From: an archaeon | GTDB taxonomy: Archaea; Iainarchaeota; Iainarchaeia; Iainarchaeales; Iainarchaeaceae | Direction of reading: 5' to 3' | Assembly: GCA_035289485.1 (NCBI GenBank) | Contig: DATDXA010000022.1 | Location: 1 to 32,085 of the forward strand | DNA length: 32,085 nt | Part shown: piece after piece, positions 1-32,085 of the stretch | Numbering within the stretch: position 1 is the stretch's first letter | How the letters are laid out: each line of letters opens with the position of its first letter | Notes under the pieces: model-generated | The model's input: only the letters and a program-made list of their open reading frames with translations | Databases searched by the model: none | What the model was told of the DNA's origin: nothing | Made by a program: the position numbers and the translations under genes

Positions 1-1494
1 GGATGGGTTTACAATTACGGGCCAATGTATTACGGCTCGTACTTTTTGCCGCCTGGACAGGCAACACTTGTAGGGCAGCAATACCAGCCAAAGCAGGAAG
101 CAAAATGCACACAGCTCTCGCTCTCAACTGAAACGGTTTCAGTTAACGCTGGTGGAAAAGAGGAAGTTGTTTTCTACATAAACAATTTTTCCAGAATGGA
201 TCTTGACGTTGCAGATGTCACAATTTTCATTGATGGATTCGGAGCGGATGCTCGCAGCGTCAGATTTGATGATGTTGTAAAGAGCCATTCAAGAGCCAAA
301 GTGCAGTTTGAAGTGCAGGCAGATAGCGATGCCGAAGGCGATAGCTTCACAGGCACAGCAGAACTTTCAGGAACATTCCGCGACGGCACATACTGCGCGC
401 CTTCGGAAGTTTCAGATGATTTTACGGTGAACGTAAATGGAAATTCACAGGCGCAGATAACTTATGTTCCGCAAGTGACGCAGTCGAATGTGCAGGGAAG
501 CGTCTCATACCTGCAGGCAAAGGATTCGCAGCAGAATTGGAATGAGGTTGTGGATTATGGGACTAGCCCAAATTATGGCAATTCAAATACTCAGAACTAC
601 GTAAACAACAATTACAATTCACAGAGTTACGGCAGCACAAACCAGACTGTAACCACATATTACGGCGAAAAGCAGCTTCTCACACAGAGCTGCAGCGGTC
701 TTAGCATTGTTTCAAAGAGCGTCGTGGTAGATAGCGGAAACGGAAAAACCGTTTATTACACGCTCAAGAACTTCGCATCAGAAGATTTCAGAATAGATAG
801 CATGGAAGGGCTAGAGAGCAGCCCTGATTTTGAAATAGCAATGTCAATGGACAACGCACGGGCTTATGCAAACTCAGAAGCCGCGCTCAAGGCAAGGTTC
901 TCCGCTTCTGAAACCCCTTCGGGGCAGGATAGCACAGGGACTGCATACATAAAAGTTAGCGGGCATTATGGCTCAGGCATGCAGTGCGATGTCTTTTCGG
1001 ATAATTTTTATGTAAGGGTAAATGGAACCGACAATTCAAGCGCTGCGGATATTTCACTTGATTCTCCTGCGCAGCTTGGAATAGCAGGAACTTCGGGCTT
1101 TCTTACATTCGCGCTTGAGAACCCATCAAATGAGCAGGTTACAGTGACCGCGAGCTCGAATGATGCTAGCGTTTCACCTGCAAAATTCACATTCGCCGCA
1201 AAAACAGGCGGAACAAGAACGATTGCAATAAACGGCTTTAATGAAAAGGAAGGCAAGGTTTTCCTCACAGTTGAAGTGAACGGCTCACAAACACTTAAAA
1301 AGTATGTAAAGCTTGTGAGCAAGGGACCTGCACAGAACGCAACGCAAAATGCGGCAAATTCAAATGCGAATGCACAGGGGCTTGGAAGCATAATCTCAAC
1401 AGGATTTGCAGCGCTTGGCTCTAATGCTCTTGCGCTCGGGCTTGTGCTCCTAGTGCTCATGATTGGCTTTGCATATTACGCCACAAGGCAGTAA
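1..1494 (+). CDS. Putative cell-surface/S-layer-like protein with Ig-like repeats and a C-terminal membrane anchor (5'-partial)
   Basis: Frame is open from base 1 (GWVYNYGPM...). S/T/N/Q/V-rich, two similar beta-rich repeats each with a Cys pair, several N-x-S/T sequons, C-terminal hydrophobic helix ALALGLVLLVLMIGFAYY. Confidence 0.7.
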   Translation, partial: GWVYNYGPMYYGSYFLPPGQATLVGQQYQPKQEAKCTQLSLSTETVSVNAGGKEEVVFYINNFSRMDLDVADVTIFIDGFGADARSVRFDDVVKSHSRAKVQFEVQADSDAEGDSFTGTAELSGTFRDGTYCAPSEVSDDFTVNVNGNSQAQITYVPQVTQSNVQGSVSYLQAKDSQQNWNEVVDYGTSPNYGNSNTQNYVNNNYNSQSYGSTNQTVTTYYGEKQLLTQSCSGLSIVSKSVVVDSGNGKTVYYTLKNFASEDFRIDSMEGLESSPDFEIAMSMDNARAYANSEAALKARFSASETPSGQDSTGTAYIKVSGHYGSGMQCDVFSDNFYVRVNGTDNSSAADISLDSPAQLGIAGTSGFLTFALENPSNEQVTVTASSNDASVSPAKFTFAAKTGGTRTIAINGFNEKEGKVFLTVEVNGSQTLKKYVKLVSKGPAQNATQNAANSNANAQGLGSIISTGFAALGSNALALGLVLLVLMIGFAYYATRQ

Positions 1495-1540
1495 ATACGG
1501 CAAACAGGCGCAAATGGGGGAATTGGCAAATCAGCCAACA

Positions 1541-1556
1541 CAACCTTTTTAAAGCC
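1541..1556 (+). promoter_or_regulatory. Putative archaeal TATA-box promoter of the ribosomal superoperon
   Basis: caaccTTTTTAAAgcc; a near-identical motif lies upstream of rpl7ae (26403-26418). Confidence 0.45.
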
Positions 1557-1619
1557 TCTTCAGAAAGTATAGGTAAGCCTCTTTTCGGTTGTAAGAAGCG
1601 TTGGCCTTTTCTTTTTCGT

Positions 1620-1656
1620 CAACGTTTTTCTTTTCGGCACGAAAAGAAAAAGGTTG
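1620..1656. repeat. Inverted repeat/hairpin in the uL3 leader
   Basis: Perfect 12-bp stem tttttcttttcg (1625-1636) / cgaaaagaaaaa (1640-1651), GCA loop, extended by caac/gttg after one mismatch. Confidence 0.75.
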
Positions 1657-1804
1657 GGTGTAAACTGTATTCATGGTAAATCTTCCATGGATATAAATGC
1701 ACAAAAATAGCTCATTTTGAGTTTTTTTGGCATTACAAGTACCTTCCGTGTGGTGAGCATGGCTTAGGGAAAGTACACTTTTTTAGGAATTGGAAGTTGA
1801 TTCA

Positions 1805-2818
1805 ATGGGTGCACATAAGCCGCGTTCAGGTTCGCTTGCATATTACCCTAAAGTTAGGGCAAAGAGCCAGAAGGCCGTATTCCACACTTTTCCAAAACCT
1901 GATTCTAAGGAAACCAAGGCAATTAATTTTTACGGCTACAAGGCCGGAATGGTTCACATTTTTGGAAAGAACGCGCATGACAAGAGCTTGGCATTTGGAC
2001 AGGAAACAATGATACCTTCCACTGTAATTGAATGCCCGCCTCTGAAAGTGATTGGCGTTCGCGTTTATGGAAAAACGCATTATGGCTTCAAGGTGCTTGG
2101 CGAAGCAACCATTGAAAAGCCTGGCAACTACCTAAGAGAGAGAATTGTTTCATTTAAGAAAAAGGGCAAAAAGAAAAAAGAGGAAAAAAAGTATACTGCT
2201 TTTGAAGATATTGAAAAACTAAAGGACAATACCGCGGAAGTTGTACTAATTTGCGAAGCGCAGCCTTCGCTTACTGGAATCGGAAAGAAGAAGGCCGATG
2301 TTGCAGAAGTTAGCCTCTCTGGAAGCGTTGAGCAGCAGCTTGCATTTGCAAAAGAAAAATTCGGAAAGGAACTGCGGGTTTCAGAAGTTTTTGCCCAGCA
2401 GCAGTTCGTTGATGTTAAAGCAGTTGACAAGGGAAAAGGATTCCAAGGTGTTGTAAAAAGGGCCGGAGTAAAAGTTCACAGGCCCAAATCAAAAAGGCAC
2501 AGGTATGTTGGTTCAATAGGCCCATGGCACCCGGCAACAGTAATGTGGACAGTAGCTAGGCCGGGACAGCTTGGATATCAGACAAGAACCGAGTACAACA
2601 AAAGAGTGCTTGTAATTGATAGCAATGCGGCGGCGGTAAATCCTCCGGCAGGATTTAACAATTACGGAACAGTAAAAAATGAATTCATCGTGCTCACTGG
2701 TTCAGTTCCGGGCCCGGCAAAAAGAATTGTTACAATTAGGCACGCTGTAAGGGTGCATAATGTGAACCTTGCAAAGTACACTGATTTGAAGCTTCCACAG
2801 GCGGTGGCTGCGAAATGA
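1805..2818 (+). CDS. rpl3: 50S ribosomal protein uL3
   Basis: HKPRSGSLAYYP, GYKAGM, KGKGFQGVVKR, GQLGYQTRTEYNKR; ATG at 1805. Confidence 0.98.
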   Translation: MGAHKPRSGSLAYYPKVRAKSQKAVFHTFPKPDSKETKAINFYGYKAGMVHIFGKNAHDKSLAFGQETMIPSTVIECPPLKVIGVRVYGKTHYGFKVLGEATIEKPGNYLRERIVSFKKKGKKKKEEKKYTAFEDIEKLKDNTAEVVLICEAQPSLTGIGKKKADVAEVSLSGSVEQQLAFAKEKFGKELRVSEVFAQQQFVDVKAVDKGKGFQGVVKRAGVKVHRPKSKRHRYVGSIGPWHPATVMWTVARPGQLGYQTRTEYNKRVLVIDSNAAAVNPPAGFNNYGTVKNEFIVLTGSVPGPAKRIVTIRHAVRVHNVNLAKYTDLKLPQAVAAK

Positions 2819-3666
2819 AAGCGCACATTGTTTCAATTGAAGGAAAAAAGCTCTCAGAGCTCGAACTTCCAAGGCAGTTCTCAGCAGATATAGATGAGGG
2901 GCTAATTAAGAGGGCTGTTCTTGCAATCCAGAGCGCGGGGGTTCAGCTAAAATACCCAACTCCGCTCGCGGGCAGAAACAACACGGCAATTTATGTCGGT
3001 TCAAGAGGCAAGCCAACGCAGTACAGAACGATTAATGTCGGGCACGCAAGAAAGCCGCGCATGAAAAACCGCAGGGGGCTTCTCTACGGGCGCGTTGCGG
3101 GAATTCCGGCAACAGTTGGGGGGCCAAAAGCGCACCCGCCAAAGCCAACCAAAGTTTGGGAAGAGAAAATCAACAAGAAGGAAAAGAGAAAGGCAACGGA
3201 TTCGGCAATCGCAGCAACCGGAAAAATGGAGCTTGTAAAGAGGAGAGGGCATATTTTCTCGGATAAAATTTCATTTCCAATTATTGTTGAATCAAAGCTT
3301 GAAGGCATGAGCAAAACTAAAAATGTCACAGAGGCATTTGAAGCAATGGGAATAATTTCTGATGTTGAAAAGGCAAAGAACAAGAGGCAGATTAGGGCAG
3401 GAAAAGGAAAGAAAAGGGGAAGAAAGCACAAGAGCAGAAAAAGCATACTCGTGGTTGCAAAAGATTCTGGAAAAATATTTCTCGCGGCGCGAAACATTGA
3501 GGGAGTTGACGTTGTGAGCGTGCGCGAGTTGAATGCGGATATGCTCGCTCCGGGAGCGCTTCCGGGAAGGCTTACAGTGTGGACTGAGGATGCGATTAAA
3601 GAACTTGGAGCGGAGAAAAAAGAAAAGCCGGTTGTGAAAGCGGCAGTGAAGGCAGAGGCAAAGTGA
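2815..3666 (+). CDS. rpl4: 50S ribosomal protein uL4
   Basis: GGPKAHPPK, EKINKKEKRKA, RAGKGKKRGR, LAPGALPGRLTVWTE. Confidence 0.98.
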   Translation: MKAHIVSIEGKKLSELELPRQFSADIDEGLIKRAVLAIQSAGVQLKYPTPLAGRNNTAIYVGSRGKPTQYRTINVGHARKPRMKNRRGLLYGRVAGIPATVGGPKAHPPKPTKVWEEKINKKEKRKATDSAIAATGKMELVKRRGHIFSDKISFPIIVESKLEGMSKTKNVTEAFEAMGIISDVEKAKNKRQIRAGKGKKRGRKHKSRKSILVVAKDSGKIFLAARNIEGVDVVSVRELNADMLAPGALPGRLTVWTEDAIKELGAEKKEKPVVKAAVKAEAK

Positions 3667-3679
3667 AGGATTTGATGTT

Positions 3680-3838
3680 ATGAAAATTGAAGCGCCAAAA
3701 AAGCCGAACAAGGAAGCGGCAAAGTGGGAAGAGCACATGAACAAAAAAACCCACACACAGGCCAAAGGCCCCGAAGCGGAAATAACGCACGCAAAAAAGA
3801 AGCAGAGCGTGGCGCCATCTAAAGGAAAAGTTGAAGTT
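3680..3838 (+). repeat. Direct repeat copy 1 (N-terminal module shared by uL23 and eL32)
   Basis: Aligns without gaps to 11261-11419; 45/53 aa identical. Confidence 0.95.
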
Positions 3839-4279
3839 GTTTCACATAAGGAAAAGGCAGTTGCAAAAGAGGTTGCGAAAGCTGCGCAGAAACATGATAT
3901 GAAAAAGGCTGCGCCGGTTGCAAAAAAGGAAGAGCACAAGCCAGTGAAGGCGGAAAAAGCAAAGAACGAGAAGAGCGGAGTTTCTGCGATTGCAAGAGAA
4001 GTTAGCGTTGAGGAAAAATTGGATGATTTGAATATTTTAAAGCACCCGCTTGTAACGGAAAAGGCAGTGAACATGATTGAGGACGAGAACAAGCTCACAT
4101 TTGTTGTTGACAAGAACGCTACCAAACCGACAATTAAGGGCGCGGTTGAATCGCTCTACAAGGTCCGTGTTAAGAAGGTTAGTATCCTCAACGACATGAA
4201 GGCAAGAAAGAGGGCAATAGTTACGCTCAATAAGGAATTCAAGGCAAGCGACATTGCAACCAAATTGGGAGTAATATAA
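3680..4279 (+). CDS. rpl23: 50S ribosomal protein uL23 with a ~115-aa N-terminal extension
   Basis: C-terminal ILKHPLVTEKAVNMIEDENKLTFVVD...ASDIATKLGVI is the uL23 core; lies between uL4 and uL2. Confidence 0.96.
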   Translation: MKIEAPKKPNKEAAKWEEHMNKKTHTQAKGPEAEITHAKKKQSVAPSKGKVEVVSHKEKAVAKEVAKAAQKHDMKKAAPVAKKEEHKPVKAEKAKNEKSGVSAIAREVSVEEKLDDLNILKHPLVTEKAVNMIEDENKLTFVVDKNATKPTIKGAVESLYKVRVKKVSILNDMKARKRAIVTLNKEFKASDIATKLGVI

Positions 4280-4292
4280 TTTAGGTGTGAAA

Positions 4293-5015
4293 ATGGGAAA
4301 ACGACTTAAAACCCAGCGAAGAGGTGCGGGCAGCCCAATATACACAGCAACGCTTAGGGCAAATGTTGAGGCAAAATACATCAACTACCCAAGCATCACA
4401 GACGGCACGATATTTGGCGAGATTGTGGATTTTATCCATGACGCAAGCAAGAGCGGAGTTGTTTCAAAAATAGTTTATGATAATGGAAAAGAAGAGTTCT
4501 CAATTGCAGCAGAAGGAACATTCGCAGGCCAGAGAATACAGCACGGAAAAGATGCGCCGCTTGAAATTGGAAATGTGAAAACACTCGGAAGCTGCATCGA
4601 AGGCTGCCCGATTTTTAATATAGAAAAGAACGCGGGAGATGGCGGAAGCCTTGTACGAAGCTCTGGAATGTACGCGCTTGTAATGTCAAAGGACAAAAAT
4701 TACGTTTATGTGAAAATGCCTTCAGGAAAAATCGTCGGGCTTGTGGCCGAATGCAGGGCAACAATAGGCTGCGTTGGCGGCGGCGGAAGAAAGGACAAGC
4801 CCTTTGTGAAAGCCGGCAAGAGATGGCATGCAATGAGAGCAAAGCACAAGAAGTACCCATACCCAAGGGCAGTTGCAATGAATGCACTTAACCACCCGTT
4901 CGGCGGAGCAAACCACCATCCGGGCAAATCAAAGTCCACTTCAAGGCACGCAGCTCCGGGAAGAAAGGTCGGAGACATTGCTTCAAGAAGGACAGGAAGA
5001 AGGAAGAAGAGCTAA
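4293..5015 (+). CDS. rpl2: 50S ribosomal protein uL2
   Basis: MGKRLKTQRRGAGSP, RAVAMNALNHPFGG, APGRKVGDIASRRTG; SD-like aggtg upstream. Confidence 0.98.
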   Translation: MGKRLKTQRRGAGSPIYTATLRANVEAKYINYPSITDGTIFGEIVDFIHDASKSGVVSKIVYDNGKEEFSIAAEGTFAGQRIQHGKDAPLEIGNVKTLGSCIEGCPIFNIEKNAGDGGSLVRSSGMYALVMSKDKNYVYVKMPSGKIVGLVAECRATIGCVGGGGRKDKPFVKAGKRWHAMRAKHKKYPYPRAVAMNALNHPFGGANHHPGKSKSTSRHAAPGRKVGDIASRRTGRRKKS

Positions 5016-5027
5016 ACAGGTGTAACT

Positions 5028-5438
5028 ATGGCAAAAAAAGACTTCACATTCAGGGGAAAACAAATCGAGGAGCTTGAGGCTGTCTCAATTGAGGAGTTCT
5101 CAAAGCTTTGCACATCAAGGCCGAGAAGGTCGATTAAAAGGCACAGTGTTGAGATGAAAAAACTCCTCGTGAACGTGAAGAAGGCGGCAGATGCCCTTAA
5201 GGCCGGAAAGTTTCCAAAGCCGGTTAGAACGCATAACAGGGACATGGTTGTTGTTCCGCAAATGCTCTCAGTTACAATGGCAGTGCACAACGGCAAGGAG
5301 TTTGTGAACGTTGAGATTAAGGAAAAGATGCTTGGGCATTTCCTGGGCGAATATGTGCTCACAAGAAAGAAGCTCACGCACGGAAAGGCGGGAATAGGAG
5401 CGACAAGAAGCTCTACTGCGATAACGGCAAGAGGATAA
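5028..5438 (+). CDS. rps19: 30S ribosomal protein uS19
   Basis: FTFRGK, VRTHNRDMVVVPQM, HNGKEF, MLGHFLGEY, GIGATRSS. Confidence 0.98.
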   Translation: MAKKDFTFRGKQIEELEAVSIEEFSKLCTSRPRRSIKRHSVEMKKLLVNVKKAADALKAGKFPKPVRTHNRDMVVVPQMLSVTMAVHNGKEFVNVEIKEKMLGHFLGEYVLTRKKLTHGKAGIGATRSSTAITARG

Positions 5439-5442
5439 AAAA

Positions 5443-5910
5443 ATGGTCAAGAAAAACTACCAGGTTGGCGCGGCTTCCGCAAAGATAGCGAAAGCCATGA
5501 TGACGAATAAGCCGGTTTCGCTAAAGTACAGCGTGGAAATTATTTCAAACATCAAAGGGCAGAGGGTTGAGAAGGCTCTTGCATGGCTTGGAAGGATTGC
5601 AAGCATGAAAGATTTCCTGCCGCTTAGAATGTACAACAAGAAAGTCGGGCACAGAAAAGGGGAGGCGCAGCACTTTAGCAAAAGCGGAAGATACCCGATA
5701 AGGTGCGTGAACGCATTCATAGAGCTTTTGAACACGGTGAAGGCAAACGCGGATTACAAGGGGCTTGATTCGGAGAACCTTCTGATAACGCACATGTTCG
5801 CTTCGCAGGGTTTTTCAAGAATGTCATACCAGTCGCAGGGAAGAATTTCGGGAAAAGCAAGAAAATCCAAGTCCACGCACATTGAAGTTATTGTAAGGGA
5901 GGCAAGGTAA
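5443..5910 (+). CDS. rpl22: 50S ribosomal protein uL22
   Basis: VSLKYSVEI, KKVGHRKG, GRYP, NADYKGLD, THIEVIV. Confidence 0.97.
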   Translation: MVKKNYQVGAASAKIAKAMMTNKPVSLKYSVEIISNIKGQRVEKALAWLGRIASMKDFLPLRMYNKKVGHRKGEAQHFSKSGRYPIRCVNAFIELLNTVKANADYKGLDSENLLITHMFASQGFSRMSYQSQGRISGKARKSKSTHIEVIVREAR

Positions 5911-6765
5911 ATGATTGAAAAATATTTTGTCAAGCAGAGCCTCAACAAGGTTGAACTTGATAATTATCTTGCAAAAGAACTGGACAAGGCGGGATTTACA
6001 AAATCCGAGATAGTAAAAACTCCGCTCGTTACAAGAATTGTTGTTAATGTCACAAGGCCCGGGCTTGCAATAGGAAAAAGCGGAACGAACATAGCAATGC
6101 TCACAGAAACAATCGGAAAGAGATTTGGAATTGATAACCCGCAGCTTGAGATTAAGGAAATTGAAAGGCCAGAACTTGATGCGCAGGCGGTTGCAAACAG
6201 GTTCAAGGCGGTAATTGAAAGGGGATTTTCTTGGAGAAGCGTCATTTTCAAAGGCCTCAATGACATACTGCGCGCGGGAGCGCAGGGTGCTGAAATAGTT
6301 GTGAGCGGAAAGCTTGCAGGAAAGGGCGGAAGAAAAAAGCAGGTAAGGGTAGGTTCAGGTTATATGAAAAAGGTTGGTGAACAGGCAAGGCTTGTTGATT
6401 ATGGGCAGGCAGCGGCGTACCCAAAAGTCGGAGCGATTGGAATCAAAGTGAAGATTGTAAAGCCGGACACAATATTCCCGGACAAGGAAAGGATACAGCC
6501 ATACATCAAGAAGAAGGAAGATGCGGCTGCGAAAGGAGTAGCTGCGCAGAAAGCAGAAGAAGCAAAAGCTGCGGCGCCTGAAGCTGAAAAGGCAGAAGAA
6601 GTGAAAGCCGAAGTTGCAAAAGATGAAGCTGCAAAGCCTGAGATAAAGAAAGAAACTCCTGCAGCAAAAAAAGAGCACAAGGCGGAGAAGAAAGAGCACG
6701 CTGAAAAGAAAGTTGATGTTGTGAAAGATGAGAAGACAGCGGCTAAAGTCGAGGAAGGAAAGTGA
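5911..6765 (+). CDS. rps3: 30S ribosomal protein uS3 with an A/E/K-rich C-terminal extension
   Basis: KH-domain RPGLAIGKSG, GAQGAEIVVSGKL, GAIGIKVKI. Confidence 0.97.
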   Translation: MIEKYFVKQSLNKVELDNYLAKELDKAGFTKSEIVKTPLVTRIVVNVTRPGLAIGKSGTNIAMLTETIGKRFGIDNPQLEIKEIERPELDAQAVANRFKAVIERGFSWRSVIFKGLNDILRAGAQGAEIVVSGKLAGKGGRKKQVRVGSGYMKKVGEQARLVDYGQAAAYPKVGAIGIKVKIVKPDTIFPDKERIQPYIKKKEDAAAKGVAAQKAEEAKAAAPEAEKAEEVKAEVAKDEAAKPEIKKETPAAKKEHKAEKKEHAEKKVDVVKDEKTAAKVEEGK

Positions 6766-6770
6766 AGATT

Positions 6771-6980
6771 ATGGGAAAGAAACTTGCAGCGTTGCGGGAC
6801 AATTCAACCGAGGAGCTTGAATCAAAGCTCCTTGATTTGAAAGGCGAACTCTCAAAGGAGAAGGCGCTTGTGGCATCCGGAACAAGAGCTGAGAAGCCTT
6901 CAAAAATCCGCAATGCGCGCAGGCAGATTGCAAGAATACTTACAATTATAGGGCAGAAAAAAAGAGGGGTGAAGAGCTAA
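6771..6980 (+). CDS. rpl29: 50S ribosomal protein uL29 (alternative GTG start at 6762)
   Basis: LRDNSTEELESKLLDLKGEL...KIRNARRQIARILTI; expected synteny. Confidence 0.95.
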   Translation: MGKKLAALRDNSTEELESKLLDLKGELSKEKALVASGTRAEKPSKIRNARRQIARILTIIGQKKRGVKS

Positions 6981-6982
6981 CA

Positions 6983-7285
6983 ATGGCAGAAATAGACAAA
7001 ATCACAGGCCTTCCAAAAGATCTTCTCGAATTCGGGGACATCACAAAGGAGTCGCAGAAAATCAAGGTGCGAACCCTTGCAAGAAGGTTTGGAAAAATTG
7101 TCACCATTGTAAGCGGCTTGGAGAACGAAGGAGAGGCAAAAAAACTTGAAAAGGAAATGAAGAGAAAACTTGCGTGCGGAGGGACCACAAAGGGCAAAGA
7201 AATTGTCCTGCAGGGAAAACATTCCGAGGCCGTGAAGGAAATTCTCAAGAAGAACGGATACAGGGAGGAATTGATTGATGCTTAA
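6983..7285 (+). CDS. sui1: Translation initiation factor aIF1/SUI1
   Basis: RRFGKIVTIVSG, KRKLACGGT, IVLQGKH; expected synteny. Confidence 0.95.
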   Translation: MAEIDKITGLPKDLLEFGDITKESQKIKVRTLARRFGKIVTIVSGLENEGEAKKLEKEMKRKLACGGTTKGKEIVLQGKHSEAVKEILKKNGYREELIDA

Positions 7286-7580
7286 ATCGGAAAAATACTG
7301 CATTACGCAAGCAAACATAATGGCGCATGAAATGATAGGCCTAAATGTTCGCGTTTTGCAAAGCACCGATAAGAGCAGAATGGGAGCTTCAGGAAAAGTT
7401 ATTGATGAGACAAAAAATGTTTTTGTGATTGAAAGCAATGGCGCTCAAATGATTTTGCCAAAAGCGGAATGCGGTTTTGAGTTTGATTTGAACGGGGAAA
7501 AAGTTATGGTTGATGGAAAAAAAATCGGTTACAGGCCTGAGCTTAGAATCAAGGCCCTTTGGAGGAATTTAAATGGCTGA
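7278..7580 (+). CDS. rnp1: Ribonuclease P protein component 1 (Rpp29/Pop4)
   Basis: HEMIGLNVRV, GKVIDETKN, RPELRIK; lies between SUI1 and uS17. Confidence 0.93.
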   Translation: MLKSEKYCITQANIMAHEMIGLNVRVLQSTDKSRMGASGKVIDETKNVFVIESNGAQMILPKAECGFEFDLNGEKVMVDGKKIGYRPELRIKALWRNLNG

Positions 7581-8064
7581 AAAAGTTCACAGCGATGAAG
7601 CTAAGGCAGTTCCATCGAGCCAGCAGGCGAAGATGGAACGCTCTCTCCCGACCGAAGGTGCCAAGCATGGCAAGAGCAGTTCGGGGGCTGAAAAAGTTCA
7701 CGGCAATGAAGCGCACGCAAAGGAAGCCCACAACAAAACGGCACATGGGAAGGAAACACCTGATGGAAAGGCAGTGGCAATGAAGCTTGTAACGCCCGAA
7801 GGATTTAGTGTCCGCGGCGCGGTACTTACAGGGCTTGTTGTGAGCGCAAAGGCGCCCAAAACCGTGACGGTTGAGAGAATAATCACAAAATACGTGCCAA
7901 AGTACGAGAGATACAAGAAAATAAAGTCAAGGGTAAAGGCGCACAACCCGGAGAGCCTAAACGCAAAGGAAGGCGACATGGTTCTTATTGGAGAGACAAG
8001 AAAACTTAGCAAGACAAAGAATTTTGTTGTAATGCAGATAATGAAAAGGGCTGGAAGCACATGA
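7573..8064 (+). CDS. rps17: 30S ribosomal protein uS17 with a ~70-aa N-terminal extension
   Basis: SVRGAVLTGLVVSAKAPKTVTV, YVPKYERY, AHNP, GETRKLSKTKNFVV. Confidence 0.96.
   Translation: MAEKVHSDEAKAVPSSQQAKMERSLPTEGAKHGKSSSGAEKVHGNEAHAKEAHNKTAHGKETPDGKAVAMKLVTPEGFSVRGAVLTGLVVSAKAPKTVTVERIITKYVPKYERYKKIKSRVKAHNPESLNAKEGDMVLIGETRKLSKTKNFVVMQIMKRAGST
7576..7712 (+). repeat. Pair of 26-nt direct repeats (AEKVHxxEA) in the uS17 extension
   Basis: gctgaaaaagttcacagcgatgaagc (7576-7601) vs gctgaaaaagttcacggcaatgaagc (7687-7712); 24/26 identical. Confidence 0.9.
7609..7639. repeat. Palindromic element, copy inside the uS17 coding sequence
   Basis: gttccatc-GA-gcc-agca-ggc-GAA-gatggaac; the same stem occurs at 27387-27420. 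Confidence 0.85.
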
Positions 8065-8459
8065 AGGGAATAAACGCGTCAATTTTGAGGGGCTTAACGC
8101 ATGGCACCATATGCGTCTGCGCAGACAACTCTGGCGCAAAAGAAGTGAAAATTATCACGGTTTACCGCTACAAGGGAAGGCGAAGGACAAACCCGAAGGG
8201 CGGAATTGCCGACATGGTAAATGTTGTTGTAAAGAAGGGAAAGCCGGAGATTAGAAAAAAAGTTGAGAAGGCGGTTGTAATCAGGGTACGCAAGGAATAC
8301 AAAAGGCCTGATGGGACGCGCATAAAGTTTGAGGACAACGCGGTTGTTTTGGTTGATGAAAAAGGGCTTCCGAAAGGCTCGGAAGTTAAGGGAGTAGTTG
8401 CAAAAGAAGTTGGCGAGAGATTTCCAAAAATAGCGGGAATCAGCGCCGGAGTTGTTTAG
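8061..8459 (+). CDS. rpl14: 50S ribosomal protein uL14
   Basis: CADNSGAKE, VVKKGKPEIRK, IKFEDNAVV. Confidence 0.98.
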   Translation: MKGINASILRGLTHGTICVCADNSGAKEVKIITVYRYKGRRRTNPKGGIADMVNVVVKKGKPEIRKKVEKAVVIRVRKEYKRPDGTRIKFEDNAVVLVDEKGLPKGSEVKGVVAKEVGERFPKIAGISAGVV

Positions 8460-8481
8460 AGGAAAAAAGGATTTGATGATT

Positions 8482-8883
8482 ATGGCAGAAAACACAATCG
8501 GGTCAATGGCAAGTTCGCAGCCAAAAAAGCAGAGGAAATGGTACTACACCAAGCCTTTGCACTCTTCATACAAGGAGTTCTCGGTGCACCTAAGTAAGGA
8601 GCTTCGCAAGGACCTTGGAAGAAGAAGCCTTGAAGTTCGCAAGGGCGACACTGTAAAGGTTCTAAGGGGCGGAGAGAAGGTGAACGGAAAGCAGGGAAAG
8701 GTTACTGGAATTACAAGGGCAAAGCGCATGGTTTTTGTTGACGGAGTTGTTAGAAAGAAAGTTGACGGAACAGAAAAACCAGTTCCACTAAGGCCTAGCA
8801 ATCTGCTCCTTGTTGCAATTGAGGATAAGGATGAGAGAAGGCTTTCAAAAAAAGGGAAGAAGGTGAAGCAAGATGGCAAATAG
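8482..8883 (+). CDS. rpl24: 50S ribosomal protein uL24 (start uncertain: 8476, 8482 or 8506)
   Basis: SSQPKKQRK, LSKELRK, KOW motif VRKGDTVKVLRG, PSNLL. Confidence 0.96.
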   Translation: MAENTIGSMASSQPKKQRKWYYTKPLHSSYKEFSVHLSKELRKDLGRRSLEVRKGDTVKVLRGGEKVNGKQGKVTGITRAKRMVFVDGVVRKKVDGTEKPVPLRPSNLLLVAIEDKDERRLSKKGKKVKQDGK

Positions 8884-9595
8884 GGGAGAGAGAAAGAGGC
8901 AAAAGAGCATAGCAGCGCCAAAGGTGCGCGGCTTTATGAGAAAAGTGGACACTTTCACGCCAAAGAGCAAGCCAGGACCGCACAACAAGGCAACATCAGT
9001 GCCGCTCTCGTTTGCGCTAAGGCAGGTTCTAAAGCTTACAAGCAACATGAAGGAGACAAAAAAGATTCTTTCAGCTGGAGATCTCAAAGTGAATGGAACA
9101 ATTAGAAAGAAGACGCATTTCCCTGTCGGAATATTTGACATTATCGAAATAGTTTCGGTCAAGAGAAAATTCAGGTTCCTTTTGGACACTAAAGGAAGGA
9201 TGATTGGAAAGGAAGTTGCGCACAAGGAAGGCAACTTTAAAGTTTCAAGAATTGTGGGCAAGAGAGTTGGAAAGGGCGGCAAGATGCTCGCAACCACAAA
9301 CGAAGGGTTCATCCTTGAAATCGGCAAGGAGAAAATAAATGTTGAGGATTCTGTGAAGATTTCAATTCCGGAAATGAAAGTTTTGGAAGTGTACCCAATG
9401 GACAAAGGGAGCACGGCATTCATTGTGGGCGGAACTCACACGGGAAAAACCGTAAGGCTCGAAGGGGTTCTTAGGGGCTCACTAAAGACGCACACGGTCG
9501 TTGAATTCGATGACAGCGGCAAGAAATACCAGACAGTTATTGACAATGTTTTCGTCGTCGGCAAATCAAAGCCGGAGATTGAGGCTCTGGCGTAA
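8873..9595 (+). CDS. rps4e: 30S ribosomal protein eS4
   Basis: KRQKSIAAP, PGPH, FPVGIFDII, GGTHTGK, NVFVVG. Confidence 0.96.
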   Translation: MANRGERKRQKSIAAPKVRGFMRKVDTFTPKSKPGPHNKATSVPLSFALRQVLKLTSNMKETKKILSAGDLKVNGTIRKKTHFPVGIFDIIEIVSVKRKFRFLLDTKGRMIGKEVAHKEGNFKVSRIVGKRVGKGGKMLATTNEGFILEIGKEKINVEDSVKISIPEMKVLEVYPMDKGSTAFIVGGTHTGKTVRLEGVLRGSLKTHTVVEFDDSGKKYQTVIDNVFVVGKSKPEIEALA

Positions 9596-9605
9596 GGTGA
9601 AGATT

Positions 9606-10121
9606 ATGGATTCGGAAAACGCAATGAAAAAAATCAGGATTGAGAAGGTCACAGTCAACATGGGAGTTGGCAAGACCGGAGACGAGCTTGATAAGGCCAT
9701 GGAGATTATGAGAAGAATTACCGGAGCAAAGCCTGTGGCAACCGAATGCAAGGTCAAAATCCCGACATGGGGAATAAGAGAGGGCCTTACAATCGGAACC
9801 AAGGTTACGCTCAGGGGCGAACTTGCGGATAAATTCCTGCGAGAAGCCCTGCTTGCAAAGGAAAACAAGATTGCAAAAAAGAGCTTTGATAAGTGCGGCA
9901 ATTTCGGATTTGGAATAAAGGAGTACATTGACATGCCAAAAGTAAAGTACGATCCAAAGCTTGGAATCCGCGGGCTTGATGTTTTGGTAACGCTTGAGCG
10001 GCCCGGATACAGGGTAAAGAAAAGGAAGCTTGCAAAGGGAAAGGTCAGCGGCTCACACATGATAAAGGCGGATGATGCGGTTAGTTTCATGAAAGAAAAG
10101 TTCGGGGTTGAAGTGGCATGA
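9606..10121 (+). CDS. rpl5: 50S ribosomal protein uL5
   Basis: IEKVTVNMGVG, WGIREG, KVTLRG, GNFGFGIKEYID, YDPKLGIRGLDV; SD aaggtga before ATG 9606. Confidence 0.98.
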   Translation: MDSENAMKKIRIEKVTVNMGVGKTGDELDKAMEIMRRITGAKPVATECKVKIPTWGIREGLTIGTKVTLRGELADKFLREALLAKENKIAKKSFDKCGNFGFGIKEYIDMPKVKYDPKLGIRGLDVLVTLERPGYRVKKRKLAKGKVSGSHMIKADDAVSFMKEKFGVEVA

Positions 10122-10276
10122 GTGAAAACAAGCCTCCAAGAAAAGACAAGCTAAGGCCGAGAATTTGCAAATGGTGCGGCACGCACAAGGGAGTAATGAG
10201 AAGGTTTGGGCTGAACATCTGCCGCAGATGCTTCAAGGACAATGCCCTCAAGATGGGATTTAGGAAGTTTGATTAG
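10118..10276 (+). CDS. rps14: 30S ribosomal protein uS14 (52 aa, below the ORF-track cutoff)
   Basis: Manual translation MSENKPPRKDKLRPRICKWCGTHKGVMRRFGLNICRRCFKDNALKMGFRKFD; CxxC...CRRCF zinc motif; between uL5 and uS8. Confidence 0.96.
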   Translation: MSENKPPRKDKLRPRICKWCGTHKGVMRRFGLNICRRCFKDNALKMGFRKFD

Positions 10277-10287
10277 GGGATGATGGG

Positions 10288-10680
10288 ATGAGCAGGACTG
10301 ACAGTATCGCGGATGCACTGACGCACCTAAAGAACAGCGAGAACGCCGCCAAAAGGGAATGTGTGGTAAGGCCGGCGTCCAAGCTGCTAAAGGAAATCTT
10401 TAGGATAATGCAGGCAAACGGGTACATTGGCTCCTTTGAACTTATAGATGATGGAAGGGAAGGAATGTTCAAGGTCCAGCTTGTTGGAAAGATTAACGAG
10501 GCGCGCGCGATAAAGCCTAGATATGCCGTTGGCAAAAACGAGTTTGAAAAATTCGAGAAGAAATATCTGCCGGCATACGATGTTGGAACCATAATAGTTT
10601 CAACGCCGCAGGGAGTGCTAACGCACGCGCAGGCAAAGGACAAGAATACAGGCGGAAGGCTGCTTGCATACATTTACTAA
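10288..10680 (+). CDS. rps8: 30S ribosomal protein uS8
   Basis: DSIADALTHLKN, GYIGSFELIDDGREG, IVSTPQGVLTH, GGRLLAYIY. Confidence 0.98.
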   Translation: MSRTDSIADALTHLKNSENAAKRECVVRPASKLLKEIFRIMQANGYIGSFELIDDGREGMFKVQLVGKINEARAIKPRYAVGKNEFEKFEKKYLPAYDVGTIIVSTPQGVLTHAQAKDKNTGGRLLAYIY

Positions 10681-10694
10681 AAAGGGTTGTTTTT

Positions 10695-11237
10695 ATGGAA
10701 GGAAAAATGGTTGAGACGGTGGAAATTCCCGCAGGAGTGCAAGCAGAGCTTGCAGGCAATGACGTCAAAGTCACAGCCTCGGGCAAGGCCAATTCAAGGC
10801 ATTTCAGGTCAACCGGGATTGCAATGAAAAAAGATGGCGAAAAAATAGAAATCTGGGCACTGAGCGAGAGAAGGAACGTTCTTGCAGAAGCAAAATCGGT
10901 TGCAACGCACATAAGGAACATGTTCTCTGGCCTTTCAAAGCCATACGAGTACAAGCTCGAAATCGTTTACAGCCATTTCCCAATGAACATTAAGGTAATG
11001 GATAAGGTCGTTGAGATTTACAACCTGGGCGGAGCAAAGCACCCAAGGAAAGCAAAAATAGTCGGAGATAGCAAGGTCACGGTGAAGGGAAAAGATATTT
11101 CTGTAACCGGCCAGAGCAAGGAAGCGGTTGGGCAAACTGCGGCCAACATGGAGCAGGCAACAAAAATCAAGGGCAAGGACATCAGGGTTTTTCAGGACGG
11201 AATTTACATCACGGCAAAGCCGCAAAGAGAGATGTAG
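10695..11237 (+). CDS. rpl6: 50S ribosomal protein uL6
   Basis: HIRNM, VYSHFPM, VGQTAANMEQAT, KDIRVFQDGIYI. Confidence 0.98.
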   Translation: MEGKMVETVEIPAGVQAELAGNDVKVTASGKANSRHFRSTGIAMKKDGEKIEIWALSERRNVLAEAKSVATHIRNMFSGLSKPYEYKLEIVYSHFPMNIKVMDKVVEIYNLGGAKHPRKAKIVGDSKVTVKGKDISVTGQSKEAVGQTAANMEQATKIKGKDIRVFQDGIYITAKPQREM

Positions 11238-11260
11238 TGTGAAATTTTGAAGGAATGCTT

Positions 11261-11419
11261 ATGAAAATCGAAACACCGAAAAAGCCGAACAAGGAAGCAG
11301 CAAAGTGGGAAGAGCACATGAACAAGAAAACCCACACAGCAGCCAAAGGCCCTGATGCGGAAATAATTCCTGCAAAGAAGAAGGAGAGCGTTGCTCCTGC
11401 AAAAGGGAATGTTGAAGTT
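11261..11419 (+). repeat. Direct repeat copy 2 (N-terminal module shared by uL23 and eL32)
   Basis: Aligns without gaps to 3680-3838. Confidence 0.95.
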
Positions 11420-12034
11420 ATGGCAAAAAAAGAAGCCCCGAAAGCGGAAGTCAAGCAGGCCGCTGCAACTGCAAAGCCGCAGGCACACACTGGGCAGGAC
11501 CACACGCATGCGGACGGGACTTATCACGCTCATGCACATGAGCAACCTGAAGTGAAGAAGGCTGCAGTTTCGGAAACAAAAGCGGCGGCAAAAGAAACAA
11601 AGCCGGCTGTGAAAAAGGAGAAGGTTCCGAAGAAATCAAGGAAGGTTATTCTCAAGAAAAGCAAGGACGCCTCAGAACTTGTTCTGAAGGTTCGCCTCAA
11701 GGCCGGAACCCCGACATTCAGGGGAAGGTTTGGCAAGAGAAATATCAGAAGAAAGAGCATTCCGAAGTGGAATGTGTGGAGAGTTCCAAGGGGAATTGAT
11801 GTCAAAAAATCCATGGCCGATGGTTACATGCCAAGGGTCGGATTTGCAACGCCAAGGGAAATTAGGCACGTGCACCCAAGCGGGTATAGGGAATCGAGCG
11901 TGAAAACCATGAACGAACTCCTTGCGGTTCCTAAGGGAAATGCAATCAGAATTGTCGCAGGGCTTGGAAGGAAGAAAAAAATCGGGATTGTTGACAAGGC
12001 AATTGAAATGGGAGTGAAGGTTCTCAACCCATAA
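11261..12034 (+). CDS. rpl32e: 50S ribosomal protein eL32 with a long N-terminal extension (alternative ATG at 11255)
   Basis: C-terminal PTFRGR, WRVPRGID, PRVGFATP, RHVHPSGY, GVKVLNP; lies between uL6 and eL19. Confidence 0.95.
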   Translation: MKIETPKKPNKEAAKWEEHMNKKTHTAAKGPDAEIIPAKKKESVAPAKGNVEVMAKKEAPKAEVKQAAATAKPQAHTGQDHTHADGTYHAHAHEQPEVKKAAVSETKAAAKETKPAVKKEKVPKKSRKVILKKSKDASELVLKVRLKAGTPTFRGRFGKRNIRRKSIPKWNVWRVPRGIDVKKSMADGYMPRVGFATPREIRHVHPSGYRESSVKTMNELLAVPKGNAIRIVAGLGRKKKIGIVDKAIEMGVKVLNP

Positions 12035-12060
12035 AGGGCTGTTCACGGAAGGTTACTGTT

Positions 12061-12501
12061 ATGAATGAAAGAAAAGCAAGGTTGGTTGCGGCAAGAATCC
12101 TGAAAGTTGGAGAGTCCAAGATTTGGATAAACCCAGAGCAGCTTGCGCGCGTTGGCGAGGCAATGACTAAGGAGGATTTGCGCGCGCTCATAAAGGAAGG
12201 GGTTGTGAAAAAGAGGCTTGACCATCTGCAGAGCCGCGGAAGGGCAAGAGTTCTGCTTGCAAAGAAAAAAAAAGGAAGAAAGAGGGGAAAGGGAAAGCGC
12301 ACAGGCACAAAGAAGGCAAGGAAGGGAGACAAGAAGATGTGGATGAAGAATGTGCGCGCGCAAAGAAGGGTTCTTGCTGAACTCAAAGAGTCCGGCGCCA
12401 AATTCAAGAAGACTCCGAGGGAAATTTATCTTATGATAAAGGGAAATTATTTCAGGGGAAAGAATTACCTCAAGCAAATGGTTGAGGAGGGTTCGAAATG
12501 A
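12061..12501 (+). CDS. rpl19e: 50S ribosomal protein eL19
   Basis: AARILKVGESKIWINP, SRGRAR, GKRTGTKKAR, WMKNVRAQRR, KGNYFR. Confidence 0.97.
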   Translation: MNERKARLVAARILKVGESKIWINPEQLARVGEAMTKEDLRALIKEGVVKKRLDHLQSRGRARVLLAKKKKGRKRGKGKRTGTKKARKGDKKMWMKNVRAQRRVLAELKESGAKFKKTPREIYLMIKGNYFRGKNYLKQMVEEGSK

Positions 12502-13004
12502 GCACAAGCCCGACATATGTTGTGAAGTTCCGAAGGCGAAGGGAGTCCAAGACGGATTATAGAAAGAGGCTTGCCCTTCTAAAATCTGGAAAGCAAAGGC
12601 TAGTTGTGCGCAAAGGAAACAACTCTGTTACAGTTGAAGTGGTTTCATATGACCCCAAGGGAGACAAGGTGAGCGCATTTTTCACAAGCGCCGCGCTAAA
12701 AAAGCTTGGCTGGAAGGGCCATAGCGGAAATCTCCCTGCGGCATACCTTGCGGGATATGCGTGCGCAAAGAAGGCGGTAAAATCTGGCGTGAAGGAAGCT
12801 GTGCTCGATATTGGGCTGCTCTCTCCGGTTCATGGCAGCAGGCCATTTGCAGCGCTCAAAGGAGCGATTGATGCTGGTTTGAAGATTCCGTGCGATGCTA
12901 CGGTTTTCCCAAAGGCAGAGAGGATTAATGGAAAGCACATAAGTGAGGATGCTGTAAAAGATTTCAATGCGCTAAAGGCGGCAATCGATAAGGAGTTCGG
13001 GTGA
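12498..13004 (+). CDS. rpl18: 50S ribosomal protein uL18
   Basis: FRRRRESKTDYRKRLALL, NLPAAYLAG, LDIGL, KGAIDAGL. Confidence 0.97.
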   Translation: MSTSPTYVVKFRRRRESKTDYRKRLALLKSGKQRLVVRKGNNSVTVEVVSYDPKGDKVSAFFTSAALKKLGWKGHSGNLPAAYLAGYACAKKAVKSGVKEAVLDIGLLSPVHGSRPFAALKGAIDAGLKIPCDATVFPKAERINGKHISEDAVKDFNALKAAIDKEFG

Positions 13005-13010
13005 TGAAAA

Positions 13011-13715
13011 ATGCCTAGAAGGGAAAGAAAGTTTGAAACTGATGAGGAAAAGCAGGTTCGAGCGCAGGAAGCTCGCGACAAGCACCTGCAGACATGGGTT
13101 CCGAAGACAGCCGTTGGCAAGATGGTTCAGAACGGGGAAATTTCGAGCATGGATGATTTTTTCTCAAAAGGCATGAGGGTAATGGAGCCTGAGATTGTGG
13201 ATATTCTACTGCCCGGAATGACCGACAAGATGGTTGAACTAAGAAAGACCGCAAGAATCACAAGGCAGGGAAGAAGCTTTTCATTTAGAGCTGCAGTGCT
13301 CATAGGAGACGGAGATAGTTACATCGGAATCGGCACTGCAAAGGACCGGGAAAGGTTCCCCGCACTTACAAAGGCGATGAATAATGCCAAGCTCTCAATA
13401 ATTAAAGTGAGAAAGGGATGCGGCTCATGGGAGTGCAGATGCAAAGAGCATCACTCGGTGCCATTCAAGGCAGAGGGCAATTCATCTTCGGTTAGGGTAA
13501 TACTTTTGCCCGCGCCAAAAGGCACAGGGCTTGTTGTTGGTGAAAAAATAAAGGATGTTCTAAAGTTTGTCGGGATAAAAGATGTCTGGAGCAAAACCCG
13601 CGGCAACACAGGCTCAACGCTTGACTTTGTTTGCGCGGCAGTGAATGCACTTGCGGCAACAAATGATGTTAAGTACTCTGAGGACATGGCAAAGAAGCTG
13701 GAGGAGAGGAAATGA
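13011..13715 (+). CDS. rps5: 30S ribosomal protein uS5
   Basis: WVPKTAVGKMV, EPEIVD, RKGCGSWECRC, PAPKGTGLV. Confidence 0.98.
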   Translation: MPRRERKFETDEEKQVRAQEARDKHLQTWVPKTAVGKMVQNGEISSMDDFFSKGMRVMEPEIVDILLPGMTDKMVELRKTARITRQGRSFSFRAAVLIGDGDSYIGIGTAKDRERFPALTKAMNNAKLSIIKVRKGCGSWECRCKEHHSVPFKAEGNSSSVRVILLPAPKGTGLVVGEKIKDVLKFVGIKDVWSKTRGNTGSTLDFVCAAVNALAATNDVKYSEDMAKKLEERK

Positions 13716-14284
13716 GCTGGAAAGGAAACGCAGCTGCAAAAGCGCCAAAACAGAAAGAGACAAAGGCGCAAACAGCATCCGCTCATGCGGCAACTAAGAA
13801 GGCACAGGAAGCAGCGGGCGGCATGATTGCAGTTATTAGAATCAGGGGAACCGCGGGCGTTTCTGGAAAAATAGAGCAGACGCTTGGAATGCTAAGGCTT
13901 CACAAGTCAAATCATATGGCAATTGTCATGAATAATATGTCAATGAGAAAAATGGTTGACAAGGTGAAGGATTTTGTAGCTTACGGGGACATATCAGAAC
14001 AAACACTCGAAGCCGCACTTGAAAAGAGAGGGCTGATTGAGGGCAACAAAAGAATCACCCCGGAGTTTTTGAAGGAGAAAAAGTTTTCAGGTTTTGATGA
14101 ACTCGCAAAAGCGATTTATTCCGGAAAAAACAAGCTAAAAGAGCTCGGCCTTGAGCCGCTTTTTAGGCTTAACCCTCCAAAAAAGGGGCATGAGAGGGGC
14201 GGAATCAAAAAGCCTTACAGGCAGGGCGGAGCTCTTGGAAACAGGGGAAAGGAAATAAATGAACTTATAATGAGGATGATTTAG
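13712..14284 (+). CDS. rpl30: 50S ribosomal protein uL30 (archaeal type) with an A/K-rich N-terminal extension
   Basis: IAVIRIRG, TLGMLRL, KVKDFVAYG, FRLNPPKKG, GGALGNRGKEINELIMRMI. Confidence 0.96.
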   Translation: MSWKGNAAAKAPKQKETKAQTASAHAATKKAQEAAGGMIAVIRIRGTAGVSGKIEQTLGMLRLHKSNHMAIVMNNMSMRKMVDKVKDFVAYGDISEQTLEAALEKRGLIEGNKRITPEFLKEKKFSGFDELAKAIYSGKNKLKELGLEPLFRLNPPKKGHERGGIKKPYRQGGALGNRGKEINELIMRMI

Positions 14285-14309
14285 GTTTAGGTGAATTGGG
14301 GCGGTTGGT

Positions 14310-14813
14310 ATGGTTGTTAGAAAAAGGAGAAAGAAGAACAAGATGAGGGGCAACCGCATGCACGGCGGAGGCAACACCAAAAACCGCAGGGGTTCTGGTG
14401 GAAGGGGCGGTGTCGGAAGGGCAGGAAGCCACAAGCACAAATTTTCAAAATACTGGATGACATTTGGAATAAAAAGAACTCTCAAGGCAAAGGGAAAAGA
14501 AGAGGCAATAAACCTTGAGCAAATCTCGCGCAGCATTGAAAAGTGGCTCGCTTCAGGAAGGGCAAAAAAGGAAGGCGAAATGATTGTAATTGACGGAAGC
14601 GTGCTCGGCTTTGGCAAGGTGCTTGGCAAGGGAGAGGCAAGCGGAAAGTTCAAGATTTTGAATGCAAAAGCATCAAAGGGCGCGCTCAAAAAGATTCTTG
14701 TAAAGGGTGGAACAGCGCAGGGCGCTGATGAGGCCGCGGCTGAGGATGAGGAATTCGAAGTTGACGAAGCCGAAGGGGAAGTTGAAGGCGCTGCAAAGGA
14801 AGGGGAAGAATGA
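14310..14813 (+). CDS. rpl15: 50S ribosomal protein uL15 with an acidic C-terminal tail
   Basis: KMRGNRMHGGG, RGSGGRGGVGRAG, KHK, GFGKVLGKG. Confidence 0.97.
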   Translation: MVVRKRRKKNKMRGNRMHGGGNTKNRRGSGGRGGVGRAGSHKHKFSKYWMTFGIKRTLKAKGKEEAINLEQISRSIEKWLASGRAKKEGEMIVIDGSVLGFGKVLGKGEASGKFKILNAKASKGALKKILVKGGTAQGADEAAAEDEEFEVDEAEGEVEGAAKEGEE

Positions 14814-16225
14814 GTGTACTCGAGGCCCTAAAGCCGATTTACAGCCTGCTTCCTGAGGTCAAAACGCCTGAGGAAAAGCAGACACTTAAAAAAAGGCTTA
14901 TCTGGACCGGAGTTATACTGCTTATTTTTTTCCTGATGGGAAACATACAGCTTATTGGGATAAGCGGCCAGAGCCTTGGCGGGCAGCTTGAAAGCGCGCA
15001 GATTGTACTTGCACTAAAAATCGGAACTCTGATAAGCGCAGGGATTGGCCCGATAGTTCTTGCATCGATTATACTCCAGCTTCTAATCGGCGGAGGCCTC
15101 ATAAAACTCGACCTCTCAAACCCTGCCGAGAAGGCGCAGTTTAGCGGAACGCAAAAACTTCTTGCGATAGTTCTCAGTTTTGTTGAAGGATTTTTTTACC
15201 TTGCGGGCGGCCTCTTGGTTGCAGAGCCCGGAATGTTCCTATTTGTCCTCCTGCAGATGGCATTTGGCTCGATACTTCTGCTTTACATGGATGAAGTGGT
15301 TTCAAAATACGGAATCGGTTCTGGAATCGGCCTATTCATCGCGGGCGGAGTTGCAGAAGAGATTTTCTGGAGGGCATTCTCGCCGCTTGATGTTTCAAGA
15401 AACATTACCGGCCTTGACGGCTCTGGCCTTGTGTTTGTATTCATACGTGAGATTGGAAGCAGCATAGGAAGCGCGCTCGTGGCTATGCTCCCGATAATAT
15501 TCACTCTCGTGGTGTTCTTTGTTGTTGTTTACGCGGAAGGAATACATGTGAACATACCAATCACAATGGGCGCAAGGGGCACTGGGGGAAGATACCCAGT
15601 AAAATTCCTCTATGTGTCCAACATGCCAGTTATTTTGGCGGCGGCGCTGTTTGCAAACATACAGATTTGGGCAACGCTTGTGAAAGGAAGGGTTCCCATA
15701 CTCGAAAATATTATAGGGGGGCTTGCCGCAATTGTAAGCGCGCCAACCCAACTTGTGGAAAAAATTTTCTTAGAAGGCCTCTCCCCGGAAATTTTAAATC
15801 AGATAGTGCAAAGCATAACCACTCTGCAGTTTGTGGGGCTTGGAGGCGAAATAATACACGGTTTCCTCTACATAATTGTGCTTACGATTTTGTGCATAGT
15901 CTTTGGAAAGTTCTGGATAGAACTCGGAGGACAGGGTTCAGAGAGGGTTGCAGCGCAGCTTGATAAGGCAGGAATGTCAATACCAGGGTTTAGAAGGGAC
16001 CCGCGCGTGATAAAACAGGTGCTTGATAGGTACATTCCAACCATTACAATACTTGGCTCTGCGTTTGTTGGTATCTTGGCAGGTTTTGCAGACCTTACTG
16101 GGGCACTTGGAACAGGAACCGGAATTTTGCTCACTGTTGGCATAGTTTACAGGCTCTATGAGGAGCTTGCAAAGCAGCAGCTTGCCGAAATGCACCCAAT
16201 GCTTGGGGCATTTTTTGGCGGATGA
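14810..16225 (+). CDS. secY: Preprotein translocase subunit SecY
   Basis: Multi-TM protein; GIGPIVLASIILQLL, SKYGIGSGIGLFI, YPVKFLYVSNMPVIL, IPGFRRDPR, GTGILLTVGI. Confidence 0.98.
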   Translation: MSVLEALKPIYSLLPEVKTPEEKQTLKKRLIWTGVILLIFFLMGNIQLIGISGQSLGGQLESAQIVLALKIGTLISAGIGPIVLASIILQLLIGGGLIKLDLSNPAEKAQFSGTQKLLAIVLSFVEGFFYLAGGLLVAEPGMFLFVLLQMAFGSILLLYMDEVVSKYGIGSGIGLFIAGGVAEEIFWRAFSPLDVSRNITGLDGSGLVFVFIREIGSSIGSALVAMLPIIFTLVVFFVVVYAEGIHVNIPITMGARGTGGRYPVKFLYVSNMPVILAAALFANIQIWATLVKGRVPILENIIGGLAAIVSAPTQLVEKIFLEGLSPEILNQIVQSITTLQFVGLGGEIIHGFLYIIVLTILCIVFGKFWIELGGQGSERVAAQLDKAGMSIPGFRRDPRVIKQVLDRYIPTITILGSAFVGILAGFADLTGALGTGTGILLTVGIVYRLYEELAKQQLAEMHPMLGAFFGG

Positions 16226-16346
16226 TTGGGGTTTTAAAAGGTATTGGGAGGAGATTTCTAAGTTGGCAATGGCGCCGGCAACGGCTCTGTTCTATTTGCC
16301 AGCGGTTTAAATTTCCAGTATAGGATTGGATTGAAGGTTTTGTTTG

Positions 16347-16856
16347 ATGCTATTTGGCGCAATGGTGGACATAGCCCTTATAACGGCGGTTTTGTATGCC
16401 ATTTCCCAGACTGTACAAAACAAGTTCATGAACAAGGATGACATGAAAAGGCATCAGGAAGAGATTAAGATAAAACAGGGGAAAATGAAGGAGCTGATGA
16501 AAAAGGAGGATCAAAAATCCAAAAATGAGCTTGAAACGCTTGAGCGCGAAATGATGGAAACAATGCAGAAAATGATGTCTGGCTCATCCAAAGTGATGCT
16601 GGTATCAATGGTGCTTTTTTTGCCCGCATTGTGGATTCTCGGCGCGTTCTATGGGGAGGCAATAATTAAGCTTCCGATTCCGCTTCCATGGCTCTCAAAC
16701 GGATTTGACCTTTTTAGTATCGGAACATGGGGAGTTGCAATTTATAACGAAACCAACTGGTTTGGATGGTACTTTGTTTGCTTCCTTGTGCTCTCAGTGA
16801 TTGTGAATATTTTTAACGGGCTGCGAAAAAAAGTGGCGGTTATTCAGAATGGTTGA
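16347..16856 (+). CDS. DUF106 / EMC3-TMCO1-like (Oxa1 superfamily) membrane protein
   Basis: TM helix, Met-rich coiled coil, TM helix, then a WFGWYF motif before the last TM; usual archaeal position between secY and eL34. Confidence 0.85.
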   Translation: MLFGAMVDIALITAVLYAISQTVQNKFMNKDDMKRHQEEIKIKQGKMKELMKKEDQKSKNELETLEREMMETMQKMMSGSSKVMLVSMVLFLPALWILGAFYGEAIIKLPIPLPWLSNGFDLFSIGTWGVAIYNETNWFGWYFVCFLVLSVIVNIFNGLRKKVAVIQNG

Positions 16857-17211
16857 CAGACAAACAAGAATGAAGAAAAAGAGGTTCGCAAAAACCCCTG
16901 GCGGAAGGACCGCAATTCATTACTCACGCTCAACTACATCCTATGCGGAGTGCGCGGTTACCGGGCACAAACTCGCAGGCACAGGAAACCAGACAAAGAG
17001 CTTTGTTAGAAAAAAGGCAAAAACGCATAGAAGGCCGAGCGTGAAGTTTGGCGGAGTGCTCTCATCTGGCGCGAGAAAAGAGCTTTGGGAAAATTATGCA
17101 CTCGTGATTTCCGGAAAAAAGCAGGTCACTGGAATTCCTGCAAAGCTGCGCAAGTTTGTTCAAGCATCCATCAAGGATGTTTCTAAAGATTCACTTAAGG
17201 TGAAAGCATGA
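16849..17211 (+). CDS. rpl34e: 50S ribosomal protein eL34
   Basis: KTPGGRTAIHY, CAVTGHKLAG, RRPSVKFGGVLS. Confidence 0.92.
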   Translation: MVDRQTRMKKKRFAKTPGGRTAIHYSRSTTSYAECAVTGHKLAGTGNQTKSFVRKKAKTHRRPSVKFGGVLSSGARKELWENYALVISGKKQVTGIPAKLRKFVQASIKDVSKDSLKVKA

Positions 17212-17432
17212 GAGCGCTAGAAGTTGGTTCCGTGTGCGTGAAAACCACCGGGCGAGAAGCTGGCAACAGGGCGGTTGTAATTGACACGGTGGATGAAAAG
17301 TTTGTGCTTATACAGGGGCCAAGGGTTCGGAAAAGGAAGTGCAATATACTGCACTTGATTCCAATCGGCAAGAAAGTGAATGTAACAAAGAGTGTGACGC
17401 AAAAAGAACTGGAGCAGATGCTTTCGGAGTGA
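17208..17432 (+). CDS. rpl14e: 50S ribosomal protein eL14
   Basis: EVGSVCVKTTGREAG, VIDTVDEKFVLIQGP, KRKCNILHLIP. Confidence 0.95.
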   Translation: MRALEVGSVCVKTTGREAGNRAVVIDTVDEKFVLIQGPRVRKRKCNILHLIPIGKKVNVTKSVTQKELEQMLSE

Positions 17433-17438
17433 ATTTGA

Positions 17439-18065
17439 ATGGAACAAAAAGACAAACACCAGGCAAAGGGCGACAAAAGGGAAGCCCAGAGAGCGAGCTT
17501 CCAGAAAAGCTTTGAAGACCAGACCGGGCCAAAAGAGGACATTAGGCTTATTGTGAGAATAACGGGAATTGACCTGGATGGCAGAAAGCCAATTGAGAGG
17601 TCACTTACAAAAATTAAGGGAATTGGCGTACGAATGGCAAAAAACATCGCGGTTGCATTTGAAAAATCGAGCGGAATTTCAGCTTCGCTTAAGACCGGAA
17701 AGCTCAGCGAAGAGCAGAGCAAAAAGCTCGAAGAAGTTGTGCTCACTCCTGCAAAATTCGGGGTTCCTTTGTGGTCACTAAATAGGAGAAATGATTTTTA
17801 CACGGGGGAGAACTCTCATCTTGTTATGAGCGATCTTGATTTGCGCCTCAGAAGCGATCTGCAGCGCATGACTGAAACTAAATCCTATAAGGGTTTGAGG
17901 CACGCATGGGGCCTGCCGGTGAGAGGCCAGAGAACAAAGAGCACTCATAGGGGCAAGGGCGGAATTGTCGGGGTTGTAAAGAAGGAGCAGGCAAAATCAG
18001 GAGCTCCTGCAACAGCAAAGACAGCTGGAGCAGTAGCGCCAAAGAAAGAGGAGAAAAAGAAGTAG
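17439..18065 (+). CDS. rps13: 30S ribosomal protein uS13
   Basis: IVRITGIDLDG, LTKIKGIG, SYKGLRHAWGLPVRGQRTKS. Confidence 0.98.
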   Translation: MEQKDKHQAKGDKREAQRASFQKSFEDQTGPKEDIRLIVRITGIDLDGRKPIERSLTKIKGIGVRMAKNIAVAFEKSSGISASLKTGKLSEEQSKKLEEVVLTPAKFGVPLWSLNRRNDFYTGENSHLVMSDLDLRLRSDLQRMTETKSYKGLRHAWGLPVRGQRTKSTHRGKGGIVGVVKKEQAKSGAPATAKTAGAVAPKKEEKKK

Positions 18066-18082
18066 TGTTTGAAGGGATATGA

Positions 18083-18715
18083 ATGGGCGAACCTAGAAAA
18101 AAAAGAAAGCAGTATGAAACCCCAAGAAAGCAGTGGGACAAGAGGCTTTTGGAAGCGGAACGCAAGCTCGCGAACACTTACGGCCTTGTGAACAAAAGGG
18201 AAATTAGAAGGCCAATGACATGGCTCAAGTACAAGAGAAACCAGGCAAAGAGCCTGCTTGCGCTTACAATGGATAAGAGAATGCAAAGGCAGCAAGAGCT
18301 CATAAGCGGGCTTACAAAGATTGGAATGATTAGCGGAGAATCAACACTTGATGATGTGCTCGGGCTTAAAATCGAGGGAATTTTGGAAAAGAGGCTGCAG
18401 ACAATGGTTTTCAGAAAAGGGCTTGCAAATAGTGTAAAGCAGGCAAGGCAGTTTATCACTCACGGCCACATCGCAATAAACGGGAAGAGAGTAAGTTCGC
18501 CAGGATACATTGTGCCGGTTAGTGAAGCGCAGGCAATTGGATGGTACAGAAAGCCGATTAAGATTGAAAACGAAAAGCCGGCAAAGGATTTGAAGAAGGA
18601 ATTTGAGGAAGCTGCAGGTGCGGCGCTAGCTTCGGAAGGTGCTGTTGCGGAGAGCGCAGAAGGAAAGCCTGAGAGCGCGGAGCCTGCGCAAAATGACAAG
18701 GAGGGCGCGCCATGA
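18083..18715 (+). CDS. rps4: 30S ribosomal protein uS4
   Basis: [45 protein letters not shown]. Confidence 0.98.
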
Positions 18716-19095
18716 CAAAAACTGGAATAGTTCACATCTACGCATCTCACAATAACACAATAATTCTTCTAACAGACATCACAGGGTCTGAAACGATTGC
18801 AAAGTGCAGCGGCGGAATGGTTGTAAAAGCCCAGCACAAGGAAGGCTCCCCTTATGCCGCAATGAAGGTTGCGGAAATTGTTGCGGAGAAGGCACGCGAG
18901 AAGGGAATTGAGGAAGTAATAATCAAGGTCCGCGGGCAGGGAGGCATTAAGCCAAAGTCCCCGGGGCAGGGCGCGGAAGCCGCTATACTTTCACTTACAA
19001 GAAATAATGTGAGGATAAGAAACATCGAGAACGTGACCCCGATTCCGCATGACGGATGCAGGCGGAAGAAGAGGCACAGGAGCAAGAAAGAGTGA
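18712..19095 (+). CDS. rps11: 30S ribosomal protein uS11
   Basis: [35 protein letters not shown]. Confidence 0.98.
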
Positions 19096-19100
19096 TTGCC

Positions 19101-19802
19101 ATGGTTGAAGTCAAAATTTTGCAGGAAAAGGAAAATTCGGTGAAAGTACTCATCAAGGACACGAACGCCGCGTTCGTGAACGCGCTGCGAAGGCAGATGA
19201 TGGCAGGAACGCCTGTACTCGCAATTGAAGACATACATATTTACGAGAACAACGGCGCAATGCACGATGAAATGCTAGGCCACAGGCTTGCGATGGTGCC
19301 GCTCAAAATGGATTCGAAAAAGTACAAGGAAGGCGATATTGTAAAACTTGTGCTTGAAAAGGAAGGCCCGTGCACGGTGTATAGCAAGGACATCAAGAGC
19401 ACTGACCCAAAAATCGAGCCCGCGACACTCAACATTCCGCTAACAAAGCTTGCAGAAGGGCAGAAGATAAAAATCGAGATGGATGCGCTTGTTGGAATCG
19501 GAAGCGCGCACTCAAAGTGGCAGCCGGCAATTGTTGCGTACACCGAGCTCCCAATAATAGTAAATGACAAGGGAGCAAAAGATAAGAGCTACAAGGCAGA
19601 TGTCATAGAAATGCTGCTTGATGAAAAGCACAGGGACATTATACTGAAGGAAAATCAGGGCGTAGAGTATGACCCTACGGCGTTCATATTCAGCGTGGAG
19701 AGCCACGGGAACTTAACGCCAAAGGAGCTGTTTGATGCGGCGGTTGACGAACTGAAGAAACGCACGGAGGAATTCCGCAAGGAGCTGAAGAATTTAAGTT
19801 GA
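19101..19802 (+). CDS. rpoD: DNA-directed RNA polymerase subunit Rpo3 (D)
   Basis: NALRR, LAIEDI, DEMLGHRLAMVPL, GPCTVYSKD, HSKWQP, FSVESHG. Confidence 0.96.
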   Translation: MVEVKILQEKENSVKVLIKDTNAAFVNALRRQMMAGTPVLAIEDIHIYENNGAMHDEMLGHRLAMVPLKMDSKKYKEGDIVKLVLEKEGPCTVYSKDIKSTDPKIEPATLNIPLTKLAEGQKIKIEMDALVGIGSAHSKWQPAIVAYTELPIIVNDKGAKDKSYKADVIEMLLDEKHRDIILKENQGVEYDPTAFIFSVESHGNLTPKELFDAAVDELKKRTEEFRKELKNLS

Positions 19803-19824
19803 TTGCAGTTCAAAGGCATCTGCC

Positions 19825-19908
19825 GCAGGGGTACCCAAGCGGTCAACGGGGCAGGACTTAAGATCCTGTGGCTGAGTGCCTTCGAGGGTTCGAATCCCTC
19901 CCCCTGCA
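19825..19908 (+). tRNA. tRNA-Leu (anticodon TAA), no intron, CCA not encoded
   Basis: Acceptor GCAGGGG/CCCCTGC plus discriminator A; anticodon arm CAGGA-CT-TAA-GA-TCCTG; long variable arm; T arm GAGGG-TTCGAAT-CCCTC. Confidence 0.97.
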
Positions 19909-19957
19909 ATTAAACATTTGAAAATTATTGATTGGAAAAATTGAAGGATGAAAGATT

Positions 19958-20323
19958 ATGAGAACCGGACCAACAAGCGAAATGACAAGGGAAATCATTG
20001 TCGACCTCGAAAAAGAGGGAAAGAAGAGCGGCAAGGCTGTCTGGCTAAAGATAGCGCAAAGGCTTTCGGCTTCATCGCGCAGAAGGGCGCAGGTAAATGT
20101 TTATTCGCTCAGTGAACTTGCAAAGAAGAACCCTGGAAAAATACTTGTGGTTCCGGGAAAAGTTCTCTCGAAGGGAAATGCCGAAGGAAAAATCGAGGTC
20201 GCATGCTTTGCCTGCTCTGAAAAAGCGCGCAAAGCAATTGAGGGAGCTAAGGGAAAAGTAATGACTCTTAAGGAATTGATTGCGTCCAAAACTGCGCCGG
20301 GCAAAATGGTGATTGTAATATGA
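19958..20323 (+). CDS. rpl18e: 50S ribosomal protein eL18
   Basis: RRRAQVNV, LVVPGKVLSKG, SEKARKAIEGAKG; follows tRNA-Leu. Confidence 0.96.
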   Translation: MRTGPTSEMTREIIVDLEKEGKKSGKAVWLKIAQRLSASSRRRAQVNVYSLSELAKKNPGKILVVPGKVLSKGNAEGKIEVACFACSEKARKAIEGAKGKVMTLKELIASKTAPGKMVIVI

Positions 20324-20742
20324 CTGTAATTGATGGAAACAACTGCGTGCTCGGAAGGCTTTCGAGCAATGTCGCAAAAAGGCTCCTCAAAAGAGAAGTC
20401 ATTCACATAGTGAACGCTGAAAAAATAGTGATAAGCGGGAACGAGACAAGCATTATGGCAAGGTTTCGCACAAGGCTTGAAATCAGCCCTAAGGGAAATC
20501 CGCACAAGGGCCCGAACTATTCAAGAATGCCAGATAAGATTGTAAGATACGCGGTGAGAGGAATGCTACCGTGGAAGACACCGACAGGAAAGGCATCTTT
20601 CAAGAACCTTAGAGTTTACATTGGAGTTCCAAAAGAGCTCGAGGCGGAAAAACAGGAAAAAATTGAGAACGCAGAGAACAGGCACGGCAAGGGATTCATG
20701 ACGATTGGAGAAATCAGCCTCGCTTTGGGGGCAAAGTGGTAA
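20320..20742 (+). CDS. rpl13: 50S ribosomal protein uL13
   Basis: VIDGNNCVLGRLSS, VNAEKIVISG, VRGMLPWKTPTG, LRVYIGVP. Confidence 0.98.
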   Translation: MTVIDGNNCVLGRLSSNVAKRLLKREVIHIVNAEKIVISGNETSIMARFRTRLEISPKGNPHKGPNYSRMPDKIVRYAVRGMLPWKTPTGKASFKNLRVYIGVPKELEAEKQEKIENAENRHGKGFMTIGEISLALGAKW

Positions 20743-20779
20743 AAAAGGGTATTTGAACCTTTTGAAAGGGATTTTGTTT

Positions 20780-21205
20780 ATGAGTGAAATAATTAAAAAG
20801 AAAAAAAGGAAAGGAATTACTTCCAAGGCAAAGAAAAAGGAAGCGAAAGCAAGGGCTGTTGTTCACAAGGGAAAGGGCATTGTTAGGATTAATAGAAGAA
20901 ATATTGTTACGATTACTCCGGAATATGTTGTTGATTTTTTAAAAGAGCCAATAGAGATTGCAGGGCCGGTTGCGCAGGAAGTTGATATTGAAGTCCGTGT
21001 CGAGGGCGGGGGCTTTATGGGGCAGATGGTTGCTTCAAGAGCGGCAATCGCAAAGGCAATACTCGAGTACAGGCCCGATGAGAAGCTCAAAAAGCGCATG
21101 GTTGCATATGACAGGATGATGCTTGTTGATGATGCAAGAAGAGTAGAGCCTAAAAAGCCTCTTGGAAGAAAGGCAAGAAAGAAGAGGCAGCTGAGCAGGA
21201 GATGA
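20780..21205 (+). CDS. rps9: 30S ribosomal protein uS9
   Basis: KKKEAKARA, GKGIVRIN, VEGGGFMGQ, YDRMMLVDDARRVEPKK. Confidence 0.97.
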   Translation: MSEIIKKKKRKGITSKAKKKEAKARAVVHKGKGIVRINRRNIVTITPEYVVDFLKEPIEIAGPVAQEVDIEVRVEGGGFMGQMVASRAAIAKAILEYRPDEKLKKRMVAYDRMMLVDDARRVEPKKPLGRKARKKRQLSRR

Positions 21206-21297
21206 TGGACAGATTTTGTTTAATTGGAGTGCGAAGCAAGTCCAGTCGGAGACTGGACAGTCGTACCCAACAGACGAAACTGTTGAGTAGGAGGTAA
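21205..21297 (+). other. Hairpin-rich spacer spanned by a 30-aa mini-ORF
   Basis: ATG overlaps the uS9 stop (TGATG); TAA ends 4 nt before the rpoN ATG. Hairpins gtccagtc/gactggac (21240-21258) and caacag/ctgttg (21268-21285). Confidence 0.55.
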
Positions 21298-21301
21298 AAG
21301 C

Positions 21302-21502
21302 ATGATTGTCCCGGTAAGATGTTTTAGTTGCGGAACCGTTGTCGGTGAGAGCTATGAAAAGTACAAGGAGCGTGTCTCACGCGGAGAAGACCCGGCAGGG
21401 GTTCTTGACGATCTTGGCATTAAAAAATACTGCTGCAGGAGAATGATTTTTGCACATGTGGATTTTATGGATGAAATCCTAAGGCACAAGGGCGTGAAGT
21501 GA
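21302..21502 (+). CDS. rpoN: DNA-directed RNA polymerase subunit Rpo10 (N)
   Basis: MIVPVRCFSCG...LDDLGIKKYCCRRM; SD ggaggt upstream. Confidence 0.98.
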   Translation: MIVPVRCFSCGTVVGESYEKYKERVSRGEDPAGVLDDLGIKKYCCRRMIFAHVDFMDEILRHKGVK

Positions 21503-22507
21503 ATGAACGCGAAGAAAAAAACCGAAAACGAAGCGGCTGAGACGGCAGTAAAAGAGCACGTGAAAGCAGAGCAGCCTGTGCAGGCTACGCCAGAATCTCA
21601 TGCCAAGAGCAAAGCCGCGGCAGTGAACGCTGAGCAGTATGTTGAGAAGCGCGAAAGCAAGCCAGAGAGGAAAGGGCAGCTTGATGAAAATGAGCTAAAG
21701 CACACAAAGCTTGTTGAAACCGAGCGCTATCTGAATACGGGTTCGCACATCGGAACCAAGTTCAAATCAGGCGAGATGAGAAGGTACATTTACAAAGTGC
21801 GCAAGGACGGGCTTAACGTTCTTGATGTTCAGGTTATTGATGATAGGCTTGCGGCTGCCGCGAAGATGCTTGCAAAATTCAAGGGAGAAAAAATCGCTGT
21901 TGTTTCAAGGAAGAGCTATGGGCAGACTCCTGCAAAGGCATTTGCTGAAGCTGTTGGAGCCAAAGCGATTACGGGAAGATTTATCCCAGGAACTTTTTCA
22001 AACCCGCAGTGCACAAGATATGTCGAGCCGCGAGTGATAATGGTTACAGACCCTGAATACGATTTCCAGGCAATTGAGGAGGCAACAAGGGTTCGAATAC
22101 CGGTTGTTGCAATGGCATCAACAAATAACGCGCTCAAGAATATTGATTTGGCAGTGCCGGTGAATAACAAGGGAAGAAAGAGCCTCGCTCTTGCTTACTG
22201 GATACTTGCAAAAGAAGTTCTAAAGGCGCGCGATGAGATAAAGTCTGATTCGGAATTTACAAAGACTGCTGATGATTTTGAATACAAGATGAAAGAAGGA
22301 GAAGAAGAGGAGCAAAGAAGGAACTTTGAGCGCTCTGACCGCAAGGGCGGCTTTGGAAAGGACCGCGGAAGGGGCGATTCTAGAGGCGGCGGAAGGTTTG
22401 GCGGCAGGGGCGGCGGCAGATCAGGCGGATTTGGCGGCGGGCGCAGTTTTGATAGGCAGGAGAGGCAGTTTCCAATACCTGGCAGATCGGCACCACGCTC
22501 TTTTTAG
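21503..22507 (+). CDS. rps2: 30S ribosomal protein uS2 with an N-terminal extension and an RGG-rich C-terminal tail
   Basis: YLNTGSHIGTKFK, RKDGL, GRFIPGTFSNP, VTDP, PVNNKGRKSLALAYW. Confidence 0.97.
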   Translation: MNAKKKTENEAAETAVKEHVKAEQPVQATPESHAKSKAAAVNAEQYVEKRESKPERKGQLDENELKHTKLVETERYLNTGSHIGTKFKSGEMRRYIYKVRKDGLNVLDVQVIDDRLAAAAKMLAKFKGEKIAVVSRKSYGQTPAKAFAEAVGAKAITGRFIPGTFSNPQCTRYVEPRVIMVTDPEYDFQAIEEATRVRIPVVAMASTNNALKNIDLAVPVNNKGRKSLALAYWILAKEVLKARDEIKSDSEFTKTADDFEYKMKEGEEEEQRRNFERSDRKGGFGKDRGRGDSRGGGRFGGRGGGRSGGFGGGRSFDRQERQFPIPGRSAPRSF

Positions 22508-22683
22508 CGCAAAAAGCCCAAATTGTGCAAAATCATTCATTTGGCACCCCTAAATATGCCATGTTTTTTCATTTGCTTGACGTTTAAATAGGCTAATATT
22601 GCTCAAATTAGGTGTTTTCTGGCATTATAACGGGGGCACATTAACCGCCCGTAATTAATAATTGGCTAACCGTAAACAGTAAA

Positions 22684-22691
22684 TTTAAATA
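22684..22691 (+). promoter_or_regulatory. Putative TATA box for the TrmB-family gene
   Basis: TTTAAATA about 50 nt upstream of ATG 22743; SD-like aggtg at 22733-22737. Confidence 0.4.
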
Positions 22692-22742
22692 AGCGGGTGA
22701 GCCTATATATACTAGGGCAAATTAAGGTACCTAGGTGTCCTC

Positions 22743-23501
22743 ATGCAGGAATACGACGTAAATTCTTTTTTGGAAAAACTCGGCTTGACCGAGTACGAAG
22801 CGAAAACACTTTCCGCACTCTTTAACCTGCGGGAAGCGGAAGCGCCGGAAATTTCAAGGCTTGCGCAGGTGCCAAAAACAAGGGTTTATGATGTGCTTGA
22901 CAGGCTCACGAAAAAAAATCTTATAATTGAAATACACGGCCGGCCTAAGCGCTACATGTCAATTGAGGCCGAAAAAGTTTTTGCGCTGCTAATTGAGGAG
23001 AAGAGAAAAGAGCTCCAAGAGCTTGAGAAGCGCGCATCAGAGCTTAAGGAAACAATCACGGTGAACGCAGGAGACGGAAGGCACGAGCGCGTAATGAAGG
23101 TTAAGGACAAGAGCGATTTCATGAAAATTCTCGGGCAGGAAATTGACAGCGCAAAAGAGAGCGTGCACGCAATTACCCCGATAAATAAGGAGCACGGGCT
23201 TCTTAGGGAATCTCTCAAGAACGCGAATGCGAGAAATGTTGAAGTAAAGCTTATCAGCAAAATCAACGAGGGCGGGGATAAGGTCGCAAAGGAGTTCACG
23301 CAGGCGGGCGCGTCACTTAGAGGCTTTGAGCACGGGATAAACACCTACATTATTGATGGCAAGAAAGTTGTTCTTGCACTAAGCGATTTTAGCCAGGATA
23401 AGCCCGAGTACCATTTCACGATTTGGCCGGATAACAGGCCGATGGCGAGCGCCCTGAAGAAATACTTTGATCATGCGTGGGAAATGGGCAAGGAAATATA
23501 G
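22743..23501 (+). CDS. TrmB-family transcriptional regulator
   Basis: LEKLGLTEYEAK...EISRLAQVPKTRVYDVLDRL wHTH, GRPKRY, coiled coil, C-terminal IIDGKKVVL PLD-like effector domain. Confidence 0.92.
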   Translation: MQEYDVNSFLEKLGLTEYEAKTLSALFNLREAEAPEISRLAQVPKTRVYDVLDRLTKKNLIIEIHGRPKRYMSIEAEKVFALLIEEKRKELQELEKRASELKETITVNAGDGRHERVMKVKDKSDFMKILGQEIDSAKESVHAITPINKEHGLLRESLKNANARNVEVKLISKINEGGDKVAKEFTQAGASLRGFEHGINTYIIDGKKVVLALSDFSQDKPEYHFTIWPDNRPMASALKKYFDHAWEMGKEI

Positions 23502-23509
23502 GTGCAAAA

Positions 23510-23839
23510 ATGACTATTTGGGACACCGGGCAAAATGACAGGAGACATTTCGGAAAGTTGCCATGGAAAAACAAATCCTATATTTTGCTGTTTTCACTTT
23601 TATTTTTAACTCTCGCAGTATTGGTCGGCATATATTCATATTATATGTATTTTTTGCTAGGGCAATATTTGTTCGCGGCAGCGGGATTTTTGATTTCGGC
23701 ATTTGTAACCGGGTATATCATTTACACTTGGAAAAATAAAATGTGGTCAAATACAACTTGGGCTCTTGAGAAATTGATTTTACCTAAAAATAAAAATACA
23801 AATCTGGCCCTTGAGAAATTGGGTTTACTTAAAAAGTGA
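23510..23839 (+). CDS. Small hypothetical membrane protein (2 TM), AT-rich
   Basis: Two hydrophobic stretches; SD-like aggtg before ATG 23510. Confidence 0.6.
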   Translation: MTIWDTGQNDRRHFGKLPWKNKSYILLFSLLFLTLAVLVGIYSYYMYFLLGQYLFAAAGFLISAFVTGYIIYTWKNKMWSNTTWALEKLILPKNKNTNLALEKLGLLKK

Positions 23840-23891
23840 GTCTAAAAAAGCTTTTGTTATCTAATTATTTCTACATATTGGGGGCTGAATC

Positions 23892-24005
23892 ATGGATTTC
23901 AAGAAACTTTTCGGCGCTTTTGTAAAGAGCGGAGCAGACACAGGAGAAGGCGTAGCAAAGCCTAAAGGCTCCAAGTGGTCGTTTAAAGGCAAGAAAAAAG
24001 AGTAA
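23892..24005 (+). CDS. Putative 37-aa basic peptide (not in the ORF track)
   Basis: MDFKKLFGAFVKSGADTGEGVAKPKGSKWSFKGKKKE*; SD-like ggggctga at 23881-23888. Confidence 0.45.
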   Translation: MDFKKLFGAFVKSGADTGEGVAKPKGSKWSFKGKKKE

Positions 24006-24058
24006 GCAAAAACGGCAGGGAGTAGGGGTTTTAACCTTTCCCGCGTTTACTAATTCTT

Positions 24059-25711
24059 ATGGCAGAAAAAGAGGACGCATACCGCTACGCTGTCAAGAAT
24101 GCTTTTGAGCATGGCGGGCGAGCGGATTTGGGCGCTTTAATTGGAAAACTAAAGGCGCTCTACAAGGATAAAGATGTAAAGGCACTAATGCCAGTGGCGC
24201 TTGAAGCTGTGAAGAAAGTAAACGCGATGAAGCCCGCGGAAATTGAACGGGAATTCAGATCATTTGAAGGCGGCTATGAATTGAAGCCAAAGCCCGAGCG
24301 CGAAGGCCTGCCGCCGCTTGAGTGGGCGGAGAAGGGCGCAAAAGTCGTCACAAGATATGCTCCGAACCCTAACGGGCCGCCGCATTTGGGAAATGCGCGC
24401 GCGGCATTTTTGAGCTACGCTTACGCCGAGAAGTACAATGGAAAATTCATTTTGCGCTTTGAGGACACTGACCCCAAGGTCAAAAAGCCGATGGAAAACC
24501 CGGAAGAGGAATTCCGCCAAGACCTTGAGTGGTTTGGGATAAAAATCGGCGAGGTTTATTTCGCATCAGATAGGCTTTCGATTTATTACGATTTTATGAG
24601 AAAGCTCATTGAAATGAACAAGGCTTATGTTTGCTCGTGCGAGAGCGGGAAATGGAAAGAGAAGATTGACGCAAAGAAAGCGTGCCCGTGCAGGGAAAAG
24701 GATTCGAAAAAGCAGATGGAGCTTTTTGAGAAAATGATTTCGCACACTCTTAAGGAAGGCGAAGCGGTGCTGCGGCTAAAAACCGATTTGAAACATCCTG
24801 ACCCTAGCGTTCGCGACTGGTGGATTGCGCGCATTGTGGATAAACCGGAGCATCCGCGCGCAACCGGAAAAGACCATGTCTGGCCAAGCTTCATGTTTGA
24901 GAGCGCAATTGATGACCATGAGATGGGAGTTACGCTTATACTTCGCGGGCAGGAGCACGCGCAGAACTCCACAAAGCAAAAATTCCTCTATGATTATTTC
25001 GGATGGGAGCAGCCGCACGCGGTGCACTTCGGAAGGCTCTCACTTGGGGACATGGTTCTTAGCACTTCAAAAATAAAAGCAGGTATTGCAGCTGGAGAAT
25101 ATGAGGGCTGGGATGATATCCGCCTTGGGACTTTGCGCGCGCTGCGAAGGCGCGGCTTTCGGCCAGCGGCGCTTCAGAAAATACTGGTTGATTCGGGGCT
25201 CACTACAAGCGATGCGAACATTTCAATGCCAAAGCTTGCGGCATACAATCGCGAACTCATTCAGGATGAGGCCGTGCGCAGCACCTATTTGATGGACCCT
25301 GTGAAGCTGCAGGTGATTTCGCATGAGGAAATGGAAGTTGAAAAGGACGCTATGACATTTACCCTGCCGCGCGGGATGCACGAATTTTTGGTTTCTGCAA
25401 AGGAAGTTAAGGAAACAAAGTCGCAGGTTTTTCGGCTGCGCGGAGCTTACAATGTGAAAGTGGAAAATAAGGACGGATTTGCGCTTGAAGGCAAGTTCGC
25501 GGGCAAGGACATGGAAGGCAAACAGGTGATTTCGTGGATAAATGACATGATGGACCTTGAACTAAAGCTTGCGGACGGCTCGCGAGAAGTGGGGGTTATT
25601 GAACGGATGGATTTGCGCAGGGGAATGTATTTGTATCTGGAGAAGAAGGGGTTTTGCGTTGTTGATTCAACTGATGGCCCAAGGCCGGTTGCTTATTTTG
25701 CACATGAGTGA
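24059..25711 (+). CDS. gltX: Glutamate--tRNA ligase (archaeal type)
   Basis: TRYAPNPNGPPHLGNAR (HIGH-like), LRFEDTDP, IDDHEMGVTLILRGQEH, LSTSK, GWDDIRLGTLRALRRRG. Confidence 0.97.
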   Translation: MAEKEDAYRYAVKNAFEHGGRADLGALIGKLKALYKDKDVKALMPVALEAVKKVNAMKPAEIEREFRSFEGGYELKPKPEREGLPPLEWAEKGAKVVTRYAPNPNGPPHLGNARAAFLSYAYAEKYNGKFILRFEDTDPKVKKPMENPEEEFRQDLEWFGIKIGEVYFASDRLSIYYDFMRKLIEMNKAYVCSCESGKWKEKIDAKKACPCREKDSKKQMELFEKMISHTLKEGEAVLRLKTDLKHPDPSVRDWWIARIVDKPEHPRATGKDHVWPSFMFESAIDDHEMGVTLILRGQEHAQNSTKQKFLYDYFGWEQPHAVHFGRLSLGDMVLSTSKIKAGIAAGEYEGWDDIRLGTLRALRRRGFRPAALQKILVDSGLTTSDANISMPKLAAYNRELIQDEAVRSTYLMDPVKLQVISHEEMEVEKDAMTFTLPRGMHEFLVSAKEVKETKSQVFRLRGAYNVKVENKDGFALEGKFAGKDMEGKQVISWINDMMDLELKLADGSREVGVIERMDLRRGMYLYLEKKGFCVVDSTDGPRPVAYFAHE

Positions 25712-25737
25712 ACACTCAGCGGGCACAGATAATAATA

Positions 25738-25754
25738 TATATCAATTTGATATA
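25738..25754. promoter_or_regulatory. Palindromic putative operator upstream of the TA pair
   Basis: TATATCAA-T-TTGATATA, a perfect 8-bp inverted repeat in an AT-rich tract 20 nt before the start codon. Confidence 0.6.
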
Positions 25755-25773
25755 CATATTTTTAGGTGATTCT

Positions 25774-26040
25774 TTGGGAAATTCTTTAGTTAGAATGGAA
25801 GGCGCGCAGGAACTTATTGTGGATAAGCTTACGAAAAACGGGTTCTACAAGACACGCAGCGAAGTGATAAGGGCCGGGGTGCTCGAGCTTGCCGCAAAGC
25901 ACAAGCTGTTCAAAAACGCCAAAGAGATAGAAGATGAGCTTGTTGTAAAAAAGATGAGGAAAATCTCTGAGGAAATAAGGCAGGGCAAGCGCAAAGTATT
26001 CACAGAAGCGCAGGTAAAGGCAAAATACGGCTTGAAGTGA
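25774..26040 (+). CDS. Ribbon-helix-helix protein, putative antitoxin (TTG start)
   Basis: SD aggtga then TTG; SLVRM...IVDKLTKNGFYKTRSEVIRAGV matches the CopG/ParD-like RHH pattern; C-terminal EVKAKYGL-like tail (EAQVKAKYGLK). Confidence 0.8.
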   Translation: MGNSLVRMEGAQELIVDKLTKNGFYKTRSEVIRAGVLELAAKHKLFKNAKEIEDELVVKKMRKISEEIRQGKRKVFTEAQVKAKYGLK

Positions 26041-26045
26041 TTTAA

Positions 26046-26300
26046 TTGTTTGAGCTCACTTACGCCGAAGGCTGGGATCGGCACTTCTCAAAATTTGACA
26101 ATTCAGTAAAGCAAAAAATATGGAAAAAAATCCAGCAAATAAAAATCCTTGTAAACCCAAGGCATTTGCGGCACGGAGAAGCGTTCTTTGTTGAAGAGGC
26201 GGGGCAATATAGGATATGCTTCGAACAGGCCGGCGCTGGCACACGGCGGATAACATTTGTTGGAAACCACAAGCAGTATGAGAAGTGGTACAAGCGATAA
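26046..26300 (+). CDS. Putative RelE/ParE-superfamily toxin (TTG start)
   Basis: 84 aa, basic; FSKFDNSVKQKIWKKI, GQYRICF, ITFVGNHKQYEKWY; directly downstream of the RHH gene. Confidence 0.75.
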   Translation: MFELTYAEGWDRHFSKFDNSVKQKIWKKIQQIKILVNPRHLRHGEAFFVEEAGQYRICFEQAGAGTRRITFVGNHKQYEKWYKR

Positions 26301-26402
26301 AACGGCAACTTATTTATTCATTTGAGCCCTCGCAGGGCAACGTATTTAATCGTCAACCCCCTAATTCTACATAATTAGCTTTGGTTTCTTTTCCCGTCCC
26401 GC

Positions 26403-26418
26403 CAACCCTTTTAAACCC
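26403..26418 (+). promoter_or_regulatory. Putative TATA-box promoter of the L7Ae operon
   Basis: caacccTTTTAAAccc, about 35 nt upstream of the k-turn leader. Confidence 0.5.
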
Positions 26419-26450
26419 TTTCAAAGGGATTTATTCTATAAGTTCTTTTT

Positions 26451-26498
26451 TTGCCTATGACAATGAGAACCCCGATATGTAGGGGCTCGAGGAGGTGA
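26451..26498 (+). promoter_or_regulatory. Tandem kink-turn in the rpl7ae 5' UTR (putative L7Ae autoregulatory site)
   Basis: Two 3-nt bulges (UAU, AAU), each followed by tandem G-A/A-G pairs; closed by CCCC/GGGG; the 3' strand contains the SD GGAGGUGA. Confidence 0.8.
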
Positions 26499-26503
26499 GT
26501 TCA

Positions 26504-26869
26504 ATGGCAGAATTCGTAAAATTTAGTGTACCAGAAGAGCTAAGGGCTAGGCAAGCAGGTTTGCTTGAGAAGATAAAGAAAAGCGGCAAGGTAAAAATCG
26601 GCGCAAATGAAGCCACCAAGGCCGCAGAAAGAGGAGTTGCAAAGCTTGTCGTGATAGCAGAAGATGTTACGCCGCCAGAGATTGTAATGCATCTCCCGCT
26701 GATTTGCAAGGAAAAAAACATACCATACAGCTACGTCTCAACAAAGAAAGGACTGGGACAGTATGTGGGAGTTGAGGTCGGCACCGCGGCAATAGCGGTA
26801 CTTGACGAGGGCGACACCAAAAAGGAGTTCTCGGAGTTCACAAAAAAGCTGCAGGAAGCGGCGAAGTGA
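26504..26869 (+). CDS. rpl7ae: 50S ribosomal protein eL8 (L7Ae)
   Basis: GKVKIGANEATKAAERG, IAEDVTPPEIVMHLP, CKEKNIPY. Confidence 0.98.
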   Translation: MAEFVKFSVPEELRARQAGLLEKIKKSGKVKIGANEATKAAERGVAKLVVIAEDVTPPEIVMHLPLICKEKNIPYSYVSTKKGLGQYVGVEVGTAAIAVLDEGDTKKEFSEFTKKLQEAAK

Positions 26870-26881
26870 AGGTGATTCTTG

Positions 26882-27085
26882 ATGGATAGAGGAACACCAG
26901 CTGAAGTTGTTGAAATACTCGGAAGAACAGGAGTGTACGGAGAAATAGTGCAGGCCCTTTGCAAAATCCTCGAAGGCCCCGAAGCCGGGCGCGTAAAGAG
27001 GCGCAATATAAAGGGCAACTGCAAAAAGGGCGATGTGATAATCCTGCTCTCAACAGAAAGAGAAGCAAAGGAAATCAAGGCGTAA
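26882..27085 (+). CDS. rps28e: 30S ribosomal protein eS28
   Basis: PAEVVEILGRTGVYGE, RRNIKG, GDVIILLSTEREA. Confidence 0.97.
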   Translation: MDRGTPAEVVEILGRTGVYGEIVQALCKILEGPEAGRVKRRNIKGNCKKGDVIILLSTEREAKEIKA

Positions 27086-27097
27086 TGGGTGATATGA

Positions 27098-27355
27098 ATG
27101 CCTACAGATTCGTTTACCGGAAAGGAAATCCCCAAGGGAAGGGGAATGATGTATGTGAAGAAGGACGGGACCGTGTACTGGTTTGCGGACAAGAAGTCTG
27201 AGAAGAATTTTTTGAACATGCACAGGACTCCTAGCGAAACCAAGTGGACCAACTTCTACCACAGGGAAAAGGAAATAAAGCTCAAGTCAAAGGCAGGGCA
27301 GGCGGCAAAGAAGGCCGCAAGGGAGAACAAGGCGGAGAAAAAAGGAGGCGCGTAA
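27098..27355 (+). CDS. rpl24e: 50S ribosomal protein eL24 (Cys-free variant)
   Basis: SFTGKEIPKGRGMMYVKKDGTVYWF, KWT; follows eS28. Confidence 0.95.
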   Translation: MPTDSFTGKEIPKGRGMMYVKKDGTVYWFADKKSEKNFLNMHRTPSETKWTNFYHREKEIKLKSKAGQAAKKAARENKAEKKGGA

Positions 27356-27356
27356 C

Positions 27357-27446
27357 ATGAAAAATGGTTGCGAACGAAGTGAGCAAGTTCCATCGAGCCC
27401 GCAAGGGGCGAAGATGGAACACCTTGCCAGCGGAGGTGACCGCTGA
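27357..27446 (+). other. Palindromic element spanned by a 29-aa mini-ORF
   Basis: Hairpin gttccatc-GA-gccc-gcaag-gggc-GAA-gatggaac (27387-27420). ORF MKNGCERSEQVPSSPQGAKMEHLASGGDR*, ggagg upstream, stop overlaps the ndk ATG (TGATG). Confidence 0.65.
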
Positions 27447-27910
27447 TGGAGAGAACTCTTGTAATAATCAAGCCAGACGGCATAAACAGATCGCTTGCCG
27501 GTGAAGTCATCAGCAGGTTTGAGAAGAAAGGCATAAAGATAATCGGAATGAAAATGGTGCATCTCTCAGACAAGATATTAGAGGAACACTATGCTCATCT
27601 GGCCTCAAAGCCATTCTTCAAGGGAATAAAAGAATTCATGAAGAAGGCTCCGAGCATTGTAATGGTGCTTGAAGGGCGCAAGGTAGTTGACGTTGTAAGA
27701 AAACTCGCAGGCGTAACTGAAGGAACTGAAGCGCTGCCAGGAACAATAAGGGGCGATTTTTCTCTTAGCATTCAGAACACAATCATACACGCCTCGGATA
27801 GTTTAGATGCGGCCGGCAAGGAAATTAAGAGATTTTTCAAATCAGATGAGCTGCACGACTATACAAGGGTTGATTCGGAGATGGTTTACTCCGATAGCGA
27901 GAAGAAGTGA
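27446..27910 (+). CDS. ndk: Nucleoside diphosphate kinase
   Basis: ERTLVIIKPDG, EHYAHL, PGTIRGDF, IIHASDS catalytic His. Confidence 0.98.
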   Translation: MERTLVIIKPDGINRSLAGEVISRFEKKGIKIIGMKMVHLSDKILEEHYAHLASKPFFKGIKEFMKKAPSIVMVLEGRKVVDVVRKLAGVTEGTEALPGTIRGDFSLSIQNTIIHASDSLDAAGKEIKRFFKSDELHDYTRVDSEMVYSDSEKK

Positions 27911-27916
27911 AAGCAC

Positions 27917-28015
27917 ATGCCGACGATAATTGCTATGCCGAGTGCGAAGTCAGGCCTACCGAGCCCAAGCGAGGTAGTCCGCTCCCTCAGGGCGAGCAGG
28001 TCGGGGGTGCTGTGA
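27917..28015 (+). other. GC-rich palindromic spacer spanned by a 32-aa mini-ORF
   Basis: ctacc-GA-gc-ccaa-gc-GA-ggtag (27956-27977). ORF MPTIIAMPSAKSGLPSPSEVVRSLRASRSGVL* ends directly before the dut ATG. Confidence 0.55.
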
Positions 28016-28444
28016 ATGAATGTTGAGGTCAGGCGCATTGTCCCGCAAGCGAGGCTGCCAAAGCTAGAGCACGAGGGCGATGCAGGCTTTGACCTCTACA
28101 GCATTGAAGATGCAATCCTTAAGCCGCTTGAGCGAAAGCTTGTGCGAACAGGCATTAGCATCGCACTAGAGCACGGCTTTGAAGCGCAGGTGCGCCCAAA
28201 AAGCGGGCTTGCAATTGAGCACGGAATTACAATGTTAAATAGCCCGGGAACAATTGACGCCGGCTATCGCGGGGAGATAAAAGTTATTGTAATAAATCTC
28301 GGGAACAAGGAATATAAAATCGAGGCCGGAAAAAAAATCTGCCAGCTTGTGTTCAATAAAATTGAGACCGCGCAAATTGTTGAAGTGCAAGAGCTCAGAG
28401 ATAGCAAAAGAGGGGAGGGCGGATTTGGCTCTACGGGGCTTTAA
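28016..28444 (+). CDS. dut: dUTP diphosphatase (trimeric dUTPase)
   Basis: DAGFDL, RPKSGLA, GTIDAGYRGEI, ICQLV, RGEGGFGSTG. Confidence 0.97.
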   Translation: MNVEVRRIVPQARLPKLEHEGDAGFDLYSIEDAILKPLERKLVRTGISIALEHGFEAQVRPKSGLAIEHGITMLNSPGTIDAGYRGEIKVIVINLGNKEYKIEAGKKICQLVFNKIETAQIVEVQELRDSKRGEGGFGSTGL

Positions 28445-28453
28445 GTGATTTTT

Positions 28454-30208
28454 ATGAGTGCTATCAGAAAACCAATTATCACTGTGCTTGGGCATGTCGA
28501 TGCCGGAAAAACAAGAATGCTTGATTCTATACGCGGCACCACGGTTTCTGATAAGGAAGCAGGAGGGATTACCCAGCACATCGGCGCAACTGAAGTTCCG
28601 GCGAGCATCATTAAGAGCCTTTCAAAAAACATCGTTGAAAAATACAAATTTTCAATTGAAATTCCGGGGCTTCTTTTCATTGATACGCCCGGCCATGAGG
28701 CCTTTACAAACCTTCGCAAAAGGGGCGGGAGCATAGCTGATCTTGCCGTGCTTGTTGTTGATTTGCACAAAGGGCTTGAAGAGCAGACGCGCGAGGCCAT
28801 TGAAATACTAAAAAGCTACAAGTGCCCGTTCATTGTCGCGGCAAATAAGGTGGATATGATAAGGGGCTGGGTCGTTGAAGAGGGCAGCATTTCTGAGAGC
28901 ATGCCAAGGCAGAGAGATGATGTAATGGAAATTCTCGACACAAAAATTTACACGCTTATCGGGCAGCTGCATGAAGCGGGGTTCCCAAGCGAGAGATTTG
29001 ACCGCGTGAAGGATTTCACAAAAGAGGTCGCGATTATTCCGACATCTGCAAAGATGCGCATTGGAATGCCCGAGCTTTTGATGTTTCTTGCGGCGCTTTC
29101 GCAAAAATACCTCGACAAAAAGCTGGTGCTTCATGAGAATGGAAAGTGCAAGGGCACGGTTCTTGAGGTGCGCGAGGAGCGCGGCCTTGGCAAAACAATC
29201 GATGTCATACTCTATGACGGGATGCTGCGCGTTGGCGAGGAAATTGTTGTGGGCGGCATGAACGGCATCATCAAAACCAAGGTGCGCGCGCTCTTAGAGC
29301 CAAAGCCAATGGGAGTTTCTGGCGCTACTGGCGAGAAATTTACCGGTGTTCAGGAAGTTCACGCCGCTGCGGGAGTGAAAATCGCGGCTCCCGGGCTTGA
29401 TGAGGCGCTTAGCGGCTCGCCAGTGAGGCACTGGTCAGAAGTTGCGGAGAAGGAAATTTCCGAGGAAATTCACAGAATAAAGATTGATTCTGATTCGGTC
29501 GGGCCGATTGTTAGGAGCAACACTCTTGGAAGCCTTGAAGCGGTTGTGAAACTTTTGCAGGACAAGGGAATAAAAGTTAAGAAGGCGGATGTTGGGGAGA
29601 TTGCGCGCAAGGATGTTTTGGAGATTGAATCGGTTTCGCAAAAGGACAAATTCAAGGGAGTGATTTTCGCATTCCACACGAAAGTGAGCGATGGGGCAGA
29701 GCTTGAAGCAAAGAAGAGAAATGTGAAGATTTTTGTAAATGATGTGGTTTACAGGCTGCTTGAGGATTATGACAAGTGGATAAAAGAGGAAAAGGACAAG
29801 GAGAAAAAAGAGAAGCTCTCCTCAGTTGTTCTTCCGGCAAAGTTCCAGATCCTGCAAGGCCTTGTGTTCAGGCACAGCGGGCCTGCAATTGTGGGTGTTC
29901 GCGTGCTTGAAGGAAAAATCCGCAAGGGAATCAGGGTCATGAACGCCGAAGGGGAAATAGTTGGAAGGGTTCTTGGATTGCAAAATGAGGGCAAGCCGAT
30001 TGAAGAGGCATCTAAGGGGATGGAGATTGCGGTTTCAATTGAGGACGCGGTTGTTGGAAGGTCGGTATTCGAAAAGGATGAACTTTACAGCTACATTCCA
30101 AGCGGGCATTTCCATGAGCTTGAAACTCTTGGAGATTCCCTGTCAAGTGAGGAGATGGAGCTTGTAGAAGAGATAAAGAAAATGGAAAATACAGAGGCTG
30201 AAGCTTAA
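28454..30208 (+). CDS. infB: Translation initiation factor aIF5B (IF-2)
   Basis: IRKPIITVLGHVDAGKT, EAGGITQHIGAT, DTPGHEAFTNLRKRGG, ANKVD. Confidence 0.98.
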   Translation: MSAIRKPIITVLGHVDAGKTRMLDSIRGTTVSDKEAGGITQHIGATEVPASIIKSLSKNIVEKYKFSIEIPGLLFIDTPGHEAFTNLRKRGGSIADLAVLVVDLHKGLEEQTREAIEILKSYKCPFIVAANKVDMIRGWVVEEGSISESMPRQRDDVMEILDTKIYTLIGQLHEAGFPSERFDRVKDFTKEVAIIPTSAKMRIGMPELLMFLAALSQKYLDKKLVLHENGKCKGTVLEVREERGLGKTIDVILYDGMLRVGEEIVVGGMNGIIKTKVRALLEPKPMGVSGATGEKFTGVQEVHAAAGVKIAAPGLDEALSGSPVRHWSEVAEKEISEEIHRIKIDSDSVGPIVRSNTLGSLEAVVKLLQDKGIKVKKADVGEIARKDVLEIESVSQKDKFKGVIFAFHTKVSDGAELEAKKRNVKIFVNDVVYRLLEDYDKWIKEEKDKEKKEKLSSVVLPAKFQILQGLVFRHSGPAIVGVRVLEGKIRKGIRVMNAEGEIVGRVLGLQNEGKPIEEASKGMEIAVSIEDAVVGRSVFEKDELYSYIPSGHFHELETLGDSLSSEEMELVEEIKKMENTEAEA

Positions 30209-30232
30209 GTTTGTTTTTAGGAGGAATCAGAA

Positions 30233-30691
30233 ATGAACATAGTGGTGTCAGACCCAAAAACCAGGAAAGCATATTCCAAAAAAATCGACAATCCCGCGAT
30301 TTTTGTCGGCAAAAAAATAGGGGAGAGCGTGGAGCTTGGCCTTATGGGCCTTGATGGCTACACGGCAAAGATAACAGGCGGCTCGGACAAGGAAGGCTTC
30401 CCAATGAAGCCTGATATGGCAGGGAGCAACCGCAAGGAAATATACGTAGTAGTCGATGCAAAGAAGGGAATTAGGCAAAAAATCAGGCGCAGGGGAAACC
30501 TTGTAACGGGTGAGATCTCCCAGCTGAACCTGAAAATAACAAAGGATGGCGCAAAGCCCCTTGCAGATGTTCTTGGCGGAGAGAAGAAAGAGGAAAAGAC
30601 CTCTGTGAAAGACCAGATGGTCAAGGAATCACTTGAGAATGTAGGAAAGATTTCAGCAGAAGAAGCAAAGCTCATAAAGAAGGCGAAGTAA
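30233..30691 (+). CDS. rps6e: 30S ribosomal protein eS6
   Basis: IVVSDPKT, GKKIGE, KITGGSDKEGFPM, RGNLVTGEISQLNLKI. Confidence 0.97.
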   Translation: MNIVVSDPKTRKAYSKKIDNPAIFVGKKIGESVELGLMGLDGYTAKITGGSDKEGFPMKPDMAGSNRKEIYVVVDAKKGIRQKIRRRGNLVTGEISQLNLKITKDGAKPLADVLGGEKKEEKTSVKDQMVKESLENVGKISAEEAKLIKKAK

Positions 30692-30752
30692 GCAGTCAGA
30701 AAATAAAAAATCAGTTACGCCTGAATTAGAGCGTGTGAGTTGTGTGAAAAAA

Positions 30753-32048
30753 ATGGTAAATGAAACAAAGCAGGAAGCCAAAGTTTCTGGCAAGGATAAG
30801 GCAAAGCACAGCTCGCCGGCTAAAGAGCACAAAAAAGATGCGCCGCACGCAAAAGTTGCGGGGCAGCAGGCAGTTGTAAATATCGGAATGATCGGGCATG
30901 TCGACCATGGCAAGACCTCGCTTGTCAAGGCTTTGACTGGAAAATGGGCTGACACCCACAGCGAGGAAATAAAGCAGGGAATTTCAATAAGGCTTGGGTA
31001 TGCCGATGTGACATTCTACCGCTGCGACAAGGCAGCGGGCGCAGAAGGGCTAAATGCCACCGGAAAATGCGCCCCTGGAATGGGAGAGGCAACTCCGATA
31101 CGCAGGGTTTCATTTATCGACGCTCCGGGGCACGAGACATTGATGGCAACAATGCTCTCAGGCGCGGCGCTAATGGACGGCGCGGTGCTCGTAATTGCTG
31201 CAAATGAAAAGTGCCCGCAGCCAAGCACGGCAGAGCATTTGATGGCTCTTAGCATTGGCGGAGTGAAAAATGTTGTTGTTGCGCAAAATAAAATTGATTT
31301 GGTGGACACGGCAAGGGCAAAGGAGAGTTTTACAGAGATTGCAGCGTTTCTAAAGCAGTACGGCTATGAGAGCGCGCCAGTGATACCGATTGCTGCAAAT
31401 TTAGGAATGAATCTGGATTTGCTGATTGAAGCAATTGAGGCGACGATTCCAACTCCCAAGCACGAATCAAAGGATTTGCGCATGTTTGTTGTGAGAAGCT
31501 TTGATGTGAATAAGCCCGGCGCAAAGCCCGCGGATATTAAGGGAGGAATAATTGGCGGAAGCATTGTTAGCGGCACTCTAAAAATCGGCGACAAGATTGA
31601 AATCAACCCGGGGATAAATGGAAAGCCGGTTGAAACAACTGTGCTAAGCCTCGGAGTTGAGAGCGGAAGGCTTGAGGATGCGCGCGCCGGAGGCTTGATC
31701 GCGGTTGGAACAACACTCGACCCATTTTTTACAAAGAATGATGAGATGCGAGGGCAGGTTGTTGGAAAGGTTGGCTCTCTTCCACGGCCAGAAACTCTTG
31801 TGAAACTTGAAGTGACACCGATTGAGAGATTGATTGACAAGAAAAGCGGCGAACTAAAGGTGAATGATTTTGTTGTGCTCGCGATTGCGACTTCAACCGT
31901 TGTCGGGCAGGTTGTGCGAATGGCGGGCAAAGGGGAATTTGAAATAAGCCTGCGAAGCCCGGTAACAATTGAGAAGGGACAGAAGGTTGCGATAAGCAAA
32001 AGGGAGCAGAGCGGCTGGAGACTGAGGGCGTATGGCGTTTGCAAGTGA
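30753..32048 (+). CDS. eif2g: Translation initiation factor aIF2 subunit gamma
   Basis: VNIGMIGHVDHGKT, DTHSEEIKQGISIRLGY, DAPGHETLMATMLSGAALMD, QNKID, RSFDVNKPG, WRLRAYG. Confidence 0.98.
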   Translation: MVNETKQEAKVSGKDKAKHSSPAKEHKKDAPHAKVAGQQAVVNIGMIGHVDHGKTSLVKALTGKWADTHSEEIKQGISIRLGYADVTFYRCDKAAGAEGLNATGKCAPGMGEATPIRRVSFIDAPGHETLMATMLSGAALMDGAVLVIAANEKCPQPSTAEHLMALSIGGVKNVVVAQNKIDLVDTARAKESFTEIAAFLKQYGYESAPVIPIAANLGMNLDLLIEAIEATIPTPKHESKDLRMFVVRSFDVNKPGAKPADIKGGIIGGSIVSGTLKIGDKIEINPGINGKPVETTVLSLGVESGRLEDARAGGLIAVGTTLDPFFTKNDEMRGQVVGKVGSLPRPETLVKLEVTPIERLIDKKSGELKVNDFVVLAIATSTVVGQVVRMAGKGEFEISLRSPVTIEKGQKVAISKREQSGWRLRAYGVCK

Positions 32049-32057
32049 TGCGAGAGC

Positions 32058-32085
32058 GCGGCTGCATGCGAGCGTAGCGAGCCGC
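32058..32085. repeat. Probable further palindromic element at the window edge
   Basis: gcggct/agccgc stem enclosing GAGC-GTA-GCGA. Confidence 0.45.

What the first reader, a model, noticed from the sequence alone, without database searches (positions are those of the whole stretch)
3680..11419. Two unrelated ribosomal proteins (uL23, eL32) carry the same 53-aa N-terminal module
Seen: 3680-3838 and 11261-11419 align without gaps, 45/53 aa identical, with an invariant 21-aa core PKKPNKEAAKWEEHMNKKTHT. I count 10 synonymous codon differences and 8 amino-acid changes, none in the core, which suggests protein-level selection rather than a recent copy or misassembly. Each module starts at its ATG after a gaagga and joins the canonical domain via an A/K/E-rich linker. 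It is not part of the uL23 or eL32 folds as I know them; uL23 is the exit-tunnel docking site. Inference: a portable interaction tag on the 50S surface (chaperone, partner or membrane binding, or ribosome tethering).
Basis: partly seen in the sequence, partly recalled or inferred. Interest (0 to 1): 0.82.

Follow-up and report, generated by a model that had tools for sequence, protein, structure and literature searches.

The report
Shared tail peptide on uL23, eL32
In one genus of tiny uncultured archaea, two unrelated large-subunit ribosomal proteins carry the same short peptide at the tip of long floppy N-terminal tails; the two copies are kept alike by repeated DNA copying between the genes, and what the peptide binds is unknown.

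Summary
Codons 1-53 of uL23 (3680-3838) and eL32 (11261-11419) share 45/53 residues, with 10 synonymous and 8 replacement codon differences; shuffled tails reach 19/53 at most. It is not a misassembly: independent contigs bridge both copies, and four other congeneric genomes carry the module on both genes.

New here: the module is confined to one genus. It sits on eL32 in 7 of 7 genomes and on uL23 in 5 of 7. A profile search of 1.84 billion proteins gave only 12 hits. Copies within a genome are closer to each other than to their orthologues, at synonymous sites too, so they are re-homogenised by gene conversion over the first 105-195 nt. The G000 pair has dN/dS 0.11.

The peptide is predicted as one amphipathic helix (W-x-x-H-[MIL]-x-K-K) plus an E-I-x-x-x-x-K-K patch, on a disordered Lys/Ala/Glu/His linker of about 65-95 residues.

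A tethered docking function is inferred, not shown. This scan has noted similar tail sharing on other DNA. Interest is moderate.

The parts
3665..3670 (+). GAAGGA, Shine-Dalgarno-like word 9 nt before the uL23 ATG; overlaps the uL4 stop codon
   Evidence: SD-like 5-mers precede 18 of 29 ATG starts in the window, against 0.20 of random positions.
3680..3838 (+). uL23 copy of the shared N-terminal module (codons 1-53)
   Evidence: 45/53 identical to the eL32 copy; alignment of 12 modules; invariant W16 H19 K22 K23 I35 K40.
3710..3754 (+). Predicted amphipathic helix of the uL23 module (residues 11-25; holds W16, H19, M20, K22, K23)
   Evidence: AlphaFold2 on alignment A1: only secondary-structure element is H11-25, block pLDDT 78.
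3776..3802 (+). Second conserved patch of the module (residues 33-41; E34 nearly invariant, I35 and K40 invariant, K41 nearly invariant)
3839..4030 (+). uL23 linker, 64 residues, Lys/Ala/Glu/Val-rich (15 K, 12 A, 9 E)
   Evidence: No alignable similarity to the eL32 linker beyond about codon 58.
4031..4279 (+). uL23 core domain and stop codon
   Evidence: Pfam PF00276, residues 118-179, 59.3 bits against cut-off 30.8. NCBIfam TIGR03636 uL23_arch, 96.7 bits against cut-off 94.95.
11249..11254 (+). GAAGGA, SD-like word 6 nt before the eL32 ATG
11261..11419 (+). eL32 copy of the shared module (codons 1-53). The ATG at 11261 (MKIE...) is the start conserved in relatives, not the ATG at 11255.
   Evidence: (the G005 frame has only the MKIE Met).
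11291..11335 (+). Predicted amphipathic helix of the eL32 module (residues 11-25)
   Evidence: AlphaFold2 of full-length eL32: H11-25, then no secondary structure until residue 128.
11420..11638 (+). eL32 linker, 73 residues, Ala/Lys/Glu-rich, predicted disordered
   Evidence: 17 A, 15 K, 7 E, 6 H. (blocks 31-110 have pLDDT 29-44). 0 invariant columns in the linker among 9 orthologues.
11486..11542 (+). His-rich tract inside the eL32 linker (HTGQDHTHADGTYHAHAHE)
   Evidence: Similar His-rich runs occur in eL32 linkers of genus members G002, G003, G004 and G005.
11639..12034 (+). eL32 core domain and stop codon
   Evidence: Pfam PF01655, residues 171-256, 65.5 bits against cut-off 25. Solved archaeal eL32 chains align from query residue about 131-141 onward.

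Best explanation
SHOWN. uL23 and eL32 of this small-genome archaeon each begin with the same peptide of about 45-53 residues. It is a translated, genus-restricted add-on. It is present on eL32 in all seven genomes of the genus and on uL23 in five.

The two copies lie 7.6-8.2 kb apart, in the same orientation, in the ribosomal-protein gene cluster. They evolve in concert: non-reciprocal DNA exchange (gene conversion) limited to the first 105-195 nt of the two genes repeatedly makes them alike. Between such events, replacements are removed by purifying selection.

PREDICTED. The peptide is a 15-residue amphipathic helix carrying the invariant W-x-x-H-[M/I/L]-x-K-K. It is followed by a Gly/Lys-rich spacer and a second patch, E-I-x-x-x-x-K-K. 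The peptide hangs on a disordered Lys/Ala/Glu(-His) linker of about 65-95 residues.

INFERRED. Each 50S subunit therefore displays two copies of one basic short linear motif on long flexible leashes. One is rooted at uL23 beside the tunnel exit and one at eL32. I think the motif most likely acts as a tethered docking peptide for a single common ligand, either a surface of the ribosome's own rRNA or a ribosome-associated protein. It would work by local-concentration capture, in the manner of the shared tail of the P-stalk proteins. Homogenisation of the two copies is tolerated or favoured because both must fit the same ligand.

The confidence of 0.55 is for the whole statement. Taken separately, I put the shown evolutionary part at about 0.85 and the inferred docking function at about 0.35.
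For: Real and translated:
- The frame is open in frame and the similarity starts at the ATG.
- An SD-like word precedes both ATGs.
- For the G000 pair, dN/dS is 0.11, with 14.5 synonymous against 9.5 replacement differences on 31.2 and 127.8 sites (binomial p=3.2e-5).
- A model in which one copy drifts neutrally (omega 0.5) gives P=0.009.
- Within the module, W16, H19, K22, K23, I35 and K40 are invariant in 12 of 12 modules. The eL32 linker has 0 invariant columns among 9 orthologues.

Restricted distribution:
- The own genome has 2 copies.
- The module is on eL32 in 7 of 7 and on uL23 in 5 of 7 genus genomes. It is on 0 of 14 uL23 and 0 of 15 eL32 of the other five genera of the family.
- A profile search of 1.84 billion proteins gave 12 hits at E<=1e-3, all N-terminal. 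Two have an L23 domain and four an L32e domain. Six are short fragments, three of which end in the first residues of the eL32 core.

Concerted evolution:
- Same-genome pairs have dS of 0.09, 0.44, 0.76, 0.81 and 1.02. Of 61 between-genome pairs, 38 are saturated and the rest range from 0.79 to 4.61.
- In the DNA tree the same-genome copies pair in 4 of 5 genomes (supports 100/99, 98/97, 89/93, 86/85). The AU test rejects a single uL23 clade (p=8.5e-52).
- Conversion tracts start 2-4 nt before the ATG in G000 and G002.

Structure:
- Helix 11-25 is the only predicted element, and residues 26-120 of eL32 are coil with pLDDT about 30.

Not an artefact:
- Independent contigs bridge both copies.

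Not an RNA element:
- RNAalifold finds 0 pairs over 12 sequences.

Analogy:
- aP0 and aP1 carry a common C-terminal factor-binding region behind a flexible hinge, giving seven sites per ribosome (PMC7768734, passages read).
Against: - No ligand was found and no binding test gave an answer.
- The module is confined to one genus. It is absent from uL23 in G003 and G006, so the uL23 copy is dispensable or was never gained there.
- Between species the module diverges fast (27-66% identity to G000's), as weakly constrained disordered regions do.
- dN/dS of the other same-genome pairs is 0.32-0.56. That is compatible with one relaxed copy that is merely overwritten from a selected eL32 copy.
- G004 and G005 same-genome dS (0.81, 1.02) overlaps the lowest between-genome values (0.79-0.87). 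There are only about 30 synonymous sites, so the estimates are noisy.
- Tails of ribosomal proteins in this family accept other material that need not be functional. A dispersed hairpin repeat lies in frame in uS17, and a dispersed short repeat lies in tails of genus g2.
- 23S rRNA of two genus members shows no genus-specific insertion or deletion, so there is no new rRNA docking element.
- I could not measure where the N-termini of uL23 and eL32 lie relative to each other on a 50S structure.
Confidence: 0.55

Rival explanations
1. Passenger copy on a generic tail. The motif has a role only on eL32, or none beyond that of a charged disordered tail that coats rRNA or keeps the protein soluble. 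The uL23 copy is a by-product of recombination between two compositionally similar Lys/Glu/Ala-rich 5' gene ends. It looks conserved mainly because it is repeatedly overwritten from eL32.
For: - All 21 uL23 and 22 eL32 of the family have Lys/Glu/Ala-rich N-terminal tails, with a median K+E+A share of 0.56-0.57. Substrates for ectopic recombination therefore pre-existed.
- eL32 carries the module in 7 of 7 genus genomes, and uL23 in only 5 of 7.
- In the module tree the eL32 copy has the shorter end branch in 4 of 5 genomes.
- dN/dS of four same-genome pairs is 0.32-0.56.
- Other tails in the family hold in-frame repeat insertions.
Against: - In G000 the pair's dN/dS of 0.11 is too low for one neutral copy (P=0.009).
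- The 21-residue core has 3 synonymous and 0 replacement differences.
- The uL23 copies alone keep K15 W16 E17 H19 M20 K22 K23 I35 K40 K41 in 5 of 5.
- Site patterns among G000, G002 and G005 are mosaic (TH or IP at residues 36-37, P or V at residue 9). This suggests exchange in both directions.
Confidence: 0.25
2. Cis-acting biogenesis tag. The N-terminal module acts while the proteins are being made, for example by co-translational capture by a common escort or as an in-cis solubility and assembly aid. This would resemble ubiquitin fused to eL40 and eS31 in eukaryotes. It plays no part in the mature ribosome.
For: - The module is the first part of both proteins to emerge from the ribosome.
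- It is the same N-terminal add-on on two unrelated ribosomal proteins, as with the ubiquitin fusions. eS31 is made as a ubiquitin fusion (PMC5027506; only the start of the abstract was seen, in the listing).
- eL32 is listed among early-assembling 60S proteins in yeast (PMC9932298, Table 2 passage).
Against: - No cleavage site or escort gene was identified.
- The module is a 15-residue helix, not a folded domain.
- The other genera of the family assemble the same two proteins without it.
Confidence: 0.1
3. Homotypic pairing. The helices of the two tails bind each other, forming a strap across one 50S or a link between ribosomes. Identity of the two copies is then itself the selected trait.
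For: Only indirect evidence: concerted evolution keeps the two helices alike, and the helix has a narrow A13/W16/M20 face.
Against: - The helix is short and highly charged.
- In G005 the two copies have diverged to 24 of 40 identical residues.
- G003 and G006 keep the eL32 copy with no partner on uL23.
Confidence: 0.05
4. RNA-level element. The shared 5' coding sequence is an mRNA signal, for example a binding site for an autoregulatory ribosomal protein, and not a peptide.
For: - The DNA similarity starts within 2-4 nt of the ATG.
- The 63-nt core has only 3 base differences.
Against: - RNAalifold predicts no consensus pair in 12 sequences.
- Differences are concentrated at synonymous sites.
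- Across the genus only the codons of W, H, KK, EI and K stay fixed.
Confidence: 0.03
5. Artefact. The repeat is an assembly chimera, or the extensions are not translated.
For: None found. No RNA or protein data exist for this organism in the tools used.
Against: - Contigs from 3-4 other runs bridge both junctions with 0 differences.
- Four further genomes of the genus carry the module on both genes.
- Selection is in frame.
Confidence: 0.02

Closest known systems
Archaeal/eukaryotic P-stalk: common C-terminal tail of uL10 (aP0/P0) and aP1/P1/P2
   Same: Different ribosomal proteins of one subunit end in the same short helix-forming peptide behind a flexible hinge. This gives several identical tethered binding sites per ribosome, which pool factors (PMC7768734, passages; PMC5887453, start of abstract).
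   Different: - The P-stalk tail is C-terminal; its acidic/hydrophobic character is recalled, not tested here. It is universal in archaea and eukaryotes, and its ligands (translational GTPases) are known.
- The module here is N-terminal and basic (12-13 K+R against 7-8 D+E) and confined to one genus. It sits on uL23 and eL32, and its ligand is unknown.
- This is an analogy of mechanism, not family membership.
Concerted evolution of prokaryotic paralogues by gene conversion (tufA/tufB, mtrA and others)
   Same: Copies within a genome are more alike than orthologues between genomes, recurrently and over long periods (PMC6053082, passages). The same pattern is seen here.
   Different: The known cases are whole-gene duplicates. 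Here only a 105-195-nt 5' segment is shared between two non-homologous essential genes. The passages I read in that paper list no prokaryotic ribosomal-protein gene; I did not read its Table 2 in full.
Ubiquitin fused N-terminally to eL40 and eS31 in eukaryotes
   Same: The same N-terminal module sits on two unrelated ribosomal proteins (PMC5027506, start of abstract, listing). The comparison was suggested by earlier scan note e1-4253512.
   Different: Ubiquitin is a folded, universal domain that is cleaved off (recalled). The module here is a short helix on a disordered leash with no evidence of cleavage.
Haloarchaeal eL32 with a long N-terminal addition
   Same: Solved Haloarcula-type eL32 chains are 240-241 residues long with the eL32 core at about 104-232. 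Another chain of 234 residues exists (9l94_Q). So an addition of about 100 residues in front of eL32 has precedent.
   Different: - The profile of the module finds no PDB chain at E<=10.
- The tail here is predicted to be disordered apart from one helix.
Other shared tails of ribosomal proteins noted by this scan (uL13/uS9, uL22/uS3, L29/S17, uS4/uL24)
   Same: Two ribosomal protein genes share a terminal tail segment that is re-homogenised by gene conversion, in small-genome archaea and CPR bacteria (AI notes e1-4253512, e1-1161252, e1-993468 and e1-1914697; not checked by me).
   Different: - A different protein pair, and the genes are 7.6 kb apart rather than adjacent.
- The segment is not low-complexity: it holds a defined W/H/KK helix motif with dN/dS 0.11.

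Membership tests
uL23 (Ribosomal_L23, PF00276; NCBIfam uL23_arch TIGR03636) | Match to the family profile above its curated cut-off | tested here: met
   PF00276: 59.3 bits against 30.8, residues 118-179. TIGR03636: 96.7 bits against 94.95, residues 123-199.
eL32 (Ribosomal_L32e, PF01655) | Match to the family profile above its curated cut-off | tested here: met
   PF01655: 65.5 bits against 25, residues 171-256. Solved archaeal eL32 chains match at E down to 7.9e-17. NCBIfam NF006332 scores 76, below its cut-off of 120.
Concerted evolution by gene conversion | Paralogous segments within a genome are closer than orthologous segments between genomes, at synonymous sites too | tested here: met
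   Same-genome dS is 0.09-1.02. Three of the five same-genome pairs lie below every one of the 61 between-genome pairs, 38 of which are saturated. In the tree, same-genome copies pair in 4 of 5 genomes, and the AU test gives p=8.5e-52 against a uL23 clade. I named that group after seeing the identities.
Concerted evolution by gene conversion | A delimited tract with unrelated flanks | tested here: met
   blastn tracts of 106-194 nt start at the ATG or 2-4 nt before it in G000, G002 and G005, and at +8 and +31 nt in G001 and G004. Upstream and downstream sequence does not align.
P-stalk-type shared factor-binding tail | The same terminal peptide on two or more different ribosomal proteins, behind a flexible hinge | tested here: met
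   same peptide; a single helix, and a linker with pLDDT about 30. The flexibility is a prediction only.
P-stalk-type shared factor-binding tail | Homology to the aP1/P0 C-terminal region; C-terminal position | tested here: not met
   The module is N-terminal. The profile of the module finds no PDB chain at E<=10, although aP1 complexes are in the PDB (PMC4267659, start of abstract, listing). No Pfam or NCBIfam family matches the module.
P-stalk-type shared factor-binding tail | Binds translation factors or another defined ligand | not testable with these tools
   No ligand is known. The one complex-prediction job gave no answer (see Tried and rejected).
Dispersed in-frame repeat insertions in ribosomal-protein tails (as in uS17 of this window and in genus g2) | Many copies per genome, also outside genes; hairpin-forming | tested here: not met
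   The module has only 2 copies per genome and no predicted RNA structure. By contrast, the uS17 element has at least 3 further copies and folds with z=-2.95.
Haloarchaeal-type eL32 N-terminal domain | Sequence similarity of the N-terminal addition | tested here: not met
   phmmer alignments to the 240-241-residue chains cover only query residues 129-257. The module profile has 0 PDB hits.

The most novel reading that the evidence does not exclude
The two tails form a second, P-stalk-like capture system on the solvent side of the 50S subunit. Two identical leashed peptides, one rooted at the tunnel-exit protein uL23, would pool a factor that acts on nascent chains or on the ribosome itself. 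Candidates are SRP, the SecYEG translocon, a chaperone or a hibernation factor. The system would have been invented within a single genus of genome-reduced archaea and kept uniform by gene conversion because both peptides must fit one ligand.
Probability: 0.15. Interest if true: 0.8.

Novelty: new variant of a known kind. Interest (0 to 1): 0.5.

Why it matters
This is a clean natural example of how ribosomal proteins gain new parts. A short motif arises in a disordered tail and is copied to a second, unrelated essential gene. It is then held in step by segmental gene conversion while selection acts on the peptide.

If the motif is a docking peptide, it would show that multivalent leashed-peptide recruitment, known from the P-stalk, can arise anew elsewhere on the ribosome. 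It would also give a handle for finding ribosome partners in uncultured DPANN-type archaea.

If it is only a passenger, it still documents, together with the in-frame repeat insertions nearby, that ribosomal-protein tails in these lineages change rapidly.

My five literature searches found no description of a module shared by uL23 and eL32, or of segmental conversion between non-homologous ribosomal-protein genes. These searches cover open-access papers and preprints only.

Tried and rejected
- Complex prediction of the uL23 module with the eL32 module: no answer (score 0.00, mark 0.32). This is not evidence either way.
- RNA runs: no RNA holder is listed for window 3000-12500, so expression could not be examined.
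- rRNA docking site:
  - No 23S rRNA is in the own assembly, and no 16S 3' end was found by a motif.
  - 23S was found in 8 of 23 family genomes. Seven are full-length, at 2977-2995 nt.
  - An alignment of 2 genus members against 5 others shows no genus-specific indel column and 16 genus-specific substitutions, 13 of them before column 1302. With so few sequences I draw nothing from the substitutions.
- Known-family searches of the module found nothing:
  - Pfam (E<=0.01, full proteins).
  - NCBIfam (E<=1).
  - PDB profile (E<=10).
  - ESM Atlas by features gave no usable hit, and its structure rows all have TM<=0.52 on a single helix, which is meaningless.
- Weak module hits outside the genus (E 0.02-0.2) lie in frames of 93-167 aa encoding a small Cys-rich protein. 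It looks like an eL42-type ribosomal protein (label recalled, not tested). I treat these as chance similarity.
- A specific uL23-eL32 coupling across the family was considered, because G012 uL23 and G020 eL32 tails share a peptide (52.4 bits against a shuffle maximum of 45.8). I rejected it as evidence because the underlying DNA word is dispersed in those genomes.
- A membrane-anchor reading was rejected because the helix has one Trp and one Met among charged residues. This is by inspection only.
- The position of the eL32 and uL23 N-termini on the 50S was sought in three papers and not found. No coordinates were available to measure it.
- The taxon could not be named from record titles, which read 'uncultured archaeon'.

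Full report
OBSERVATION

The window holds the archaeal ribosomal-protein cluster, running from uL4, uL23 and uL2 through uL6, eL32 and eL19 to SecY. The uL23 ORF is 3680-4279 and the eL32 ORF is 11261-12034.

- The first 53 codons of the two ORFs align without gaps. They share 45/53 identical residues, with 35 identical codons, 10 synonymous and 8 replacement codon differences, and 135/159 identical bases. A 21-residue stretch is fully identical.
- Upstream blocks are only 4-5 of 15 bases identical, and similarity fades after about codon 55.
- Shuffling the eL32 tail 200 times gives at most 19 of 53 identities.
- Pfam and NCBIfam place the uL23 and eL32 domains at residues 118-199 and 142-257. 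Solved eL32 chains align only from residue about 130 onward. The module therefore lies outside both folds.
- The linkers are Lys/Ala/Glu-rich, and the eL32 linker holds a His-rich run at 11486-11542.
- Both ATGs are preceded by GAAGGA. SD-like words precede 18 of 29 ATG starts in the window, against 0.20 of random positions (I picked the word set after inspection).

NOT AN ARTEFACT

- The genome is 1.16 Mb in 64 contigs and 90% complete. It holds only these two copies.
- Five DNA runs from four studies (groundwater and soil metagenomes) hold at least 87% of the sampled words of window 3000-12500.
- I laid four of those runs.
  - Listed contigs bridge the uL4-module-linker junctions of uL23 in X2, X3 and X4.
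  - They bridge the eL32 module in X2, X3, X4 and X5.
  - The listed contigs that span the modules show 0 differences.
  - No joint links the two copies.
  - The single joint reported (3515 to 7395, 20 letters on the shorter side, one contig in X3) lies elsewhere.
- X2 may be the source sample. Seventy further pieces were not shown.

DISTRIBUTION

- A six-frame search with the module in 41 genomes found it in all 6 congeneric genomes plus G000. The other matches (E 0.02-0.2) lie in a small Cys-rich protein, and I treat them as chance.
- I extracted the uL23 frames (21 genomes) and eL32 frames (22 genomes) of the family.
  - Every one has a Lys/Glu/Ala-rich N-terminal tail.
  - The module is on eL32 in 7 of 7 genus genomes.
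  - It is on uL23 in 5 of 7, and is missing in G003 and G006.
  - It is on none of the 14 uL23 or 15 eL32 of the other five genera.
- On a tree of the two core domains the genus is one group (support 94/90). G003 and G006 pair (80/81). The genus root is unresolved, so gain after their split and loss in their ancestor cannot be told apart.
- A profile of 12 modules (A1) was searched against 1.84 billion representative proteins. It found 12 proteins at E<=1e-3, always at the N-terminus.
  - Two carry the L23 domain and four the L32e domain.
  - Six are 86-149-residue pieces without a Pfam domain.
  - Three of those six end in the first residues of the eL32 core. The other three are unclear and may be frameshifted or cut.
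- No other kind of protein carries the module.

CONCERTED EVOLUTION

Within each genome the two copies share lineage-specific residues that their orthologues lack.

- Nei-Gojobori estimates over 44 module columns give same-genome dS values of 0.09 (G002), 0.44 (G001), 0.76 (G000), 0.81 (G004) and 1.02 (G005).
- Of 61 between-genome pairs, 38 are saturated and the rest range from 0.79 to 4.61. Three of the five same-genome pairs therefore lie below every between-genome pair. The other two overlap its low end. With only about 30 synonymous sites the estimates are noisy.
- On a DNA tree of the 12 modules, same-genome copies pair in G002 (100/99), G004 (98/97), G000 (89/93) and G001 (86/85). They do not pair in G005.
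- Holding the five uL23 copies together costs 123.6 log-likelihood units (AU p=8.5e-52). I named that group after seeing the identities.
- blastn tracts are 176 nt at 83% (G000), 106 nt at 88% (G001), 194 nt at 68% (G004) and 127 nt at 71% (G005). In G002 the tract is 144 nt at 95.8%, followed by 65 nt at 78% beyond a 63-nt insert in eL32.
- The tracts start at the ATG or within 2-4 nt before it in G000, G002 and G005. In G001 and G004 they start 8 and 31 nt into the uL23 gene.
- Selection on the peptide alone cannot make synonymous sites alike, so DNA is being copied between the two gene starts.
- The genes lie 7.6-8.2 kb apart in the same orientation where both are on one contig. I infer that crossing-over between such direct repeats would delete essential genes, so only conversion products survive.
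- Mosaic site patterns suggest partial tracts and exchange in both directions. Residues 36-37 are TH in G000 uL23 and in both G002 copies, but IP in G000 eL32 and in both G005 copies. Residue 9 is P or V in a different grouping. This is an inference.
- One metagenomic uL23 (P0001) carries both the module and a His-rich run in its linker. This may reflect a longer tract.

SELECTION

- For the G000 pair there are 14.5 synonymous and 9.5 replacement differences on 31.2 and 127.8 sites. That gives dS 0.73, dN 0.078 and a ratio of 0.11, with p=3.2e-5 for an excess of synonymous change.
- If one copy were drifting neutrally (omega 0.5), 10 or fewer replacements out of 24 would have P=0.009.
- The other same-genome pairs give ratios of 0.32-0.56. 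These do not exclude one relaxed copy.
- Across all 12 modules W16, H19, K22, K23, I35 and K40 are invariant, and M1, E34 and K41 nearly so.
- Among 9 eL32 orthologues the linker has no invariant column.

STRUCTURE

- AlphaFold2 predicts one helix at residues 11-25 and nothing else in the module (mean pLDDT 66).
- In full-length eL32 the same helix is followed by about 95 residues without secondary structure, at pLDDT about 30. The shallow alignment left the core only partly confident.
- The module is basic, with 12-13 K+R against 7-8 D+E.
- RNAalifold finds no conserved RNA structure in the 12 coding sequences.

WHAT IT MOST LIKELY IS

Shown: a genus-specific, translated and selected peptide motif sits at the free end of long tails of uL23 and eL32, and segmental gene conversion keeps the two copies alike.

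Inferred: it is a tethered short linear motif that docks on one common ligand. [quoted passage not shown]

It is not a member of that family. It is N-terminal and basic, and it matches no solved chain. uL23 lies at the tunnel exit (PMC9932298, passage). I could not establish where the eL32 N-terminus lies relative to it.

A new rRNA expansion as the docking site is not supported. 23S rRNAs of G003 and G004 are 2986-2990 nt long, like those of five relatives, and have no genus-specific indel.

CONTEXT THAT TEMPERS THE CLAIM

Tails of ribosomal proteins in this family take up other sequence.

- The uS17 tail of this window holds, in frame, an 80-nt hairpin-forming dispersed repeat. It is flanked by a duplication of the gene's first codons.
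- In genus g2 a short dispersed word encodes a peptide shared by uL23 and eL32 tails.
- His-rich runs sit in uL23 in some genomes and in eL32 in others.
- This scan has noted shared, gene-converted tails on other ribosomal-protein pairs in other genomes (AI notes, unchecked by me).
- The present case differs in having a defined non-repetitive motif, only two copies per genome, and measurable purifying selection.

LITERATURE

Five full-text searches found no description of this module or of segmental conversion between non-homologous ribosomal-protein genes. Concerted evolution of whole paralogues in prokaryotes is known (PMC6053082, passages). I read no supplements.

VERDICT

The feature is real and undescribed as far as I could search, but taxonomically narrow and of unknown function. 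It is a new variant of known kinds: lineage-specific ribosomal-protein extensions, concerted evolution, and shared leashed tails. Interest 0.5.

Noticed in passing
window 7573-7720 (uS17 gene, 7573-8064): The N-terminal extension of uS17 contains, in frame, a dispersed repeat of about 80 nt (7607-7687). Partial copies lie on contigs C3, C50 and C4 of the same genome (85-96% identity over 45-82 nt). The repeat is flanked by a direct duplication of the gene's first codons: the 15-nt word recurs at 7576 and 7687, giving AEKVHSDEA and AEKVHGNEA. The insert folds into two hairpins (-38.7 kcal/mol, z=-2.95). It looks like a small mobile hairpin element inserted with a target duplication and now translated.
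   Followed up: partly
window 1604-1658 (intergenic) and 27947-28006: A repeat of about 55 nt at 1604-1658 has at least 13 further copies on 10 contigs of the genome (85-92% identity). The segment 27947-28006 matches C3:26536-26595 at 93%.
   Followed up: no
window 11486-11542; loci: His-rich runs (HxHxH type) occur in the eL32 linker of most genus members (8-16 His in G000, G002, G003, G004, G005). In other genera they sit in uL23 (G008 14 His, G013 9 His) or in eL32 (G016 7 His). The metagenomic uL23 P0001 also has one. This suggests metal binding, but only a non-significant HypB-prefix hint was found (E 0.66).
   Followed up: partly
L033 (G012 uL23), L054 (G020 eL32), L055 (G007 eL32): In genus g2 the tails of uL23 and eL32 share a peptide around TKGSPAE (52.4 bits, above the maximum of 45.8 in 30 shuffles). 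The DNA word behind it recurs 5-7 times in G012 and G007, including three sites on the G007 contig that holds eL32, and it adjoins a small hairpin. It is probably another dispersed in-frame insert.
   Followed up: partly
window 6480-6765 (uS3 C-terminus) and 3610-3666 (uL4 C-terminus): uS3 ends in an Ala/Lys/Glu-rich tail of about 95 residues, and uL4 ends in a short Lys/Ala/Glu tail. Low-complexity charged tails are therefore common among ribosomal proteins of this genome.
   Followed up: no
alignment of 23S rRNA from L073-L079: Of 16 substitutions specific to the two genus members with a 23S gene, 13 lie before alignment column 1302. There are too few sequences to interpret this.
   Followed up: no
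window 19825-19908: A tRNA gene spans 84 nt against a 71-position model, so it may have a long variable arm or an intron.
   Followed up: no

Follow-up and report, generated by a model that had tools for sequence, protein, structure and literature searches.

How could the genes of a tightly packed archaeal operon remain coupled in translation when some 100 nt of palindromic DNA lie between them? The question is raised by three spacers in the window (the whole 32,085-nt stretch of DNA analyzed here), located between uS9 and rpoN (spacer 1), eL24 and ndk (spacer 2), and ndk and dut (spacer 3); gene identities were assigned by Pfam, and the features of the window located below are on the forward strand. 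A preliminary description proposed that the spacers are related repeats, each traversed by a short ORF that could carry ribosomes from one gene to the next. Experiments indicate that termination-reinitiation coupling requires overlaps or spacers of a few bases, and that a spacer of ~20 nt nearly abolishes it in both Haloferax and E. coli (PMC10666635).

Three spacers filled by mini-ORFs

The coordinates confirm that ORFs of 29–32 aa run from stop to start through all three spacers. In spacer 1 the uS9 stop codon (TGA, 21203–21205) is overlapped by two in-frame ATGs, at 21202 (ATGA overlap) and at 21205 (TGATG overlap), giving a mini-ORF (21202–21297) of 31 or 30 aa respectively; its TAA stop at 21295–21297 lies 4 nt ahead of the rpoN ATG at 21302. 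Spacer 2 begins after the eL24 TAA (27353–27355), and its 29-aa mini-ORF (27357–27446) starts with the ATG at 27357 and ends with a TGA (27444–27446) whose A is also the first base of the ndk ATG at 27446. Spacer 3 follows the ndk TGA (27908–27910); its 32-aa mini-ORF (27917–28015) starts with the ATG at 27917, and its TGA at 28013–28015 directly abuts, in frame, the dut ATG at 28016.

The DNA contigs confirm the spacers, and an independent metagenome contig spans 26811–28096 with a single difference. All three spacers had been described as hairpin-rich. Spacers 1 and 2 fold better than shuffles (z = -5.9 and -4.4, with 0 of 200 shuffles folding as well in either case); for spacer 3, 19 of 200 shuffles fold as well as the native sequence (z = -1.7) and the fold alone is therefore not significant. 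We note that a depth-2 contig in X4 links position 27318 to 27446 through 40 other letters; it may come from a co-occurring relative in which the eL24/ndk site is empty, and is too weak to count.

A dispersed family of double-hairpin repeats

Searched with a covariance model, R1, this DPANN genome of 1.16 Mb yields 40 matches at E <= 1; the model also matches 19 of 22 genomes of the same taxonomic family. The matches here include all three spacers and a copy within the uS17 gene, and an nhmmer profile recovers the same four segments (7596–7688, 21227–21288, 27374–27448 and 27940–28008), so that the spacers are indeed homologous members of a dispersed, REP/RPE-like palindromic family. The 10-mer shared by positions 21227 and 27940 is exact, and the stem-GAGC-loop-GCGA-stem motif noticed at about 7609, 27387 and 27956 is hairpin 1 of this one family, whereas the fourth proposed instance, at 32070, instead resembles a variant of the 5' leader.

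The repeat is non-coding and 60–130 nt long. A short leader precedes a variable hairpin 1, which a C-rich linker separates from hairpin 2; the hairpins are local, and the two ends of the element do not pair with each other. The copy in spacer 1 (21227–21288; R1 E 2.5e-6) has its leader at 21227–21239, hairpin 1 at 21240–21258 and hairpin 2 at 21268–21285. That in spacer 2 (27374–27448; R1 E 8e-15), a seed row of A1, has a hairpin 1 with a GA/GAA internal loop (27387–27420), a CACCT linker (27420–27424) and a hairpin 2 (27428–27445) that holds the Shine-Dalgarno (SD) sequence (27432–27439) within its loop. In the spacer 3 copy (27940–28008; R1 E 8e-9) the leader (27940–27952) is followed by a hairpin 1 with a symmetric GA/GA loop (~27953–27980) and a degenerate hairpin 2 (~27982–28007) with the dut SD in its 3' arm; a 60-nt copy at 93% identity is present on contig C3.

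The stems covary strongly. In the alignment of 15 seed copies, pairing is found in 90.9% of cells, compared with 25–47% when the partners are slid, and compensatory changes are seen at 12 of 18 pairs; relatives supply 86 distinct copies, for which the figures are 91.8% paired and 18 of 18 pairs compensatory. A wobble test for selection at the RNA level found 31 G-U and 49 A-C pairs in the stems, and as G-U is not above A-C, nothing here shows selection in the sense RNA rather than in the DNA. Hairpin 1 often contains an invariant UCGAG...CGAAGA internal loop, which is lacking in some copies, and the letters of which resemble the core of the Kt-7 kink-turn. A kink-turn or L7Ae site was considered for hairpin 1 and dropped, because in the covarying Watson-Crick register the invariant UC/GA positions form pairs and leave a 2x3 GA/GAA loop; a kink-turn has a three-nucleotide bulge followed by tandem G-A pairs that open a non-canonical stem, and in that register, judged from the alignment, this stem would be mostly mismatched. 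Against the Rfam families, the window gives a single match at gathering score, to a tRNA, and nothing relevant falls over the spacers at E <= 1. As a separate observation, a CACCU(C) linker motif, found in 6 of the 133 copies sampled and in 9 of the L7Ae operon's 20 long spacers, could pair with the SD in the hairpin 2 loop, which would make an attractive anti-SD switch; both sequences are invariant.

Gain and loss at orthologous junctions

The element has been gained and lost at orthologous junctions of conserved operons, and sister genomes do have empty sites. The L7Ae-eS28-eL24-ndk-dut operon (26504–28444 in the window) was compared across 23 genomes of the family; empty junctions range mostly from overlapping to ~25 nt, junctions with an element measure 76–161 nt, and the filled junctions differ from genome to genome. 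Within a single genus, the uS9/rpoN junction is filled in four genomes and is 4–17 nt long in the other three. Other junctions that host the element separate subunit pairs, among them RpoB''/B', B'/A', PheS/T, SufC/B, AtpF/A and the two halves of a transketolase; repeats of ~100 nt sit inside such junctions in genomes with hardly any spare DNA. Copies also adjoin the first base of tRNA genes, and others lie ahead of ribosomal-protein genes. Orientation is strongly biased, with 26 sense and 5 antisense copies between tandem genes, 4 and 0 inside genes, and 18 of 19 model matches at the operon loci in the sense direction.

Many copies are flanked by direct repeats of variable length, 14–49 nt, several of which are perfect at 19–36 nt. 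Flank similarity reaches at least the 99th percentile of mismatched-flank controls in 25 of 133 copies and in 8 of 665 controls; clear flanking repeats are seen in only about one-fifth of copies. Of 21 bases at which the two flank copies differ, 15 occupy the third position of a codon, and tandem units or arrays of the element occur in relatives. In spacer 1, the last three uS9 codons and stop form the left copy of the duplicated target (21194–21205, AGCAGGAGATGA), a 12-mer that also ends uS9 in the empty-site relatives G001 and G004. The right copy (21286–21297, AGTAGGAGGTAA) differs by AGC to AGT, AGA to AGG and TGA to TAA, and is the source of both the rpoN SD and the stop codon of the mini-ORF; relatives G006 and G003 have the same arrangement. 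In spacers 2 and 3, exact target duplications could not be reconstructed, the two sides having only an SD and an ATG in common.

A minority of copies are fused in frame with a host gene. In uS17 (gene 7573–8064) a copy in the N-terminal extension (7575–7712; element 7596–7688, R1 E 2e-11) is flanked by a 27-nt direct repeat (7575–7601 and 7686–7712) identical at 25 of 27 positions, and the S17 domain begins only at residue 87, preceded by an insert of 27 + 84 nt. Further examples are uS15 (C31:79454) and the dut gene of G021, whose frame is open through the element.

Bridging of junctions by mini-ORFs

Bridging within operons is far above chance. By our own criteria, and with some junctions dependent on crude gene calls, 15 of 23 sense junction copies in this genome are bridged from stop to start, compared with 4.47 +/- 1.74 expected, and none of 1000 whole-spacer shuffles reaches 15. 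A strict junction rule retained 13 of 80 loci fetched from relatives, of which 10 are bridged compared with 2.5 expected, again with 0 of 1000 shuffles reaching the observed count. ATG-initiated ORFs traverse 18 of the 23 junction copies, compared with 8 of the 30 copies elsewhere, and bridges are found in 13 of 21 spacers with an element and in 31 of 193 element-free spacers of 60–200 nt. The unbridged copies (8 of 23 here and 3 of 13 in relatives) include some in-frame fusions.

Ten of the 15 bridges begin at -4, with an ATGA or GTGA overlap, and most stops overlap the downstream start in a different frame (TGATG, TAATG or ATGA), with all three stop codons in use; in most operon copies of the relatives, hairpin 2 contributes its final two bases to the stop and the ATG contributes its A. 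In spacer 3 and at C64:11333 and C47:3600 the stop is directly in frame with the downstream start. The juxtaposition of ORF edges with stops and starts, to which the preliminary description drew attention, is thus real, but it is largely mechanical in origin, because the duplicated target holds the upstream stop, the SD and the start, and these come to flank the element on either side. With shuffling confined to the interior, a mean of 10.4 of 23 copies still bridge, and the observed count is reached in 12 of 1000 shuffles here and 3 of 1000 in relatives; stop-poor composition and duplicated edges therefore explain most of the pattern, and the signal of selection on the open frame is modest. 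Each bridged gene also has an SD of its own, located within hairpin 2 or beyond it, and might need no more than independent initiation there.

A proposed ribosome relay and its alternatives

The explanation that we favor, and consider probable though by no means secure, is that a mobile two-hairpin repeat duplicates its target on insertion and that the resulting mini-ORF relays ribosomes across it. Insertion would duplicate 14–49 nt, which at a gene junction take in the last codons and stop of the upstream gene, an SD and, in many cases, the start of the downstream gene. With the left copy of the target, a start codon would overlap or adjoin the upstream stop (as ATGA or TGATG), and the right copy, or hairpin 2 of the element, would supply an SD and a stop touching the genuine start, with a frame of 23–51 codons across the hairpins as the outcome. 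A ribosome completing the upstream gene would re-initiate on the mini-ORF, melt the hairpins, terminate on the downstream start and re-initiate there, such that termination-reinitiation coupling would outlast an insertion of ~100 nt, and operons with tight coupling would not retain a copy that interrupts the relay. The analysis establishes the family, its structure, its gain and loss at orthologous sites, the flanking duplications, the sense bias and the excess of bridging; we infer translation of the mini-ORFs, their coupling function and the way in which the element moves. The mini-ORFs probably do pass ribosomes from gene to gene, as proposed for the mycobacterial interspersed repetitive units (MIRU) considered below. 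If so, they would constitute a natural insulation of essential operons against insertions, and a ready-made bicistronic coupling device from archaea.

The same observations can be read with the hairpin repeat as purely selfish and the mini-ORFs as untranslated or irrelevant scars of duplication in stop-poor, GC-rich palindromes, the downstream gene being initiated independently at the element's SD. We regard this as rather unlikely. In its favor, flank duplications account for both an edge start and a stop, many bridges survive interior-only shuffling, the SD sits in the hairpin 2 loop or 3' arm, and antisense frames through the element are no less open than sense frames (80 and 56 of 135). 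It accords poorly with the openness of the interior above chance in two sets of copies, with the concentration of ATG-initiated ORFs in junction copies, with the building of the stop from hairpin 2 and the A of the ATG, and with the strong sense bias. A quite different proposal makes the repeat an immobile cis-regulatory RNA module of the host, either a protein-binding leader, recognized for instance at its GA-rich loop by L7Ae or some other ribosomal protein, or a signal for RNA processing or stability before genes and tRNAs, with the mini-ORF as a leader peptide. Conservation across the taxonomic family, stems that covary around an invariant loop with Kt-7-like letters, and copies at the first base of tRNAs and before ribosomal-protein genes are all in keeping with it; yet the same junction is filled or empty among species of one genus, occupied junctions differ between genomes, target duplications flank the copies and tandem arrays occur, the register in which the stems covary leaves a 2x3 GA/GAA loop rather than a kink-turn with its non-canonical stem, some copies lack this internal loop entirely, and no Rfam family matches. 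We consider it improbable.

Least credible, and to our minds very improbable, is that the mini-ORFs are N-terminal extensions of the downstream proteins, reached through a recoded or leaky stop, with the elements as RPE-like coding inserts. The in-frame stop/start arrangements of spacer 3, C64:11333 and C47:3600 would suit this reading, as would the genuine fusions in uS17 and in the G021 dut; however, the stop mostly lies in another frame than the start that it overlaps, all three stop codons occur, and translation table 11 reads the window's genes normally, with no sign of a changed code. Returning to the ribosome relay, a bolder version of it can be offered only tentatively: the repeats might be an undescribed class of protein-less, double-hairpin mobile elements that have evolved into portable translation couplers. 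Such elements might be copied by a route, perhaps based on replication or template switching, that duplicates 14–49 nt of target; each would bring an SD that hairpin 2 either exposes or masks, together with a frame passable by ribosomes, and could thereby have colonized even the most essential of operons, as well as tRNA 5' ends, in these genome-reduced archaea.

Relation to known repeats

Dispersed, GC-rich hairpin repeats in operon spacers are familiar from bacteria as REP/BIME/REPIN elements and as MITEs such as Correia/NEMIS, ERIC and RUP, and these resemble the archaeal repeat in being non-autonomous and co-transcribed and in having both filled and empty sites (PMC2229807). The archaeal repeat differs in having no terminal inverted repeats spanning the element and in its flank duplications of 14–49 rather than 2–9 nt; REPs, moreover, are extragenic and are not described there as translated. 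Assignment as a MITE was rejected, as the ends do not pair, the flanking repeats are long and variable, and no parent IS was noticed in passing. The target duplications are unusually long and variable, and no transposase was found with the family. A link to RAYT (Y1 transposase) genes was not evident among the genomes of the family, with PF01797 in 8 of 22 and the element in 19 of 22 and no association between them; genomes G012 and G003, both 94% complete, have many copies of the element and no PF01797. Genome G000 (90% complete) has one partial PF01797 copy in a gene cut by a contig end, the visible upstream flank of which contains GC-rich hairpins and no copy of the element; it has no match to reverse transcriptase (PF00078) or Cas1 (PF01867), and only a sub-threshold match to TnpB-type PF07282.

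Rickettsia palindromic elements (RPE) and the coding palindromes of Methanocaldococcus jannaschii (Suyama 2005, as related in PMC2229807) insert in frame into conserved protein genes, as do the copies in uS17, uS15 and the dut of G021. Most junction copies here, in contrast, form separate stop-to-start mini-ORFs rather than fusions, and no relay or coupling role is proposed for RPE in PMC2229807.

A close parallel is MIRU, for which insertion at start codons with a coupled internal ORF was reported by Supply et al. 1997, as summarized in a review (PMC12548453); the relay idea thus has a precedent, and the preliminary description, which knew of none, does not stand on this point. As described in the review, MIRU and the archaeal repeat are alike in being short, intercistronic, apparently mobile and placed at start codons, tandem units also occur among the archaeal relatives, and the archaeal copies likewise lie in the sense direction between co-directional genes with an ORF that touches or overlaps the upstream stop and downstream start. 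MIRU is, however, a repeat of bacteria (Actinobacteria), and with an archaeal host, membership by descent is unlikely. The archaeal repeat further differs in its double hairpins with covarying stems, with the SD in hairpin 2 in one subtype, in its long and variable flank duplications, and in its additional locations at tRNA 5' ends and in frame within genes. Our searches of published papers found no report of such repeats in archaea or DPANN, and by analogy we rate the family as a candidate new archaeal counterpart of MIRU-like repeats.

Several oddities of these genomes also find their explanation in the family, namely gene tails that occur twice, extended N termini as in uS17, orphan mini-ORFs, long leaders ahead of tRNAs and contig breaks. 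The last 36 positions of the window (32050–32085), which begin at the TGATG of the preceding gene and are similar to leaders on contigs C21, C18 and C46, are probably the 5' leader of another copy, the remainder of which is absent from the assembly, where the contig ends.

A repeat family across the three spacers

The genome under study (1.16 Mb in 64 contigs, 46% G+C) contributes the window as one whole 32-kb contig, C22, in which ribosomal-protein operons are present and in which the genes around the three spacers are identified by Pfam as those of uS9, RpoN, L7Ae, eS28, eL24, Ndk and dUTPase. A re-reading of the sequence agrees to within a base with the spacer coordinates of the preliminary description. 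Reading on the forward strand, mini-ORF 1 (uS9/rpoN) extends from an ATG at 21202 or 21205 to a TAA at 21297, mini-ORF 2 (eL24/ndk) from an ATG at 27357 to a TGA whose A is also the first base of the ndk ATG at 27446, and mini-ORF 3 (ndk/dut) from an ATG at 27917 to a TGA at 28015, with the dut ATG adjoining at 28016 in the same frame. All three spacers had been called hairpin-rich, and folding against shuffled sequences bears this out for spacers 1 (z = -5.9) and 2 (z = -4.4) but not for spacer 3 (z = -1.7).

Searching the genome with the spacers by short-word BLAST returned many partial copies, and an nhmmer profile seeded with three motif patterns gave matches at 45 places at E < 0.05; all three spacers are among them, as is a copy at 7596-7702 that lies within a gene of the window. 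The element consists of a short leader (often with ..GCGAAGYCA), a hairpin 1 whose stem varies, a C-rich linker and a hairpin 2 of several types; in some copies two extra hairpins are nested within hairpin 1. An alignment of 15 simple copies has 90.9% of its cells paired, compared with 25-47% when the partners are slid, with compensatory changes in 12 of 18 pairs. The covariance model built from it, R1, matches 40 places in the genome at E ≤ 1, among them spacer 2 (27374-27448, a row of the seed alignment), the copy in the uS17 gene (7596-7688, E 2e-11), spacer 3 (27940-28008, E 8e-9) and spacer 1 (21227-21288, E 2.5e-6). The shared ancestry proposed for the spacers on the strength of common motifs is thus upheld by both nhmmer profile and R1, all three being copies of one family.

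Matches to R1 are found in 19 of the 22 other genomes in the taxonomic family, in 32 of 61 relatives overall (the genome under study included) and, at E ≤ 1e-6, in 33 of a sample of 121 genomes from across the phylum. Among 86 distinct copies from relatives, in an alignment fitted to R1, 91.8% of cells are paired and compensatory changes occur in 18 of 18 pairs. Rfam holds no family matching the element. The repeat family is real, with a wide distribution in this archaeal lineage.

Hairpin 1 carries invariant letters, UCGAG on one side and CGAAGA on the other, which we take to resemble the core of the Kt-7 kink-turn. We nevertheless reject a kink-turn reading of hairpin 1: the covarying Watson-Crick register leaves a 2x3 GA/GAA internal loop, and by the alignment and its pairs a kink-turn register would mismatch the outer stem; in spacer 3 the internal loop is GA/GA. 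Since G-U wobbles in the stems (31) do not exceed A-C mismatches (49), RNA-level and DNA-level selection on the stems are indistinguishable. We note that the eS28/eL24 copies of two species of one genus (L071 in G013, L075 in G009) have a common 5' part and very different hairpins, as if hairpin modules turned over rapidly or were replaced. Several contigs end inside repeat copies (the window at 32050-32085, and also C13, C51, C31, C52, C36 and C46), and the family therefore fragments the assembly. A 16-nt motif, CACCGGCACCGAACCC, occurs 20 times in the genome with up to two mismatches, at C4:10258, C5:26641, C14:15684, C38:1357 and about 16 more sites, none of them seen in the window; its usual position is a few bases upstream of a TTTAAA-like box, often directly 3' of an element copy, and it may be a promoter-associated box.

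Host junctions, gain and loss

The junctions that host copies include RpoB''/RpoB', RpoB'/RpoA', NusA/uS12, uS7/EF-2, AtpF/AtpA, PheS/PheT, SufC/SufB, two transketolase halves, EF-1alpha/uS10 and PCNA/PriL, among others; short overlaps are over-represented among genes for heteromeric-complex subunits, according to one study (PMC10666635). Other copies are placed in 5' leaders or ahead of T-runs, and some abut the first base of a tRNA gene with their 3' end; copies of these kinds are mostly without a crossing ORF. Those at tRNA genes (tRNAs for Ile, Leu, Lys and Trp in the genome under study, the loci being L024, L029, L031 and L037 on contigs C36, C40, C43 and C49; tRNAs for Ile and Pro in two relatives, the loci being L118 and L135) are on the same strand as the tRNA and form structured leaders of 70-110 nt.

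Gene order from L7Ae through eS28, eL24 and ndk to dut is conserved in 23 of 23 family genomes, and the element occupies different junctions of this operon in different genomes, empty junctions mostly ranging from an overlap to about 25 nt and element-bearing ones from 76 to 161 nt. The eL24/ndk junction is filled only in the genome under study and G016; ndk/dut has an R1-matched element only in the former and in G021, where the frame continues into dut, and G017 has a 103-nt ndk/dut spacer without an R1 match. Several other family genomes have L7Ae/eS28 and eS28/eL24 filled. The empty sites sought in sister genomes are thus present in this operon, and also at uS9/rpoN, which is filled in the genome under study and in G002, G003 and G006 but measures 4-17 nt in their congeners G001, G004 and G005. 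The eL24 gene of the window (27098-27355) encodes 85 residues with a tail rich in lysine and alanine; in many relatives (loci L061-L082) its start lies some 205-211 nt from that of ndk, implying a shorter protein, and the tail in the window may have been reshaped by insertion of the element.

Orientation is sense in 18 of 19 R1 matches at operon loci of the family; by crude gene calls, the genome under study has 26 sense versus 5 antisense copies between tandem genes, and 4 versus none inside genes. The search for a mobilizing enzyme yielded one partial IS200/IS605-type Y1 transposase gene at a contig end (C40:8017-8184); the GC-rich hairpins ahead of it do not resemble the repeat. Its domain, PF01797, is present in 8 of 22 family genomes, whereas the element occurs in 19 of 22, and neither RVT_1 nor Cas1 was found in the 90% complete genome under study. 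A look-up of RNA runs for 26400-28500 listed none.

Bridging by mini-ORFs

We counted a spacer as bridged where an ATG, GTG or TTG within -4 to +24 of the upstream stop end opened a frame whose end falls between -15 and +8 relative to the downstream start. Among 23 sense junction copies in the genome under study 15 are bridged (14 with ATG), compared with 4.47 ± 1.74 in shuffles of the whole spacer (0/1000 reaching the observed count) and 10.43 ± 1.84 when only the interior is shuffled (12/1000). In relatives 10 of 13 are bridged, these being the junction-type loci among 80 fetched, chosen by a tightened junction rule with the other 67 removed before counting; the corresponding shuffles give 2.49 ± 1.35 (0/1000) and 5.65 ± 1.35 (3/1000). 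Most of the bridging excess resides in the edges. An ATG-initiated ORF crosses 18 of the 23 junction copies, compared with 6 of 23 when the antisense strand is read, and 8 of 30 other copies, and tandem gene pairs 60-200 nt apart are bridged in 13 of 21 cases with the element versus 31 of 193 without. Because element frames are stop-poor on both strands, the signal of selection for an open frame is real but modest.

Ten of the 15 bridges start at -4. The unbridged copies are those at uS15/eS1, Spt4/eS24 and uS7/EF-2 (tight at the 3' end only), at three junctions with doubtful genes or promoters, and fused copies. In relatives the L7Ae-dut operon has 18 spacers of 60 nt or more. With the left window narrowed to -4 to +12, 11 of them are bridged; three more have an ATG at about +13 to +23 as read by eye, and two are open into the downstream gene. 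A relay of ribosomes across the mini-ORFs is a plausible but hypothetical function. One study reports that reinitiation is almost abolished by some 20 nt of spacer (PMC10666635).

MIRU repeats are described as mobile units that insert at start codons and carry an internal ORF coupled at -4, an arrangement that minimizes the effect on expression (PMC12548453). Frames fused into genes are recorded for bacterial MITEs, for RPE and in one archaeal case (Suyama 2005) (PMC2229807). The literature searched yielded no such repeats in archaea, and we rate the element family as an archaeal counterpart in kind to repeats already described, new in its archaeal form.

Flanking duplications

We compared the left and right 50-nt flanks of 133 copies (53 from the genome under study, 80 fetched from relatives). 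In 25 of the 133, flank similarity equals or exceeds the 99th percentile of controls with mismatched flanks, a level attained by 8 of 665 controls. The repeats adjoin the element, are 14-49 nt long and include perfect ones (36/36, 27/27, 26/26, 25/25 and 19/19). At uS9/rpoN the final 12 nt of uS9 are repeated directly after hairpin 2, and this right-hand copy supplies the rpoN Shine-Dalgarno (SD) site and the stop of mini-ORF 1, whose final residues, SRR-stop, are those of uS9; G006 and G003 have the same arrangement. At PheS/PheT the stop, SD and ATG all lie within the flank repeat. The start on the upstream stop and the stop on the downstream start thus exist because the junction was duplicated. 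For spacers 2 and 3 no such repeat could be reconstructed. One subtype, to which spacer 2 and the majority of the operon copies from relatives belong, has the SD in the loop of hairpin 2 itself; this hairpin ends in TG or TA and so forms TGATG or TAATG with the start. The bridging noted in the preliminary description is non-random, exceeding whole-spacer shuffles, non-junction copies and element-free spacers, yet the insertion footprint accounts for most of it.

In the 15 copies whose left repeat lies in the frame of the upstream gene, 15 of 21 bases that differ between flank copies are at third codon positions; counting codons instead gives 10 synonymous and 7 nonsynonymous differences. This hints at constraint on the right-hand copy. 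The third-position bias fits translation of that copy, and also fits a coding left copy with a right copy serving as initiation region.

The uS17 copy has a 27-nt flank repeat (25/27) around an 84-nt insert, and since 27 and 84 sum to 111 nt the insertion is in frame. The gene (7573-8064) has an N-terminal extension of about 85 residues ahead of the S17 domain, encoded in part by the element and its flank repeat. In relatives, at L187 (G007:C116), G015:C24 and G011:C47, there are tandem arrays in which flank copy plus element recurs about every 87 nt, recalling variable-number tandem repeats.
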